Positions 1-64,000 of a stretch of DNA of 64,000 nucleotides are shown here, piece after piece; positions within the stretch are counted from its first letter, which is position 1; each line of letters begins with the position of its first letter. A program made the translations under genes and the position numbers. The notes beneath the pieces are model-generated. The model ran no database searches. It had not been told where the DNA came from and saw only the letters and a list, made by a program, of their open reading frames with translations. This stretch comes from a virus. The DNA lies in the IMG/VR virus record IMGVR_UViG_3300036985_002246, positions 135,476 through 199,475 of that record. One strand, given 5' to 3'.

Positions 1-579
1 AAGGTCGGCGAGGTGATCGACACCGACTCGACTGGGGCCACCGTGAAGTTCAAGTCGGGCGGCGAAGGCGTGTTCCCGGACGCTCAGAAGCTCCGTGGCG
101 TCGGGATCTACAAGTACACGCCCCCCTTCGTCATGCAGGGCTCCCCGGCGCTGGAAATGGTCTACCTCGCCGAAGAGAAGGAGATCCGCGACGAGCAGAA
201 GGTGATCGTCGATCGGTATCTCTCGAACGGGAAGACCCAGACCCGCTCCGGCAACTACTACTCTGGCTACGCCTTCACGGCCAGCGTGAACCAGGGCGGC
301 CAGGTCTACTTCTCGGTCTTCCCCCAGCAGCGCGTCGAGGTGGACCCGGAGTCGGAGAGCGGCTTCCTCCCCCGCAGCTTCAACCCGACGAAGGGCCAGG
401 TGCTCTACATGGGCCTGCTCGGCAAGCGTCCGGTCGGCTGGAAGGACCAGTGGGCGGAGCAGGAGAACGCTGGGCCGGAGGGTGCAATGCACTCGGCCTC
501 GCTCCGCGCCAAGGTCATTCGGCTCGCCCATGCGAAGCCTGAGCTTCGGGCAGCCCTCCTCCCGCTCCTGAAGAAGTGA
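1..579 (+). CDS. Hypothetical protein, 5'-truncated, ending in the LRAKVIRLAHAKPELRAALLPLLKK peptide
   Basis: Frame is open from base 1 (track start 13); C-terminal peptide matches the N-termini of the ORFs at 19048, 19472 and 23042. Confidence 0.75.
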   Translation, partial: KVGEVIDTDSTGATVKFKSGGEGVFPDAQKLRGVGIYKYTPPFVMQGSPALEMVYLAEEKEIRDEQKVIVDRYLSNGKTQTRSGNYYSGYAFTASVNQGGQVYFSVFPQQRVEVDPESESGFLPRSFNPTKGQVLYMGLLGKRPVGWKDQWAEQENAGPEGAMHSASLRAKVIRLAHAKPELRAALLPLLKK

Positions 580-614
580 GTCTCACGGCCCTCCAGGTTG
601 AGGGCTGGCCACGT

Positions 615-625
615 CGGTAGAGTCC
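615..625 (+). promoter_or_regulatory. GGTAGAGT intergenic motif followed by a hairpin
   Basis: Same octamer is intergenic at 7997, 34535 and 49408, with a variant at 6013. Confidence 0.45.
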
Positions 626-655
626 CCCGGAGGCACCAACCTCTGGAGGACTCGT

Positions 656-1852
656 ATGGCCGCTGAGACTGCTGAGATCCAATTCGCCACTGGGACGTTC
701 CAATCGTTCCGGGCTGTCGCGAAGATTCACCTTGGGAAGATCGCGACGGACGTTCGCGAGGGCGACATTATCCAGTTCGACGGTCAGACGATCAAGCTCG
801 GGGGCGTGGACCACTCCTACCCCGAGCTTCGAGCGGGTATCCGTGTCGGCTGGTTCGTCCCTGAGGCCGACAATATCTCGAACTACAAGCCCAAGCCCGC
901 CGACACCAACGTCCGGGCTGCCGTCGAGTCCAAGACCAAGGGGAAGAAGCAGGCGCTCCCCACAGTCTCCGACGACGAGAAGGACATGGGACCGGCCCGT
1001 GGGCGTCACGTCGTCAAGGCGGACGACCCCGACGAGGCCACTGAGGTCGCTTCCTTCAGCCGCGAAGTGAAGAACCAGGACGACCTGGAGCGCCCTGTCG
1101 GCCCCTCAATCCGGCGGACGGCAAGCGAGCAGAAGACCGACTCTGTCGGCAACGAGGACGCAAGGCCGGTTGGCAAGGTCCGGACCCCTGCGGTCATGAA
1201 GACCGTCGTGTCAGACGGCACCCAGGCTGCCCGTGAGGCAGCCAGGCTCGACAACGCTCCCCCTCCTCGTGCGATCCTCAACACGCCCAAGGGTGCGATC
1301 CATGCGGCGGAGGCTGAGAAGGTCGAGTCAATCCTCGACACTCTCAATCCTGAGGACCAGGCTCGTATCGTCCAGGAGCAGCGCAAGGCTCAGGCGCAGG
1401 CCGCTGCCAAGGCCGCTGCCAAGGTTGAGACAGCCGAAGAGGCTGCACCGAAGAAGGTCGAGCCCAAGGCTGCGAAGCCCGCCCAGGTCCCGGACGCGCC
1501 CCCTCCTATGACCCGTGAGCAGCAGATCGCCGCTGCCCGCCTCCTCCTGGCTGAGGAGGACGCTCGGGTCGCCGCAGCGGCAGCACCTCCCAAGGCTGCC
1601 GCCCCCAAGGCTGTGCCGCCCAAGAAGAAGGCACCGACCTCAATCGAGCAGATCGTGATCGAGGGCACCGACCTCGACCTGGGTCACGGCGTCAAGTGGG
1701 ACAAGACCCTCCACTGGCGGACCCGAGCGAAGATCGCTGCTGAGCAGTACGGGACCAATCAAGTGGTCCTGGAAGCTATCCGGGCAGTCGAGGCTCCGGC
1801 GGTGGTGGCTCTCATTGCAGAGCGCCTCGCTGCGATCCACCCGACCGCCTGA
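656..1852 (+). CDS. Hypothetical protein with Ala/Pro/Lys-rich linker between two globular ends
   Basis: ATG preceded by GGAGG; GC-rich codon usage; AAPK-type low complexity. Confidence 0.8.
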   Translation: MAAETAEIQFATGTFQSFRAVAKIHLGKIATDVREGDIIQFDGQTIKLGGVDHSYPELRAGIRVGWFVPEADNISNYKPKPADTNVRAAVESKTKGKKQALPTVSDDEKDMGPARGRHVVKADDPDEATEVASFSREVKNQDDLERPVGPSIRRTASEQKTDSVGNEDARPVGKVRTPAVMKTVVSDGTQAAREAARLDNAPPPRAILNTPKGAIHAAEAEKVESILDTLNPEDQARIVQEQRKAQAQAAAKAAAKVETAEEAAPKKVEPKAAKPAQVPDAPPPMTREQQIAAARLLLAEEDARVAAAAAPPKAAAPKAVPPKKKAPTSIEQIVIEGTDLDLGHGVKWDKTLHWRTRAKIAAEQYGTNQVVLEAIRAVEAPAVVALIAERLAAIHPTA

Positions 1853-1921
1853 CCGGGTCCGTCTCGGTTTCTCGCGGATAGGACGTGGTAGTACGAAGCA
1901 GCCTTCGCTGCCTGTACACCC

Positions 1922-2644
1922 ATGAACAGAACCAAAAGAGCCTCCAGTCAGGTCGCCTGGTCACTCCTCACTGAGGGTGTGACTCAGGCCCGCGTGGACA
2001 TTCACCGTCTGCGGCTCATGTTCGACCGAGCCCAGGTGCTGGTGGAGGAGTCCACGCAGCGGGACCACCTCTACTCGGTGGCGGGCGACATGATTGAGGG
2101 TCTTCCGGACACCCTCTCCTCCGTGGAGAGGGCGCTCGACCGGACCTCCTACGCGCTCGCTGTCATGGGTGAGGACTTCCTCCGCAGCAGGCTCACGTTC
2201 GACGACCGTGTCCGGGTGGACAGGGCCACGACGACCTCTCCCTTCTCGTCAAACCGGCAGAAGGAGTCGATCGAGGCCCGTGTGGCTCGTCGCTTCATTC
2301 AGGCTCAGAAGGGTGTGGCTCCGAGCGCGGAGCCCTACTTCTTCCACAACCCTGAGTTGCATGAGGTCCGGCAGTTCAGCCGGTCCAACGCCCCCTCGAA
2401 CATTCCTGCCGTCGCCGTCAACGCGGTGAAGGACCTGGACTCCTCTGAGCGGACGGTCGGTGAGGCCCGCCGAGAGGTCAAGAACGCCCCTCCGGTCCCG
2501 ACGAAGATCGACCAAATGCCCGGTGGCAAGGAGTTCTCCACGCTCAACCGCTACCTCGTGAGGACCGTGCAGCCTGGGGTGCGTGGTGTTCCGGAAGGCC
2601 ACGACGAGGTTCGCAAGCACCCCAAGCCGAAGGGGAACCTGTGA
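1922..2644 (+). CDS. Hypothetical protein, helical N-terminus, carries ARVARRF motif
   Basis: 240-aa ORF, ATGA overlap with the next gene. Confidence 0.75.
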   Translation: MNRTKRASSQVAWSLLTEGVTQARVDIHRLRLMFDRAQVLVEESTQRDHLYSVAGDMIEGLPDTLSSVERALDRTSYALAVMGEDFLRSRLTFDDRVRVDRATTTSPFSSNRQKESIEARVARRFIQAQKGVAPSAEPYFFHNPELHEVRQFSRSNAPSNIPAVAVNAVKDLDSSERTVGEARREVKNAPPVPTKIDQMPGGKEFSTLNRYLVRTVQPGVRGVPEGHDEVRKHPKPKGNL

Positions 2645-3219
2645 TGCCCCGGAACATTTCCAACCTCAACGGGTACACCTCCGAGCGGCAGCTTTCGATC
2701 TTCCACAAGGGCGACTCCATGCCCATGAAGATCGACCGGGCCATGGCGCGACATGGCTGGCCCGGAGGTACGTTCGTTCGCTGGGTGGACGACGGCACGG
2801 GCGACCCCTGCGTCACGATCGCTGACGGTCGCTACTGCGGGTTCACCCCGTGGGGCTCGAACGAGCCTGCGGACCAGTACACGTCGATCACACAGACGAA
2901 CCCGACGTACCGGTACATTACCCTGTTCTTCGGTGGCAACTTCGTCGCCACCACGACCTTCGAGACGCAGACCTACAAGGCCCGTCACGGCTTGACCCCG
3001 CCCACGCCTCTCGTCTACGCCCCACAGGACTTCCTGTACGTCAGCGAGAACGGGATCATTACCAATCAGGACGAGAGCAACCCGCTGGTGAACCCCGGTG
3101 GTCTGTTCCCTGACGGCACCCCAATCCTCGTGCCGTTCCTGTACTTCGGCCTGTGCGCTGTGCCCCCGAGCACCGCGACCGACGGCAAAATCTTCGTACA
3201 GACGAACGTCGGAGTCTGA
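2644..3219 (+). CDS. Hypothetical beta-rich protein, possibly virion-associated
   Basis: ATG overlaps the upstream TGA; typical codon usage. Confidence 0.7.
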   Translation: MPRNISNLNGYTSERQLSIFHKGDSMPMKIDRAMARHGWPGGTFVRWVDDGTGDPCVTIADGRYCGFTPWGSNEPADQYTSITQTNPTYRYITLFFGGNFVATTTFETQTYKARHGLTPPTPLVYAPQDFLYVSENGIITNQDESNPLVNPGGLFPDGTPILVPFLYFGLCAVPPSTATDGKIFVQTNVGV

Positions 3220-3221
3220 CC

Positions 3222-4814
3222 ATGAGCGGGCCGTCCCGACAGGCAGGACACGCTGCCCCGGCGGGCGAACTCTTCGGGGTTCGCACCGTCGTGGACGAGA
3301 AGCCTGCCAAGGGGATCGACGACCCTCTCGGCGACACGATCTACCACTCCCCAGGTGAGTCTCCGAAGTCTGACCGTGAGCGGGCCAAGCCGCAGCGGAC
3401 GGACACCAGGGAGAACCTCGACAAGGACCCGCCGGACCCGCCGGTCTTCAACACCCCCGGCCCCTCTGTTCCCATGCGGGACAGGGACACCCGGACGCCT
3501 GGCGACCCAGACCAGAGCGACAAGATCAAGGTCCGCACGCCCAGCGTCCCCGGTGAGGAGTACGGCCACCCCTACAAGGACAACGTCTACCCTCGCCGCA
3601 CCGACGGGGAGGGTGGTCCGAAGCCCTCACACACGGCCTCTGACTCCGACTTGAGTGAGGAGGAGGAGTTCCGGCTGGCTGGGCTCTTCCCCTCGTACTC
3701 GAAGCGGCAGCACAAGCAGCGGGGCCAGGCGAAGCGGTACTATCAGAAGTACTACCGGCGGCACAAGGGTCGGATCAAGACGAAGGCCAAGCGCCGGTAC
3801 AAGAAGGTCCGCAACAGTCCGAGCTTCAAGCGGCAGCGCAAGCTCCGGAACAACCCCAAGTACAAGAGCCGCTTTCGCAGGCTCCCGGCTGGGGGGGTTC
3901 ACTCGACGACTGAAATGGCGGACAGGCACCGCAAGCACGCCTCTGAGCCGCTCACCTTCTTCCACTCGGTCTTCGGGTGGGGGGACATTACGGACTTCTC
4001 TGAGGAGGGTGTGGTAGTCCACCTCGACGGCGAGGAGGAGGAGTGCCTCACGATCCCGATCTCCCTGTTCGTGAGGGGCGTCGTCTTCGACTCGGAGGAG
4101 GACACAGACTCCTTCTTCGACACTCTCGACGAGGTGTACGGAACACCTGACCCACGGGCCGTCGCTGCCACCTTCTACCGGGAGGTCTACACGCCCGGCT
4201 GGAACATGGACCCAGGGCAGGGGGCGCAGAATCTCGGCCTCCCAGGTCCGGAGAGCCCGATCGTGGACTCCCTCGAAGAGGAGCACGACGACCGGGCTCC
4301 AGGGCACAAGCTCGACATTCGCGAGTTCGACGGTGGCGGCGGCTCGGCCAAGGTCATTCCTTCGGGCCATGACTTCGCCAACAAGGAAGCCCACGGCCCC
4401 TCCGCCATTCGGGTCGCCAAGCGGCTCGCTGAAATGCTCGACGGCACCTCGAATGAGGTCCTTCAGCGGTCCACCTCGATCAAGCCGAAGGGGAAGCGGT
4501 TCGACCCGAAGAACTCAATGTTCACGTTCAGCGTTCCCGGCTCGGGTGGTGACTCCTACGTCGTGCGGATCAAGGCACTTCGCAAGGGCAACGTCACGAA
4601 GCTCTCGAAAATGGACCTGCTGGTGTCATGCTCGTGCGACTTCTGGCGGTGGCAGGGTCCAGAGCATTGGGCGAAGGTTGAGAGCTACCTCTACGGGAAG
4701 CCTCGTGGGACGGCCTCCAAGCCCGACATGAAGGACCCCTCCGGAGACCACCGTCTCTGCAAGCACGCAGCAGCCTGCCTTCGCTCGGTCAAGGGTTGGG
4801 AGCTTTCGAGGTAA
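3222..4814 (+). CDS. Multidomain protein with a very basic patch and a C-terminal SWIM-type zinc finger
   Basis: VSCSCDFW...HRLCKH fits the CxC...CxH SWIM signature; K/R-rich stretch around 3700-3890; ATG 3222 preferred over track start 3153. Confidence 0.75.
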   Translation: MSGPSRQAGHAAPAGELFGVRTVVDEKPAKGIDDPLGDTIYHSPGESPKSDRERAKPQRTDTRENLDKDPPDPPVFNTPGPSVPMRDRDTRTPGDPDQSDKIKVRTPSVPGEEYGHPYKDNVYPRRTDGEGGPKPSHTASDSDLSEEEEFRLAGLFPSYSKRQHKQRGQAKRYYQKYYRRHKGRIKTKAKRRYKKVRNSPSFKRQRKLRNNPKYKSRFRRLPAGGVHSTTEMADRHRKHASEPLTFFHSVFGWGDITDFSEEGVVVHLDGEEEECLTIPISLFVRGVVFDSEEDTDSFFDTLDEVYGTPDPRAVAATFYREVYTPGWNMDPGQGAQNLGLPGPESPIVDSLEEEHDDRAPGHKLDIREFDGGGGSAKVIPSGHDFANKEAHGPSAIRVAKRLAEMLDGTSNEVLQRSTSIKPKGKRFDPKNSMFTFSVPGSGGDSYVVRIKALRKGNVTKLSKMDLLVSCSCDFWRWQGPEHWAKVESYLYGKPRGTASKPDMKDPSGDHRLCKHAAACLRSVKGWELSR

Positions 4815-4822
4815 CGTCTCCC

Positions 4823-5206
4823 ATGCCCACCTACGACTACGAGTGCCCCAAGTGCGAGTCGAGCTTCGAGCGAGTGCTCCCGCTGGCTCAGTACCGAGAC
4901 CCCCAGACCTGTGAGACGTGCGGGGAGATTGCGACGAAGGTCATGTCCCCGGTCAACTTCGTGCTCAAGGGCGACAACTGGGCGTCGAAGGCCAATCGGA
5001 TCAGCGGGCAAATGGCTCAGAAGAACCGCAAGCTCGACGCCAAGCAGGCAGAGAGAAAGCGGTCCATGCCCGGCGTCACCCTCGTGCCCAACGTCAACGG
5101 GGAGCGCGTTGGCTCCTGGTCGGAAGCTCAGAAGCTCGCGGCCTCGAAGGGCAAGAACGCCGAGTCCTACGCTCCGAAGGTCCGCAAGGAACAGGCGAAG
5201 CAGTAG
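4823..5206 (+). CDS. FmdB-family zinc-ribbon protein
   Basis: N-terminus MPTYDYECPKC...CETCG is the MPxYxYxCxxC pattern; GAGG SD upstream. Confidence 0.8.
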   Translation: MPTYDYECPKCESSFERVLPLAQYRDPQTCETCGEIATKVMSPVNFVLKGDNWASKANRISGQMAQKNRKLDAKQAERKRSMPGVTLVPNVNGERVGSWSEAQKLAASKGKNAESYAPKVRKEQAKQ

Positions 5207-5240
5207 GTACGCAATAGATCCCCGGTAGGAGAACCTCTAC

Positions 5241-5999
5241 ATGACCCGCCAGCGAGACATTCCCTCCATTCAGTACCGGAGCCAGGGCCAGATCAATCTG
5301 ACCCTCCCGAAGGCTCCGGGGATCGACTTCTACGAGGTCCGTGGCGCGGCACGCCTGAATGACGCCTACGGGGCGGTCGCTGGCGTGCCTGGGTTCGGGG
5401 CGAACCCAATGTTCCGGATTCCCTGCGGAGGGGACTTCCGCTCGAAGGCGATCCAAATGAAGCGGCTCCCAGCCGTCGAGGAGTCGCAGCGAGGTCTGTC
5501 TCGGGCGGTCTATGACCCCGACGACTTCGCCACTCCGATCGTGGCAGGGGCGACCTACCTCCCGAGCGACGAGGTGACGGCGTACCTTCGTGTGGCCGCG
5601 TTCGACCGTGCGACCAACGCCTTCCTGCCCGAAGGTCCGATCCTGATTGTGCCACCCTACGACTTCTTCTCGACGAAGGAGCCGATCTTCACGCTCACAG
5701 GGGTTGCGCCCAATCTCGGTATCGGGGCGTTCCCCCCGAACCTCCCGGACACTCTGCCCCCGTCGGTCATGAACTTCCTGCTGCCCTCGTACAGCATGAC
5801 GCTCTCGATCGTGAACCTCGACCCTGTGGTCGGTGGGAAGCCTATCTTCGTGGGATTTCACCCAGGTATGCCTCCGACCGTCGTCATGCCTGGGGACGAG
5901 ATCGGGCTCACGGGCGCTGGTTCCCCTGAGTTCTTCATTGCCAGCCCGAACGGGAACCCCTGGTTCACAATCCGAGTCGCGGTCGCAAACAGCGCCTAA
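5241..5999 (+). CDS. Hypothetical protein, probable virion structural protein
   Basis: GGAG SD; Pro/beta-rich; structural context. Confidence 0.7.
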   Translation: MTRQRDIPSIQYRSQGQINLTLPKAPGIDFYEVRGAARLNDAYGAVAGVPGFGANPMFRIPCGGDFRSKAIQMKRLPAVEESQRGLSRAVYDPDDFATPIVAGATYLPSDEVTAYLRVAAFDRATNAFLPEGPILIVPPYDFFSTKEPIFTLTGVAPNLGIGAFPPNLPDTLPPSVMNFLLPSYSMTLSIVNLDPVVGGKPIFVGFHPGMPPTVVMPGDEIGLTGAGSPEFFIASPNGNPWFTIRVAVANSA

Positions 6000-6013
6000 C
6001 GCAGATTGGGTCC

Positions 6014-6041
6014 GGTAGAGGGTCTATCGTGGACCCTCTAC
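6014..6041 (+). terminator. Intergenic hairpin GTAGAGGGTC/GACCCTCTAC
   Basis: 10-bp perfect inverted repeat between the genes ending at 5999 and starting at 6113. Confidence 0.5.
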
Positions 6042-6112
6042 GGAGAGGGCTTCGGGCTCTCACATTTCACCCCCGTTCTCTGCGGCGGGTCCATTCTCAG
6101 GGAGACAAGACA

Positions 6113-6793
6113 ATGCCGTTCATCTGCAAGCGCCGTAGTGACATCCAGAATGGGATCCTCCAGGTCACTGACCTCTGGCCCAACGCCAGCCAGCGGAACC
6201 AGTCGATCGACCCGCAGCCCCAGGGTCCCCGCTACGTCAGCGCCCCGGTGACCAACACGGTCGTCCTGAGCAGCACGGGCGCGACCCAGCGGTACCTCGC
6301 GACGGCCCAGTCGGGCCTCTCGGCGTACCTCGTCGCCAACGTCGATGTGGCTGGCCCCGCGCTCACGCCCGCCCAGGCGGACGTGGCCTCGGCAGCCCTG
6401 ATCGCTGCCATGCAGGCAGGCGCGGTCCTCAACCTCGCGGCGATCAACGTGATCCTCAACGCGGCTGCGGCAGGTGCAACCCTCACGGGTGGTACCTCGA
6501 CCGGTGCGGTCATGGACGTGCTCCGGATCCTCTCGGGCGCGACCTACACAGTCCCGGCTGGCACGGTCGTTCAGGTCGTCGTCTCGACGTTCAACCCCCA
6601 GGCGACCCCTGCGGTGTGGAACGCGAACAACTTCGACTTCAACGCCTACCACGACATTCTCGTGAGCGACTCGTCGTTCTACATCTCGCTCGCTCAGGGC
6701 CAGATCAACGGCTTCTCGTCGGCTTCGTTCATGTACCTCGGGACGGCGGGCGCGGCGCTCGTCGTGTACGACAACACGGGTGCAGTCCTCTGA
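6113..6793 (+). CDS. Virion protein paralog 1 (MPFICKRRSDIQ...)
   Basis: GGAG SD at 6101, ATG 6113; strong similarity along its length to 6862..7911. Confidence 0.8.
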   Translation: MPFICKRRSDIQNGILQVTDLWPNASQRNQSIDPQPQGPRYVSAPVTNTVVLSSTGATQRYLATAQSGLSAYLVANVDVAGPALTPAQADVASAALIAAMQAGAVLNLAAINVILNAAAAGATLTGGTSTGAVMDVLRILSGATYTVPAGTVVQVVVSTFNPQATPAVWNANNFDFNAYHDILVSDSSFYISLAQGQINGFSSASFMYLGTAGAALVVYDNTGAVL

Positions 6794-6798
6794 GTCCT

Positions 6799-6823
6799 GG
6801 AGGGACCTGATTCTCAGGTCCCT
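6799..6823 (+). terminator. Hairpin AGGGACCTGA/TCAGGTCCCT between the tandem paralogs
   Basis: 10-bp perfect stem just after the stop at 6793. Confidence 0.5.
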
Positions 6824-6861
6824 TGCAGGTCTTGGTATCCTGCAACGCAAAGGGAAGTGGG

Positions 6862-7911
6862 ATGCCTTTTATCTGCCTCCGGCGCTCGGACATTCAGGAC
6901 GCGGTTCTTCAGATCACTGACCTCTGGCCCAACGCTTCGCAGCGGAACCAGAGCATTGATCCGCAGCCGCAGGGTCCACGCTACGTGGACGGGCCGAAGA
7001 CCTCTTCGGTGATCCTGAGCAGCACAGGTGCAACGCAGAGGTACCTCGCGCAAGCGCAGGTTGGCCTCGCCGCGTACCTGATCGCGAACGTGGAGGCCGC
7101 CAATCTGGCGGCCCTCACGCCCGCTCAGGCCGACACGATCGCTGCCTCCCTGATCGCCACAATGCGGGCGGGTGGGACGCTCAATCTCGCGGCGATCGAC
7201 GCGGCCCTCTCCACGACTGCCGGTGTGGCTGCGACCGCCACCCTGACGTTCGGTGGTGCCCCGGTCAACGGCGAGACCGTCACGATCAACGGCAAGGTCT
7301 ACACCTTCCGAGCGGTGATCAACGGGGCCTCTGTCAACGGTGACGTGCTGAACGACGCTCTGGCGGCCAACGCCATTGCGAACCTCGTCGCTGCGATCAA
7401 TCTCGGTGCGGGTTCCGGCGTCAAGTACGCCGCCGCCATGACGCTCCACCCGACGGTGTCCGCAGCCCCTGGGCTTCTTCCTGAGATCCTGGACGCGACG
7501 GCCAAGTTCCTGGGCGCAGCAGGCAACCTGCTCACGAACGCGACGAACGTCACGCTCGGCGTCTGGGCACCTGTCGGGTTCTTCGGTTCGGGCCTGGACG
7601 CCTCCCTGACCGGCGGTGCCTCGACCGGGACGGTCCTCGACGTGCTTCGGATCCTCGCTGGTGCGACCTACACGGTGCCCGCAGGGACCGTCATTCAGGT
7701 GCCCGTCTCGACGTTCAATCCTCAGCCGACCCCTGCGGCGTGGAACAGCGCGAACTTCTCGGACTTCAAGGACGTTCTGGTCTCGGACTCGTCGTTCTAC
7801 ACCAGCCTCGCGCAGGGTCAGATCAGCGGCTTCCTGTCGCCCCAGTTCAGCTACCGGGGCGTCACGAGCCCGGCGCTCACTGTGTACGACAACGCTGGCG
7901 CAGTTCTCTGA
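6862..7911 (+). CDS. Virion protein paralog 2 (MPFICLRRSDIQ...) with a ~123-aa inserted domain
   Basis: Aligns to 6113..6793 apart from an insertion at about 7225-7600. Confidence 0.85.
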   Translation: MPFICLRRSDIQDAVLQITDLWPNASQRNQSIDPQPQGPRYVDGPKTSSVILSSTGATQRYLAQAQVGLAAYLIANVEAANLAALTPAQADTIAASLIATMRAGGTLNLAAIDAALSTTAGVAATATLTFGGAPVNGETVTINGKVYTFRAVINGASVNGDVLNDALAANAIANLVAAINLGAGSGVKYAAAMTLHPTVSAAPGLLPEILDATAKFLGAAGNLLTNATNVTLGVWAPVGFFGSGLDASLTGGASTGTVLDVLRILAGATYTVPAGTVIQVPVSTFNPQPTPAAWNSANFSDFKDVLVSDSSFYTSLAQGQISGFLSPQFSYRGVTSPALTVYDNAGAVL

Positions 7912-7932
7912 CCTGAGCCCATGAGGTCCTCC

Positions 7933-7978
7933 CCCCGCCGCTTCGGCAGCGGGGTCGAAGCCGCCGAAAGGCGGCTTC
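7933..7978 (+). terminator. Tandem hairpins with UUCG and GAAA tetraloops
   Basis: CCCCGCCGC-TTCG-GCAGCGGGG then GAAGCCGCC-GAAA-GGCGGCTTC, followed by TGCTTT. Confidence 0.6.
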
Positions 7979-8035
7979 TGCTTTGGCCCTCCACGGCGGT
8001 AGAGTCCAACGGCTCACCCAGGGAAGGCCGAAGCA

Positions 8036-8266
8036 TTGGACGACGCTCATTACCACACAAGCGATCTGTACTACGCAGCGTTCCTGCGTGTGGCAGGCGT
8101 CAAGTTCATTGAAACGACCCGTGACGGCACCCGGACTATCTTCGTCTTCGAGAACGCTGAGGGCATTCGAGACCTGAAGCGCGAGTACTTCAATCGAACG
8201 GCCAAGGTAGGCGCACTCGACTACGCCGACCAGGTTCGCAGCATGAAGGCCATGATCCACCTGTAG
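8036..8266 (+). CDS. Small protein resembling DUF5659 (possible small DNA-binding fold)
   Basis: YHTSDLYYAAFL...IFVFE pattern; TTG start after GGGAAGG. Confidence 0.6.
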   Translation: MDDAHYHTSDLYYAAFLRVAGVKFIETTRDGTRTIFVFENAEGIRDLKREYFNRTAKVGALDYADQVRSMKAMIHL

Positions 8267-8305
8267 CGGGCCGCCTAGCTCCGCTATAGGCCGCTTCGGA
8301 TAGAG

Positions 8306-8674
8306 ATGGCTGTAGACGCTTACATCAACGAGCCGTTCATCTTCCAGACCCTCTTCGTGGATCCGGAAGGTGCGCCCGTTCTCGTCCTCAGCCCGAATAT
8401 CACAATCTTCCGCATGGACCCGCTGACCGGGGACGAGATCCCCATGGTGGTCGCAGGTCCCATGTCCCCTGTCTTCCCCCCGGAGCCAGGCCGGTTCGTC
8501 TTCCCGTATGTGATCCCGGCCACACTGCTCGACGGGGACACCCTCTACGCTGAGACACGGGCCACAGACCCGGTGACCCTCTACGTCACTATCTCGAACG
8601 AGACCCTCAACGTCAAGTCACGAGCCAGCAGCCCAACCGCCTGCGCTGGCCTCAACGCTAGGTTCGTGAAGTGA
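8306..8674 (+). CDS. Hypothetical Ig-like virion protein
   Basis: Beta-rich 122 aa, structural context. Confidence 0.65.
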   Translation: MAVDAYINEPFIFQTLFVDPEGAPVLVLSPNITIFRMDPLTGDEIPMVVAGPMSPVFPPEPGRFVFPYVIPATLLDGDTLYAETRATDPVTLYVTISNETLNVKSRASSPTACAGLNARFVK

Positions 8675-8728
8675 GCCAGGCGTCCGGACAGGACGTGACC
8701 GGCAGACTCCCGCCTCCGGGGGTCCGTC

Positions 8729-9106
8729 ATGGTTGAGTTCAACAAGATCATCACGATCCCCACCGGGGGCGGAAACCCCGCTGCCCCAGGTCCAGGGGAC
8801 TCTGTCGTCCTGAACATTGCCTCCCTCACGGTCGCGGGGCGGTACATTATCCGGGACTTCCAGCAGCCCCTGACAGGGCCGCTGAACGGCTTCAACACGG
8901 TCTTCACGACCGCGACCGCCTTCATTGCCTCAGGCCCCTCGAAGGAGTCGTTCTACCTGAACGGCGTGCTCCTTCTCCAAGGGGTCGGGAACGACTACAC
9001 GGTGTCAGAGTCCGGTGGGGTGGGCACTGGGTTCAACACCCTCACAATGGCCTTCGCCCCCAAGTCAGTGGACTGGCTGACGATCGACTACTGCCCGGCC
9101 CCGTAA
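8729..9106 (+). CDS. Virion protein with a phage Ig-like surface domain
   Basis: PLTGPLNGFNTVFT...FYLNG...NDYTV...APKSVDWLTIDY pattern common in phage surface proteins. Confidence 0.7.
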   Translation: MVEFNKIITIPTGGGNPAAPGPGDSVVLNIASLTVAGRYIIRDFQQPLTGPLNGFNTVFTTATAFIASGPSKESFYLNGVLLLQGVGNDYTVSESGGVGTGFNTLTMAFAPKSVDWLTIDYCPAP

Positions 9107-9171
9107 GCCCTGCCTCGACTGGCGGTGTTTCACCTATGCTGACGCCGGGATAACCCACCAGGAGTGTAGAC

Positions 9172-11121
9172 ATGGCCCGCACGTTCATTCAGCAAGAGAC
9201 GCAGATCCGCAACACCCCAGCGGCGGAGTACGCGGACAATATTGCGCCCACGCTGGCCAACTACCAGACGAACCCGACGAACCTCCAGCAAGACCTGAAC
9301 AACATTCGGTCTCAGGTTCACAACCTGCTGGAGACGATCTCGGTCGGCAACTGGTACGACCCCCTCAACACCCCCAGCACGTTCGAGTTCGGGGCGCAGC
9401 GTGGCGTCAACGACCTGAACACCGACCTGCACGACCTGGAGCGCAAGCGCGTCCTCGTCACGGTCTCCAGCCTGATCGACGTGGTGGTCCCGGCCAGCGT
9501 GCAGGCGACCAACACGTTCACCTCGACGGGTGCCTTCAGCACCACCGAGACGATCACGATCGGCGGCCAGGTCTACACGTTCGTCAGCCCCTTCGTGGAC
9601 GTGGCGGGCAACATTGACGCCTCGGGCACGACCGCCCAGACGCACCAGAACCTTCGCCGGGCGATCAACGGCAACGGCGTCGCGGGTGTCAACTACGGCA
9701 CGGGCACTCCGGTCAACACCTCCGTCACGGCGACCGACGGAGCCACCTCGAACGTCTTCACGGCGATCCTGGGCGGCACGGCGGGCAACCTGATCGCGAC
9801 CACGACGACGTGCGCGAACGCCACGGTTCCTGCGACGCTCACGGGCGGCACGGGTGACATCAGCATCCTGACGCTCGGCCAGCTTCCCTCGAACACGACC
9901 CAGGCCGTCGGCGCAGTCACCACGCTCGGCACGGTTGCCGCGTTCAACGCGACGTTCGGCTCAATCTCGCTCGCAGAGGTCGCAGGCTCCACGGCGATCT
10001 CGCCGAAGAACCTCTGTGAGATCGTGGACGGCTCGACACGCGACCCGATCCTCTCGTCAGGCCGCACGATCTACGCCCTGTTCCAGGTCGAGACGGTGAC
10101 CGACGGGATCACCATGACGGGCACCACGCCCAACCGAGCCCAGCTTTCCTACGTCCGCCTCACCTCCACTGGCGACGACCTGGAAATGGTCCCGGCAAGT
10201 GACATTGCGGGCAAGACGATCAACTACTCCTCGGTCGAGCGCAAGGGCCTCGACTCGCTGAGCGAGCAGGACTTCCTGCGCGGGGCGATCATTGACGTTC
10301 CCGCCGGAACCACGGTCACCCGTCAGATCGGCTACGACAATCAGGGCACGACTCCGGTCACCGTCCTGACCAACTCCCTCCTCGACCTGGGGACGGCCAG
10401 CGTGGACTGGGAGATCCGCGACCTCGCCTCGGTCATGCTGTTCAAGGTGCTCGAAGGCAGCACGGGCGGCACGAGCGAGGTGCAGGTCGGCGCAGCGACT
10501 GACCTCTTCAAGTCGAACGCCGTCCTCAACGAGTTCAACACGGGCGCGGCCTTCGACAACGCCGCAGCGGGCACCACGATCAACGTGGGCGTCACGGCGA
10601 ACCAGATCGACGCGGGCGGTGCCCTCACCGTCACCTCGGGCGGCGCTGCCGACCTGAACCTCGTGGGTGCCCTGGAACTCAACCTCACGGACAGCTACCG
10701 TGCGGGCTCGACCTGGAGCCTTGCAGCCGGTGTCGCGCTCTCCAGTGCCTCGGCTGAGTGGTCACTCTTCGAGACGAACTTCGGTGAGGTCAGCCTCCTC
10801 AACGCGATCAACCAAGCCTACGCCTCGGCGGCTGGCCCGACTCGCGGCACGAAGACCTACTCGAACGTGACGGTCACCTCGGTGGCGGGCACGGACATGA
10901 GCCTCGCCACGGCGACGCTCGACGCGGCGCTCCCGGACATGAGCCAGGGCACCTTTACCGACCACGACGTGTACCTGAACGGCAACCTGCTTCGTGGTGA
11001 GGCGTCGTATCCCGGAGCGAACGACTACGGCCCCGGTACAGTCCTCAACCCGGCACGGCTGAAGTTCGAGTTCATCACCAAGGTTGGTGACGTGATCTGC
11101 GTCGTGCCGTGGAACCCGTGA
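9172..11121 (+). CDS. Large Thr/Gly/Ala-rich virion surface protein (fibre/decoration-like)
   Basis: AGGAG SD; contains the shared ETITIGGQVYTF module and a C-terminal VYLNG Ig-like domain. Confidence 0.75.
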   Translation: MARTFIQQETQIRNTPAAEYADNIAPTLANYQTNPTNLQQDLNNIRSQVHNLLETISVGNWYDPLNTPSTFEFGAQRGVNDLNTDLHDLERKRVLVTVSSLIDVVVPASVQATNTFTSTGAFSTTETITIGGQVYTFVSPFVDVAGNIDASGTTAQTHQNLRRAINGNGVAGVNYGTGTPVNTSVTATDGATSNVFTAILGGTAGNLIATTTTCANATVPATLTGGTGDISILTLGQLPSNTTQAVGAVTTLGTVAAFNATFGSISLAEVAGSTAISPKNLCEIVDGSTRDPILSSGRTIYALFQVETVTDGITMTGTTPNRAQLSYVRLTSTGDDLEMVPASDIAGKTINYSSVERKGLDSLSEQDFLRGAIIDVPAGTTVTRQIGYDNQGTTPVTVLTNSLLDLGTASVDWEIRDLASVMLFKVLEGSTGGTSEVQVGAATDLFKSNAVLNEFNTGAAFDNAAAGTTINVGVTANQIDAGGALTVTSGGAADLNLVGALELNLTDSYRAGSTWSLAAGVALSSASAEWSLFETNFGEVSLLNAINQAYASAAGPTRGTKTYSNVTVTSVAGTDMSLATATLDAALPDMSQGTFTDHDVYLNGNLLRGEASYPGANDYGPGTVLNPARLKFEFITKVGDVICVVPWNP

Positions 11122-11135
11122 GGAGTCACTGAACC

Positions 11136-11705
11136 ATGAGCCATGAGAGAGTCGAACTGCGCGCTTCCGGAATGCACGACGTAGGGGTCCGTATGGACGA
11201 CCTGCTGGAGGGTGCCCGGAAGGAGGTCCTTCGCTGTGACGGAGCCGTGTCTGGGCTCCAGCAATGTGCGAAGGCAGTCGGCGAACTCACGCCTCATGTG
11301 GACAGGGACGTGGACGAGGGAAAGTACGACCTGGAGACGGCAAAGCAGATCAAGCTCTACTTGAGCCGGGCTATCCAGGTCGTACAGAACCTCGGCATGA
11401 ACGCCAGCAACCAGCGAATGCTCTCGGCTGGCCAAGTGCAAATGGCTGAGGTGGCGGTCTCCGTCACGAAGAAGATGTACGACGGCGAAATGCAGAAGTC
11501 GGCTGCGATTGCAGCCGCTGAAGCGTCTCCTGTCAGTGCGGACGGTCGCGGGCGTGTGGTGGGAATGCACCCGTCAGCCACGATCAAGGAGCAGCGCCTG
11601 GCAGAGGAGGCCGCTCCGGCTGTCGTCCCTCAGGTGGCCCAAGGGACAGCTACAGCCCCGGCCAGGAAGAAGCCGGGGCCAAAGCCGAAGAACACCAGTG
11701 TCTAA
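11136..11705 (+). CDS. Hypothetical coiled-coil protein with basic tail
   Basis: AGGAG SD; heptad-like helices. Confidence 0.7.
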   Translation: MSHERVELRASGMHDVGVRMDDLLEGARKEVLRCDGAVSGLQQCAKAVGELTPHVDRDVDEGKYDLETAKQIKLYLSRAIQVVQNLGMNASNQRMLSAGQVQMAEVAVSVTKKMYDGEMQKSAAIAAAEASPVSADGRGRVVGMHPSATIKEQRLAEEAAPAVVPQVAQGTATAPARKKPGPKPKNTSV

Positions 11706-12483
11706 GACCCCCGACAGGCACCCAGGAATCCTCGTCGAGACTGAGGAGATCCTGCTGGGCGGGGATGTCTCCGGCGACCCCACTGACCTGGGCGGAATGC
11801 GCTATGTCAGTGGTGCCTTCCGGTTCATGGACGCCATTGGGGTTTTCGATCCGAGAGGCACTGGTTCGGGTGACGTTGTCGGTCCGGCGTCCGCGACAGA
11901 CAACGCTATCGCCCGCTACGATCTGACCACCGGCAAGCTGATCCAGAACAGTTCCGCCACTGTTGACGACAACGGGTACATTGACAACGCACAGGGTCGG
12001 TTCAACGGCGTCCGCTACTACACTAGCTCGGCCACCGACCCGTCGTCACCCACCCCAGCCGACGGGGACATTTACTGGAACACCGCACTCGAAAAGGAAA
12101 TGCGGTACGACGGCACGCGCTCAAAGTGGCTCAGCGTGGAGTCGGTGACGTTTCTGTTCAACAGCCCGCAGGCCGCGATTGGCAGCTACTTCAAGCTGGG
12201 CGACGTTACCATGACCTCGACCAGGGGCTACAATATGCCCCACAACGCGACGCTCGTCGCCATGGGCGTCACGCGCAGCAACACGGGTACTGCGACACTT
12301 GAGGCGGTGGCCGCTGGATCTTCGCTGGCGACTCAGGCGATCGGCACTGCGACGAAAGTGAAGACCAACACGGTGAACGCTGACATTGCCGTTGACGTGG
12401 TGCTCTCAGCAAAGAATGCAAGCGCGAGTGCCAACGAGATCCTGAACGGAATCGGGTACTTCGTCGTGAAGTGGAGAGTCTGA
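11698..12483 (+). CDS. Putative fibre/spike-associated protein
   Basis: GTG 11698 overlaps the upstream stop; GDVVGPASATDNAIARYD is a common tail-fibre motif. Confidence 0.65.
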   Translation: MSKTPDRHPGILVETEEILLGGDVSGDPTDLGGMRYVSGAFRFMDAIGVFDPRGTGSGDVVGPASATDNAIARYDLTTGKLIQNSSATVDDNGYIDNAQGRFNGVRYYTSSATDPSSPTPADGDIYWNTALEKEMRYDGTRSKWLSVESVTFLFNSPQAAIGSYFKLGDVTMTSTRGYNMPHNATLVAMGVTRSNTGTATLEAVAAGSSLATQAIGTATKVKTNTVNADIAVDVVLSAKNASASANEILNGIGYFVVKWRV

Positions 12484-12484
12484 C

Positions 12485-15400
12485 GTGGTCACGATCATTG
12501 CGAAGAACACGACCGCTGCGGACCTCCCGATCGACAACCTGTCGGTGGTGGACGCTGTTATCCCGGCGTTCGGAACGGTGACGCTGACGGACTCCAACTT
12601 CGTCTATCAGATCCAGGCCGACCCGCAGCTTCGGGACTACGTCACCTCGGGCGACATAGTGATCAGCGACGGAACGTCCGACCTGTCCCTCACAGACGGT
12701 CTGAACTACCTGTCAACCGTCGCGATTGCGAACTCTTCGGCGAGCGTTGACACCTTCATAGCGGAGAACAGCCCCGCGCAGGTCGTCACGGTCGCGGTGA
12801 GCGGCGGGCAGCTTACGTCCGTAGCGGCAGCCATTGCGAGTATCACGGACGCGACGGTCACGAAGCCGTACATGGTGTCGGTGTACCCAGGCGAGTACAC
12901 CGAGCCGCCGTTCACAATGAAGCCCTACGTCTCGGTCGTCGGCGTGGACGGGTTCTACTCGGTCCATATCAAGACGAACAACGACTCGGCGCACTTCATT
13001 ACGGGCGAAGCGGGCTCCGAGCTTCTCAACGTCTCGCTCACGGGTCCAACCGGAGTCGGCTACGCGACCATTGACTACCAGACGGAGTCGCGGATCCCGT
13101 TCATGCTCGATCACGTTCTGATCCGTGGCGGCTACTACGGGGTCTGGTGCCACCCAGCCGCAGCACGGGGCGTCGTCCACGCCTTCTTCGTCACCGACTG
13201 GTACTCGGGCAACACGATCAATCAGCTTTTCCGCTCGACCGACTACGGCAATATCACCTGCATGAACTCGGCAAAAATGTCGGGTCCCGCAGGTAGCTGC
13301 GTGACCGGGTGGTATGGGTCAGGACCGCACGCCGAGTTCACCCTGGACCTGTGTGCCTTCCGCGACTCCAGTGGCACAGCCTTCTTTGCAGACAACGGTG
13401 CCTACTACCGCCTGACGGCCTGTGCGGTGTCAAAGGCGTCGAAGGCACTCCATATTGGGAGCACAGGCACGGCCTCTGAGTTCCAGGCGATCGGCTGCGT
13501 TATCAACGAGGCTGAGGTCACCACTCATATCCAGACCGACACCCCGAACTGCGTCGTTGAGTACCAGGGATCGGCATGGAGCAGCCGGTTCAATCTGGCG
13601 AGTGGGACGGATGCGTTCATCCTGGCCACGGACACCGACGCCTTGGCGGTGACTGTTGTTGGTGAGCTTCGGGTCGGCGACCTTGCCACGGCTGTTCCGG
13701 TGGGATCCTATCTCCGCAAGACCTCTTCGACAGCAAGCACCACGTTTACGACGCTCTCACGGGGCACCGGGCGCGTTCTGAACGTCGGTGCTGGAACCGG
13801 GTTTATCTCGAACGGGTCCAGTATCGTTGGGGTGACCTGGGGGGCAGCAACGCCTACCCTCACGGCGAACAGCAACCTCTGGGTCATTGTGGATTCAGCG
13901 GGTGTGGTTCAGGAAGTCCTCACGGAGCCGGACTATGAAGCCGTGGTTGTGCTGGCAATCGCGACCACCAGCGCCACCGACACTATCTTCCTTTCCAGGC
14001 ACTACGTCGCGGCGAGTCAGCACCTCCCGCACATGCACGAGTATTTCGAGACCGTGCTTGGGCCGCTGTCGGTGTCTGGCTGCACCACGGTCAAGCACGC
14101 TTCGCCGTCGCTCCAACTCGATGTGGATGGCGGCGTCTTTTACATTGCGGAGAATGAGTTCACGGCCAGTGCGAATGCTCCGATCACGTTCACCTACTGG
14201 TATCGCAACGGAAGCGGCGGGTGGAACTGGGTCACGTCGCAAACCTCGATCAACGTCACCCAGTACGACGACGGGTCCGGGACGCTCGCCACGCTAACGG
14301 GGACCAACTTTCGCCGCGATTCCGTCTATCTCATTTCCGGCACCTGGGGCACGGAGTACCATGTGGTACTCGGTCAGGAGCAGTTCGCGACCGCACTCCT
14401 CGCCGTTGTGAATCCGACCCCTCCGGAACAGCTTCGAGTGAACTCGCTGCGGGTGGCTGCGGTGGTTGTCCAGAAGGACGCGACAGACCTGACTTCGGTC
14501 ATTGACCAGCGCCCGATCCTCGGGCAACTCTCCACCGGAACGACAGCAGTCACGTCCCATGGTTCACTCTCTGGGCTCGGTGCGGACGACCACCCTCAGT
14601 ACCAGCTTGTCACGGGGAAGAACGCAGCGAACGGGTACGCGGGGCTGACTGCCGGGACGATGATTGCGACGGCTCAGCTTCCCTTCACAGCGACGCCTCC
14701 GGTCAACGTCACGAAGGCGGCGGCAGCCGTAGGGACTTCGACTGAGATTGCTCGACAGGACCACAAGCACGACGTGACGACGGCGGCGGCTGTTGCAGTT
14801 GGGACGGCGAACGCAGAGGGGTCAGCGACTTCACTTGCACGCTCTGACCACACGCACCAGGTCACGGGCTTCTCGATCGCAAACCTCACGATCGACGCGG
14901 AGGGCTACCCGAACCTGGGCGACGCCTCGACGACGACGCCAGCGACGCCAGCGACTGGGGTGACCCTCTTCTCGCGGTTCCGTGCTGGTCGCCACATGGC
15001 CTCCCAGGTCGGGCCGTCTGGCATTCCATACTCGTTTCAACCGGCGCTGTTCGCTAGCAAGATCACGCTCTGGACGGCGCAGGGCAACGGCACTTCGGTC
15101 AGCACGATCAACTTTGGCACGAGCAACACGGGCAACGCAACGGCTCGCAACGTCGCAACCACGAATTTCGCGACCTCACTCAGGCGACTGGCCTTCGTAT
15201 CAACCACAGGCTCCGGCAGTTCGTCGGGCACACGCCACAACCTGCTTCAGTTCTATCGTGGCGACGCTGCTGGGCGTGGCGGCTTCTTCTACGTGGCGCG
15301 CTTCGTGGTTGATACGATCTCGGCTGGAGCCCGGTGGTTCGTCGGCCTCTATGGCTCTGCTGCGGCGATCGGGAACGCGAACCCATCGTCACTTGCCAAC

Positions 15401-15736
15401 ACCCTCGGGTTCGGGATCGACGCCAGCCATACGACGGTGCGGTGGTTCTACAATGACGGATCCGGAACGGCGTCAAGCTCTGACATGGGTGCGAGCTTTC
15501 CCGCGAAGACGGCAAACGTCGTCTACGAGATTCGCATTTTCTGCCCGCCCAATGGCTCGACGATCTACTACTCGATCGAGCGGCTCGACTCGGCTGCTTT
15601 CGCTGAGGGGAGTGTCACTACGGACATTCCGGCGGCCACACAGCTTCTCTCGCCGCAGATTTGGGCGAACAATGGTGTCGATAACTCAGCAGTCGCACTT
15701 GCGGTCGTGTCGCAGTACCTTGAGACGGACAACTAG
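12485..15736 (+). CDS. Putative long fibre / receptor-binding protein, possibly with a beta-helix region
   Basis: 1083 aa; fibre motifs SHGSLSGLGADDHPQY, ARQDHKH and ARSDHTH; S/T/G/A-rich. Confidence 0.7.
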   Translation: MVTIIAKNTTAADLPIDNLSVVDAVIPAFGTVTLTDSNFVYQIQADPQLRDYVTSGDIVISDGTSDLSLTDGLNYLSTVAIANSSASVDTFIAENSPAQVVTVAVSGGQLTSVAAAIASITDATVTKPYMVSVYPGEYTEPPFTMKPYVSVVGVDGFYSVHIKTNNDSAHFITGEAGSELLNVSLTGPTGVGYATIDYQTESRIPFMLDHVLIRGGYYGVWCHPAAARGVVHAFFVTDWYSGNTINQLFRSTDYGNITCMNSAKMSGPAGSCVTGWYGSGPHAEFTLDLCAFRDSSGTAFFADNGAYYRLTACAVSKASKALHIGSTGTASEFQAIGCVINEAEVTTHIQTDTPNCVVEYQGSAWSSRFNLASGTDAFILATDTDALAVTVVGELRVGDLATAVPVGSYLRKTSSTASTTFTTLSRGTGRVLNVGAGTGFISNGSSIVGVTWGAATPTLTANSNLWVIVDSAGVVQEVLTEPDYEAVVVLAIATTSATDTIFLSRHYVAASQHLPHMHEYFETVLGPLSVSGCTTVKHASPSLQLDVDGGVFYIAENEFTASANAPITFTYWYRNGSGGWNWVTSQTSINVTQYDDGSGTLATLTGTNFRRDSVYLISGTWGTEYHVVLGQEQFATALLAVVNPTPPEQLRVNSLRVAAVVVQKDATDLTSVIDQRPILGQLSTGTTAVTSHGSLSGLGADDHPQYQLVTGKNAANGYAGLTAGTMIATAQLPFTATPPVNVTKAAAAVGTSTEIARQDHKHDVTTAAAVAVGTANAEGSATSLARSDHTHQVTGFSIANLTIDAEGYPNLGDASTTTPATPATGVTLFSRFRAGRHMASQVGPSGIPYSFQPALFASKITLWTAQGNGTSVSTINFGTSNTGNATARNVATTNFATSLRRLAFVSTTGSGSSSGTRHNLLQFYRGDAAGRGGFFYVARFVVDTISAGARWFVGLYGSAAAIGNANPSSLANTLGFGIDASHTTVRWFYNDGSGTASSSDMGASFPAKTANVVYEIRIFCPPNGSTIYYSIERLDSAAFAEGSVTTDIPAATQLLSPQIWANNGVDNSAVALAVVSQYLETDN

Positions 15737-15747
15737 GAGCTAGATCA

Positions 15748-16878
15748 GTGGCCGCCACGACCCCCAACACCGTGTTCGAGTACACCGTCGATTCCGACGG
15801 CATTTTCCCCAACAAGCGCGTGGACATTCCGCGCTTCACGGAGGAGATCCGCGCCAGCAGTATCTCCGTCGCGCTTCGTGGGATCACGATCGCCTCCGGC
15901 AACTGCGTGATCGAGTTCTCCGGCAACGCAAGCTCACCCCCAGGGCTGTCGTCGGCGGAGATTCTGGTCCTCGACACTCTGGTCACAAGCCACACAGGGG
16001 AGCCCCTCCCTGTGGGTGCTGCGACTGTGACCCTCTCCTCCCCGTCCAACCCGGAGAACAAGATCCCACTCTTTTCCCTCGCGGGACGCGAGGGCAGTGA
16101 GGTGATCTACGCCACGCACAACTACTGCGACAAGACCACCTGGTACTCGCAGAGCCTCCGGGCGGAGTCAGAGACCCTCGTGGACTCCGGGAATGGCCTC
16201 ACCTGGGGGAGCGCCCATACCCACTGGGTGGATATGTACTCCGGCAAGGTCATGGACGACGACGGGGTTCGCACAGACGTTTCCCACGGGTACTCCGTGG
16301 TCGTCACCGCGAACGGGGTCGAGAAGACCATGCGCGAGGTCTACGAGGACAACGGGGGTGACTACACCGTGGACTTCGCTGCGGGCACGGTCACGTTCTT
16401 CTCGGTCCCAACAGGCCCGGTGGTGGCGACCTACTCGTATGCGGACGGGTCTGCATGGATCCTCCGGGCCTCGCCCGGTAAGAACCTCGACGTTGAGTCC
16501 GCCGAGACGCAGTTCAGCACCGACGTGGAGATCACGGACTCGATCGTGTTCACCTTCCACGGGTATGCGGCTGTGTTCGCCCCAGCCGCCGTGGCCGCCA
16601 ACCTCTTGCAGCCCACCGACCTCGTGGAGATCGGGAGGGACACGTACAAGCGGTTCACCCAGATCATTGACAACGCGATCGGTTCCTTCCCTGTCGTCCC
16701 GGCCATTGGCGGTGCTGCCAGGGGCACACAGCACGCAGTCTACGGGTTCCCGTTCAGGTACGGGACGCTCCGACGGATCTACTCGGAGTACGGAATGGAA
16801 CTGCGGGTGTTCACGAAGCACGGTCGAGTGCTTCCCGGCGAGTACGCCACCACAACCTTCTACTGCGTGTCAAGGTGA
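15748..16878 (+). CDS. Putative virion protein with an Ig-like domain
   Basis: DYTVDFAAGTVTF motif; AGGAG SD; overlaps the patatin start. Confidence 0.65.
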   Translation: MAATTPNTVFEYTVDSDGIFPNKRVDIPRFTEEIRASSISVALRGITIASGNCVIEFSGNASSPPGLSSAEILVLDTLVTSHTGEPLPVGAATVTLSSPSNPENKIPLFSLAGREGSEVIYATHNYCDKTTWYSQSLRAESETLVDSGNGLTWGSAHTHWVDMYSGKVMDDDGVRTDVSHGYSVVVTANGVEKTMREVYEDNGGDYTVDFAAGTVTFFSVPTGPVVATYSYADGSAWILRASPGKNLDVESAETQFSTDVEITDSIVFTFHGYAAVFAPAAVAANLLQPTDLVEIGRDTYKRFTQIIDNAIGSFPVVPAIGGAARGTQHAVYGFPFRYGTLRRIYSEYGMELRVFTKHGRVLPGEYATTTFYCVSR

Positions 16879-17807
16879 AGGCCCTCTGTCTCAGTGGTGG
16901 GGGTGCTCGTGGTGCCTACCAGGTGGGCGCGATCAAGTACCTCATGGGTGAGCGTGGTGAGAACTACGACATTTTCACCGGCACCAGCGTCGGCGCTCTC
17001 AATGCGGCGTACCTTGCTCAGTTCCCTGTAGGGGAGGAGTTGGACGCGGCACACGGCCTGAGGGAACTGTGGCTCGGGCTTGACTCCTCGAAGGTCTGGC
17101 GGGAGTGGTACTGGGGGCTGCTGGGGCTCCTTCCAGTCGTTCTGCCGAAGTGGTTTGGTGGCAAGACCTCCGCCTACTCAACGGCTCCTCTGAGGGGATT
17201 GGTTGACCACCACCTCAGGCCGCGAGCGATCCTGTCTTCGGGGAAGAAGCTCCGAGTCGGGGCCGTGGACCTGGACTCAGGGGTCCGCAGGGTGTGGGAC
17301 GAGCAGGATCCTGCCCACCTACGGAAGGCTGTGCTCGCAAGCTCGTCCTTCCCGGTGTTCTTCGAGCCTGTCGAGATCAACGGACGCCTCTACACGGACG
17401 CCGGGGTGCGTGAGGTCAGCCCAATCGAGGACGCGATCAAGGCCGGGGCCAGGGAGATCCACCTGATCTCCACCAGACCCATGGAGGTCGTGGGTGCCTT
17501 CGACCGCAAGGGCGGCCTCTCGCTCGGGCGACGTGTGCTCGGGATCATGGAGTCTGAGATCGAGCGGTGGGACGTGAGGGCCGTCGAGTTGTACAACGCC
17601 CTCTACGAGGCGAGGCACCCGCTGGCCGTCGGCAAGTCCTACGTCACCCTGAAGGTGTTGCGCCCGGAGCAGGACCTGCTGGACAACGCCCTGGACTTCA
17701 ACACGACCGACATTATCGCCAACATGGGGCGCGGCTATGCCGACGCGAAGGCCATGAACTGGGGGTCCGGTCCTGCGGTACAGTCCGAGAGCAAGGTGCC
17801 CTCATGA
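16875..17807 (+). CDS. Patatin-like phospholipase
   Basis: SGGGARG oxyanion loop, GTSVG nucleophile elbow, DAG variant of the catalytic DGG. Confidence 0.92.
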   Translation: MKALCLSGGGARGAYQVGAIKYLMGERGENYDIFTGTSVGALNAAYLAQFPVGEELDAAHGLRELWLGLDSSKVWREWYWGLLGLLPVVLPKWFGGKTSAYSTAPLRGLVDHHLRPRAILSSGKKLRVGAVDLDSGVRRVWDEQDPAHLRKAVLASSSFPVFFEPVEINGRLYTDAGVREVSPIEDAIKAGAREIHLISTRPMEVVGAFDRKGGLSLGRRVLGIMESEIERWDVRAVELYNALYEARHPLAVGKSYVTLKVLRPEQDLLDNALDFNTTDIIANMGRGYADAKAMNWGSGPAVQSESKVPS

Positions 17808-18259
17808 GCGCAGAATCCAAGGTGCTTCAGGTCGGTCTAGGGGACGCCATGCGCCGTCTCCTCGACATTGAGATCCGCGTCCGCCACGGGATCACCACCC
17901 CCGAGGTGGCTGTCGAGCGGGATATGCTCCTCGAAGCCCTGAACCGGGTCGAGATCAATCTCGGGTTCGACTGTGACAGCGACGGGCTCCCCGACACCGT
18001 GGACCTGTTCAGGGAGACCTCTGAGACTTCCTGCTGCCGCCTCATTGACCTGCCAGGCGTGAAGCCCACGAAGAAGCCCACTGTGAAGAAGGCGGCACCT
18101 CCCCCGGCTCCCGTGCCACCTGCGGTCTCGCAGGAGGTGTCCTCCTCCCGTCTGGAGGAGCTTCCTTCGCTCACCACGGGTCCGCTCGGGACCCCAGCGG
18201 GTCCGGGCTTCTTCTCTCGAATGTTCAACCCGGCTGACAAGAAGGGTGGGAAGCAGTAG
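17804..18259 (+). CDS. Hypothetical protein with DCDSDG motif and Pro/Lys-rich tail
   Basis: ATGA overlap with patatin; track start 17567 overlaps patatin and is unlikely. Confidence 0.65.
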   Translation: MSAESKVLQVGLGDAMRRLLDIEIRVRHGITTPEVAVERDMLLEALNRVEINLGFDCDSDGLPDTVDLFRETSETSCCRLIDLPGVKPTKKPTVKKAAPPPAPVPPAVSQEVSSSRLEELPSLTTGPLGTPAGPGFFSRMFNPADKKGGKQ

Positions 18260-18567
18260 TGCCGACGCTCAACTTCCTGCTGCTCGCCTACGGGATCGCC
18301 TTCGGGGTCCAGAACAAGCTCCCGTTCCTTCGGGGCAAGCTGGCTGTCCTGGACGCACTGATCAAGTGTACCTACTGCTTGGGGTTCCACACGGGATACC
18401 TGGCTTGGGGTCTGTACTGGGTCATGGAGAGGCCGTCTCTTGGGACTGACGCCGGAAGCATTGCACTCTCGGTGGTCCTCGCCGTCGTGACGTGGGGGCT
18501 CTCTTCGGCGGCGTTCTCCTACGGGGTGGACACGGCGATCCGGTGGCTTGAATATCGCCCCCGGTAG
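18259..18567 (+). CDS. Small membrane protein with CxxC, DUF1360-like
   Basis: Hydrophobic helices flanking KCTYCLGFHTG. Confidence 0.65.
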   Translation: MPTLNFLLLAYGIAFGVQNKLPFLRGKLAVLDALIKCTYCLGFHTGYLAWGLYWVMERPSLGTDAGSIALSVVLAVVTWGLSSAAFSYGVDTAIRWLEYRPR

Positions 18568-18582
18568 GCGAGGGCTTCAAGC

Positions 18583-19014
18583 GTGCCGGTCGTACAACTT
18601 TTCCGACCTCAGAGTTCCGGGGACGTGATTCTTCCGGCGTCCATGCCGCCAGGGTATGTGCCCGGCTCGTACCTGAACATGGCCGTGAAGATCGTGGACG
18701 TGCTCGGGGTGCCCACGATCTACCCGTGCATGGCCCAGAAGAACACGGACAGCCCGCAATCGTTCTACGGGATCCTGAAGCAGGACCTCCCGACGGTGAT
18801 CGTCACGGCAGGCAGGGGGGCCGCCACGACTCCGCTCGTCGAGGGGGCGATCCCACTTGTGCCGGACAAGGACGTGTACCTGTCCTCGACCACGCCAGGG
18901 TATGTGACCCAGGCGACGCCCCAATCTTCAGGGACCGTCATGCTCCGGGTCGGGTTCGCCCTTGACGCTGCTCGGGTCATTCTGTCCGGTGACTTCCGGG
19001 TGGACTACTACTGA
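18583..19014 (+). CDS. Putative capsid decoration/cement-like protein
   Basis: DVYLSSTTPGYVTQATP...LRVGFA resembles DUF2190-like decoration folds. Confidence 0.5.
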   Translation: MPVVQLFRPQSSGDVILPASMPPGYVPGSYLNMAVKIVDVLGVPTIYPCMAQKNTDSPQSFYGILKQDLPTVIVTAGRGAATTPLVEGAIPLVPDKDVYLSSTTPGYVTQATPQSSGTVMLRVGFALDAARVILSGDFRVDYY

Positions 19015-19047
19015 GCCTATCAGCAGACCCTGCTAGGAGTCTCGTCC

Positions 19048-19431
19048 ATGTCCAATCTCCGCTCGAAGCTGATCCGCCTGGCCCACCAGAAGCCAGAGCT
19101 TCGGGCTGACTTGCTGCCGCTGCTCAAGTCGGCGAGACCCACGTTCGTGGAGGCCAAGCAGACGATCCTCGACTACCTGGGGGAGCACGGCTGGAAGCTC
19201 TCGGCCCCTGGACTCAAGGTCATGCACGCCACGTCCAAGGACGGGAAGGTGCGCCTCTGGTTCAAGGCACAGGCGGTCTACTTCACCTACAGCACGGGTA
19301 GACACGACTTCGGGGAGGCACACTCCCTTCACAACGACATTCGCTCAATGACCCCAGAGGCGTTCGCAAAGGACGCCGACGAGACCGCCAGGGCTGACCT
19401 CTGGGTGGAACGGGACGCTGAGCGGGGGTGA
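19048..19431 (+). CDS. Tag-bearing small protein (MSNLRSKLIRLAHQKPELRADLLPLLK + unrelated domain)
   Basis: AGGAG SD; shared N-terminal peptide. Confidence 0.8.
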   Translation: MSNLRSKLIRLAHQKPELRADLLPLLKSARPTFVEAKQTILDYLGEHGWKLSAPGLKVMHATSKDGKVRLWFKAQAVYFTYSTGRHDFGEAHSLHNDIRSMTPEAFAKDADETARADLWVERDAERG

Positions 19432-19471
19432 GCCACACCTCGTCTTTCACAACCAGTAGGGAGTCCTCTCA

Positions 19472-19930
19472 ATGTCCGACCGAACACTTCGAGCCAAGCT
19501 GATCCGCCTCGCCCACGCCAACCCCGAGCTTCGCGCTCAGATCCTCCCGCTCCTCAAGGACGCGGGCTGCGAGAAGCTGCCTGAGGGCGGCATGAGGGAC
19601 AACTGCGAGGAGAAGGTCGAGGAGGGCAAGGAGTCTGCCTCCAAGAAGGCCGGTGGCAACGACGTGATCGAGTACGTCCTCCCCATGGACGACATGGCCA
19701 AGCTCTACCACACGCTGAAGAAGCAGGACGAGCAGTCAGCCAAGCTCCTCATGGAGGTCTACAACGTCCTGCGGGATAGGCTCAAGCTCTCCGACGGCGA
19801 GAACGAGGCCATGAGCCGGGTCCGTGGCATGGTCACTCGTGGGCAGAACTGGGACGCGGCCCTCCTCCGCAACAACGTCTTCAAGGCCGCCCACTCGCTC
19901 GGCATGAAGCTGCCGAGCTTCATGTTCTGA
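19472..19930 (+). CDS. Tag-bearing small protein (MSDRTLRAKLIRLAHANPELRAQILPLLK + helical domain)
   Basis: GGGAG SD; shared N-terminal peptide. Confidence 0.8.
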   Translation: MSDRTLRAKLIRLAHANPELRAQILPLLKDAGCEKLPEGGMRDNCEEKVEEGKESASKKAGGNDVIEYVLPMDDMAKLYHTLKKQDEQSAKLLMEVYNVLRDRLKLSDGENEAMSRVRGMVTRGQNWDAALLRNNVFKAAHSLGMKLPSFMF

Positions 19931-19943
19931 GCGGAGACACTCG

Positions 19944-20840
19944 GTGGCAGTCGCATTTCTACCAGGGACAGTGCTCGGGCAGGGAGATCTCGACATTTTC
20001 CTGACGAACTCGTCGTCGATTGCGACCAACGCCTTCGAGATCACCTACGCGATCTACTGGGTCAGCAACGTCTTCCCGTTCCCCGAGATCCTGATCGGGT
20101 CGCCGAACCGGATCCCGCTGAACCCGAACGTCGGCGAGTACTACGCCTCGCTCCAGGTGCCGACCAACGCGAGTATCGGCACCTACCACATTCGGTGGAA
20201 CTTCAAGCAGTTCGCCGGGAGCCCAGTCCAGCAGGTCGTGCAGGAGTGGGCCGTGGTCACGCCTGGGACGACAACCTCCCCGATCTACACCCAGTGCGTC
20301 ACGTCAATGATCGGGAAGCTGCGGCTCCTCCTCCGCGACCAGAACCCCGACAAGTTCTACCACTTCCGCCCACCGGAGGCGGAAGGCAACATTGGCGCGT
20401 ACAACCAGGTCTTCGGTCAGATCTGGGAGGACGCTGAGCTTCTGGAGTACCTGGAGCGCGGGCTCGACTGGTGGAATATGTTCCCACCGACGACGCCTGA
20501 CCTGGACACCCTCGACAAGCTCTGCGCCGAGAAGTCCGTGTGGCGGACAGCCGTTCTGTGGGAGGCGATTGCTCACGCCTGCTTCGCTGTGTCACTCAAC
20601 TGGGTGGCGGACGAGTTCGACTACTCAATCGGTGGTGTTTCCCTCTCGATCGAGAAGTCCTCGAAGTACGAGTCACTCAAGCAGAACGCCGAGTCTCAGT
20701 TCGACAAGGCCACCGAAGCCAAGGCTCGGACCGTGAAGTTCATTCGCGGCTTGCAGCAGCCCAAGTACGGGATCGGGATAAGGTCGGCCTTTGGACCACA
20801 GGTAGGTCGGGGTGTGCTCAGTCCGAGGAATTTCCTCTAA
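19944..20840 (+). CDS. Head-tail adaptor / neck protein (T4 gp13-like) with N-terminal Ig-like domain
   Basis: Helical domain WEDAELLEYLERGLDWWN and FDYSIGGVSLSI motif typical of adaptors; position ahead of the tail module. Confidence 0.6.
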   Translation: MAVAFLPGTVLGQGDLDIFLTNSSSIATNAFEITYAIYWVSNVFPFPEILIGSPNRIPLNPNVGEYYASLQVPTNASIGTYHIRWNFKQFAGSPVQQVVQEWAVVTPGTTTSPIYTQCVTSMIGKLRLLLRDQNPDKFYHFRPPEAEGNIGAYNQVFGQIWEDAELLEYLERGLDWWNMFPPTTPDLDTLDKLCAEKSVWRTAVLWEAIAHACFAVSLNWVADEFDYSIGGVSLSIEKSSKYESLKQNAESQFDKATEAKARTVKFIRGLQQPKYGIGIRSAFGPQVGRGVLSPRNFL

Positions 20841-20958
20841 AACCTGAATCATTCCGGGTACCATCACTCCGTCATCAAGTACCTGAAGCGGTAACAGACA
20901 GCAAGAAAAGTACGGGTTAGGGGTAGACGTTCGGTTCTGGGTCAAGTAGACTCCAGGC

Positions 20959-22029
20959 ATGAAGTCCACGGCGACCGTCGAATGCCCGGCCTGCAAGAAG
21001 CTCATTCCGACCAAGGCGATCCCCAAACACACTTCGGGGTGTCACAGTTGGTCTACGGTCGTTGGGGTTCCCCCGTCCAAGTTCAACTGGGACGCCCACT
21101 GCAAGCGCGGCCCATACGCAGACGGGCTCATGGAGGGCACCAACTACGTTCGGTGCTTGGAGTGTGCGAAGAAGGGCTGGGACGCTCGTTTCAAGCGCAT
21201 GATGGACCACCTCAAGAAGGTCCACGGCTATGACGAGGCGACGTACCTTGCGAAGTACTCCAACGCGGCGGTGAGGATCGCCTCTACGGCCCAGAAGCGT
21301 GAGGGGACAGTCCAGGCTCGTTACGGGGTCGAGAACGTCTTTCAGGCCGACTCTGTGAAGCAGCAGAGCCGCAAGACAATGAGACAGCGGTACGGGGCCA
21401 GTCACCCACTTCAGGCTCTGAAGCCTCGCCAGAAGATGCTTGCAACCAATCTCACTCGCTACGGGTCAGCCAATCCGTTCGGCTCTGCTAAGATCAAAGC
21501 GAGGCTGAAGGCCACCAACATTCTCCGCTACGGGACCGAGTTCCCCAATCAGAACCGGGGGGTTATCGCTCGTCGTGTTGGGACGAACATGATCCGGTAC
21601 GGATCTCCCGTGCCACAGGGGTTTGGTAGGTCGGGAAAGACCTCCCTTGAGGATTGGGTAGACAAGCTCGCCCTAGCAGGCGTCGTCTACACCGGGGACC
21701 GTTCGTACTGGGTCCGGTGTACCGGACAGGACGGTTTTCCGAAGAACCGCAATCCCGACTTCGTGGTCTACTCGCCTGAGAACCTCGCCAGGGTGCTGGA
21801 AGGGGCACCTACCAATGAGGTCCGCACGAACAAGGTGATCGAGGTGCTGGGGGATTGGTGGCACCGGGAGGAGATCGTGGGCCTCCCCCGAGACGCCTAC
21901 GTTGCTTCCCGCATCGCGGAGTACGCCTCCGCCCGGATCTCCTGCCTCATCCTCTGGGAGTCCGAGGTCAAGAAGCAACCTGAGCTAGTCCTGGAGCGCC
22001 TCGCTGGGTTCCTCTCAGTAGGTCCGTGA
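20959..22029 (+). CDS. Free-standing homing-type endonuclease (PD-(D/E)XK / Vsr-like C-terminus, T-x-x-x-RYG repeats)
   Basis: CxxC fingers, five ~23-aa RYG repeats, NPDFVV...IEVLGDWWH...LILWE; atypical codon usage. Confidence 0.75.
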   Translation: MKSTATVECPACKKLIPTKAIPKHTSGCHSWSTVVGVPPSKFNWDAHCKRGPYADGLMEGTNYVRCLECAKKGWDARFKRMMDHLKKVHGYDEATYLAKYSNAAVRIASTAQKREGTVQARYGVENVFQADSVKQQSRKTMRQRYGASHPLQALKPRQKMLATNLTRYGSANPFGSAKIKARLKATNILRYGTEFPNQNRGVIARRVGTNMIRYGSPVPQGFGRSGKTSLEDWVDKLALAGVVYTGDRSYWVRCTGQDGFPKNRNPDFVVYSPENLARVLEGAPTNEVRTNKVIEVLGDWWHREEIVGLPRDAYVASRIAEYASARISCLILWESEVKKQPELVLERLAGFLSVGP

Positions 22030-22052
22030 GTTCTCTATAGGCCGGGGGTGAC

Positions 22053-23045
22053 ATGACCAATCTGCTTCGTCTGGTCGCAGTGCTGGGAGTGTCCCTCCTG
22101 TTCTCGTGCGGGCCGTCACCGGCTCCTCTTGTGGACGCAGGGTTCGACGCCGGGACGACCGACGGTGGGGTTCCTCCGACACGGCTCCGGGTGATCAACG
22201 GCTCCACCGAGACGCTGTGGATCTTCTACCAGGTCGGCTCGGGCGGCGGGTCGATCCCCACGGCTCACCAGGTCCAGTTGGCGGCTGGCGAGCACCTCGA
22301 CTACCCGATCCCCGACGAGGGCCTCGCGGCCACTCGGTTCTGGCCAGGCTACGGCTGTGACGACACCGGGAACAACTGCCAGATCGGGCAGTCAGGCGGC
22401 CCCGCAGACCAGGGCTTCACCTGCCCAAGCTACGGCTGCGCCCCGCCGATCGACTCGAAGTTCGAGGGCACCTTCGGCTGCCTTCCAAGCGTGCCGGTCG
22501 GCGACTGCCTGATCAACCCGTCGAGCCCGACGCATGACCCGCTCCCTGCCACGGACGGCTGGGACACGAGCATGGTTGACGGCTTCACGCTGCCCTTCCG
22601 GGTCGAGGTGTTCGGGGACTGTCCCGGCGGTCCGATCGCCAACACGATCGACTGCTCGGCGCTCCCCCTGTCCATGTGCCCGACCACGGAGGACCTCTCC
22701 ACGGACGGGGCATTCCCGGCGCTCATGTCGGAGAGCATGATGCTCACGAACCCCTCAAGCTCGCTGCCGGGTGGCTGCTACGCGGACTGCTCGAAGCTCA
22801 CCATGTCCCAGTGGTCTGGGCTCTCCTACGACCCCGCTTCGGCTGAGGCGCAAATGTACTGCTGCCCGACGCCGCCGATTGAGCCCCCGGCCTGCCGAGT
22901 CGGCCCAGTCGCGAGCACAGCCTACACCGACCTGGTTCACCGGACCTGCCCGCAGGTCTACGCCTACTCCTACGACGACGGGAGCGGGCTGTTCTCGTGC
23001 CCGGCGGGCGTCCACTACGAAGTCACCTTCTACGGACTACAATGA
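22053..23045 (+). CDS. Thaumatin-family (PR-5-like) lipoprotein
   Basis: Lipobox LLFSC; RFWPGYGC, DTSMVDGFTLP, CPQVYAYSYDD, YEVTFY; 16 Cys counted in the mature domain. Confidence 0.88.
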   Translation: MTNLLRLVAVLGVSLLFSCGPSPAPLVDAGFDAGTTDGGVPPTRLRVINGSTETLWIFYQVGSGGGSIPTAHQVQLAAGEHLDYPIPDEGLAATRFWPGYGCDDTGNNCQIGQSGGPADQGFTCPSYGCAPPIDSKFEGTFGCLPSVPVGDCLINPSSPTHDPLPATDGWDTSMVDGFTLPFRVEVFGDCPGGPIANTIDCSALPLSMCPTTEDLSTDGAFPALMSESMMLTNPSSSLPGGCYADCSKLTMSQWSGLSYDPASAEAQMYCCPTPPIEPPACRVGPVASTAYTDLVHRTCPQVYAYSYDDGSGLFSCPAGVHYEVTFYGLQ

Positions 23046-23338
23046 CCAATCTCCGCAGCAAACTGATCCGTCTCGCCCACTCGAATCCCGAGCTTCGGGC
23101 TGACCTCCTGCCGCTGCTCAAGACGGCTACCCCGCAGGAGTCCACCCCTGAGCAGCAGGCGGCTTCAGCAGAGGCCAAGCGTCTCTCGGAGATCGCGAAC
23201 GAGAAGGGGACGCGCTCCGCCCACGCCAAGGCGGCCTCTGCCCACAGGGCAGCCGCCGACCTCTACCCTTGGGGGCACCTCATGAAGAGCACACACAAGG
23301 GAATGGCGCAAATGCACAAGCAGAAGGCCGGGCGGTGA
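23042..23338 (+). CDS. Tag-bearing His/Ala-rich helical protein (MTNLRSKLIRLAHSNPELRADLLPLLK...)
   Basis: ATG 23042 overlaps the thaumatin stop; shared peptide. Confidence 0.8.
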   Translation: MTNLRSKLIRLAHSNPELRADLLPLLKTATPQESTPEQQAASAEAKRLSEIANEKGTRSAHAKAASAHRAAADLYPWGHLMKSTHKGMAQMHKQKAGR

Positions 23339-24363
23339 GCAGCGCGTACTTCGTAGCGACCCGCTTCCTGACTGCGAAGGTCTGGGTCAACCCGGAGAAG
23401 CTCCTCTCGGCCTACCAGGGGGAGTTGGTTGCCCTCAAGCGGGGGTTCCAGATTGGGTGGAGCAATCAGGGGCTGCGGATCTCTCTGTCCCATGTGCTCA
23501 ACGCAGCCAGGCCACTGGCTGACTGGGTGATCCAGACCCGCTCAATCCCCGCTGGCAAGTCCAAGGCGGTGGAGTTGGCCGCTCGCCTCGTGACGAATAT
23601 CGCCCGTGTGCCGACCGACGCCGTCGCCTGGTACGGGAAGAACTCTGGGAAGCTGGACCTTCTCCTGGAGGCTGCACAGTGGGGCGAGCGGGCGTCAACG
23701 GAGTCCGACGACAACCTGGAGGTCGCCACGGTTGGGCCGTTCAAGGTCCACAACACGATCGGGGCGAACGCCAAGCAACTCGGTGAGATCAAGGGGATCG
23801 TCGAGAACGCAGTCAGGTCACTGGGCACCACCCTCGACTTCAGGAAGGTGCTCTACGGCGACGTGTTCATTGTCGGCCAACTCAAGCAGTCAACCACGCT
23901 CGCTTGGTACTCGGTCACGGAAGACGACGTGTACGTCCGGTCCCTCATGAAGAAGGGGATCGACAGCCTCAAGAGCCTGACCCACGAGCTAGGGCACCGC
24001 TACTGGTTCAAGTTCTTCCCCACCGACGCAAAGCAGAGGGTCCTCAAGCTCTACTACGACCTGGGGAGCCAGCGCCCGGAACTGCCTGACCTGAAGGTGG
24101 GTGACCTCCTCCCAGTGGAGGTCCGTGGGGCGAAGGGTCCGATCACGATCGTCAGCAGGACAGGGCTCACCCTCGGGCTCTCCACAGGTGGTGCCGTGAG
24201 CATGATGGACGTGCAGAAGTTCCTTCGCAACAAGGCGGTCTTCCCGACCGTCTACGCGGCGAAGAACGTCGAAGAGTTCTTCGCCGAGTGCTTCGCGTTC
24301 TACACAATGGGGACGCTCAAGCCTGACCTGGCCGCTCAGTTCGAGGCCGCGATCAAGGGCTGA
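23335..24363 (+). CDS. Zincin-like metallopeptidase (HExxH)
   Basis: LTHELGHRYW and downstream YAAKNVEEFFAECFAFY, as in lethal-factor-like/MPTase domains; GTGA overlap. Confidence 0.8.
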   Translation: MSSAYFVATRFLTAKVWVNPEKLLSAYQGELVALKRGFQIGWSNQGLRISLSHVLNAARPLADWVIQTRSIPAGKSKAVELAARLVTNIARVPTDAVAWYGKNSGKLDLLLEAAQWGERASTESDDNLEVATVGPFKVHNTIGANAKQLGEIKGIVENAVRSLGTTLDFRKVLYGDVFIVGQLKQSTTLAWYSVTEDDVYVRSLMKKGIDSLKSLTHELGHRYWFKFFPTDAKQRVLKLYYDLGSQRPELPDLKVGDLLPVEVRGAKGPITIVSRTGLTLGLSTGGAVSMMDVQKFLRNKAVFPTVYAAKNVEEFFAECFAFYTMGTLKPDLAAQFEAAIKG

Positions 24364-24568
24364 CCTCGACGCGGAGTTCGTCAATGAGGAACCAGCGGTC
24401 GAAACCCCGTGCCTCATTGACCACTCGGGCGTGAGTACCAGCCGCCACTGTGACGACACACCATAGACCAGTGGGTCGCCCCTCGTGAACGTAGGGGGCG
24501 ATCACCTTCTGGCCCACGTCCACATAGTCCAGGGACGTGTACTTGGCGTTCAGGACTAGGTCAGTCAT
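24353..24568 (-). CDS. Small SH3-like hypothetical protein
   Basis: 71 aa beta-rich; overlaps neighbours in an operon-like chain. Confidence 0.55.
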   Translation of the reverse strand: MTDLVLNAKYTSLDYVDVGQKVIAPYVHEGRPTGLWCVVTVAAGTHARVVNEARGFDRWFLIDELRVEVSP

Positions 24569-24753
24569 CGCGACCCCTTGTGGGCGAGGTCAAACGCCTC
24601 GTCTTCCAGCTTCGTGATTCGGGCTCGATTGACCTCGGCGCTGATACCCCCACCGTAGAAGGTCTTGAGCCAGGTGTGGAGGTACTGGTAGCCCCTGTCG
24701 GAGTTGTCTGCCGACGAGTACGGCACGAGCTTGTGCCTAGCAGGCGTGCTCAC
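24565..24753 (-). CDS. Small hypothetical protein (MSTPARHKLVPY...)
   Basis: GTG 24753 overlaps the end of the upstream gene; track start 24945 is likely too long. Confidence 0.5.
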   Translation of the reverse strand: MSTPARHKLVPYSSADNSDRGYQYLHTWLKTFYGGGISAEVNRARITKLEDEAFDLAHKGSR

Positions 24754-25255
24754 GCAGTAGCTCGTCGAGCTTTGCGATCCGCTGGTCGAGGGGGACCCTC
24801 TTGTCCTTGAGGAAGGCGACCACTCCAGCACGCTCGTCCCTGCGCTTCTGGACGCCCGCCTTGCGGTCAGCCTCAGCCTTCCGACTGGCCTCACGCTCCC
24901 GGTAGAAGTCCTCCATGACTTGGGTGTGGTCCACGCCTGCCGCACGGCAGACCTCGTGAATGAGCGCGTGGAAGGTGCGTGCCTCGTCCTTGCTTCCGAT
25001 CAGCAGGTAGCTCCACGCCTGGGAGCCGAAGATTGGGGCGTCGAACCGCTCCTTCAGTGGTGTCTTGTCGTCCTTCTCGACCCACTCGCACTCCCGACCG
25101 GCCTTCACGAGCGCCTTGGCCAGTCCTTCGGTTGCCGGGCCGTAGGAAGGCACCCAGGTCAGGAGGCTCACGATCGCCTTGCGGATACTGGAGTGGCAGT
25201 GGTGCTCGACCACGTCTCCGCAGTCAGGACAGATCACTCGGATTTCCTTGCTCAC
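24737..25255 (-). CDS. Hypothetical protein with CxxC...HxH N-terminus
   Basis: AGGAG SD; GTGA overlap with the upstream gene. Confidence 0.7.
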   Translation of the reverse strand: MSKEIRVICPDCGDVVEHHCHSSIRKAIVSLLTWVPSYGPATEGLAKALVKAGRECEWVEKDDKTPLKERFDAPIFGSQAWSYLLIGSKDEARTFHALIHEVCRAAGVDHTQVMEDFYREREASRKAEADRKAGVQKRRDERAGVVAFLKDKRVPLDQRIAKLDELLREHAC

Positions 25256-25872
25256 AGTGGCGGCTCCTCGTGCTTGTAGGGGGTCAGCTTGACCTTGTAG
25301 AGGCCGACTGAGCAGTCGGGTTCGTCCCAGAGCAGCTTCTCGTCGCCCTGTGGAATGCGAGGGTCGTGGCGATTGAAGTCCAGGGCGCTGGAGAAGCTCC
25401 GAGCGCCCTGGTGCCCGAAGTAGTTGACCTCGTCAACCTGGTGGAAGTCGTCCTCACCATGGGTCTTGATCCGCACCCAGATCGGAGCGTCTGTGGCAAG
25501 TCCCTCGAACTGTGCTGCCGTCAGCACACGTCCGCGTGAAGCCTGAAGCTCACCCTCGACTCGGTACTGGCGGTAGTGGGGGGCCGGGGCTCCCTTGTAG
25601 GTGCGGTCGAAGACCTTCCACTTCGCGAGCCATTCCTCGACCTCGCGTGCAGACCGGTAGGTCTGCGACGTGTCCACGTCGCAGACGAGCTTGCCGTTGC
25701 GGACGAGCCACACGAGGATCTGGAGGCCCTTGCGCCCCTTGCCGACGTTTCGCAGGCGGGTTCCGGGAATGGGTGAGTCCGTGCTCGACCGGCTCGACTG
25801 ACACTCAGCCCGGAGCCCAAGCGCCGGGGTCGCGTTGATCTCTGCTGCGATAGCCTTGAGGGTTCTCGGCAC
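25252..25872 (-). CDS. Two-domain hypothetical protein
   Basis: GGAG SD before GTG 25872. Confidence 0.65.
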   Translation of the reverse strand: MPRTLKAIAAEINATPALGLRAECQSSRSSTDSPIPGTRLRNVGKGRKGLQILVWLVRNGKLVCDVDTSQTYRSAREVEEWLAKWKVFDRTYKGAPAPHYRQYRVEGELQASRGRVLTAAQFEGLATDAPIWVRIKTHGEDDFHQVDEVNYFGHQGARSFSSALDFNRHDPRIPQGDEKLLWDEPDCSVGLYKVKLTPYKHEEPPL

Positions 25873-25873
25873 G

Positions 25874-26047
25874 TCAATCTCCAAGCAGGGTGACGAGGGC
25901 CTCACGGCACACACGCTGACCCGCCTGACGGGTCTTACGCTCAATCGCCCGGTCGTTGCGGCGACGGTTTTTCGCCTTGCTCACGAGCCCCCACGACTTG
26001 TAGGAGCCACCAGCGACACGTTCCTTGCGTCCGACGTTGGTTGCCAT
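25874..26047 (-). CDS. Small Arg/Lys-rich protein (57 aa)
   Basis: GAGGA SD, ATG 26047; first gene after the minus-strand promoter motif. Confidence 0.6.
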   Translation of the reverse strand: MATNVGRKERVAGGSYKSWGLVSKAKNRRRNDRAIERKTRQAGQRVCREALVTLLGD

Positions 26048-26059
26048 GTTCGTCTTCCT

Positions 26060-26098
26060 CACCTATGAAGCGATTGAGCGCCACCTCTTTTCACGTTT
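26060..26098 (-). promoter_or_regulatory. Bipartite promoter-like motif CGTG-N19-CGCTT-N4-GGTG, copy 1
   Basis: Reverse complement AAACGTGAAAAG...ATCGCTTCATAGGTG. Confidence 0.75.
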
Positions 26099-26116
26099 CG
26101 TGCGAAAGATTGAGTG

Positions 26117-26155
26117 GATCGTGTAAAAGGGACCTCCCCACCCGCTTCATGGGTG
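26117..26155 (+). promoter_or_regulatory. Bipartite promoter-like motif, copy 2
   Basis: GATCGTGTAAAAGG...CCCGCTTCATGGGTG. Confidence 0.75.
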
Positions 26156-26169
26156 TAAGGGAGACGAAC

Positions 26170-26385
26170 ATGACGACCTGCCACGAGATCCCCAAGGGCT
26201 GCGAAGAGTGCGACGGCGAGGGTTGCGACAAGTGCTGCGAGCGGGACGACCTGGAAAACTACGCGGACTCGGCTCTCGCGGACGCAGACGCAGACGACAT
26301 GGACGGGGACGCGGGTTCGGCGCTCGCGTCGGCTGGCTTCGGCACCGACGAGGACTACGGGGGCTTCAGTGACTTCGACGATTGA
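26170..26385 (+). CDS. Small Cys-rich, highly acidic protein
   Basis: GGGAG SD; CEEC/CDKC pairs then a D/E-rich tail DGDAGSALASAGFGTDEDYG. Confidence 0.75.
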   Translation: MTTCHEIPKGCEECDGEGCDKCCERDDLENYADSALADADADDMDGDAGSALASAGFGTDEDYGGFSDFDD

Positions 26386-26516
26386 ACGTCGAAGCCGTCG
26401 GCGCAGACCTGCACCACTCCCCACCAAGCGGACCGTGGGAGGGGACGTGCTCACCTCCCTTCTCATGTGGGCCGTCATTGCCCTCTGCTGGTTCTCAGTC
26501 CACTCCTGAGGTCGCC

Positions 26517-26843
26517 ATGAAGCTCACCGAGTACGTCGTCTTCGTGTCCTGGTTCGACGAGCTTGCTACGCTCGTCCTGGACGCCTCCTCACCTGAGGAG
26601 GCTGTTGCTATGGCGAAGGACGCCATGGAGAAGCGCGTCCGGGACAAGGGCACCGAGTGCAAGTGGTCCGAAGCAGACACTGAGGAGCGTGTCGCCCGGT
26701 ACAGGAACGGCTACGAGTACAGGGCGAGCACGACGGCGAAGATCCTCGCAAACAGCAGCAAGGCCCCCGTCGAACGGAAGCGCCTGCTGGAGACGCTCAA
26801 GTCCTGGCGCGAGCCACGGCTCCCCACGGGCTGCCCGTATTGA
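26517..26843 (+). CDS. Hypothetical protein
   Basis: GAGG SD before ATG 26517. Confidence 0.65.
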   Translation: MKLTEYVVFVSWFDELATLVLDASSPEEAVAMAKDAMEKRVRDKGTECKWSEADTEERVARYRNGYEYRASTTAKILANSSKAPVERKRLLETLKSWREPRLPTGCPY

Positions 26844-26852
26844 AGGAACCCC

Positions 26853-27116
26853 ATGGCCGACAAGAGAACAGTTCCGGCGTTCGCAGTCTTCCTCTCCGGC
26901 ATTTTCATGCACGGCAAGGAAGAGCCCAACTCCAACTTCGGGGCGCTCGGGCCGCTCGCGGTGTTCGCACGCGAGATCGACGCCAAAAACTACGTCAAGT
27001 GTGGCCGGAGGCAGGGGTTCCTTCCCCCAGGTAAGGGGAAGGGTCTCCCGAAGGTCACAATCGTTCAGGTCGAGATCGCAGTCCCGGAGGCAGCGTTCTC
27101 CCCTGAGTGGTTGTGA
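26853..27116 (+). CDS. Hypothetical protein
   Basis: AAGGA SD; 87 aa. Confidence 0.6.
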   Translation: MADKRTVPAFAVFLSGIFMHGKEEPNSNFGALGPLAVFAREIDAKNYVKCGRRQGFLPPGKGKGLPKVTIVQVEIAVPEAAFSPEWL

Positions 27117-27148
27117 CCTGCTTGATCCGCCTATCGGCCTGCTCCCGT

Positions 27149-27421
27149 ATGACTTCCCTCAAGCTCGCTCTCCTTCTCGCTCTCTCAATCACAGTTCTCG
27201 GCTGCGACTCCACGCCCGCCCCCACGCCCGTGGACGCAGCCGTGGTGGTGGACGCTGGCGACCTCTCCGACGCAGCCGACGTTGGTGTTGCTGACGACGC
27301 AGCGGCTGACGACTCTGGCACCGTCGAGGACGCAGGCACCGTCGAGGACGCTGCGGTCGCGGACGACGCAGGGTCAGTCGAGGACGCTGGCGAGATCGAC
27401 GCGGCGACCGACGCAGGTTGA
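27149..27421 (+). CDS. Small acidic lipoprotein with DAG repeats
   Basis: Signal peptide ending VLGC; repeated xxEDAG units. Confidence 0.75.
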   Translation: MTSLKLALLLALSITVLGCDSTPAPTPVDAAVVVDAGDLSDAADVGVADDAAADDSGTVEDAGTVEDAAVADDAGSVEDAGEIDAATDAG

Positions 27422-27429
27422 CCTGCTGG

Positions 27430-27468
27430 AATCGTGAAAAGGTCGTTCTCCCACCCGCTTCTAGGGTG
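27430..27468 (+). promoter_or_regulatory. Bipartite promoter-like motif, copy 3
   Basis: AATCGTGAAAAGG...CCCGCTTCTAGGGTG. Confidence 0.75.
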
Positions 27469-27917
27469 TGAAGAGCCTCGTCATTCTCGTCGGTGCTTCT
27501 GGCTCTGGGAAGTCCTCCTGGTGCCGTGGTCACCCAGGACCGGCTGTGGTCTGCTCGGCAGACGACGGGCTCATTGACCCGGACGGCGTGTACAGGTACG
27601 CCCCTGAGAAGCTCGGGGCAGCACACTCGGCCTGCATGGAGAAGGCGCGTGGCGCAATGGTGAGGGGTGTGTCCCTCGTCGTGATCGACAACACGAACAC
27701 GCGCATTTCCGAGATCGGGCGCTACCTCAATCTCGGGGACCAGTTCGAGTACAGCCCTCAGATCTTCGTGTTCGACTCGGAGCGCAACCCGGAGGTCCTT
27801 GCTGCCAGGAATCAGCACGGGATCCCCGCCTTTGCGATCCGGAAGCAGCTTGATCGGATCGGCTACACGCTGGACAACTGGCCTGAGTCGTTCCCGCTGT
27901 TTCGACGAATCGTGTAA
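27468..27917 (+). CDS. AAA_33-type P-loop kinase (polynucleotide-kinase-like)
   Basis: Walker A GASGSGKS, VVIDNTN, RNxH lid. Confidence 0.85.
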   Translation: MKSLVILVGASGSGKSSWCRGHPGPAVVCSADDGLIDPDGVYRYAPEKLGAAHSACMEKARGAMVRGVSLVVIDNTNTRISEIGRYLNLGDQFEYSPQIFVFDSERNPEVLAARNQHGIPAFAIRKQLDRIGYTLDNWPESFPLFRRIV

Positions 27918-27946
27918 AAGGGTCTCCCCCGCCCGCTTGTAGGGTG
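27908..27946 (+). promoter_or_regulatory. Bipartite promoter-like motif, copy 4
   Basis: AATCGTGTAAAAGG...CCCGCTTGTAGGGTG, overlapping the kinase stop. Confidence 0.75.
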
Positions 27947-27958
27947 GAGGACCCGTCC

Positions 27959-28768
27959 ATGCGCTACAGATACATGATCGTCTCGGCCCTACTCCTGTGG
28001 GCCACCCCCCTGCAAGCACAGGCTCCGACGCCTCTCGAAGAGGCTCGTGCTCTCTTTGCTAGGGGCGACACGGCGTTCAACGAAGCTCGGTGGATCGATT
28101 GCGCCCACCTGTTCGAGCGGAGCTTCACGATCGCTTTCCGCCCCGAGCTTCTCTACAACGTCGGCCTCTGCTACCAGCGGGCGGCGGGTGCTCTGCCGGA
28201 CGAGCAGGCTGCACCGCTCCTGGGCCGGGCGGTGGCTGCCTTCCGGCGCTACCTGCGCGAGGTTCCTGCTGCGACCAACGCGGAGCGGGTCCAGACGGCG
28301 GTGGCCGACATTCAGGCTCGGCTCGACAGCATGGACCCCGCTGTCAGCCCAGTCACGGAGGTCACTGCACCGCCTGTGAGGGAGGTCGCTCCGGTCGTAC
28401 CTGAACCTGACTCGGTGGTTGTGGGGGACCCAATCCCCACGCCAGCGCCCGTGACGGTGGCCCGCAACGACTACACGCTCACGATCGTCACGGGGGCGTT
28501 GACCCTCGTCTCGACGGCACTCGCAATCGGGCTTGGACTCCACGCGCAGTCGCTCTACTCGGACCTCTCCTCGACGTGCGGTCAGACCCCGGCAGGTTGC
28601 AACGAAGCTCGGATCTCGGAGGTAGGCTCGTACTCGCTCGCCACGAACCTCCTGTGGGTCGTCTCTGGTCTTGCCCTTGTCGGAACTTCAATCAGCTTCG
28701 CAATCGAGTTCACAGCGACAGACACGCGACCCTCCTTGGTCGCCCTCACGGTGGGAAGGACCTTCTGA
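27959..28768 (+). CDS. Exported TPR protein with C-terminal membrane helices (myxobacterial-type)
   Basis: Signal peptide; TPR EARALFARG...PELLYNVGLCY; two TM helices with a CxxxxxxC loop. Confidence 0.8.
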   Translation: MRYRYMIVSALLLWATPLQAQAPTPLEEARALFARGDTAFNEARWIDCAHLFERSFTIAFRPELLYNVGLCYQRAAGALPDEQAAPLLGRAVAAFRRYLREVPAATNAERVQTAVADIQARLDSMDPAVSPVTEVTAPPVREVAPVVPEPDSVVVGDPIPTPAPVTVARNDYTLTIVTGALTLVSTALAIGLGLHAQSLYSDLSSTCGQTPAGCNEARISEVGSYSLATNLLWVVSGLALVGTSISFAIEFTATDTRPSLVALTVGRTF

Positions 28769-29295
28769 TGCGCTACCTACTGACGACGGTCCTGATCCTC
28801 ACGTCCGGGTGTGCCTTCGACGTTGCAGGGCTTCATGGAACGGGAGTGCTCGACGACGCTGGCCCAATGACGGGCGATACTGGTCCTGAAGTGGACGCAG
28901 GCTCCGAAGTGGACGCAGGTCCAACGCTCGTGGACTCCGGTTCCGAAACCGACGCAGGACTGGACTCTGGATCTGACGTGGACTCCGGCTCAACTGAGGA
29001 CGGGGGTTCAACCGGGCCGACTTGCTGCCTGCCAGAGCGTGTCCTGCCCTCACCTGTACCCTGTCACCTGTTCACGGACGGCACGTCTGACTGCTGCGAC
29101 GGGCTCCTGTGCTACGGCAGCGGTGGGTGCGTGCTGCCCACTGGTGGTGGTGGACGGCTTGGCTCCCTATGTCTTGACGGAGGCGACGGTCCCGACGGCG
29201 GGCGTCTGCTGCTCTGTGTCACGGCGACCACTTGCAACATGGACACTGGAATGTGCGTCGTGGACCCCACGCACGTCACCCTGCTTCAGTGCTAG
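28768..29295 (+). CDS. Lipoprotein with DAG/DSG repeats and Cys-rich C-terminus
   Basis: Lipobox LTSGC; TGATG overlap; Cys-rich knot-like tail. Confidence 0.75.
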   Translation: MRYLLTTVLILTSGCAFDVAGLHGTGVLDDAGPMTGDTGPEVDAGSEVDAGPTLVDSGSETDAGLDSGSDVDSGSTEDGGSTGPTCCLPERVLPSPVPCHLFTDGTSDCCDGLLCYGSGGCVLPTGGGGRLGSLCLDGGDGPDGGRLLLCVTATTCNMDTGMCVVDPTHVTLLQC

Positions 29296-29317
29296 TCGAT
29301 AGGATTGGAGGTGCGCA

Positions 29318-30013
29318 ATGAAGACCAAGTACCCTCGGACCTTCCACCTCCCGTGGAGTGAAGGCGCGACCGACGACGACAAGACGCATGACCAGGAGAC
29401 CGTCGAGCGAATGTTCGGCGGCAAGCAGGTCATTGTCACCGAGAAAATGGACGGGGAGAACACCACGATCTACTCGACGGGGGAGTGCCATGCGCGGAGC
29501 CTCGACTCGGCTGGACACGCCTCGCGGGACTACGTTCGCGGCAAGGCCCGTGAGGTGGGCTGCGCAGGGTTCCCTGAGGGTTGGCGTCTCATGGGGGAGA
29601 ACCTCTACGCCAAGCACTCAATCGAGTACGACCTGCTCCCCGACTACTTCGTGGTCTTCGGGGTTGCAGACGCCTCGAACATGGCTCGGCCCTGGTCTGA
29701 GGTCGAGGAATGGGCAGACCTTCTGGGCCTGCCCGCTGCGCCTGTTCTCTGGCAGGGCACCTGGGACACGAAGAAGGTCATGTCCCTCTACCCGTTCAAG
29801 TCCCTTCTGACCTCCACCGGAACGAGCGAGGGGTACGTCGTGAGGGTCGCGGGCTCATTCCCAATGAGCAGCTTCGACAAGCACGTCGCGAAGTTCGTGC
29901 GGGCCAAGCACGTTCAGACGGACCAACACTGGATGCACCAGCAGGTCACGCCCAACAAGCGCGTCACGACCTCGGCTGAGCAGGTCGTGGAGAGAGTTCT
30001 TGGCTCTCGCTAG
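29318..30013 (+). CDS. ATP-dependent RNA ligase
   Basis: KYPRTFHLPWS, motif I TEKMDG, GENL, FVVF, EGYVV, KFVR; GGAGG SD. Confidence 0.9.
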   Translation: MKTKYPRTFHLPWSEGATDDDKTHDQETVERMFGGKQVIVTEKMDGENTTIYSTGECHARSLDSAGHASRDYVRGKAREVGCAGFPEGWRLMGENLYAKHSIEYDLLPDYFVVFGVADASNMARPWSEVEEWADLLGLPAAPVLWQGTWDTKKVMSLYPFKSLLTSTGTSEGYVVRVAGSFPMSSFDKHVAKFVRAKHVQTDQHWMHQQVTPNKRVTTSAEQVVERVLGSR

Positions 30014-30055
30014 GGCTCCTATCCAGGTCGCAGATTGTGACCTGGATAGGAGCCC
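30013..30055. terminator. 17-bp perfect inverted repeat
   Basis: GGGCTCCTATCCAGGTC / GACCTGGATAGGAGCCC directly after the ligase stop. Confidence 0.7.
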
Positions 30056-30096
30056 CTCTCCACGCTCCCCCTCGCCGCCCCTTCAAGTGAGGGCGC

Positions 30097-30480
30097 ATGA
30101 GCCGCCCCCGATCCCCACCGCCCCCGGCCCCCTACGTGGTCGAGTTCTGGCGGGAGACAGTCAAGCGCGGAGGGGCCTTCGCAACTGTTCCCGGTGGTCG
30201 CGTCCTCCGGCACGGTCGCCGGTACGTCCCGCATTTCCGTGGACCCAGCACTCAGAGCGTAGACCCGAACACGTTCTATATGTCAGAGTTCTCCTCTGCA
30301 CGGGCGCGGCCTTGGCAGAAGTTCCGGGTGTGTTACTACAACCCCCTGACGGGTGCTCGGTCGGCTCTGTCGGCTGAGACGATTGTTGTGATTGGTACTG
30401 CTTCGACAGACCAGATCCGCACCTACGGGGTAGGGCGGAACCCGGCGCACGTCGCTGGCTCGGTGGTGATCAAGCGGTAG
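30097..30480 (+). CDS. Hypothetical basic protein bracketed by two structured elements
   Basis: GAGG SD; 127 aa. Confidence 0.55.
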   Translation: MSRPRSPPPPAPYVVEFWRETVKRGGAFATVPGGRVLRHGRRYVPHFRGPSTQSVDPNTFYMSEFSSARARPWQKFRVCYYNPLTGARSALSAETIVVIGTASTDQIRTYGVGRNPAHVAGSVVIKR

Positions 30481-30588
30481 ATTGGAAGTGGACCCCTGCT
30501 ACGGTGGCTTCAAGGTTGCCCTCTGGCAGCCTCAAAGTGTCCCCCCGGAGACTTCAAAGCCACCCTAGGAGGGGTTCACTTCCCAATC
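30480..30588 (+). ncRNA. Candidate structured RNA (or ssDNA) element: three-way junction
   Basis: ~30-bp closing stem plus two 8-bp hairpins, with CA linkers at all three junction strands. Confidence 0.6.
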
Positions 30589-30643
30589 ATTGGGGGCTAG
30601 GTCAGGTTCTCGGGCCGGTGCGTAAAGATCCCACAGAGGATCA

Positions 30644-33097
30644 ATGCCCACCACCGAAAACACAAAGTTCTCCCTTCGCAACTTCTCCGGCAAGCCCACC
30701 AAGCACTTCCGCGTCGAGCGGGACGACCTGACGGGCCAGGCCCCTGTCGCCAAGAAGACGCCCTCCCACCACATTCTCGTGGTGGACCGGTCGGGCTCCA
30801 TGTACGGCGACCTCCCCGACCTGAAGACCATGGTCGAGAAGCTCCTGACGCTCGGCGAGTTCGACGACCCGACGCTCCGGGTCAGCCTCGTCAGCTACTC
30901 GTCCCAGGGTGACGTGAAGCTCCACTTCAGCCGCGTCACCGTCGCCGACGTGATGAAAGCGTCGAGCCCGTACCTCAAGGAGATCCGTGCGATCCGTGCG
31001 ACCGCCATGACCTGTATCTCCCAGGGGCTCGTCATGGCCGAGACGGTGATCGACGACAAGGAGACGACCTGCGTCACCCTCCACACGGACGGCTTCGCGA
31101 ACGACGCCTCCCCGTCGGCAGAGGCCCGCACGATCGCTGCGACCGTCGAGAAGCTCAAGAAGCACCCCAACCTCTTCGTCAACACGATCGCCTACCGCGA
31201 CTGGTGCGACTTCAATCTGCTCTCCTCGATCAGCAACGCGCTCTCCGGCGCGTGTATCCAGGCCAAGAGTATCAAGCAGGTCTACGAGGCGCTCTACAAC
31301 GCGACGGCGCTGCTCGCGGGCTCCATGGCCCCGGCGATCGAGGCGTCGGTCGGCAACGCCGACTATATTGCCTTCGTCTCCAAGTCCGCCCGCAAGGTGC
31401 TTGGGTCGGAGGACAACCTCGTGGTCCGTGGTCTCGGCTCGACCGACGACCGCTCGGTCTACCGCTACTTCGAGGTCACGGAGGCTGAGTACGCGAAGCT
31501 CTCGTGCCCCGAGACGCTCGGCTCGGCGTCGGCGGACGCAATCGCGACCTACTGCCGGGCGCAGATCAGCGAGGGCCACCACAACACGGCCAAGTACGCG
31601 CTCGTCGCCATGAAGAGCGACACGCTCCTGAACTCGCACTACCGGGCGCTCGTCTCGTCGGACGTGGCGACCTTCGCGGGTGCGGTCGAGGACACGCTGT
31701 TCTCGGCCACGGCGTACCCGCTGGCTGCGGACTACGGCCTCGCGGCGAAGGGTCCGTCGGTTCTGAAGGTGCTCTCGGTCCTCGACCAGCACTCGAAGTC
31801 CCTGAGCGTCAACCTGAAGGTGCTGCTCGCTGGTTACAAGCGGCGCGGGCTCAAGAAGGTGCCTGGGGTTCGCCTCGAAGACGGTACGCTCCAGGTGCCG
31901 ACCGTCGAGTCCCGCTACCGCACGGCGAACGAGGAGTGGGTCACGGTCAACGGGTTCGAGTTGAACCGCAACACGGCCACCGTGAATATGCTCGTCTCGC
32001 AGCCGATCGACCTCTTCCCGCACGGCGGGAACGCTCGGATCGCCTCCGTCTCCGGCGTGGGTCTGGACGGCCTCAAGTCGTTCAACAACTACACGCTCGT
32101 GAGCGACGGCTCGCTGAACGTGGGGCAGATCATGCTCAAGACCTCGGACAAGCGGTGCTTCCGCGAACTGAAGGACCTGGGCGTCGTCACGGGTGAGTAC
32201 GCTCCGGGCGTGGTCTTCGCGATCGACTTCTCGAACCTCCCGCTCGTGGACTTCGAGGCGAGCTTCGACACGGTGGCCCCGGACGAGGTTCGTGACCTCG
32301 CGAAGCTCACGGTCCTCTCGAAGATCCTCTCTGGCATGACCAAGGGGGAATCGACGGCCATGACTTCGGAGCAGATCGCCGAACTCAAGAAGCACTACCT
32401 GACCCCGGCGCTCTACTTCTCGCCCCCGACGACCGGAGAGCACGCCAATCTCCAGGACGCAATCGCCCAGGGCAAGATCGACACGCGGCTCTCGTACAAG
32501 ATCGACGTGGGTATCCCGGCGCTGACCTCGGTGTCGAAGCTGAAGTCGGGCAACGAGTACCTCCAGCGTCGGTTCACGTCGTCGTTCCACGGCAAGCCGG
32601 TCGAGAAGTCGAACCTCCAGGAGATCCTCCTCCCCGGCACGACCTGGGAGGTGAAGAAGCTCACCGCCCGCACCCAACTCGACGAGGTGGACGCCCTCTC
32701 GTTCCCAATCTACGAGGGTGTCCTCGGGACCGGGGCGACCGCCGAAGTCGAGCGCGTCCTCAAGCTCGCCGGACACGAGGACCCCAAGGGCTTCCTCAAG
32801 AGCCTCTCGGGTGACCACGAGGCTGCGGTCGCCTCGGTCACGGACGCGCTGCGGCTCGTGGACGGCATGATCGAGTCGTTCTACGACCGGATCCGCCCCC
32901 TCGCCTTCTACATTGGGGCAACCGGGCTGGTCCCGGATTCGCTCAATGCGAAGGCGTCCGCTGCCGAAGCGTTCGCGACGCAGTTTCCGGAGGCCAAGCT
33001 CTCGAAGGCGGAGAAGGAGGACGGCACCTTCTTCACGCTCCCGAACGGGCTCGTGGTGACGGTGTTCGTGAAGGGCGAGTACTTCACGGTCTCCTGA
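30644..33097 (+). CDS. vWA-domain protein with a large C-terminal region of unknown function
   Basis: MIDAS motif VVDRSGSM and LHTDG; GAGGA SD; 817 aa. Confidence 0.88.
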   Translation: MPTTENTKFSLRNFSGKPTKHFRVERDDLTGQAPVAKKTPSHHILVVDRSGSMYGDLPDLKTMVEKLLTLGEFDDPTLRVSLVSYSSQGDVKLHFSRVTVADVMKASSPYLKEIRAIRATAMTCISQGLVMAETVIDDKETTCVTLHTDGFANDASPSAEARTIAATVEKLKKHPNLFVNTIAYRDWCDFNLLSSISNALSGACIQAKSIKQVYEALYNATALLAGSMAPAIEASVGNADYIAFVSKSARKVLGSEDNLVVRGLGSTDDRSVYRYFEVTEAEYAKLSCPETLGSASADAIATYCRAQISEGHHNTAKYALVAMKSDTLLNSHYRALVSSDVATFAGAVEDTLFSATAYPLAADYGLAAKGPSVLKVLSVLDQHSKSLSVNLKVLLAGYKRRGLKKVPGVRLEDGTLQVPTVESRYRTANEEWVTVNGFELNRNTATVNMLVSQPIDLFPHGGNARIASVSGVGLDGLKSFNNYTLVSDGSLNVGQIMLKTSDKRCFRELKDLGVVTGEYAPGVVFAIDFSNLPLVDFEASFDTVAPDEVRDLAKLTVLSKILSGMTKGESTAMTSEQIAELKKHYLTPALYFSPPTTGEHANLQDAIAQGKIDTRLSYKIDVGIPALTSVSKLKSGNEYLQRRFTSSFHGKPVEKSNLQEILLPGTTWEVKKLTARTQLDEVDALSFPIYEGVLGTGATAEVERVLKLAGHEDPKGFLKSLSGDHEAAVASVTDALRLVDGMIESFYDRIRPLAFYIGATGLVPDSLNAKASAAEAFATQFPEAKLSKAEKEDGTFFTLPNGLVVTVFVKGEYFTVS

Positions 33098-33135
33098 ATC
33101 GTGAAGTGTCCGGGTCCCCAATCGCTTCCAGGGTG
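33097..33135 (+). promoter_or_regulatory. Bipartite promoter-like motif, copy 5
   Basis: AATCGTGAAG...ATCGCTTCCAGGGTG, starting at the vWA stop. Confidence 0.7.
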
Positions 33136-33146
33136 AGGACCCAGAC

Positions 33147-33461
33147 ATGACACTGCGAGAGAAGCCAGAAGCAGGCTGGAACCCGCGATTCGTACTGTGG
33201 TGCGAGTCTCGCGGCTTCCAGCCTGATTCGTTTGACCGGGCTGAGGGCGAGGACATGAAGCTCGTCGAGCATGGCGACGGGAAGCAGTATCCGTGGACGC
33301 TCGTGTTCTCCGACTGGATCAAAGCCCAGTGGAAGGAGTGGGCTCACTCGATCGGGTTCAAGGACAGCAACTTCTGGCAAGCTCACCGGCTGGCCCAGGC
33401 TGCTGGTCACGGTCCCGCAGAGTTCGACGCCTGGCTTCGGCTGAAGGTCAAGGGAGCCTGA
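33147..33461 (+). CDS. Trp-rich hypothetical protein
   Basis: GAGGA SD; 104 aa. Confidence 0.7.
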   Translation: MTLREKPEAGWNPRFVLWCESRGFQPDSFDRAEGEDMKLVEHGDGKQYPWTLVFSDWIKAQWKEWAHSIGFKDSNFWQAHRLAQAAGHGPAEFDAWLRLKVKGA

Positions 33462-33464
33462 CCG

Positions 33465-34004
33465 GTGGGCTACGGCAAGCTCAACCAAGCGCAGCGTCGG
33501 GCGGTCACCCCGCACCTCGTCGGAAAGACCGTCCATGACCTCGGGGCGGGGGACTTGGAGTTGGCTCGGGAGTGCCTGTCCCTCGGGGCAGGACACGTCG
33601 TCGCGATCGACAAGGAGAGGAACTTCTCTCTCCCGCGAGCGAAGATCACCAAGCTCCACATGAGCTTTGCCGAGTTCAATGACCCTGCACCGACGGTGAT
33701 CCTCTCCTGGCCTGTGAATCACCCGGCTCACGGACTCCTGCGGCTCGTCAAGGAGGCTGAGACAGTCGTCTACCTCGGGACGAACACTGACGGCATGGCG
33801 TGCGGCACCAAGCCTCTGTGGAAGCACCTCGCCACGAGGAAGGTGCTGGCCCATGTCCCCGTCCGGGAGAACACGTTGATCGTCTACGGCGCGCTCCTGG
33901 GGAAGTCCCGCAAGGTCTTGCCGGAGGAGTACGCGGCTCTGAACACGGACGAGATCTACTCGTTCGACAGCCTGTACGGACCCAATCCGGTTGTCAGGCT
34001 CTAG
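33465..34004 (+). CDS. Class I SAM-dependent methyltransferase-like protein
   Basis: VHDLGAG motif I and acidic AIDKE motif II. Confidence 0.65.
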   Translation: MGYGKLNQAQRRAVTPHLVGKTVHDLGAGDLELARECLSLGAGHVVAIDKERNFSLPRAKITKLHMSFAEFNDPAPTVILSWPVNHPAHGLLRLVKEAETVVYLGTNTDGMACGTKPLWKHLATRKVLAHVPVRENTLIVYGALLGKSRKVLPEEYAALNTDEIYSFDSLYGPNPVVRL

Positions 34005-34016
34005 CCTGCTCCGAGC

Positions 34017-34430
34017 ATGACGTGGGAGTACGCGGCCACAATCGTTCGAGTTCTCGACGGTGACACCGCCGTCTTCAGGCTGGTCAAGACCTTCACCCAG
34101 GAGGTTGACTTCGGCTTCTCCATTCACGACTCCATGGCGCTCACCAAGAGCACGGAGTTGAGCTTCAGGTTCTTCGGGATCAACTGCCCGGAGATCCATA
34201 GTTCAAACGCGGCGCTCAAGGCCCGTGGGCTGAAGGCGAAGGCGGAGGTCGAGCGCCTGTGCTCCCTCGGTCCCCTGCGGCTCGTGAGCTACAAGCCAGA
34301 CAAGTACGGGCGCTGGCTCGCAGACCTCTATGTGACCCCTCCTGGCAAGCCGGAGGTCTGGATCAACAAGGCTCTCCTGGACGGTGGTTTCGCCCTCCCC
34401 TACAACGGCGACGGTGTGAAGCCGGTTTGA
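34017..34430 (+). CDS. Thermonuclease (SNase family)
   Basis: RVLDGDT, RFFGINCPE, DKYGRWLA, INKALL..GFA. Confidence 0.9.
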   Translation: MTWEYAATIVRVLDGDTAVFRLVKTFTQEVDFGFSIHDSMALTKSTELSFRFFGINCPEIHSSNAALKARGLKAKAEVERLCSLGPLRLVSYKPDKYGRWLADLYVTPPGKPEVWINKALLDGGFALPYNGDGVKPV

Positions 34431-34435
34431 CTCCC

Positions 34436-34528
34436 ATGTCAGATCTGTCCGGGACGGAGGTCATATGGGTCTTGGCGCTGATTCTTTTCTGGATCGCCAT
34501 GATCGTTCGTGACGACTGGAAGCGGTAG
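34436..34528 (+). CDS. 30-aa single-TM peptide
   Basis: MSDLSGTEVIWVLALILFWIAMIVRDDWKR. Confidence 0.4.
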   Translation: MSDLSGTEVIWVLALILFWIAMIVRDDWKR

Positions 34529-34576
34529 GCTCTCTGGTAGAGTCCCGAGCCCAGGACCCTCGGGCAGAGGAAGAAC

Positions 34577-34888
34577 ATGACTGACAAGACGATCGAGACG
34601 GCAGAGGCCACCCCGACTGAGATCGCAAAGAAGCTCTCCCCTGAGGAGGTGACGGCGCTGACGCAAATGCACCGTCAGGCGCAGGAGACCGTTCAGCAGA
34701 TCGGGCAGAGCGAGGTCCGCAAGGCTCGCCTTCTCGCGAGCCTCTCGGAGGTCGAGGAGCGCGCTCAGGGGATCATGAACGCGGCGGCGGCTCGGCTCGG
34801 GATTGAGCCTGGGACGCCCTGGCAAATGGCACCGGACGGGACGGTCGTGATCCTACCCCGCCAGCAGCCGCCTGCTCAGACGCACTAG
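34577..34888 (+). CDS. Small coiled-coil protein
   Basis: GAGGA SD; downstream of a GGTAGAGT motif. Confidence 0.7.
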   Translation: MTDKTIETAEATPTEIAKKLSPEEVTALTQMHRQAQETVQQIGQSEVRKARLLASLSEVEERAQGIMNAAAARLGIEPGTPWQMAPDGTVVILPRQQPPAQTH

Positions 34889-34917
34889 GCACGCTATCTT
34901 CCCCAAGAGGGAAGCCA

Positions 34918-36291
34918 ATGGTGTGGACCCCGACGACGTACCCGCTGGCCCCCATGAACGTCATGGTGGTCAGCCCCTTCGAGAAGGGAATGCTGGACAT
35001 TCGCTGGGACGACCCGTCCCTTCTCGGTGGGAATTCTGCGTACAACGTCCTTGGAGTCAACGTGTACCGGTCGGACGCCTCCGACCGTGGGCCGTTCCGC
35101 AGGGTGAACTCGTTCCCGGTCGGTGGGACGTTCTTCCGTGACTACACGGACGTGGCTCTCGTCGCCAACGAGGTCATTCCGTGGGAGACGGGCTGGCAGT
35201 CCCGTGGAGACGCTCCGAACGTCCGACGGTGGACGCTCAGGACGCGGTACCCGCAGTACAAGCCCCGGACGCAGGGGATTGCGGCGAACTCCCAAGAGGA
35301 CGTGATCGTCACGATCAACGGGCTCCCGGCTCGGATTCACGAGGTCTTCGGCCCGTCGAACGAGATCACCCTCGGAGACGCCCCGGACCTCAACCCACTC
35401 AACGACAGGTTCGTGTTCGCGCCCCTACCTACGGGTTCGGCGGACGCGGTGGTAGTCACCTACTACACGCTCAGGAACCTCGTTCAGCCTGGGGTGGACA
35501 AGAAGAGCTTCTACCGGGTGACGACGGTGGCGGAGGACGCGACTCAGCCTGGGGGTCTGATTGAGACTCCGCTGAACGTGACCATGCCCGCGTCGGACCA
35601 GCAGGTCGAGCAACTCGACTACATTTGGCGCGAGGCGATCCGCCGCAACAACTGGATCCTCACCCAGGGCGGCGAGCGCGTGAAGCTCTTCGTTCAGAAG
35701 GTCGCGGGGGTTCCCTGCGAGTGTCGGATTGACGTGGACGGTCGGCAGCGGGCCTACTCGAAGCAGCCCTCGAACCGCTGCAAGATCTGTTACGGGACCG
35801 GGTTCGTCGGCGGTTACGAAGGCCCATACGACATTATCATGGCTCCCGACGACGCGGAGAAGCGCATTTCCCAGACCTCCACAGGTCGCCGGAAGGAGCA
35901 CTCCTACGAGGTCTTCATGACCTTCACGCCGATCGTCTCCCAGCGTGACTTCGTCGTGAAGCAGAGCAACGACCGGTACTCGATCGGTCCTGTCCGTCGT
36001 CCCTCGAACCGGGGGAACGTCATGCAGCAGCACTTCAATCTCGGGTACCTCGACTCGGCGGACATTCGGTACTCGGTGCCGATCGACGGGGCGATTGCGT
36101 CCCCCAATCTCCCGTGGCCTCAGACCCGGTACACCTACAACCCGCCTCGGGAGACCTACGACGCACGGGAGGATCCGCCGTGGCCAGTCACGCCGGACGC
36201 GGCCTTGCCGGAAGCAACCGACAAGGACAACGTCCCCGGCCCTGTTCAGATTCGCTCAAGGACGGGTACCGGGGAAAACATTGACTACTAA
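34918..36291 (+). CDS. Neck / head-closure protein (T4 gp14-like) with FN3/Ig N-terminus and zinc finger
   Basis: GGERVKLF...CECR...CKICYGTGFVGGY...RDFVV...RYSI pattern; position. Confidence 0.6.
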   Translation: MVWTPTTYPLAPMNVMVVSPFEKGMLDIRWDDPSLLGGNSAYNVLGVNVYRSDASDRGPFRRVNSFPVGGTFFRDYTDVALVANEVIPWETGWQSRGDAPNVRRWTLRTRYPQYKPRTQGIAANSQEDVIVTINGLPARIHEVFGPSNEITLGDAPDLNPLNDRFVFAPLPTGSADAVVVTYYTLRNLVQPGVDKKSFYRVTTVAEDATQPGGLIETPLNVTMPASDQQVEQLDYIWREAIRRNNWILTQGGERVKLFVQKVAGVPCECRIDVDGRQRAYSKQPSNRCKICYGTGFVGGYEGPYDIIMAPDDAEKRISQTSTGRRKEHSYEVFMTFTPIVSQRDFVVKQSNDRYSIGPVRRPSNRGNVMQQHFNLGYLDSADIRYSVPIDGAIASPNLPWPQTRYTYNPPRETYDAREDPPWPVTPDAALPEATDKDNVPGPVQIRSRTGTGENIDY

Positions 36292-36339
36292 CAGGAACCG
36301 GAGAGAATCACAATAGGGGCTCTATCGCCGCCGCTAGGT

Positions 36340-37338
36340 GTGAACGTCTGCGGCGTGTGTTTTCTCCCCGTTGTCTCTCACAACGCCTACGCTCAGCACC
36401 TTCGTGGAAGGTTGGACGCCCGCCACCAGGAGGCTCTCGTCAGCTATGAGGCGTGGCTGGCAGTTCACCTCACGACGTACAGGTGCTCGAAGTGCAGGTG
36501 TTTGTACCGGCGGGAGCCTCTCACTCACAGGAGCGGGCCAGGTCTGTGTACCTCGTGCCGACACCTCAAGGAGACCCTGCCGACCAGAACCTACGAGTCC
36601 TTGGTGAATCGTAAGGACGAGGCCCCTGTCGGTTGGGATTCTCTGGTGGTGCAACAGGACGTGTGGACCCCAAACGAGGCTCTCTGCGAAGAGGTGCTCA
36701 GAGTCACCCAGGGCCAAGAGAGGGTCCGTGACGCCATGGCTAGGTTGGGCCTCAGCTTCAGGCTATTCAAGGCTGTGGGTGTTCATGTCCTTGGGGCAGA
36801 CGCCTACAAGGAATGGGCTTCAGCTAGAGAGTGGAGACGGTCGTCCAAGGTCGGGAAAGCCCATGCTGACCGTTACCGGGCGATGAGCCCTGACGAGAAG
36901 GCAGCCGTGCTCCAGAAGCGGTTCCCACGGGTGAGGTCGAAGATTGAGATCATGATGACCGACGTTCTCGTGGCACTTGGTGAGACTGACTTCGTCACGA
37001 ACCACTGGCAAGCTTTTGAGATCTTCGGTCGTGTTTCTCCGCGAGAGGCTGACATCAAGCTGACCCTCGGGGCCGACCGCAAGCTGGTTCTGCTGTGTGA
37101 CGGTGAGGCTTTCCACGGTCCAGGGTGCATTTTCGGCAACCCCGCCGACCGCATTCGCGACGACATGGCGACTACTCACGCCTACTTTGACGCCGGATAC
37201 TCCGTGGTGCGGTACTCAGAGACTGAGATCAAGTCAGGGGTGGCTGGTGGTCACTTGTCCATGATCCTGACGAGATTGAGAGCAGAGGGTGGGCGAATCT
37301 TCCGCCTATGGTATCCCGCACTTGAGGAATGGGTCTGA
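36340..37338 (+). CDS. Free-standing endonuclease, DUF559/Vsr-like C-terminus
   Basis: Zn-finger N-terminus; EADIKL...LLCDGEAFHG...VVRYSETEI; atypical codon usage. Confidence 0.75.
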   Translation: MNVCGVCFLPVVSHNAYAQHLRGRLDARHQEALVSYEAWLAVHLTTYRCSKCRCLYRREPLTHRSGPGLCTSCRHLKETLPTRTYESLVNRKDEAPVGWDSLVVQQDVWTPNEALCEEVLRVTQGQERVRDAMARLGLSFRLFKAVGVHVLGADAYKEWASAREWRRSSKVGKAHADRYRAMSPDEKAAVLQKRFPRVRSKIEIMMTDVLVALGETDFVTNHWQAFEIFGRVSPREADIKLTLGADRKLVLLCDGEAFHGPGCIFGNPADRIRDDMATTHAYFDAGYSVVRYSETEIKSGVAGGHLSMILTRLRAEGGRIFRLWYPALEEWV

Positions 37339-37354
37339 AGGAGGGCACCCCAGC

Positions 37355-38020
37355 ATGACCAAGAAGAGCACACCCTCCACTCCCCCACCGGCAGACTCGT
37401 CGATCGTGCCTGACCCCACAGACAGCCACCCGATCGTTCGGGTGAGCAAGTGGGTTGGTATCTTCGTCGGGATCGGCGGGGGCCTGGCCTTGCTGGTGAC
37501 GGGGATCTGGAAGGTCGGCGACCTCCTCAACGACCTGGAGCAGGTCCAGACCGACGTGGCTGCCCTCCGGTCCTCGGTGACTGAGGCTTCAGCGGAAGCC
37601 CGCCGTCGCAGCGACATTCAGGAGGAGATCCTCCTCAACCTACGCATTGCGGTGGCCTCGCTTCAGGCCAGGTCAGGCACGCCACGAGGCGGGAGCGCCC
37701 CGTCTTCCACACCCCCTGTCACTCGTCCGCGTGTGCCCGTAGCCCGTGTTCGGCCCCACCCAGTGGCAGATACCCCCCCGAGCCCTGAGGTGGCTGCGCT
37801 GGTGCTGAGCCTGCCACCGCTTCCTATGGCCCCACCCGACCCGCCTGTGGCCCCGCCTCAGCCGCTTGTCGCAGTGGCCCCACCCCACGTCGTGTCCCTG
37901 GCCGAGTTGCCCACGATTGTGAGGGAGGGGAGGAGCCTGGACGCCACCGCCTACGCCCGCGAGGTGGAGACGACTGACGTGGCGCTGGAGCGGGCGAACA
38001 TTCTCCTCGACGCACTATGA
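37355..38020 (+). CDS. Membrane-anchored coiled-coil protein with Pro-rich linker
   Basis: One TM helix, heptads, Pro-rich tail; GGAGG SD. Confidence 0.65.
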   Translation: MTKKSTPSTPPPADSSIVPDPTDSHPIVRVSKWVGIFVGIGGGLALLVTGIWKVGDLLNDLEQVQTDVAALRSSVTEASAEARRRSDIQEEILLNLRIAVASLQARSGTPRGGSAPSSTPPVTRPRVPVARVRPHPVADTPPSPEVAALVLSLPPLPMAPPDPPVAPPQPLVAVAPPHVVSLAELPTIVREGRSLDATAYAREVETTDVALERANILLDAL

Positions 38021-38673
38021 AGATCCAGAAGAGGCCACGACCGACTCAGAAGACCCCGCTCAGGAGCAGATACGTCGGCCCTCTGGAGCGTCAGGTTGGG
38101 GCAATCCTCGACAGGTCTGACCTTCAGTTCTTCGGGCGCTGCCTGATCAAGTACATTCGCGAGGAAGCCAAGAAGGACGCGGCCAAGACCGGCCAGGTGC
38201 CCACCTCGGACGAGTTCTACAAGTCGTTCTCGTACCAGGTGAAGGACAACACGATCGAGGTGTCCTCAAGCTGGCCCTGGATCGACCTGGTCGTCTTCGG
38301 CACCAACGGGCCGTACAAGATGACCTGGCTCACGCAGCAGGCTCACAAGGAGGGCGGCGGGAAGGACGCTGCCAAGCCCAACCCCAAGGAGGCCAAGGCA
38401 GCGCCCTTCAAGCCTCGTGGTACCTACAAGCCGCCCTCGATCCGACAGGTCGTCGAGAGGAAGAAGGCGGCCAGCGTTCTGAAGGTGCCGCTCCGCACTC
38501 GAACTGGGGAGATCGTCATTCGCACGGCCCCCCTCACGTTCGACAAGGCTTGGGTCCACCCAGGGATCGCCAAGCACAACTTTATCAACCGCGCCTTCGA
38601 GCGCGCTCGGAAGGATTGCGTCTCCCGGTTCATGGAGAAGAACATTGGGAAGATCCTGGACGGGGTACTCTGA
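38017..38673 (+). CDS. Putative neck/tail-completion protein (HK97 gp10-like)
   Basis: Helical N-terminus and HPGIAKHNFINRAFE C-terminal motif. Confidence 0.55.
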   Translation: MKIQKRPRPTQKTPLRSRYVGPLERQVGAILDRSDLQFFGRCLIKYIREEAKKDAAKTGQVPTSDEFYKSFSYQVKDNTIEVSSSWPWIDLVVFGTNGPYKMTWLTQQAHKEGGGKDAAKPNPKEAKAAPFKPRGTYKPPSIRQVVERKKAASVLKVPLRTRTGEIVIRTAPLTFDKAWVHPGIAKHNFINRAFERARKDCVSRFMEKNIGKILDGVL

Positions 38674-38674
38674 C

Positions 38675-39295
38675 GTGGGGGAGGTCGAGATCACCTGTAT
38701 TGGGGACACAGCCCATGTCCCCGACCTCGGCCTGAGAATGACCCGTGGGTCGAAGGTCCACACGAGCCTCTCCGCGATTGCCAAGTCGCGTGACCTCGAA
38801 GACGCCAAGAGCCGTGGGCTCGTCTCGGTGAGGATTCTGAGGGCACAGACGATCCGAAGGGACAGCCTACCCATGTCAGCACCCCCGGAGTCCTCCTCCG
38901 CGAACCAGAGAACGATCGCCAGGTCCGCTCACCAGCCCACCACTGAGGGGGGTGACAACCACTCGACAGACCTGCTGAGGGAACTCCTCTTCGAGATCCG
39001 TGGCCTTCGAGAAGACCTCCGGAAGCGCCAACCGGAACCTCAGACTGCGCAACTGGCGATAGCAATCGGGAACGCTGTCCGGGGTGCCTTGAGCGGCCTT
39101 CAGTTTGGGTCAGGCGGGGGAAGCACAGCCTCCTTCGCCTCGGAGCCAGAAGAGCGGTTCATTCCTCGTGGTATCGTCTCAGAGTCGGCGAAGGCTGACA
39201 TTGAGATCACCCACTCGGTGACTCCAAGTACCTCAGGTCTGGACGACGCGAGCGGGGCTCTTCGGAACGCCCGCCGCCAGACGAAAGAAAGATGA
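38675..39295 (+). CDS. Hypothetical protein
   Basis: GTG just after the upstream stop; ATGA overlap with the actin-like gene. Confidence 0.65.
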   Translation: MGEVEITCIGDTAHVPDLGLRMTRGSKVHTSLSAIAKSRDLEDAKSRGLVSVRILRAQTIRRDSLPMSAPPESSSANQRTIARSAHQPTTEGGDNHSTDLLRELLFEIRGLREDLRKRQPEPQTAQLAIAIGNAVRGALSGLQFGSGGGSTASFASEPEERFIPRGIVSESAKADIEITHSVTPSTSGLDDASGALRNARRQTKER

Positions 39296-40311
39296 CCGGA
39301 ACCATGAGCGGGAAATCCGAAACAGTCCGTGGTGTGGGCCTCGACGTAGGTACCATGAATTTCGTCTCCGCCCGGCGGACCTCGAAGGGCGTCGAGACTC
39401 GCCGAATGAGGGACGCATTCCTCGATCTCCCGCCTGAGTCGAAGAAAATGCTCAAGCTGTCGGGGGTCTCCTATGTGGACCGGGAGGACGAGATCCTGAT
39501 CCTCGGCGACGCAGCCCTCGACATGGCCAACGTCTTCGGTCGTGAGGCGCGGCGTCCGCTCTCGGGTGGTCTTGTCTCCTCCACGGAGGCGGACTCCCTG
39601 GAGGTGCTGGGGCTCCTCGTCCGGAACGTCCTCGGGCCGCCGGAGGAGCCAGGCGAGCACTGCTACTTCTCGGTCCCAGCGGCCCCGGTCGATCTGGTGG
39701 GCCGCGACGTGGTCTACCACCGTGGGATCTTCGACCGCATTGTCTCTGAGTGCGGGTACACGCCCCACTCGGGGAACGAGGCCATGGCGATCGTCTACGC
39801 CGAGACGGCGAAGGACGGCTTCTCGGGGATCGCCCTCTCGTTCGGCTCGGGCATGACCAACGTCGCGCTCTCCGTGAGCACGGTCGAGGGGTTGTCCTTC
39901 TCGGTCGGGCGGGGTGGGGACTGGATCGACGCAGGCGCGGCGAAGTCGGTCGGGTCCACGCAGGCGCGAATGTGCTCGGTCAAGGAGAAGGGGATCGACC
40001 TCAACAACCCGACCTCCAGGGAGCAGGAGGCGCTCGCCTTCTACTACAAGAACCTCGTCGAGTACGTCCTCGACCAGATCGCCCTTCAGTTCAAGGCCGT
40101 CGAAGGCCGGTTCTCGCTCCCGAAGCCGATCCCAATCGTCGTCTCCGGGGGCACCTCCCTGGCCGGTGGGTTCCTGGAGTTCTTCATCGGGGTCTTCGAG
40201 AAGAAGCGCAAGCGGTTCCCGATCCAGGTGAGTGAGATCCGAGCCGCTAGCGACCCGCTCAACTCGGTCGCTCACGGCCTCCTCGTTCAGGCTCTCCAAG
40301 AGTACGAGTGA
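39292..40311 (+). CDS. Actin-fold (ASKHA) ATPase, MreB/ParM/MamK-like
   Basis: Phosphate-1 GLDVGT, connect-1 NEAMA, phosphate-2 SFGSGMTN, adenosine VSGGTS, connect-2 DPLNSVAHG. Confidence 0.88.
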   Translation: MTGTMSGKSETVRGVGLDVGTMNFVSARRTSKGVETRRMRDAFLDLPPESKKMLKLSGVSYVDREDEILILGDAALDMANVFGREARRPLSGGLVSSTEADSLEVLGLLVRNVLGPPEEPGEHCYFSVPAAPVDLVGRDVVYHRGIFDRIVSECGYTPHSGNEAMAIVYAETAKDGFSGIALSFGSGMTNVALSVSTVEGLSFSVGRGGDWIDAGAAKSVGSTQARMCSVKEKGIDLNNPTSREQEALAFYYKNLVEYVLDQIALQFKAVEGRFSLPKPIPIVVSGGTSLAGGFLEFFIGVFEKKRKRFPIQVSEIRAASDPLNSVAHGLLVQALQEYE

Positions 40312-41003
40312 TGCCTGCGGGTGGCATTTACCTGATCAGACTTTCAGATACCCACTACTACGGTGGTAGGGCGTCCGATTTTCGCGTCAGGTGGGGGAAC
40401 CATCTCTCGGCCCTGAAGGCTGGGAGACACCCAAACCCGTTCATGCAAAACGTCTTCAGCAAGCACAGACTTTTCAATGCTTCGGTGCTGTTGGAGATTC
40501 AGGACGAGTCTGGGAGGCTCAGGGCAGAGCAGGAATGGCTTGACGCCAACTTTGGCAGAGCCGGTTGTCTCAATGTCAGCCCGTCTTCCGAGCGTGGCTC
40601 CAGCAAGGGTGTGAAGAGAGCCACCCCCGAAACCGGAAAGAGAATCTCTGCGTCCCTCAAGGGAAGGCCCTGCTCTCCTGAAACGCGAGAGAAGCTGAGG
40701 TCTGCTTCAAGGAAGCGGTGGGACACAACCACCGACTCGGAGGAAACGAGGGGGAAGAAGTCTCTCGCTGCTAGGGGACGCAAGCATACCGAGACCTCAA
40801 AGGTGAGAATGTCAGAGATTGCTCTGGGTAGGGGTGGTTTGGGGCCAAGACACCACTCGGTAGAGACACGTCAGAAGATGTCTGACAGCCAGAAGGCTCG
40901 GTTTGACAGTGCGGCCCGGCACAAGTCTTCAGAGGCGCAGAGGGCGAGGCGGGCTAGGGAGCGGGTCGCTCGTGAACAGGAGGCGACGTGTACTTCCATT
41001 TGA
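40308..41003 (+). CDS. GIY-YIG homing endonuclease with NUMOD3-like repeats
   Basis: GIYLI...YYGG...RWGNH; HTETSKVRMS, HSVETRQKMS repeats; atypical codon usage. Confidence 0.88.
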   Translation: MMPAGGIYLIRLSDTHYYGGRASDFRVRWGNHLSALKAGRHPNPFMQNVFSKHRLFNASVLLEIQDESGRLRAEQEWLDANFGRAGCLNVSPSSERGSSKGVKRATPETGKRISASLKGRPCSPETREKLRSASRKRWDTTTDSEETRGKKSLAARGRKHTETSKVRMSEIALGRGGLGPRHHSVETRQKMSDSQKARFDSAARHKSSEAQRARRARERVAREQEATCTSI

Positions 41004-42109
41004 CCGAAGCCACGCGCAGGCGTCTGATCAAGGAGATTAGGGCATATTGGTCCCTTCACCCACGCTATCAGGATCTGGTGGCGAATGTGCAGGGCAAGTA
41101 TTCCTTCGAGGAACGCCCTCAGTACGGGATCATTCTCAAGACCGGCTCGGCCACCAAGGTCCAGTTCTCGGCGGACAACTTCATGGGGACCGTGGCGAGC
41201 TATGTGGCTCTCGCGAGGATCCCTGGCTACGCCGGGCTGTCGGTCGAGTGGGTCCGAGAAGACGCCCTCGCAATCCAAGCGAACGGCGGGCGGTTCCCGT
41301 CGCCTGCGGGGGTCTACTACTGCGAAATGGCCACGGAGGACACGTTCTTCGTGGACCCGCTGCTCGACGTGAGAGACGAGCGGGTGCTCATGACGACGAA
41401 CTCGGAGGGCTCCCTTCAGGGGATCCCCTACGCCGGGAGCCTGCGGGTCTTTGAAATGCCCAGCGGGCGGCTCCTCACCCCTGGGGTGAACTACACGATC
41501 GGAGCGGACCAGACCACGATCTACCTGGCTGTGCCTCTGGCCAACGGTCAGGCGCTCTCGGCGGACTACCGGGTCGCTGGAGCGTCCACCGGGCCGTGGA
41601 AAATGGAGCCCCAGTCGGGCCTCAGCCATGTGATCCCCGGCGTCGTGCTGGTCTTCGGTCGGCGCTACCAGAAGGGCGACCGCTGGGCGGTGGTGGTGTC
41701 TCAGATCCGCGAGCCTGCGTACCTGGAGTACGGCGGCAAGTGGGAACTGAGTATCGACATTGACATTATCGCCCGTGACGTGACCTCCCAGGTCGAGATC
41801 GCCGACCAGACGGCCATGTTCCTCTGGGCGATCCTACGCCCGAACCTGATCAACGAGGGTATCGAGATCTCCGACGTGTCCATGGGCGGCGAGTCCGAAG
41901 AAGTCTACGACGAGAACGGCGACGACTACTTCTACAACTCGTCGATCTCCATGACCGTGGCGACCGACTGGTTCATGCACGTCCCAATCCTCCCCAGGAT
42001 CTTGTCCTACCAGGAGGACGTGAAGGGGCTGCCTCAGGACCTCACCCTGTCGCCGTTCAAGGACCCGTTCTTCTCAGGGAAGTTCGAGCACTTCGAGAAG
42101 ATTCTCTGA
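40988..42109 (+). CDS. Tail terminator / sheath-stabiliser-like protein with inserted Ig-like domain
   Basis: Position just before the sheath; WELSIDIDIIARD...GIEISDVSMGGESEE; internal TPGVNYTI domain. Confidence 0.55.
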   Translation: MYFHLTEATRRRLIKEIRAYWSLHPRYQDLVANVQGKYSFEERPQYGIILKTGSATKVQFSADNFMGTVASYVALARIPGYAGLSVEWVREDALAIQANGGRFPSPAGVYYCEMATEDTFFVDPLLDVRDERVLMTTNSEGSLQGIPYAGSLRVFEMPSGRLLTPGVNYTIGADQTTIYLAVPLANGQALSADYRVAGASTGPWKMEPQSGLSHVIPGVVLVFGRRYQKGDRWAVVVSQIREPAYLEYGGKWELSIDIDIIARDVTSQVEIADQTAMFLWAILRPNLINEGIEISDVSMGGESEEVYDENGDDYFYNSSISMTVATDWFMHVPILPRILSYQEDVKGLPQDLTLSPFKDPFFSGKFEHFEKIL

Positions 42110-42168
42110 TTGTGTGGCCCTTCGTGGCGGTGCTGTACCTATATCCGCCGCATTGAGGAGAGGCCACC

Positions 42169-42606
42169 ATTCCCGTCTTTCGCTACCAGTGCTCGTCCTG
42201 CGGATTGAACTTCTCTGCCCGCGTCGCTTCGGCGACGGCAAAGGCGAAGTGCGTCTGCGGGGCAGAAGCAGGGCAAGACCTCCCTCGGTCCTTCTCGGTG
42301 AGCACCAACGTCCCCACGCAGGGGCTGTCGGCTCCTGACACCGGGCTGTCCTCGCACGACTACGTCTATGACCGGGTCGTGGGTGAGGACTCCAGGACGA
42401 AGTGGGCGCAGATTGCGGCCCGCCAGAAGGACAAGGTTCGGGTGATCGAGGCTGAGGGTGTCACCGGCTTCGACCTCAGCCGGAAGCCAGACGGCACCTA
42501 CGGGGTCATGACCCCACAGCAACGAGCGGCCTCCGAGAGGTCACGGAAGTTTCACTTCAAAATGGACGCCCACGGCAAAGCCCTGAAGGCGCAGAAGGCC
42601 ACCTGA
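42169..42606 (+). CDS. FmdB-family zinc-ribbon protein, apparent ATT start
   Basis: (M)PVFRYQCSSCG...CVCG in frame with track ORF 42205; GAGGAG SD upstream of ATT 42169. Confidence 0.7.
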   Translation: MPVFRYQCSSCGLNFSARVASATAKAKCVCGAEAGQDLPRSFSVSTNVPTQGLSAPDTGLSSHDYVYDRVVGEDSRTKWAQIAARQKDKVRVIEAEGVTGFDLSRKPDGTYGVMTPQQRAASERSRKFHFKMDAHGKALKAQKAT

Positions 42607-42735
42607 ACCTGGTCACCTCCCGGTGCTTCAGCACCGTGGTCAATCACCGACTCACGCTATCCCCCGCGCTTTCCACTTCTCCTCCTTTACTCGGGAGGGG
42701 TTTGATTCACCCAGCAGTTCCAGGAGCGCGCTACC

Positions 42736-45700
42736 ATGCCGACACTTCTTCAGGGCGGATATGCACCGCCGGGCGTCTACACCCAGACCTTCTTCGGCGT
42801 CCCCCCGACCCCGACCCCGATTCCCGACCGCCTGCCTGTCTTCATTGGCACGGGTATCGAGATCCTCTCCCGCTCGAACCTCCCCGTCGTCCGTGGCTCC
42901 TCCAGCACGATCGACCAGCAGGTCGTGGACGAGGACGAGTCCGGTCGCGCCGTCGTGAACGTCTCGCCGAGTGGTGTCGTCACCCTCGGGGACTTCGACG
43001 GGTCGCTCACGAAGTTCCAGGTCCGCAATCTCCCGATCGTCTCGGGTGACGGAACGGGCACCCCGGCGGTGGACACGAGCGCCGTCTCGTGCCGGATCAA
43101 CGGCTTCCCCGTCGTCGTCCTCGGGCTCGACGCCGCGAAGGGCCTCGTCGAGATCGCGGTCGCCCCGGCTGCCACGGACATTGTCCGCTGCACCTACTAC
43201 TTCGACCGCTCGGACACCCTGACGACCGACAACGTGTCGGACCAGGTCACCCAGGACGCCGCCGTCCTCGACGGCCAGGCTGGGCAGAACTTCGCGTTCT
43301 CGGCTGGCGCGAACGACGTTTTCTCAATCTCGGTGGACGGCCTCGCGTTCGTGAACGTCACCATGCCCTCGTCGGCTCCCTCGGTGAGCGGCGCAGTGGT
43401 GGCAGCGACGATCAACGGCGCAGCCGGTATCGGCTCGCTCGTCGCCACGACCTACGTCAACAACCTCGGCCAGGTCTGCCTCCGCCTCTCGGCGGACAAG
43501 TCGATCGTGATCGGGACCGGGACCTCGAACACGACCCTCGGGTTCACGCCGAACACGGCGACCTCCCGCAATCGGATCTTCTACACGTTCCAGGGTCCGA
43601 TCGTGGACGGCACGGGCGGCGGTATCACGACCACGGACCCCTCGCGGATCGTCGTCCTCGTGGACGGTGTCCAGGTCATTCCGACGGCGGTCAACGGCTC
43701 GGCTCGGAGCTTCACGCTCCCGTTCGCTCCGGCCATGGGCTCCACGGTCACGGTCAGGTACTTCTTCAACACCTGGCAGGACACGTTCGACTACCTCGCC
43801 AACATTGGCGTCACCTCGATCTCTCGGGTCGCACTGACCCCGGACGGCTCGACGGCGGGCACGTTCATTCAGGGCGTCAGCTACGTCCTGAAGGACGACG
43901 TGATCGTGTGGGGAACGGCGGCCCTGATCTCGGCTGCCACTCACACGGAGGGCGGGGCGACGCTCGGCAACTCGCAGATCCAGGCCATGCTCGTGGACAA
44001 CCAGGTCTTCCTGGCCCCCTGCTCGCCGACGGTGAACAACACTGGGGTCGTCTCGGTCGAGAGCCGCACGGTGTTCCAGCTTCCGTACCAGCCCACGACG
44101 GGCAACGGTCGCGGCAACCCGCTCGGCTCGGCGCTCTACCAGACGGTGTCCAACGGACGGATCGACCTTCCGACGACCCGCCCCGACCTGATCACGGCGT
44201 ACTGGGGCTTCGGCGTTCAGGACGCGATCAACCGTGGCTCGGTCACGGTCCTCAAGGTGGACAGCACGACCTCGCAGATCACGCTCGGCACGAGCGTCCC
44301 TGAGGGTGCCTCGGTCTACGCGAGCTTCTACTACAACACGCTCGTGGACATGGCGAACATTGGCTCCAGCCACGCCTACACGCTGACGTGCGTGACGGCG
44401 GGTCCGGGCGGCCTCGGCACCTACTCGCTCACCAACGGCTCGGGAACCTCCCTCTTCGGAGTGAGCCTCACGGGCAAGGGCACCGACCTCACGACCGTCG
44501 AGATCGTGTTCCCGAGCGGCTCGGAGTTCTTCCCTGACGCACGGGTCGAGGGTGCTGTCCCGGTCGAGGAGACCGCCACGATCGAGTTCGCCACGTCGGA
44601 CGTGACACCGGCTCGGTTCACGAACCTCGGACCTGGCCCCTACTACACGATCGACAACGTCTCGGACCACCTCCGGGTGACCTTCGACGGTGTCGCGGCC
44701 AACACGGGCCTCGCTGCCGGTGTGGACCTCTCCTCGCCCACAGGTGGGACTCGCGCTGGCGCGTTCGCCCACCTCCTCGGTGAGGAGATCAAGTACACGG
44801 CGGCTTCGGGCGAGACGACCTACGACCTCACCTCGGGTGTGGACGACGCACTCAATCTCCTCGTGGACGGCGTGCCTCTGGCAGCGACGACCGGCACGGT
44901 CGCTGGTGCCACGGCAGCTACGTTCGTCTCGGCGATCAACGCAGCGGCGGTCGCGGTGGGCAACGAGCCCTACCTCAGCAGCGCGGGTGCCTTCACCGGG
45001 TACACGGTCGCTCTCAACGAGTACGACCAACTCACGCTCCACTACACCGGAGGCACGAGCGGTGCGTCCGGCAACCAGGTGATCACCCTCACCCCTGGTC
45101 TGTACGTCTCGGTCGGGGCGCTCGTCACCCAGATCAACACCCAACTCGCGACGGTCAACGCCACGGGCGGCCTCCTCGGCTCGGTCACGGCTTCGGCGCT
45201 CGCGTCGGGTCAGATCCGGTTCACGCTCACCCTCGGGAAGGCCAGTGACCTTCTGACCTTCGGCGGGATCCCGCTTGCGGCAGAGACGGTCACGATCGAC
45301 GGCGTGGTCTACACGTTCGTCGCGGTGCCTGCCCTGCCGGGCGACGTGTTGATCGGCCTCTCGGCAACGGCCTCGCTCCAGAACCTCGTCGCAGCGATCA
45401 CGCTCGGTGCGGGTGCAGGCACGCTCTACGGAACGGGCACGACGCTCCACCCGACGGTGACGGCGGCCATGGGTGTCGGCGCAACCATGCTGGCGACGGC
45501 AAAGCTCAGCGGGATCGCTGGGAACCTGATCGCAGTCGCCTCGGGCGTCACGCTCGGAGTGTGGGCCACCCCGACGCTCCTCGGCGGTGACGACGCGGGC
45601 TACCTGGAGTTCGTGACGAACGCGGCTCCGGCTCGGGACTTCGCAATCCTGGCGGGGATCGACACGGACGCGGCAACGAACGGCAATCAGACCAAGCTCT

Positions 45701-48042
45701 ACAACGGTCCGATCGCTCGTCGCTACACGGTGGCCACCACCTCGGGTCGTCTCCCCTACGACCGGATCATGCTCCGCAACCGAATCTTCCCCGGCGGGAA
45801 CTCGGTGTCCTACGCCTCGGTCCTTCCGCAGACGGGGATCACCCTCCAGGGTGGCACCGGAGCGGTGAAGGCTGGTCTTCTCAACGGCGAGACGGCTGAG
45901 GCGGTCTTCGGGGCGAACGTGAAGGCCCCGACGCTGGTCGCCTACACCGGGTGGACGGACGGTCAGGTCGCCGCTGCAACCTTCGGCGACGCCCGCGACG
46001 GCCAGGCGAACGTGATCTTCTTCGACGGGACGGACCCGTCGAACCCCGCGAACAACCTCCTGACCTTCACGGCAGGCGGCGGGCTCGTCACCGTGGTCTT
46101 CACGGCCTCGGCTCTTGGCACGAGCACAGCCCTTGGGCCGGTGACGGTCGCGGGCTCAGTGCTCGGTCAGATCAACGCCGCGATCGTGGCGGCTGGCCTC
46201 GCTTCGACCGTCCAGGTTCTCCAGGAGGGCTCCGCTATCCGGCTCGTCGGCGGCGGTGTCGGCCCGGCTGCAACCCTGGTGATCGGAGCGGGTAGCTCGA
46301 ACAACACCCTCGGCTTCGCTGAGGGCGACTCGGCGGCCCCGGTCCCCGTCTCCACCCGCCAGTTCGTGTCGGCTCTCATGGCCCACTCCCAGGCGGCTGG
46401 TGCGTTCACGACGGCCATGCTCGCCTACGCGGCACCCAACGTGTTCTTTTTCGCAGGTCGGGCACTCGCCGGTCTCCAGAAGGACTCGACGGGCAACGTC
46501 TTCCTGTACTTCCAGAGCCTGACGCTCGGAGTCGGGTCGAGTATCGACTTCAACAACGCCACCTCGCTCAATGCTCTCGTGACCGGGACCATGCTCCTGA
46601 TCACGGCGGCGGACGGGTCGTCCGGCGAGGCTGCGATCAGCGGCTTCTTCGTCACCTCCTCGAACCCCGGCCTCGGCTCGGGCTCGTCGAACACCTCGGT
46701 GTTCAACTCGGGTGTCGGCCAGGACGGTGTGGTCGGTCAGACCTACGTGGACGACGTGACGGGCCTGACCTTCACGATCCTCCCACGCACGGGCGGGCTC
46801 GCCTACCCGACGGGCGCGAACGCGACCCTCACCTTCCGGGTGAGCAAGACGTTCACGACCGACGGCAACATTCCGACCCTCGCCGTCCCCGGCCTCGAAC
46901 TCACGGTCACGAACACCTCCTCGGTGTTCGTGGGTGACTCGGCGTTCGTGGAGACCTTCAAGAAGACCGGGTCGGAGCCCACGAACGGCGAGGTCTACTA
47001 CGTCAGCTACAGCTACATGAAGCAGGACTTCACCCCGAAGTTCTTCTCGCGGCTGTCGGAGGTCGTGGCGGAGTACGGACCGGTGAGCCCGGACAACCCG
47101 CTCTCGCTCGCGGCGTACCTGGCCTTCCAGAACGGCTCGTCGATCATTGCGACCTACCAGGTGCTCAAGCAGCCTGGTTCGTCCCAGGCGAGCGAGCAGT
47201 CGTACCTCGACGCCCTCACAGCCCTGGAGGGTGCGTCCCTCCCCGGCAATATCTCGCCGACGGTCCTCGTGTTCCTGACCCCGGCGACGTACAACCTGGC
47301 GAAGTTCACCGCGATCCACTGCGACGTGCAGTCCTCGATCCGCTACCGGTCGGAGCGCACCGCAATCTTCGGCTACGCCTCGGGCACTCAGCCGTCGCAG
47401 GCTGGTGCGCTCGCGGAGTCGGTCGGCGCAACGCGAGTTCGCTTCGTCTACCCAGACATTGCGACGCTCACCCTCACCGACGTTCTCGGCACGTCCAAGA
47501 CGTACCTCGTGGACGGTCGGTACGTCGCAGGGGCTGTCGCCTCTTCGACCACCGCCCCGAGTATCGACTCGGCAACCCCGTGGACGGGTCGGCTGCTCAG
47601 CGGCTTCACGAGCCTCGCCCGGACGCTCGACGCAGTGGAGGCCAACCAGGTCGCCTCGCGTGGTGTGACCGTGATCGAGGAGCGGCTCCCCTACATGAGG
47701 ATCCGCCACGGCCTCACCTCCGACATGAGCAACACGCTCACCAAGCTGCCGACGGTCATTCAGATCGCCGACGATATGCAGCGTCGCGCTCGTGCGGTCC
47801 TCGACCAGTTCGTCGGGGTCAAGTTCCTCCCGCAGATCCTCGGGCAGATCGAGGGCCAACTCAGCGAAATGTTCAAGCGCGCTGTGCAGGGCCAGATCAT
47901 CACGAGCTTCACCGGAGTCTCCGTGGTGCTCGACCCCGCCGACCCCACGGCAGTCCTCGTCGAGGCGTTCTACATTCCCGTCTTCCCGCTGCTCTACATT
48001 CAGTTGACCTTCCGCGTCTCGGCGCAGTCGGCGACGGTCTGA
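42736..48042 (+). CDS. Contractile tail sheath protein, unusually large (1768 aa)
   Basis: N-terminal PGVY motif; C-terminal IRHGLT...VEAFYIPVFPLLYIQLTF sheath signature; followed by the tube gene. Confidence 0.92.
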   Translation: MPTLLQGGYAPPGVYTQTFFGVPPTPTPIPDRLPVFIGTGIEILSRSNLPVVRGSSSTIDQQVVDEDESGRAVVNVSPSGVVTLGDFDGSLTKFQVRNLPIVSGDGTGTPAVDTSAVSCRINGFPVVVLGLDAAKGLVEIAVAPAATDIVRCTYYFDRSDTLTTDNVSDQVTQDAAVLDGQAGQNFAFSAGANDVFSISVDGLAFVNVTMPSSAPSVSGAVVAATINGAAGIGSLVATTYVNNLGQVCLRLSADKSIVIGTGTSNTTLGFTPNTATSRNRIFYTFQGPIVDGTGGGITTTDPSRIVVLVDGVQVIPTAVNGSARSFTLPFAPAMGSTVTVRYFFNTWQDTFDYLANIGVTSISRVALTPDGSTAGTFIQGVSYVLKDDVIVWGTAALISAATHTEGGATLGNSQIQAMLVDNQVFLAPCSPTVNNTGVVSVESRTVFQLPYQPTTGNGRGNPLGSALYQTVSNGRIDLPTTRPDLITAYWGFGVQDAINRGSVTVLKVDSTTSQITLGTSVPEGASVYASFYYNTLVDMANIGSSHAYTLTCVTAGPGGLGTYSLTNGSGTSLFGVSLTGKGTDLTTVEIVFPSGSEFFPDARVEGAVPVEETATIEFATSDVTPARFTNLGPGPYYTIDNVSDHLRVTFDGVAANTGLAAGVDLSSPTGGTRAGAFAHLLGEEIKYTAASGETTYDLTSGVDDALNLLVDGVPLAATTGTVAGATAATFVSAINAAAVAVGNEPYLSSAGAFTGYTVALNEYDQLTLHYTGGTSGASGNQVITLTPGLYVSVGALVTQINTQLATVNATGGLLGSVTASALASGQIRFTLTLGKASDLLTFGGIPLAAETVTIDGVVYTFVAVPALPGDVLIGLSATASLQNLVAAITLGAGAGTLYGTGTTLHPTVTAAMGVGATMLATAKLSGIAGNLIAVASGVTLGVWATPTLLGGDDAGYLEFVTNAAPARDFAILAGIDTDAATNGNQTKLYNGPIARRYTVATTSGRLPYDRIMLRNRIFPGGNSVSYASVLPQTGITLQGGTGAVKAGLLNGETAEAVFGANVKAPTLVAYTGWTDGQVAAATFGDARDGQANVIFFDGTDPSNPANNLLTFTAGGGLVTVVFTASALGTSTALGPVTVAGSVLGQINAAIVAAGLASTVQVLQEGSAIRLVGGGVGPAATLVIGAGSSNNTLGFAEGDSAAPVPVSTRQFVSALMAHSQAAGAFTTAMLAYAAPNVFFFAGRALAGLQKDSTGNVFLYFQSLTLGVGSSIDFNNATSLNALVTGTMLLITAADGSSGEAAISGFFVTSSNPGLGSGSSNTSVFNSGVGQDGVVGQTYVDDVTGLTFTILPRTGGLAYPTGANATLTFRVSKTFTTDGNIPTLAVPGLELTVTNTSSVFVGDSAFVETFKKTGSEPTNGEVYYVSYSYMKQDFTPKFFSRLSEVVAEYGPVSPDNPLSLAAYLAFQNGSSIIATYQVLKQPGSSQASEQSYLDALTALEGASLPGNISPTVLVFLTPATYNLAKFTAIHCDVQSSIRYRSERTAIFGYASGTQPSQAGALAESVGATRVRFVYPDIATLTLTDVLGTSKTYLVDGRYVAGAVASSTTAPSIDSATPWTGRLLSGFTSLARTLDAVEANQVASRGVTVIEERLPYMRIRHGLTSDMSNTLTKLPTVIQIADDMQRRARAVLDQFVGVKFLPQILGQIEGQLSEMFKRAVQGQIITSFTGVSVVLDPADPTAVLVEAFYIPVFPLLYIQLTFRVSAQSATV

Positions 48043-48049
48043 ACGGGCC

Positions 48050-48550
48050 ATGGACGACTCGAAGCTCGGCGGTTCGGACGGTAACTACATGACGAAGCAG
48101 AACCTCTGGGTTCTGCATGAGACAAGTAGCCTGCTCAACGAACTGATCCCTGAGGGTGAGCCGCTGCCCGATTGGGTCGAGGCTCATATCAACTCCGCCG
48201 CCACGCATATGCAGGACGTGGCGGCGTGGGCGGCCTCCGAAGCCAAGCTCAGTATCAAGACCTCTGGGTACGGGCGTGGCTACGGTCAGGTGCTTCGAGG
48301 CGACCCTCGGTGGCTCACGGCGAAGTACCCTGGCACCGACTCCAAGGGCAACCCCTTCAAGAAGGGGGAGGAAGTGCTCTACTGGCCCTCGACCAAGACC
48401 TTCATGACTGGAAAGGACGCCCAGGACGCCTGGCGCAAGTTCCAATCCGAGAAGGGCGACGAAGAGGGCAACCCCTACGCTCGAAGTGCCTCCAGGGTCG
48501 CCTCCAAGTACCTGGGCACCCGTTTCCGCCCCTATAGCCCGCCACGGTAA
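48050..48550 (+). CDS. Two-module small protein between sheath and tube
   Basis: LPDWVEAHINSA module, GDPRWLTAKY module, SRVASKYL motif. Confidence 0.75.
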   Translation: MDDSKLGGSDGNYMTKQNLWVLHETSSLLNELIPEGEPLPDWVEAHINSAATHMQDVAAWAASEAKLSIKTSGYGRGYGQVLRGDPRWLTAKYPGTDSKGNPFKKGEEVLYWPSTKTFMTGKDAQDAWRKFQSEKGDEEGNPYARSASRVASKYLGTRFRPYSPPR

Positions 48551-48577
48551 GGACGGCCCTCGTCCCCACGGAGATCC

Positions 48578-49390
48578 ATGTCCAACACCGACATCAACCC
48601 ATCGAATGGCGTACAAGGTAGCTCCTACCTCTACGACTTCGGGACGAGCCCGAACACACGGGTTGCCGTCTCCCAGAAGGTCCGACTCCTCGCCCCGGCC
48701 TACGGCTCGGGGACGAAGGCTCTGTTCCAAATGGGCGTCGTCTCCTCGTTCAGCCCGAGCCAGAGCCGGAGCGTCGAGCCCGTTCGTGGTATCGGCTACG
48801 GCGACATGATCGCGGAACTCGTTCCGTCGGTCACGGAGCCCGTCACCGGCTCGATCGAGCGCGCCCTCCTGTACCTCGCGAACCTCTGGCAGGCGACGGG
48901 CTACTCGGGCGGCGTGGACGGCCCGGTCCGTTCGCTCGCCCACCACAGGTGGCCCTTCGACATTGAGCACCAGTTGGTGTTCTCGACCCTCGCTGACTCG
49001 GACCTCGGGTTCGCCAACACGGGTCACTCGGGAGCAGAGCGGAACTTCGGCGGCGGCGTCCAGAAGGTCAGCTTCCCCCAGGTCAGCGTCCCGACCCCGG
49101 CTCCGCCGACCTACGGTGCAAACCAGGGGCACTCGGCGATCATCACCATGTACGAGGCGTGCTGGTTCACGTCCTGGTCGGCGACCTACACGCAGGACGC
49201 CGGGCAGATCATGGAGTCCGGCGACGTGAGCGTCTCGGACGTTCACGACTTCTCCTCGCTCTACGGGGAGTTCCTCCCGACCGGCAACGACCCCTCGGTG
49301 GACCAGCTTGGTTCGATCCGCTACGGCGGCTCGGCTGAGATCGGAACACTGACGGGCGCTGGCGCAGTCGGCGGCACGGGTATCCGCTGA
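48578..49390 (+). CDS. Tail tube protein
   Basis: GVVSSFSPSQSRSVEPVRGIG...ELVP...YEACWFTSWS...IMESGDV; follows the sheath. Confidence 0.85.
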   Translation: MSNTDINPSNGVQGSSYLYDFGTSPNTRVAVSQKVRLLAPAYGSGTKALFQMGVVSSFSPSQSRSVEPVRGIGYGDMIAELVPSVTEPVTGSIERALLYLANLWQATGYSGGVDGPVRSLAHHRWPFDIEHQLVFSTLADSDLGFANTGHSGAERNFGGGVQKVSFPQVSVPTPAPPTYGANQGHSAIITMYEACWFTSWSATYTQDAGQIMESGDVSVSDVHDFSSLYGEFLPTGNDPSVDQLGSIRYGGSAEIGTLTGAGAVGGTGIR

Positions 49391-49415
49391 GCCTAGGCTC
49401 AGGTCTGCGGTAGAG

Positions 49416-49449
49416 TACGGGGAGCCTGCGGGAACGCAGGCTCCCCGTA
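49416..49449 (+). terminator. 15-bp perfect hairpin with GGAA tetraloop
   Basis: TACGGGGAGCCTGCG-GGAA-CGCAGGCTCCCCGTA after the tube gene. Confidence 0.7.
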
Positions 49450-49469
49450 TCCGTTTCAGGAGCAAACCT

Positions 49470-50738
49470 GTGGCTCTCACTCTCCAAGATCTCAAGGCGG
49501 CAATGGCCCCTCTTGCCTTGATTGGCAAGGGCGAACTGACCTTCGAGGTCAATGGGACGAAGATCTCCCTTCGAGCCCTGACCCCGGAAGAAGAGATCCA
49601 GGTGCAGCGGTTTTCCCGGTCGGTCCTGGGTGAGGGCGACCTCACTGACCAGAGCAATGCCCTGGAGTACCTCGACAGGTTCAGGATCGGCTCGCTCGGC
49701 TACAGTATCGTCCAGGTCGGCGACCTCGACTTCCGTAACGTGGAGTTCGTCGAGACTGGGGAGAAGCTCGCGAGCGGGGTTGCAATCAAGGTCAAGCGCC
49801 ACGAGGCGATCCAGCAACTCGTGAGCACCTGGTCGCGGAACATGACCGTCGCCGTCTTCAAGAAGTTCGGCGAACTCATGAACCAGGTCGAGAAGGAAGT
49901 CGAAGGGCTGATCGAGTTTGAGTCCGTCGATTTCGACGGTGAGATCGCCCGGCTCGAAGAGCGGATCCGGGAACTCAAGGAGGACAAGGCCCGCCTCACC
50001 CTGTCAGAGGCTGACCCCCGGACCAATCTCCGGCAGCAGGTCGCTGTCTCCGGCAAGTCGTTCCGACGCCCGGAGGCTGGGAGCACAGCAGCCGCTGCGG
50101 GGTCAACCGACTCGCCCCAAGAGCAGCAGAACACGGCCCAAGAGGCCGAGACCGTCACGGTCCCCTCCGACATTGACCGCGAACTCTCTGAGGACCAGGA
50201 GGAGGAAGAGCAGGCTCAGGAGGAGCCCTCCATGGACCTCCTCGGAGCCCAGGAGGCGGCCCCGCCGGTCGAGAGCCTCCGCAAGTCCGTGCTGGACCGT
50301 GGGGCCGGACGTGTGGCCTCCCCGCTCCCTCTGAGGCCACAGAGCCAAACCCAAGAGGAGCCTCAGGCGGCCCTGGGTGAGGAAGACGCCCCGGAGCCCA
50401 CGGCGGACGACCCGCTCTCGAACGTGGTGTCGTCCATGGTGGACATGGGAGACCCTGAGGCGTCCGAGAAGGCCGTCGAGGCGGAGACGCGGCGGATCAT
50501 GGAAATGCGGGCCAATGCCGCAGCGCGAGGTGTCGTCCGGAAGCCTCCCCATGTCGCAGCGAAGCAAGCGGCTCAAGAGGTCGAGCACCCGATCGCCGCA
50601 GGCACCAAGGACGGCATGGAGGTGTACCGAATGCCCACGCAGACCCTCTCCGACCGGAAGCCCCCCGAGCAGGTCCAGGCTCAACCGGCACGCAGCAACG
50701 TCAACCCCCGCTTCAAGCCGACACGCAGCGGGGGCTGA
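49470..50738 (+). CDS. Putative tail assembly chaperone with acidic low-complexity C-terminus
   Basis: Position between tube and tape measure; ISLRALTPEEE motif; AGGAG SD. Confidence 0.65.
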   Translation: MALTLQDLKAAMAPLALIGKGELTFEVNGTKISLRALTPEEEIQVQRFSRSVLGEGDLTDQSNALEYLDRFRIGSLGYSIVQVGDLDFRNVEFVETGEKLASGVAIKVKRHEAIQQLVSTWSRNMTVAVFKKFGELMNQVEKEVEGLIEFESVDFDGEIARLEERIRELKEDKARLTLSEADPRTNLRQQVAVSGKSFRRPEAGSTAAAAGSTDSPQEQQNTAQEAETVTVPSDIDRELSEDQEEEEQAQEEPSMDLLGAQEAAPPVESLRKSVLDRGAGRVASPLPLRPQSQTQEEPQAALGEEDAPEPTADDPLSNVVSSMVDMGDPEASEKAVEAETRRIMEMRANAAARGVVRKPPHVAAKQAAQEVEHPIAAGTKDGMEVYRMPTQTLSDRKPPEQVQAQPARSNVNPRFKPTRSGG

Positions 50739-50862
50739 CCCCGCTCCGGTGAACCACGCCTGTGCTTCCCTCCACGACCTCTCGACTTCCAAGGTGTCGA
50801 GCTACCTATTTCAGAAGGGCTAGCAGACAAGGTAGCCCCTGTCCAACGGCTCTCCTGAGGGT

Positions 50863-52077
50863 GTGATGCTGCCTAGCACGACCAAGGAGCAGAGGGGTCC
50901 CATGTACGAGGACCTGATTCCTCTGGTCGTACCTGGGTTCCTCACGACGCGCCTTCAGATTGGGGACACCTCCCTCGGTGTCCGCTCTCTGTCCCTGAAC
51001 GACACCAACCACCTCCGCAAGGTAGCTCGTGAGGGTGGCACCGACTGGGCGTTCCACCTGGCGGCAGCCAGCATTTGGATGATCGACGGTGTCTCCCTGC
51101 TGGAGAACTACCCGAACAATCAAATGCCTGCGCTTGTGGCCCTTCGGGGTAGCCACAGGTCCATGGTCCGGCTGGTGTTCACGCAGGCGCTGAGCTTCTT
51201 CCGCCGAATGCGGGACGCCAACCGCGTGTTCGAGGCGTTCCTCTACGAGGACGAGTCCAGGCGGCTCTGGAAGTCCACGAACAACGGGACGCACCCAATC
51301 TGGGCGCAGACGGGAATGCCGGGGCTCGACCGCCTCGGCCTGAACCCGTTCCAATCCTCGTGGATCCAGTGGAACCGCTCGGAGGACGACAGGCTCGACG
51401 ACGACTACCAGTGGAGCCTGACGAAAATGCTCGTGTCGGTGCAGTCCTCGAAGTCGGCCAAGAAGCTCGACGCGAAGGACAAGACCAGGCTCGAAGCAGA
51501 GAAGTCACGCAGGGCAGAGGTCCAGAACCGCGCCTACTACACCTTCAAGGGCGTCCTCGACGAGGAGGGCAAGCGGAAGGAGGACCCAATCCTTCAGGTG
51601 CTCCAGCCCAGGACGGCCCAGGAACTCTCGGAGGAAATGCGCCGCTGGGTCACGGGCGAGAAGGACATTCACGACCTCGTGGTCGAGGACTACAAGAACC
51701 GTATCAAGGTTGAGTACGAGGAGAAGGAGCACGAGGCAGAACTGGCTCTTCAGCAGGCCCAGGCGAGGAAGTTCCGGGAGGAGCAGAGCCTGGGGGTCGC
51801 GAAGCCTCGCATGGTCGGGTACACGGCGGAGGAGCTTGCCAGGCTACGTCCGGCTTCTCAGAAGGCGGGCGCGAAGTTCATCATTGAGGCCAACATGACC
51901 TCCCGGAACTTCAATCGCTACCTGCGGGACAACCCGGACGCTGGCTCCCTCGACGTGGTGGACGGGCGGATCGTCGTGAAGAACCCCTCTATCAGCCCCC
52001 AAGGTGACGAGGAGGCTGCTCCTGCTCCGACTCTCAACGAGTTGATCGCGAACCGGAAGCCCACCCTGAATGGCTAA
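50863..52077 (+). CDS. Second tail assembly / pre-tape-measure protein
   Basis: Position; overlaps the tape measure start. Confidence 0.6.
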   Translation: MMLPSTTKEQRGPMYEDLIPLVVPGFLTTRLQIGDTSLGVRSLSLNDTNHLRKVAREGGTDWAFHLAAASIWMIDGVSLLENYPNNQMPALVALRGSHRSMVRLVFTQALSFFRRMRDANRVFEAFLYEDESRRLWKSTNNGTHPIWAQTGMPGLDRLGLNPFQSSWIQWNRSEDDRLDDDYQWSLTKMLVSVQSSKSAKKLDAKDKTRLEAEKSRRAEVQNRAYYTFKGVLDEEGKRKEDPILQVLQPRTAQELSEEMRRWVTGEKDIHDLVVEDYKNRIKVEYEEKEHEAELALQQAQARKFREEQSLGVAKPRMVGYTAEELARLRPASQKAGAKFIIEANMTSRNFNRYLRDNPDAGSLDVVDGRIVVKNPSISPQGDEEAAPAPTLNELIANRKPTLNG

Positions 52078-55000
52078 GAGCAACAGCGATCATACAGTCA
52101 AGCTGAACGCTGACTTCTCCGACTTCGTCCGCCAGGCGAAGAAGGCGGGGGAGAAGTCGGCTGACCTGCTGAGCAAGGCGATTGAGGCGGGGGTCAAGGA
52201 CTCCACCTTCAGGGCATACAAGAAGTCGGTCAAGGACTACTCGAAAATGCGTGCAGAGGCGGAGCAGACCGCCTCAGCCCTTCAGTACGCCCTGGCTGCG
52301 AAGCAGGCGAACAAGGTCGGGGCCAAGCTCAAGAAGACCGCTGAGGAGATCGCCCGGCTCACCACCGAACTCAACGACGCGAGCCTCGACGACGACATGA
52401 AGAAGCGGAAGAAGGCCGAGAAGGCTTTCTTCCAGGAGAAGTGCAAGCTCCTCGAAAAGCTGAACGCGAACTCCTCGGAGACCCTCAAGGACGACATGAC
52501 CGCCCTGCGGACGGGCATGGCGAAGATGAACCGCCAAATGGTGATCTCCAACGTGAAAATGGGGATCAACGCCAAGTGGGCGAAGGTGGTGAACTACCAA
52601 ATGGGGGACGGGGCGAAGGACTTCAGCACGGGCGTGGAGAATGCCCTCACCAAGTTCAAGGACGGCCTGTCGAACATTGACGTTGGGGCCATGCTCTCGG
52701 GTGGGATCACCTCCGCCGGGAAGGGCATGGGCGGCATTGCGGAGGCCCTCGGGTCGCTGGGGGGAATGGGCGGAGCAATCGGCGGCCTGGCCTCGGCGCT
52801 GGCCGGTGTGGCAGTGGTTCTTGGACCCTTGATCATTGCCTTCGGCCTCTTTGCCGGGGTCATGTTCAGTATCGACAAGGAGGTCAAGGAATTCAACAAG
52901 AGCGCGATCAACACGTTCGGCACCAGGGGGGTCATGAGCCTGGGTGCCGGGAACATGAGGGACAACCTCACGGTCCTGAGGCACGCCACACAAGACCTGA
53001 ACAAGACGCTTGGGCTCACCTCCGAAGAGGCCATGGGCGTGTTCGACGCCTTCGACGCCGGAGGTATCTCCCTCAATCGGCTCACGCAAGGTGCTGTCAC
53101 CGCTGCTCAGAAGGAGAAGGCTCTCGGGAACGTGCTCAGGGAGACAGCTTCCACGGCCAAGGCGCTCGGTGTTGGAGTCAGCGAGTTCACCACGACCCTC
53201 GCAGAGTACTCAAACGACCTGGCGACCTCCCTGGAGAGCGTCACGGACCAGTTCGCCATGGTGTCGAAGCAGGCGGGCGACGCAGGGTTCTCGACCCGGC
53301 GGTTCTACTCGCTGATCACGCAGGCGTCTGCTGGCCAGGCTTCCCTCAACACGCAACTGAGTCAGACGGGCGACCTGCTGATCCGAATGAGCAAGACGAT
53401 CGGGGACAAGGCCGCAGCGGAAATGATTGGGTCCGCGAACAGAGCGTTCAAGGACATGGGCACTGCCGACCGGACTCGAAGGGTCATGACGACCGGCGGC
53501 AAGGAAATGAAGAGCATTGTCTCCAGGGACGCTGAGAGGCAGGGCCGCAACTTTGCCTCCGACCTGTCCAAGCAAATGACCAATCCGGAGGTCACCAGGG
53601 CCTTCGCGACTGCTGCCGCAACCGGTGTTCCGATTTCCGAAGCGGCTCGCACTGACATGACCGGGGCCACTCTCGTCAGAGAAATGGAGTCCATGACCCG
53701 GCAGCAGCAGGAAACCCTTCAGGCGGCCTTCACGACCTCCACGGACAAGACCGTGTCTGGATTGGGTCGTCGCATGGCTGACTTGAACAAGGTCAGCGTG
53801 GGCAAGAGCGGCCAGTTGTTCGACCTGACCGAGTCCATGGGGCACCTGAGCGCGGGAGCCACAATCGAAGCGAACCTCCACTCCGTGGACGCCCTGACTG
53901 GTGGGACACCCCTCAGTGAGTTGAGGGGTCCCATGAAGATGATGGCCGAGCAACTCTCCGGTATGTCCGTTTCGGAGCTAGAGAATGCCCAGGCCATGTC
54001 TGCCGCCTCTGAGGCAAGTCTCAGAATCCTGACTGGTATCAAGGACCAACCCCTCCCCCTGGACGAGGACGCGGCCAGGGCTTTGGCTGAAGACCAGGAC
54101 AGAAGGTACGGCGCTCATATCGCTGAGGGCGGAAAGATCGTCACAGCCAGCGGTGCTGAGGTCCGAGACGCCACCGACCTGCTTACGGCCTCCGTGGAGA
54201 GTGGTGCCCTCACTAAGGAAGTGAAGGACGAGAACACTGTCCTTGCTGAGGACTCACTCGACGAGACCATGACGATCTCGGACGTACTCCAGAACGAGAT
54301 CACCCAGTACCTGCGCGGAATCTACGAAGACGTTGGTCTACCCCTGCTCGACATTCTTGAGGGGTGGATGGGCACCTCCGAGCAGAAGCGGATCCGGCAC
54401 GAGACAACCGCCTACAAGAAGTCCCTCTCCAGTTCCACTCGGGACGCCATGGCAGAGAAGCGGTCCGGCGAGCGCACCGTCTCTACGCTCGGGCGAAAGA
54501 CCGACCGGACCCCAGAGGAGGACGCCCAACTGAGGCAGGCTCAGCTTACGGTCGAGCGTGCAGACGCAATGATTGCGGCTGCGGACACCGCCCGGAAGAG
54601 GATCGAGGGGTATGTGGGCGAGGACGGGAAGGACGTTGCACCCGACCTCTCAGCACTCGCAGACTACTACGAGTACTCAGTGGAGGGTGTGGGCACCTAC
54701 TCGACAGAAGAGCAAGCTCGTCGGGCCATGACCCCCGAGCAAATGGCAAATGAGTCTGCTGGCATTGGCCCAGGTACGTTCGGTGGCGGGGAGTACGTCA
54801 CGAAGACGGCTGCCCGTCACACGAGCGGTTATGGGGCGGCACACTCTCTGGTTGAGGAGGCAGGGTCAGATGTCGTTCGGCGGCACCGACTCGCAGACGA
54901 GGCTGGCGGCACGGCAGCCCCTGCTCCAGTTGCTGTGGCCCCTGGGGCTCCAACTGCACCGACGGCTCCCACTACAGCAGCAGCGATTGAGAGCTTTGGG

Positions 55001-55840
55001 GCAACCGACCTGTCTGCATTCGGGGTTGCCTCCGCTGCACCTCCAACCAGCGGTGCGCCTACAATGGCGGGAGAGGGGGCGACAGAGGACGCTGCTTCCG
55101 CAGTTCATGAGCCGATCGTCGCAGCGACAGAGGCCCACACAGCAGAGACAGTCACTCAGGGTGAGGCAACTCGCACAGCGATTGAGACCTCCTCTTCAGA
55201 GGGCACCAAGGCTGTCGTCAGAGCCCTCACGAAGGACGTGAAGCTCGGGAACGCGCTCGCACGGAGCAATCTTCCAGACGCGATCGTCGCGGCTCAGGTC
55301 AAGCAGCAGATCACTGCTCTTGCCTCGGCAGCGGGCCTCTCTGGAGAGGACGCAGACACCGCCATTTCCGAGTACATGGAGAAGGGGACTTTCTCCACGA
55401 AGCTGACAGAAGCCTTTGGGTCGGGAATGGACGACGCCACGAGGTCGGCCCTGTCTTCTTCGGCAGCGTCTCTCGGCGGGTTCGCTGGTGGTACGACCTC
55501 CACTGGTCTCAACGTGGCTGCGAGGGGCTCCCACTCAAGAAGGCGTGCGGTCGAGGACGAGGTCGAGGCCGCAGACACAGACGTTGCGACTGTTCTCCCA
55601 CCGGCCCACGACTTCCTCTACCGGGGGGACGGGGTTCGAGGGACAATCACGCCGATCGACACGGCGGACGACGTTATGGGCATGAAGGGCGGAGGCCCAA
55701 TCGACCGAGCCATGGGTGGCTCCGGCGGCTCTGTCACCGTGAATATCTACGGCGGCGACGAGCGCCGGGTCTTCGACGTGGTGAAGCGCGTCCTCCAGCA
55801 GTCGGGGATCGGACCCGGACGGGTGACCTCGCGTGCCTAA
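52070..55840 (+). CDS. Tape measure protein
   Basis: 1256 aa, helical, Gly-rich hydrophobic segment, C-terminal GGSVTVNIYG motif. Confidence 0.85.
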   Translation: MAKSNSDHTVKLNADFSDFVRQAKKAGEKSADLLSKAIEAGVKDSTFRAYKKSVKDYSKMRAEAEQTASALQYALAAKQANKVGAKLKKTAEEIARLTTELNDASLDDDMKKRKKAEKAFFQEKCKLLEKLNANSSETLKDDMTALRTGMAKMNRQMVISNVKMGINAKWAKVVNYQMGDGAKDFSTGVENALTKFKDGLSNIDVGAMLSGGITSAGKGMGGIAEALGSLGGMGGAIGGLASALAGVAVVLGPLIIAFGLFAGVMFSIDKEVKEFNKSAINTFGTRGVMSLGAGNMRDNLTVLRHATQDLNKTLGLTSEEAMGVFDAFDAGGISLNRLTQGAVTAAQKEKALGNVLRETASTAKALGVGVSEFTTTLAEYSNDLATSLESVTDQFAMVSKQAGDAGFSTRRFYSLITQASAGQASLNTQLSQTGDLLIRMSKTIGDKAAAEMIGSANRAFKDMGTADRTRRVMTTGGKEMKSIVSRDAERQGRNFASDLSKQMTNPEVTRAFATAAATGVPISEAARTDMTGATLVREMESMTRQQQETLQAAFTTSTDKTVSGLGRRMADLNKVSVGKSGQLFDLTESMGHLSAGATIEANLHSVDALTGGTPLSELRGPMKMMAEQLSGMSVSELENAQAMSAASEASLRILTGIKDQPLPLDEDAARALAEDQDRRYGAHIAEGGKIVTASGAEVRDATDLLTASVESGALTKEVKDENTVLAEDSLDETMTISDVLQNEITQYLRGIYEDVGLPLLDILEGWMGTSEQKRIRHETTAYKKSLSSSTRDAMAEKRSGERTVSTLGRKTDRTPEEDAQLRQAQLTVERADAMIAAADTARKRIEGYVGEDGKDVAPDLSALADYYEYSVEGVGTYSTEEQARRAMTPEQMANESAGIGPGTFGGGEYVTKTAARHTSGYGAAHSLVEEAGSDVVRRHRLADEAGGTAAPAPVAVAPGAPTAPTAPTTAAAIESFGATDLSAFGVASAAPPTSGAPTMAGEGATEDAASAVHEPIVAATEAHTAETVTQGEATRTAIETSSSEGTKAVVRALTKDVKLGNALARSNLPDAIVAAQVKQQITALASAAGLSGEDADTAISEYMEKGTFSTKLTEAFGSGMDDATRSALSSSAASLGGFAGGTTSTGLNVAARGSHSRRRAVEDEVEAADTDVATVLPPAHDFLYRGDGVRGTITPIDTADDVMGMKGGGPIDRAMGGSGGSVTVNIYGGDERRVFDVVKRVLQQSGIGPGRVTSRA

Positions 55841-56501
55841 CCAACGCTCAATCATTCGGTCGGCCTTCGAGTCGGCTGAGGACGAGTTCTTGGGCCTCGG
55901 CAAGCGCCCCGTCGTCTTCGACATTATGGCTCCGGGTAGTGGGACCTCCCTCTTGGGGGACAGCCTCAAGCTGGTCCTGCACGTCAACCCAAACTCAATG
56001 CAGTTCAGCTACACGAAGGTGATCGAGCGCCAGCAGACGCTCGGCGGCTTCGTCGAGTACCACTGGGGAAACTCCCCCGCTGAGGTGTCGCTCAGCCTGG
56101 CCACGGGTGGCTTCGTCCGGCTGTTCACCGGGCTCTCGAATATCACGGGCGTCACCCCCTCGAACGCGAGCATTCAGCCTACGTCAATGCAGGCGACGAG
56201 CACCGGGGGGACTCGCCGGGACACGATCGCCTACGACAAGTACCTGGACCTCCTGGCCCTCTTCAAGAACAACGGGGCGATCTACGACGCGAACGGGACT
56301 ATCGCCCTACAGGGGCAGATCAAAATGATGTTCGACGGCGGCTCGTGGTGGGGGTACTTCACGACCTTCTCTGTCGAGGAGACGGCGGAGCAGCCCTACC
56401 AGTTCGCCCTCACAGCGGCCTTCACCGTGGACCGAGAGAAGCACGCGCTCCGCACGATCAACGTGCCGCTCGTCCCAATGTCTAGGACAGTAGGGACCTG
56501 A
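55833..56501 (+). CDS. Tube-initiator / baseplate tube-like protein 1
   Basis: LHVNPNSMQFSYTK...WWGYFTTFSVEETAEQPYQF pattern after the tape measure. Confidence 0.75.
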   Translation: MPNQRSIIRSAFESAEDEFLGLGKRPVVFDIMAPGSGTSLLGDSLKLVLHVNPNSMQFSYTKVIERQQTLGGFVEYHWGNSPAEVSLSLATGGFVRLFTGLSNITGVTPSNASIQPTSMQATSTGGTRRDTIAYDKYLDLLALFKNNGAIYDANGTIALQGQIKMMFDGGSWWGYFTTFSVEETAEQPYQFALTAAFTVDREKHALRTINVPLVPMSRTVGT

Positions 56502-56503
56502 CC

Positions 56504-57736
56504 ATGGCAGACCCAGTCAGAATTCAGCCAGCCAGGTTCTTCGAGCACCTCCCGACGGCGCAGAACTACGAGCGTGAGTACGAGGTCCAGGACACGATCC
56601 CGATCGACGGGGCGAAGGCGAGCCTCAAGTCGTTCTCGCCGTTCGTCATGCGGGTGCTCCCCCCCATGATCCTCGGGAACACCTTCAACACCCTCGGGGT
56701 TTCGCAATCTCGTGCGACGCCGCTCGACGGGTCGGTGGCTACGACCACTCCTCGCGCAGACTACGCTGGGGCGATCCGGGGGCTCAATCAGCGGAGGTCA
56801 GCCTCTGAGGCCACCTACCAGGACGACGTGAACCGGGGGACAGCGATTCCCGGAATGTCCAGCGCGACCGCCCGCGACATTGACGAGTACGTCTCGAACT
56901 CGGCCAGGAACCAATCGATCTCGCCGAACGTCCCGGCTTCGAGCCATATCCGGATCGTCCCGGCGATCTCCAACGACGCCTCGGCGCTCTCGATCCTGCT
57001 GCAACTCGTGCAAATGCGGGAGATCCCACCGATCTGCCTGTATATCAACCCAACGACCTTCTCGGTCAACCACGCGAAGATCGCGCAGTTCCAGGAGCGG
57101 TCCCGCTACGGGTACGTCTACCAGGCGTGGGGCGAAGAACTCACGAAGGTCAGCTTCTCCTGCATGATTGGTGCGTACATTGCGGGCCATGGGAACCGCT
57201 CGCAGACCGGGGTAGCCACGGGCGTCCAGCGGGCCTCGAAGAGGGACTCAGCCAGCTTCCAGCAACTCATGTCTGTCTTCTCCCTCTACCAGAGCAGCGG
57301 CTACATTCAGGACACGACCGCGAACTCGACGGGTCGGCGGTCCCTGGCGAACCTGCTGGTCGGCAACACCTCGATCGAGTACGACCAGACCGTGTACGTC
57401 GGGCACATGGACTCGTTCTCGTACTCGGAAGAAGACACCCAACAGAACGGCGGCCTCAAGTTCGACATTGAGTTCACCGCAGTCAGGGTCTACGACGTGG
57501 CCCAGCCGCAGTCGTCGATCGCCCCTGAGAACTCCCCCAGCAACTTCTACAACCCGGCCTCGGGCGTCTCCCCCTCCAGCGGGTCAAGGCTCTCCAGGAC
57601 GTTCAGGGGGTCGGGGCCGACCCAGTTCCTCACCGCACCCACGGTCGGCGGTGCTCCGGCTCAGCCCTGGTCCGGGGCCGCAGCAGGCACACCCTCAGCG
57701 ACCGGTAGCGTGATCACGACTCGGCGGACACCGTGA
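56504..57736 (+). CDS. Tube-initiator / baseplate tube-like protein 2
   Basis: LYINPTTFSVNHAK...YVGHMDSFSYSEE...KFDIEF, paralogous to 55833. Confidence 0.7.
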   Translation: MADPVRIQPARFFEHLPTAQNYEREYEVQDTIPIDGAKASLKSFSPFVMRVLPPMILGNTFNTLGVSQSRATPLDGSVATTTPRADYAGAIRGLNQRRSASEATYQDDVNRGTAIPGMSSATARDIDEYVSNSARNQSISPNVPASSHIRIVPAISNDASALSILLQLVQMREIPPICLYINPTTFSVNHAKIAQFQERSRYGYVYQAWGEELTKVSFSCMIGAYIAGHGNRSQTGVATGVQRASKRDSASFQQLMSVFSLYQSSGYIQDTTANSTGRRSLANLLVGNTSIEYDQTVYVGHMDSFSYSEEDTQQNGGLKFDIEFTAVRVYDVAQPQSSIAPENSPSNFYNPASGVSPSSGSRLSRTFRGSGPTQFLTAPTVGGAPAQPWSGAAAGTPSATGSVITTRRTP

Positions 57737-60700
57737 GCATTGTCAATCGCCCCTACGCTGGAACGTGGAATCCGAACCAGCGGAAGATCATTCAGTACAC
57801 GCCGGACGCGCTCGTCTACCTGAACGGTGACACGGGCATGGCGGGGTGCCAGACCTGCCACCACCGGATCGACATACAGCAGTTCGTCACGTCGATCTCG
57901 GTGGACGCTGGCGTGGACCCTGGGGCTAGCTCGTCGAGTATCACCCTCTCGATCCCCAGGCACTACGGGGACTCAATCTTCAGGGACGGGAACACGATTC
58001 TCCGCAACGGGTTGGAGGTCCAGGTCTACTTCCGTGGGTACTTCCCCATGACCGGAATGGCTGACCCGGACGCGGACCCAGAGTCCAACGTCGTCGCTGG
58101 GGTCAACCTCTCGGACATTCCCCAGTACCCCTACTACCCCGTGTTCCATGGGGTGGTCACGGGCGTCTCCCACGAGTACTCGGGAGGCTACTACTCGGCG
58201 TCGCTGACCTGCTCGGGAATGCTGCACTTCTGGCAGTATATGCAGATCGCCTCGAACGGGGCCTTCTTCGGAGCCCGTCCGAACAACTCGGGGGTCAGGA
58301 CCAGTCTTCGGGGGCACGTCTTCACGGGCATGAGCCCCTTCTCGATTATCTACGCCCTCTACCAGAACACTCTGGGTGCTGCGGCGGGCGTCGGGTTTGC
58401 GCTCCAGAGCCGCACGAATATGCAGGCGGTCTCGACCGCTACGGGCGACTCCAGCTACGCAATGGTCCAGCAGTACTGGGAGCGGCGGTTCCTTCAGGGA
58501 ATGTACCGGCTCAGAATGCACGGGGCGTCAGGCCAACTCTTCTCTGGCTCGACGCAGGCGTACCTCTCCAGGCTCGGCGGACGGGACGCTCGGATCCTCT
58601 CGGTCGTCACAGGCAACAACCGTAGCGAGCGTGACCCTCTAGCCTCTAGCGCGGAGGAGTTCAACCTGATCGACCGGGACGGGGCAGGCCGGATCAATCG
58701 TGGTGCCGACCTGCGCTTCACGGCTGGGTCAGGTGGCGGTGCGCGAGACTACGGTGTGGTCGTCCCGCAAATGCAGGCGTTCGTCAACGACATTTCCCAA
58801 TGGGGTCAGGTCAACCTCTTCGAGACGACCTACGAGAGCAAGCTCGACGTTGCCACTCAGGTCTCGAATATCTGCGGCTACGAGTTCTACCAGGACATGG
58901 ACGGGGACCTGGTGTTCAAGCCGCCCCTCTACAACCTCGACACGTCCTCGTCGAGGATCTACCGGCTTGAGCCGGAAGACATTGTCTCGATCTCCTTCAC
59001 TGAGTCCGAGCCGGAGGCCACCTACGCCACCGTGAGTGCGGGTCCGTTCCAGAATATGCGTGGGGCTGTGGACGAGGCCGAGTTTGGCGTCCGGGCCACC
59101 TACTACGACTACCGGCTGATCGCCCAGTTCGGCTGGCGTGAAGGCTCACTGGAGTCGAACTACTACTCGAACGCTCGGTCGGCCTTCTACGCAGCGGTCG
59201 CGAACCTCGACAAGCTCAATCAGGGCATGAACTCGGCCTCGGTCACGATCCCGCTTCGGCCTGAGATCCGCCAGGGCTTCCCTGTCTACATTCCTCACAT
59301 TGACTGCTTCTACTACGTCCAATCGGTCAGCCACGCCTTCTCCTACGGAAGCGCCTGCACGACGACGCTGAACCTGATCGCTCGCCGTCGGAAGTTCATT
59401 CCTCCGGGGAACCCTGACGTTCCAGGGATCCGGGGTATCACCCTCGAACAGACGACGAATCCCCCGAAGCCGGTCCAGTACCTCGACAACAGCAACATTC
59501 CTCGGGTCCTCGGCTTCCCGAACGTCGTCCTGGCGCTCGACCCAGAGCGGATCAACCCACTGTTCTTCGTCTTCGGTTTGGACTCTGAGGAGGACCGCAG
59601 TCGAGCGACCGGCGCGACCAGGCAGGCTCGCAGGGAACTCCTTGCGTCGAACTTCGCTCAGATCCTCGTGGACCAGAACGTCATTGGCGTTGGGACACCC
59701 CCTCCCGCCCCAGCGGACCCTACTGCAATCAGTCCGGAGACCTCGGCAGCGGTGGACGCAGCCCTTGCGTCTTTTGATTCAGCAGGTGGGTCTACCACCC
59801 CCTCTGCCACCACCCCCTCCGCCCCGACTGCGCCTGCCCCCACGGCAACGGCAGCGGCGGTTGACTCTGCCGCCCCTGCCACCACATACACGAGCCGCGA
59901 GAGTGTGATCGTTGGCCCATGGATAATCCTGGTCGCTGACCGTCTGAACCAGACCGTCACCTCCACACAGTTGAGGGAGGGTCTGTCGTCTCTCATTGAC
60001 GAGCGGACGAGCAGTCGCTCGCGTGTTCGAGAGATTGACACTGAGATCCAACGGCTGGAGCACAGGATCCAGCAGCCTGGGGCGTCAGCAGAAGTCATTT
60101 CGACGGCCTCAGCCTCGCTTACTACCCTTCGCGCAGAGGCTGAGACGCTGAACGGCTTCCTGATCGGGAACACCACCACTGGCAGCCACAGCGCCCTGTC
60201 TGAGGACGCGGCCCTCGTGAACTACCTCCTCAGTCAGATCCGTCAGAGGAACCCGAGCACGGCCAGTCGGGACATGAGCGTTGACGCCACAGGGACGATC
60301 AACAACTCGACGAACCTGCTCGACCTTCTTGGGGACCGGAAGGCTGCCATGGGGATCAACACCCCCGGCTACTACCGGTACTACTCGTCGGCTCACCCGA
60401 ACCCCAATCAACAGGGGTACACGCCACTGGCAACCACGGATACGACCGGTGTGGCTTCAGACAGTCCTTCGGAGACGGGCACGCCCGAGAGTCTTGCTCA
60501 AGCGGACCGGGACAGCACCAGGTCTGTTGCAATCAGCCCGGCGAGGAGGGCCGAACTGGAGAGTCAGATTGCCAGCCTCAACGCGAATATCACCCAAATG
60601 GGTGAGTTCGTGGCCCTAGATATCAACCCACAATCTGACCTCGACGCCCTCAGGGCACAGAGGACCTCGCTTGCCTCCCAACTGAGTGCAGGCATTGCGG

Positions 60701-63072
60701 CGGCGACTGCGAGCACGGAGCCAGCCACCTACAGCACTGTGGGCGTCCGCGATCTCACCGGGGAGGACCTCGGGGCGGACGCTGTCGTGAACCCCGATAG
60801 CATTGCTGGGCTCGTCGCCCTGCACAACGTGAACCCTGTGAACGGGCTGAACGTCCGGACGTTCAACTCGCAAGACCCCGTGCCCACGCCCACGGACCAG
60901 ATCTTCGCCCTGCTCTTCGAGCAGCGAGACACCACTCGCGTTGGGACGCAGACCGTCTTCAGGGAGTCTGGCAACGTCAGGGCGGTCGCAGACGCAATCC
61001 TGGAGTGCCTCAATCCAACCTCCCGTCTCGGGGCGGCCTTGGGCGCGAAGTACGTTCAGGGGCTTGGCACCCCACCAGTGGCCAATCAAGCCGAGACGAA
61101 GGGTGCTCTGATCACCCGGATCGTCGGGACTGTTGCCGGTCTGAAGGGCACCGGGGGCACCAACATTTCCTCCCCGGACATTACCGGCGGCGCAGTGAAC
61201 GGCAACGCCGAGAACGCAGCCGACACGGCCCTGGTTGTAGGCCCCACGAACACGCTGAACGTGGCGCAGAACACGCTCATTGCTAAGGGCAACCGGGTCA
61301 TTCAGCAGATCACCAAGGCGAATGAGGAGAACATTCGTCGAGCCGTGCGTCTGATCCTCGCCAACCCGCCGACGACGGTGCCGTCCACCGCACCTACGAC
61401 TGCACCGACCGCAGCCACACCCACTGCACCGACCCCGGCAGCGGTGCCTGTATCCGAGACTGACGCAGCCCTTGCTGCACGAGTCTCTCGGGGACATGGG
61501 ACGATCTCCCCTGAGGTTCTTCGGGCCGTTAGAGCCCTAGAGTCGAATGGTCATGCGGACGCAATCCGGTTCGAGGCTAGGCTCTACCACGACGCTACGG
61601 GGATCACGGTCGCCACGATCCCTGGGGAGTCCGCTCGCGCCCGGTTCAACCGGGTGTACGCCGCCGCTGTGGCGGAGGGCAGCGTGGCCCACCAGCGCGC
61701 AGCGATTGAGTCCACCTCGTGGGGCTACTACCAGGTGCTCGGTGCAGCCCTGCTCGCTGCGCACCCGTCGGATCCGATCGAGGCGTTCGACAACGACCCA
61801 GTGGGTGTCAGCACTGAGCTTCTCGGTGACTACCTCAACGACCGGCCTGCTGTTCGCCGGGCTATGGAAGCAGTCACTGCGAACCCCACGCAGGAGAACA
61901 TTCATGCCCTGGCTTGCGTGTACAACGGAGCGGTGCAGCCACGAGCGAGAGGCGCACCAGCCGTCTGCCGGAACCCAACCGACGGCACCTGGACGGACAA
62001 GAACAATCGGTGGACCAGCCGGTTCACCGCAGCCCTGAACAACCCCTCCTCTGGAGCTATCCCTAGGTCCCGGACCACCGGGGCGAGCAGGGGGCGTAGG
62101 AGCGGCGGGTCCTCCGGCACCGCAGTCAGAGGTGAGGCCGGTCGTCAGATTGCAGCAGCCCTTCGGTTCTGGCTGGCTGACATTGGCAAGCTCTTCCCCG
62201 GTGGCGTCCCTGGACGGCTCCCCTTCAGTGTGGGACGCGAGGAAGGGCTGATCGTCGAGCACGTCAGCACCTACTCGCCTGTGTTCCCGGTGAGTGACGC
62301 CGTGGGCTACGAGCACTACGGGACGTATCAGTACGGGCGTGGCCTGAGCATTGAGCCAGGGGGCAACTACGAGACCCTCATGGCGGTGGACCCATTCCAG
62401 TACGTCGAGCCAGCCCTGGCAGCCGCATTCGCCGACGCAGTTCTGCGTTCCGGGAGTGCAGAGAACACGGGTGCCGTGGCGGCGGCTCTACAGGCCATTG
62501 CCAGCGACGAGCAGTTCCTGAACAGCCCTGGGGCAGACATTGCCCTGCGCACCTACCGGGAGGGCTCGGCGGGTTCAGACCCGCAGGGGGACAGGACCGC
62601 AATGCTCGCCTCGGGCCTCTCGAACTACGTCATGAGTGACCGAGACGCAGTCACCAGGCTCCCGGTGTCCAACGTGGCATTCAGGCTCACGGACCTCAAT
62701 CCGAACATGACGGGCAACGACACCTGTGAGTGTCGTGGTGCAGAGGCTGACCTCGTGCTTGGTGCCTATATGCGTGGAGCCAACGAGGGGACGTTCACTA
62801 CCGTCGCGACGCCCGACGAGGCGACCCGGTGGGTGGCAAACCAAATGTCCCTCGCGGCGGACTCTTGGGTCCTCTCCCAGAACGCCCTGCGTGGTGCTGC
62901 TCTTTCTGGCCTGGGTCGCAGGTCAGTCTTCGACAGCGTGCAGGGCATTCTCGGGATCGCGTCTCAGGTCACGGCACCGTTCAACCAACTGGGGAGTGAC
63001 CTGGCTGGTGTGGCGGACCCCACCAGCCAGAACCTCCGTCGGCTGAATCAGCTAGCTGGCCGGGTCGGCTGA
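57733..63072 (+). CDS. Baseplate hub protein (gp27/Mu gp44-like) with an inserted N-acetylmuramidase-like domain
   Basis: VTSISV, FHGVVTGVS, YEFYQDMDGDLVFKPP, IRQGFPVY hub motifs; LRAVRALESNG...IRFE...STSWGYYQVLG muramidase motif at about 61500-62040. Confidence 0.82.
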   Translation: MSIVNRPYAGTWNPNQRKIIQYTPDALVYLNGDTGMAGCQTCHHRIDIQQFVTSISVDAGVDPGASSSSITLSIPRHYGDSIFRDGNTILRNGLEVQVYFRGYFPMTGMADPDADPESNVVAGVNLSDIPQYPYYPVFHGVVTGVSHEYSGGYYSASLTCSGMLHFWQYMQIASNGAFFGARPNNSGVRTSLRGHVFTGMSPFSIIYALYQNTLGAAAGVGFALQSRTNMQAVSTATGDSSYAMVQQYWERRFLQGMYRLRMHGASGQLFSGSTQAYLSRLGGRDARILSVVTGNNRSERDPLASSAEEFNLIDRDGAGRINRGADLRFTAGSGGGARDYGVVVPQMQAFVNDISQWGQVNLFETTYESKLDVATQVSNICGYEFYQDMDGDLVFKPPLYNLDTSSSRIYRLEPEDIVSISFTESEPEATYATVSAGPFQNMRGAVDEAEFGVRATYYDYRLIAQFGWREGSLESNYYSNARSAFYAAVANLDKLNQGMNSASVTIPLRPEIRQGFPVYIPHIDCFYYVQSVSHAFSYGSACTTTLNLIARRRKFIPPGNPDVPGIRGITLEQTTNPPKPVQYLDNSNIPRVLGFPNVVLALDPERINPLFFVFGLDSEEDRSRATGATRQARRELLASNFAQILVDQNVIGVGTPPPAPADPTAISPETSAAVDAALASFDSAGGSTTPSATTPSAPTAPAPTATAAAVDSAAPATTYTSRESVIVGPWIILVADRLNQTVTSTQLREGLSSLIDERTSSRSRVREIDTEIQRLEHRIQQPGASAEVISTASASLTTLRAEAETLNGFLIGNTTTGSHSALSEDAALVNYLLSQIRQRNPSTASRDMSVDATGTINNSTNLLDLLGDRKAAMGINTPGYYRYYSSAHPNPNQQGYTPLATTDTTGVASDSPSETGTPESLAQADRDSTRSVAISPARRAELESQIASLNANITQMGEFVALDINPQSDLDALRAQRTSLASQLSAGIAAATASTEPATYSTVGVRDLTGEDLGADAVVNPDSIAGLVALHNVNPVNGLNVRTFNSQDPVPTPTDQIFALLFEQRDTTRVGTQTVFRESGNVRAVADAILECLNPTSRLGAALGAKYVQGLGTPPVANQAETKGALITRIVGTVAGLKGTGGTNISSPDITGGAVNGNAENAADTALVVGPTNTLNVAQNTLIAKGNRVIQQITKANEENIRRAVRLILANPPTTVPSTAPTTAPTAATPTAPTPAAVPVSETDAALAARVSRGHGTISPEVLRAVRALESNGHADAIRFEARLYHDATGITVATIPGESARARFNRVYAAAVAEGSVAHQRAAIESTSWGYYQVLGAALLAAHPSDPIEAFDNDPVGVSTELLGDYLNDRPAVRRAMEAVTANPTQENIHALACVYNGAVQPRARGAPAVCRNPTDGTWTDKNNRWTSRFTAALNNPSSGAIPRSRTTGASRGRRSGGSSGTAVRGEAGRQIAAALRFWLADIGKLFPGGVPGRLPFSVGREEGLIVEHVSTYSPVFPVSDAVGYEHYGTYQYGRGLSIEPGGNYETLMAVDPFQYVEPALAAAFADAVLRSGSAENTGAVAAALQAIASDEQFLNSPGADIALRTYREGSAGSDPQGDRTAMLASGLSNYVMSDRDAVTRLPVSNVAFRLTDLNPNMTGNDTCECRGAEADLVLGAYMRGANEGTFTTVATPDEATRWVANQMSLAADSWVLSQNALRGAALSGLGRRSVFDSVQGILGIASQVTAPFNQLGSDLAGVADPTSQNLRRLNQLAGRVG

Positions 63073-64000
63073 ATCAGCCAGGTCCGGCTCGGAAGCGATT
63101 GAGCCCGGCGCAGGCTGACTCGCCAAGTCTGGCACCGTGGTGTCAGTGCCTTCTGTGGCGTCGGTACCTTCTGCGGTCGGCTGTGTTGGAGCCGAAGGGT
63201 CAGGGCACCCTGCGTGACCTGGACGGCACCAGAAACGGTTCGCCGTTGGGCCTGTCTCGAAGGGGACCAGTCCACGAGCCTCGGCGATATGATCGTCGCA
63301 AGCTCCAGCCGCGTCTTCACAGCGACCACCCCAAGCAATGATCGGGGCACCCGCATAGGGGCCAAGGTGGTGTCCAGCGAGCAGTTGGCGGGTGAGAGCT
63401 TGGATTGCAAGCCACCTAGGCAGGTAGTCACGCTCCCAGTTCAGGTCCGCACGGAAGCCAGCAGGGCGGGTGTTTTCCAGATTGAGGTTGACGATCCACC
63501 TTGTCCTCGGGGAACGGGGCACCCACTGCTCAGTGACGTAGTGGGTGTGGCGGCGTAGTGCGCCCATGAGGGTCTCCCCTCGTGCCCGCGTCTGTCGGAC
63601 CACCTGGTAGATCAGTGGGCAGTCAAGCTCGGCTCGGTTCTGGTCGGGGGCGGGGTCACACGCGGCTTCGCCTGGATCGCAGGGGTTGTGGATCCAGTTG
63701 GCCTCGCTCACACACAGGCGAGAGAAGACCAGCACCGTTGTGTCAAGCAACTCGGGGTCCCGTCGGAGGTTGTTGATCTCAGGCCATGACGGGCTGTACA
63801 ACCTGCCGAACGCCCTCCGCTCCTCGGGGTCAGTGCTGTCGTACCCAGGGTAGAAGCTGGGCGCAGACGTGACACGGGTCGCACGGTGCATACCACGCAT
63901 CATGGTCGCGAGGCTGATACTCGCGACCTCGACGGGTGCTGCGGCGACGGGTGCTGCGACCTCGACGGGCCTTGCAGCAGGAGGAGACACCCTAGGCGTC
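63052..64000 (-). CDS. Convergent hypothetical protein, open past the window end; possibly cell-wall-hydrolase-like
   Basis: No in-frame stop between 63990 and 64000; RLCVSEA...DCPLI...AWGG; Cys-rich. Confidence 0.6.
   Translation of the reverse strand, partial: TPRVSPPAARPVEVAAPVAAAPVEVASISLATMMRGMHRATRVTSAPSFYPGYDSTDPEERRAFGRLYSPSWPEINNLRRDPELLDTTVLVFSRLCVSEANWIHNPCDPGEAACDPAPDQNRAELDCPLIYQVVRQTRARGETLMGALRRHTHYVTEQWVPRSPRTRWIVNLNLENTRPAGFRADLNWERDYLPRWLAIQALTRQLLAGHHLGPYAGAPIIAWGGRCEDAAGACDDHIAEARGLVPFETGPTANRFWCRPGHAGCPDPSAPTQPTAEGTDATEGTDTTVPDLASQPAPGSIASEPDLADSADPAS

Follow-up and report, generated by a model that had tools for sequence, protein, structure and literature searches.

A three-way junction on the sense strand behind a small basic phage gene and its relatives

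Upstream of a gene for an 817-aa vWA protein, the phage DNA analysed here contains a 109-nt stretch that can be folded as a nearly symmetric Y, and the locus raises the question of which neighbouring gene this structure belongs with, whether it acts as RNA or as DNA, and what it might do. The window, a stretch of 64,000 nucleotides, comprises bases 135476-199475 of a 199,475-bp IMG/VR record with a GC content of about 63%, estimated by CheckV to be 45% complete. A sequence-only reading of the locus had placed the structure between an RNA ligase and a vWA gene and, by analogy with Ro60 and Y RNAs, had proposed a ribonucleoprotein module with the ligase, a kinase and the vWA protein, or a decoy for RNA-sensing defences. 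The order in this phage is kinase, ligase, element and vWA gene, but the element does not come directly after the ligase gene, as a small gene, ORF127, intervenes. The features of the locus needed below are as follows.

30013-30055 (+): left hairpin of 20 bp with one G-U pair and a 3-nt loop, at the left border of the cassette, without a T tract
30015-30576 (+): cassette holding the left hairpin, ORF127 and most of the junction, delimited by blastn breakpoints 30014/30577 against L002 2598/2927
30097-30480 (+): ORF127, 127 aa, pI 11.3, net charge +13, with GAGGG 3 nt before the ATG
30480-30588 (+): the element, a three-way junction with P1 (30480-30510/30557-30588), P2 (30513-30532), P3 (30535-30554) and three CA linkers, assessed by fold, z-score, covariance model and covariation
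30580-30596 (+): small hairpin UUCCCAA-UCA-UUGGGGG, in the 88% relatives (L002:2930-2946) CUCUCAA-UCU-UUGAGAG, from the alignment and read directly from the sequence
30620-30627 (+): promoter-like motif GCGTAAAG, situated past the element and 16 nt upstream of the vWA start codon

Fold of the element and its relation to the vWA gene

The Y-shaped junction described earlier was reproduced exactly by RNAfold on the plus strand, with a free energy of -67.2 kcal/mol and a z-score of -8.10, and none of 200 shuffled sequences equalled it. The 29 pairs of P1 are interrupted by a bulged C (30582) and by two 1x1 mismatches, the linkers are CA at 30511, 30533 and 30555, and the G-T pairs 30491/30576 and 30516/30529 are where they had been placed. 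The two inner hairpins had both been read as 8 bp long; this is correct for P2, which is a clean 8-bp helix closed by the loop CUCU, but P3, with the loop CCCC, consists of 4+3 pairs on the two sides of a G/G mismatch. The three junction strands read CUU-CA-AGG, CCU-CA-AAG and CUU-CA-AAG, giving in the window a motif CUUCAARG that recurs with a period of 22 nt. The minus strand folds less well (-62.4 vs -67.2 kcal/mol with RNA parameters), and the same strand order is obtained with DNA parameters (-35.5 on the plus strand vs -31.1 on the minus strand). When windows of 110 nt were folded across all 199 kb of the record (n=9063, mean -39.2, sd 6.5), the top score was -67.8, so that the element ranks about second in the record, despite a GC content below the record average. 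It begins on the last base (G) of the ORF127 stop codon TAG, and its ends read GATTGG...CCAATC.

The view that this is neither a tRNA nor an ordinary terminator was borne out. Rfam 15 returned only noise, both for the entire window at gathering score and for 30300-30800 with E values of up to 10 allowed; ARAGORN found no tRNA or tmRNA within the window, and the Rfam tRNA and Y RNA models were likewise without a match. An intrinsic terminator was rejected because the U tract is missing, and a terminator-like site is absent from 29900-30750. By blastn and by R1, a covariance model built from the window's copy alone, the element is single-copy in the 199-kb record, with no target duplication; a dispersed repeat of the PeSL, REP or MITE type was rejected on this ground and because none was present in the relatives' contigs or in LR745208.1. 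TRF detected no tandem array, and no promoter motif of its own was found. Exact and degenerate junction patterns, searched in viral, metagenome and genome collections, recovered coding sequence or tandem repeats only.

The partnership with the vWA gene could be examined at homologous loci, and the sequence-only reading had said in advance that absence of the structure there would count against it. Homologues of the vWA gene were available from L002 (of which L124 is the same contig), L122, L123 and L126 at 88% identity, from L125 at 73%, from L003 at 66% and from LR745208.1 at 62%. The junction is absent upstream of the vWA gene in all seven of these loci, from four other lineages, and R1 run over them and over the whole contigs of L002, L003 and LR745208.1 gave nothing except one match, in LR745208.1, which is low-complexity coding sequence and hence was rejected as non-homologous. 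As none of the homologous vWA genes examined is preceded by the structure, the proposed partnership fails. The vWA gene has a promoter-like motif of its own, GCGTAAAG at 30620, beyond the element, and its protein has no TROVE match.

The likeness to Y RNAs was considered separately. Like YrlA, the element is about 100 nt long and has a long end-paired stem with a bulged C, and the phage encodes a Ro60 orthologue; YrlA and Y RNAs are recognized by the sequence GNCGAAN0-1G, or one similar to GGUCCGA, near the 5' end (PMC4201824). The 5' arm of the element reads GAUUGGAAGUGGACCCC, which does not contain this motif, its loops CUCU and CCCC are not those of T or D arms, the Ro60 gene lies about 80 kb away, and the partner family is a different one. 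A Ro60/Y-RNA-like repair particle of this RNA with the vWA protein, RNA ligase and kinase, or a decoy for RNA-sensing defences, is thus hardly credible: the gene order in this one phage and the long stem with its bulged C speak for it, whereas the empty vWA loci, the lack of an own promoter motif, the departures from Y RNAs, and the presence elsewhere in this genome of both a genuine Ro60 orthologue and a more convincing candidate for a Y RNA speak against it. It is opposed also by the distribution of the junction described next, since the structure follows relatives of ORF127 that have neither vWA nor ligase genes as neighbours.

The junction behind relatives of ORF127

The frame of ORF127 is the clear best of the region by codon usage, and the gene is less adapted than its neighbours, having a GC3 of 0.73 vs 0.84-0.92. 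In a word-indexed protein search ORF127 matched only itself and thus resembled an ORFan; only an exhaustive HMMER search exposed its family, with 58 relatives of 70-1055 aa, 24 of them at E <= 1e-10, which is a warning as to method. All 58 match through their C-terminal 100 or so residues, and ORF127 aligns to the last domain only of this 59-member family. The domain has invariant residues in the family alignment (E16, W18, R19, G25, G40, P45, R48 and R88) and is basic in 59/59 members, with a pI of 9.3-11.8 (median 10.3). In two long members, of 960 and 1055 aa, the N-terminal parts match tail-fibre, minor-tail and virion-structural PHROGs; the core domain is without a family match in Pfam or PHROG. 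An IS200/IS605-type element was rejected, as ORF127 has no HUH motif and no family match.

DNA could be obtained for 9 of the 59 family loci, the window included, the eight others coming from IMG/VR, JGI, ENA and Logan. In all nine a long stem begins 0-4 nt past the stop codon (offsets 0, 4, 2, 0, 4, 0, 2, 3 and 2), although the stop codon itself differs by locus, being TAA, TAG or TGA. Eight of the nine minimum free energy folds consist of a closing stem and two hairpins, with energies of -45 to -71 kcal/mol; the exception is L261, where a stem of 30 bp encloses an irregular interior. The z-scores of the family structures against mononucleotide shuffles are -6.9 to -12.4, and the copies are 84-109 nt long, apart from the L258 fold of 133 nt, in which flanking sequence is included. 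A further family contig, known by gene calls without DNA, has only 15 nt to the next called gene. R1, searched in 103 kb, finds all nine copies: L257 scores 82.7 bits (E 1e-19), six others 44.9-31.0 bits (E 2e-9 to 1e-5), and L261 17.6 bits (E 0.05), the match in L258 being reported on the opposite strand only.

Each copy carries one short motif on all three of its junction strands, and the motif differs between copies, examples being CUUCAAAG, CUUUAAAG, CGUAAGG and GCUAAAG. Thus L258 has three CUU(U)AA(A)G (CUUUAAAG), L266 three GUAA and L265 three CUAA(A). Structure and motif are conserved at 40-73% protein identity while the RNA sequence changes. The covariation that had been suggested as a check is present, not among vWA loci but among the copies behind ORF127 relatives. 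In an alignment of seven sense-strand copies fitted to model R1, with pairwise identities of 34-70%, canonical pairs occupy 263 of 277 pair cells (94.9%) and 34 of 44 pairs are altered on both sides, whereas none of 500 shuffles reaches the observed pairing (shuffle mean 182.6, sd 5.6). This covariation indicates that the structure is under selection. It also disposed of 22-bp iteron- or operator-like direct repeats on duplex DNA as an explanation of the window's periodic motif, as the variable triplets are complementary between adjacent units and not within them, and the pairs covary across phages.

The earlier preference for a plus-strand RNA was strengthened by the same loci. G-U oppositions exceed A/C oppositions by 33:2 in the minimum free energy folds and by 24:5 in the model alignment (hand count, binomial p 5e-4), and from this excess the folded strand is the sense strand of the gene. 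Stop-codon read-through into the structure was rejected, the in-frame extension past the stop codon being short (9-39 codons) and not conserved. Together, these results show that the elements form a sense-strand RNA family that is lacking in Rfam 15 and is tied to an upstream gene family; the element in this window belongs with the small basic gene ORF127 upstream, not with the vWA gene downstream, and is thereby reassigned from the vWA and RNA-repair story. A near-threefold RNA with compensatory changes that is tied to one protein domain has no counterpart in Rfam 15, and no description of such a gene-linked junction was found in the literature searched.

The position of the junction immediately behind a gene would also suit a purely cis-acting RNA end, in which the 29-bp stem would be a barrier to 3' exonucleases, an RNase III-type site or a U-tract-independent terminator, and would close the ORF127 message and insulate it from the vWA promoter. 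The element lies at the stop codon and ends 32 nt ahead of the promoter-like motif at 30620, a motif kept in L002, L125, L003 and all lineages whose upstream sequence could be read; in L125 the equivalent place is taken by an ordinary terminator hairpin; and the favoured strand is the sense strand. RNase III substrates are generally duplexes over 20 bp, and P1, with 29 pairs and three irregularities, resembles them in length. As in T7, where the upstream message is left with a protective hairpin at its 3' end by long imperfect intercistronic duplexes without a U tract, the window's duplex stands between two genes; each T7 site, however, is one hairpin containing an internal loop and is associated with no fixed protein family, whereas the conserved structure in the present case is a three-way junction bearing a threefold motif. 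A T tract is absent after all nine copies (at most two T in the next 8 nt), in contrast to the T-rich tails of the phage's ordinary terminators, and a barrier of a general kind could do without the three-way junction and the threefold motif, both of which are conserved. Nor does this explanation account for the constant protein domain upstream, and as a complete description of the element it is possible but on the unlikely side.

Cassette borders and possible roles of the junction

Comparison with the relatives at 88% identity showed that 30015-30576 is replaced there by an unrelated 328-bp segment holding a different open reading frame, ORF103, while the ligase and vWA genes remain syntenic. 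The same breakpoints were found in L123, L124 and L126, and in L122 the right breakpoint only, as that contig stops before the ligase gene. The element is therefore part of a lineage-specific cassette. The left hairpin, which starts on the final base of the ligase stop codon (30005-30100 folds at -54.1 kcal/mol, z -7.3), is absent from L002 and the other 88% relatives, and no similarity to the cassette was found by blastn among deposited phages. Homology to the 88% relatives restarts at 30577, within the 3' arm of P1, and the outer 12 nt of the P1 3' strand are common to these relatives, where they form the 5' half of the small hairpin. Since the 5' half of the small hairpin is the outermost part of the P1 3' strand, the two pairings are mutually exclusive in the window. 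Relative to the 88% relatives the small hairpin shows one compensatory pair (C-G vs U-A), and two U-G pairs are kept on the plus strand.

The segment that fills the ORF127 slot in these relatives (L002:2615-2926, likewise L122, L123 and L126) encodes a 103-aa protein with a proline-rich N-terminus, the C-terminus of which weakly matches the end of a 799-position PHROG profile of unassigned function. By sequence comparison this suggests that the slot gathers stand-alone C-terminal domains. Three other segments of the window are missing from G001, an 88% relative contig (28769-29302, 534 bp; 33173-33452, 280 bp; 36279-37405, 1127 bp), and these three indels have no flanking structures like those of ORF127.

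Structures at cassette borders suggest comparison with two known kinds of element. PeSLs of T4-like phages, which are composite terminator-promoter cassettes, are described as conserved motifs at which homologous exchange takes place inside a single genome (PMC2839356, PMC4122927). The arrangement here resembles them in having a stem-loop that follows a small variable gene, in a plastic part of a T4-like genome, and is followed in turn by a promoter, with indels between close relatives ending at the structures. It differs in that the element is single-copy and has been kept, along with a gene, in different phages; what occurs in many copies in this phage is a separate CGTG..CGCTT promoter-like element.

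The attC sites of integron-type cassettes are the second comparison. Their core sites are RYYYAAC...GTTRRRY. Like the element, they are imperfect palindromes (57-141 nt) that begin immediately behind the coding part of a cassette gene, at its stop codon, with structure kept over sequence and one strand favoured; unlike them, the element has no R or L core sites and no integrase, and its threefold junction is conserved and tied to one protein domain. A DNA-level signal of this sort, a single-strand fold or cruciform marking the 3' border of an exchangeable fibre-tip cassette for a recombinase or for replication-linked template switching, would fit with an indel that starts at one hairpin and ends in the 3' arm of another structure (30576/30577), with the movement of domain and element among gene contexts considered below, and with the strong DNA fold (-35.5); the strand bias is also compatible with it, as G-T is better tolerated than A-C in DNA too. 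However, no recombinase, HUH or integrase gene was found beside any copy in gene tables and Pfam searches, the eight neighbouring ORFs scanned with Pfam in the window (26563-36291) contain no integrase families, there is one copy per genome, and the GATTGG...CCAATC ends are not attC core sites. The spacing of 0-4 nt from the stop codon and the 33:2 G-U bias also suit an expressed strand better, making such a DNA signal quite unlikely.

Movement of the domain was indicated by its closest relative, P0002, a full-length protein of 311 aa (locus L257) that is 73% identical to ORF127 across the domain. Its first 60 residues are shared with another ORF of this phage: residues 7-60 of P0002 have 55% identity to the N-terminus (G000:C1:46221-46382, +) of a 560-aa ORF outside the window, which suggests, on sequence grounds, a common anchor with exchanged C-terminal parts. 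Gene and RNA are both missing from the 88% relatives and both present in L257. Because the N-terminus of P0002 is shared with the 560-aa ORF, the domain and the RNA seem to move together, and they appear to travel as one unit between fibre-like genes. ORF127 as read here stands alone in a plastic part of the genome and lacks an N-terminal portion, and since it is truncated the window's copy could be a relic.

The explanation preferred here combines two parts, a 3'-UTR RNA of the ORF127 message and a threefold junction read by three copies of the basic domain, and is given a probability of about 0.5. For the first part, we infer that the element makes up the 3' untranslated end of the message of ORF127; strand bias and position favour RNA over single-stranded DNA. 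Three basic domains translated from this message would dock on the three equivalent strands or arms of the junction; the ribonucleoprotein so formed in cis could feed back on expression of the gene or aid the joining of three chains. Fibre-type proteins are trimers as a rule, which is the reason for supposing three docked copies, and the assumption of a trimer has as its basis the fibre-like N-terminal parts of the two long members only. Possible binding of the junction RNA by the basic product is the weakest step.

Structural modelling of the domain bears on this step. With the family alignment as input, AF2 predicted a beta-sandwich with a pLDDT of 82.8, whereas ORF127 folded as a lone sequence reached a pLDDT of 33, and the ESM Atlas gave no lead for it. 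Foldseek of the domain model found nothing at E <= 0.001, and VIA-align gave generic beta-sandwich matches only, with Z <= 5.7 (CBM20, fn3, the phage T1 tail tip and Tuc2009 BppU). The predicted generic beta-sandwich is not a known RNA-binding fold, and a basic surface would also suit binding to acidic cell-wall polymers.

Among known systems, ToxI/ToxN offers a likeness to the docking proposal, a short RNA unit repeated about three times assembling with three copies of the protein of an adjacent gene. There, however, the ToxI tandem array precedes the gene of an endoribonuclease toxin, whereas here the junction arms stand behind a beta-sandwich gene. A type III toxin-antitoxin identity was rejected, as the element comes after the gene, TRF found no tandem array, and the protein has no PHROG or Pfam match.

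A stronger form of the docking proposal is rather unlikely but deserves statement: the RNA might be a C3-symmetric, cis-encoded scaffold for a trimeric fibre-tip domain, the basic C-terminal domains docking on the three equivalent junction strands as three chains are completed on one message or on adjacent ones. Such a scaffold could nucleate trimer assembly, gate translation of its own gene, or remain in the virion as a structural RNA, and if real it would represent a new type of protein-RNA module that moves between phages as a unit. More generally, if the domain binds the junction, the two would make up a protein-RNA module complete in itself at the working end of fibre-like proteins of phages, and this would bear on the assembly and regulation of such proteins and on the swapping of host-range modules.

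Other structures and motifs in the phage record

Among deposited phages, a full-length relative of the vWA protein is encoded only at LR745208.1:342541-344979 (62% identity). LR745208.1 is an uncultured phage of 485 kb, and the match suggests that it is a distant relative of the phage studied here; its size agrees with the completeness estimate of 45% for the record.

Outside the window, the record contains 37 tRNA genes, in an array at 78120-86850, and a tmRNA gene (134745-135152). Within the tRNA array lies a 579-aa ORF (G000:C1:84736-86475, +; L127:634-2373) with TROVE and vWA_Ro60 domains, by which it is a Ro60/Rsr orthologue. A second structured region, also outside the window (G000:C1:28772-28925, +; L128:8773-8926), has a closing stem of 28 pairs (GGGUCCAGAAAG.../...CUUUCUGUACCC), from which one C bulges out close to the base, and a multiloop with a perfect T-arm, GCUGG UUCGAUU CCAGC. 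Its minimum free energy is -91.7 (z -7.2), a promoter-like motif CGTGAAAAG..CGCTT lies about 45 nt upstream, and no Rfam match was obtained for it. From these features it looks like a candidate Y RNA of the tRNA-like YrlA type, unrelated to the junction element.

Two short motifs recur before genes of this phage. A promoter-like motif with the layout aATCGTG(T)AAAAG, about 11 nt, CCCnnnCGCTTnnnGGGTG stands directly before genes, its sites being as follows.

26060-26098 (-), 26117, 27430, 27908 and 33097 in the window: aATCGTG(T)AAAAG motif, with some 20 others in the record

The second motif, GCGTAA[AG]G, has 20 copies in the record, 5-57 nt before start codons and also before the tmRNA gene. 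As this motif is so close to start codons, some messages of the phage may be nearly leaderless.
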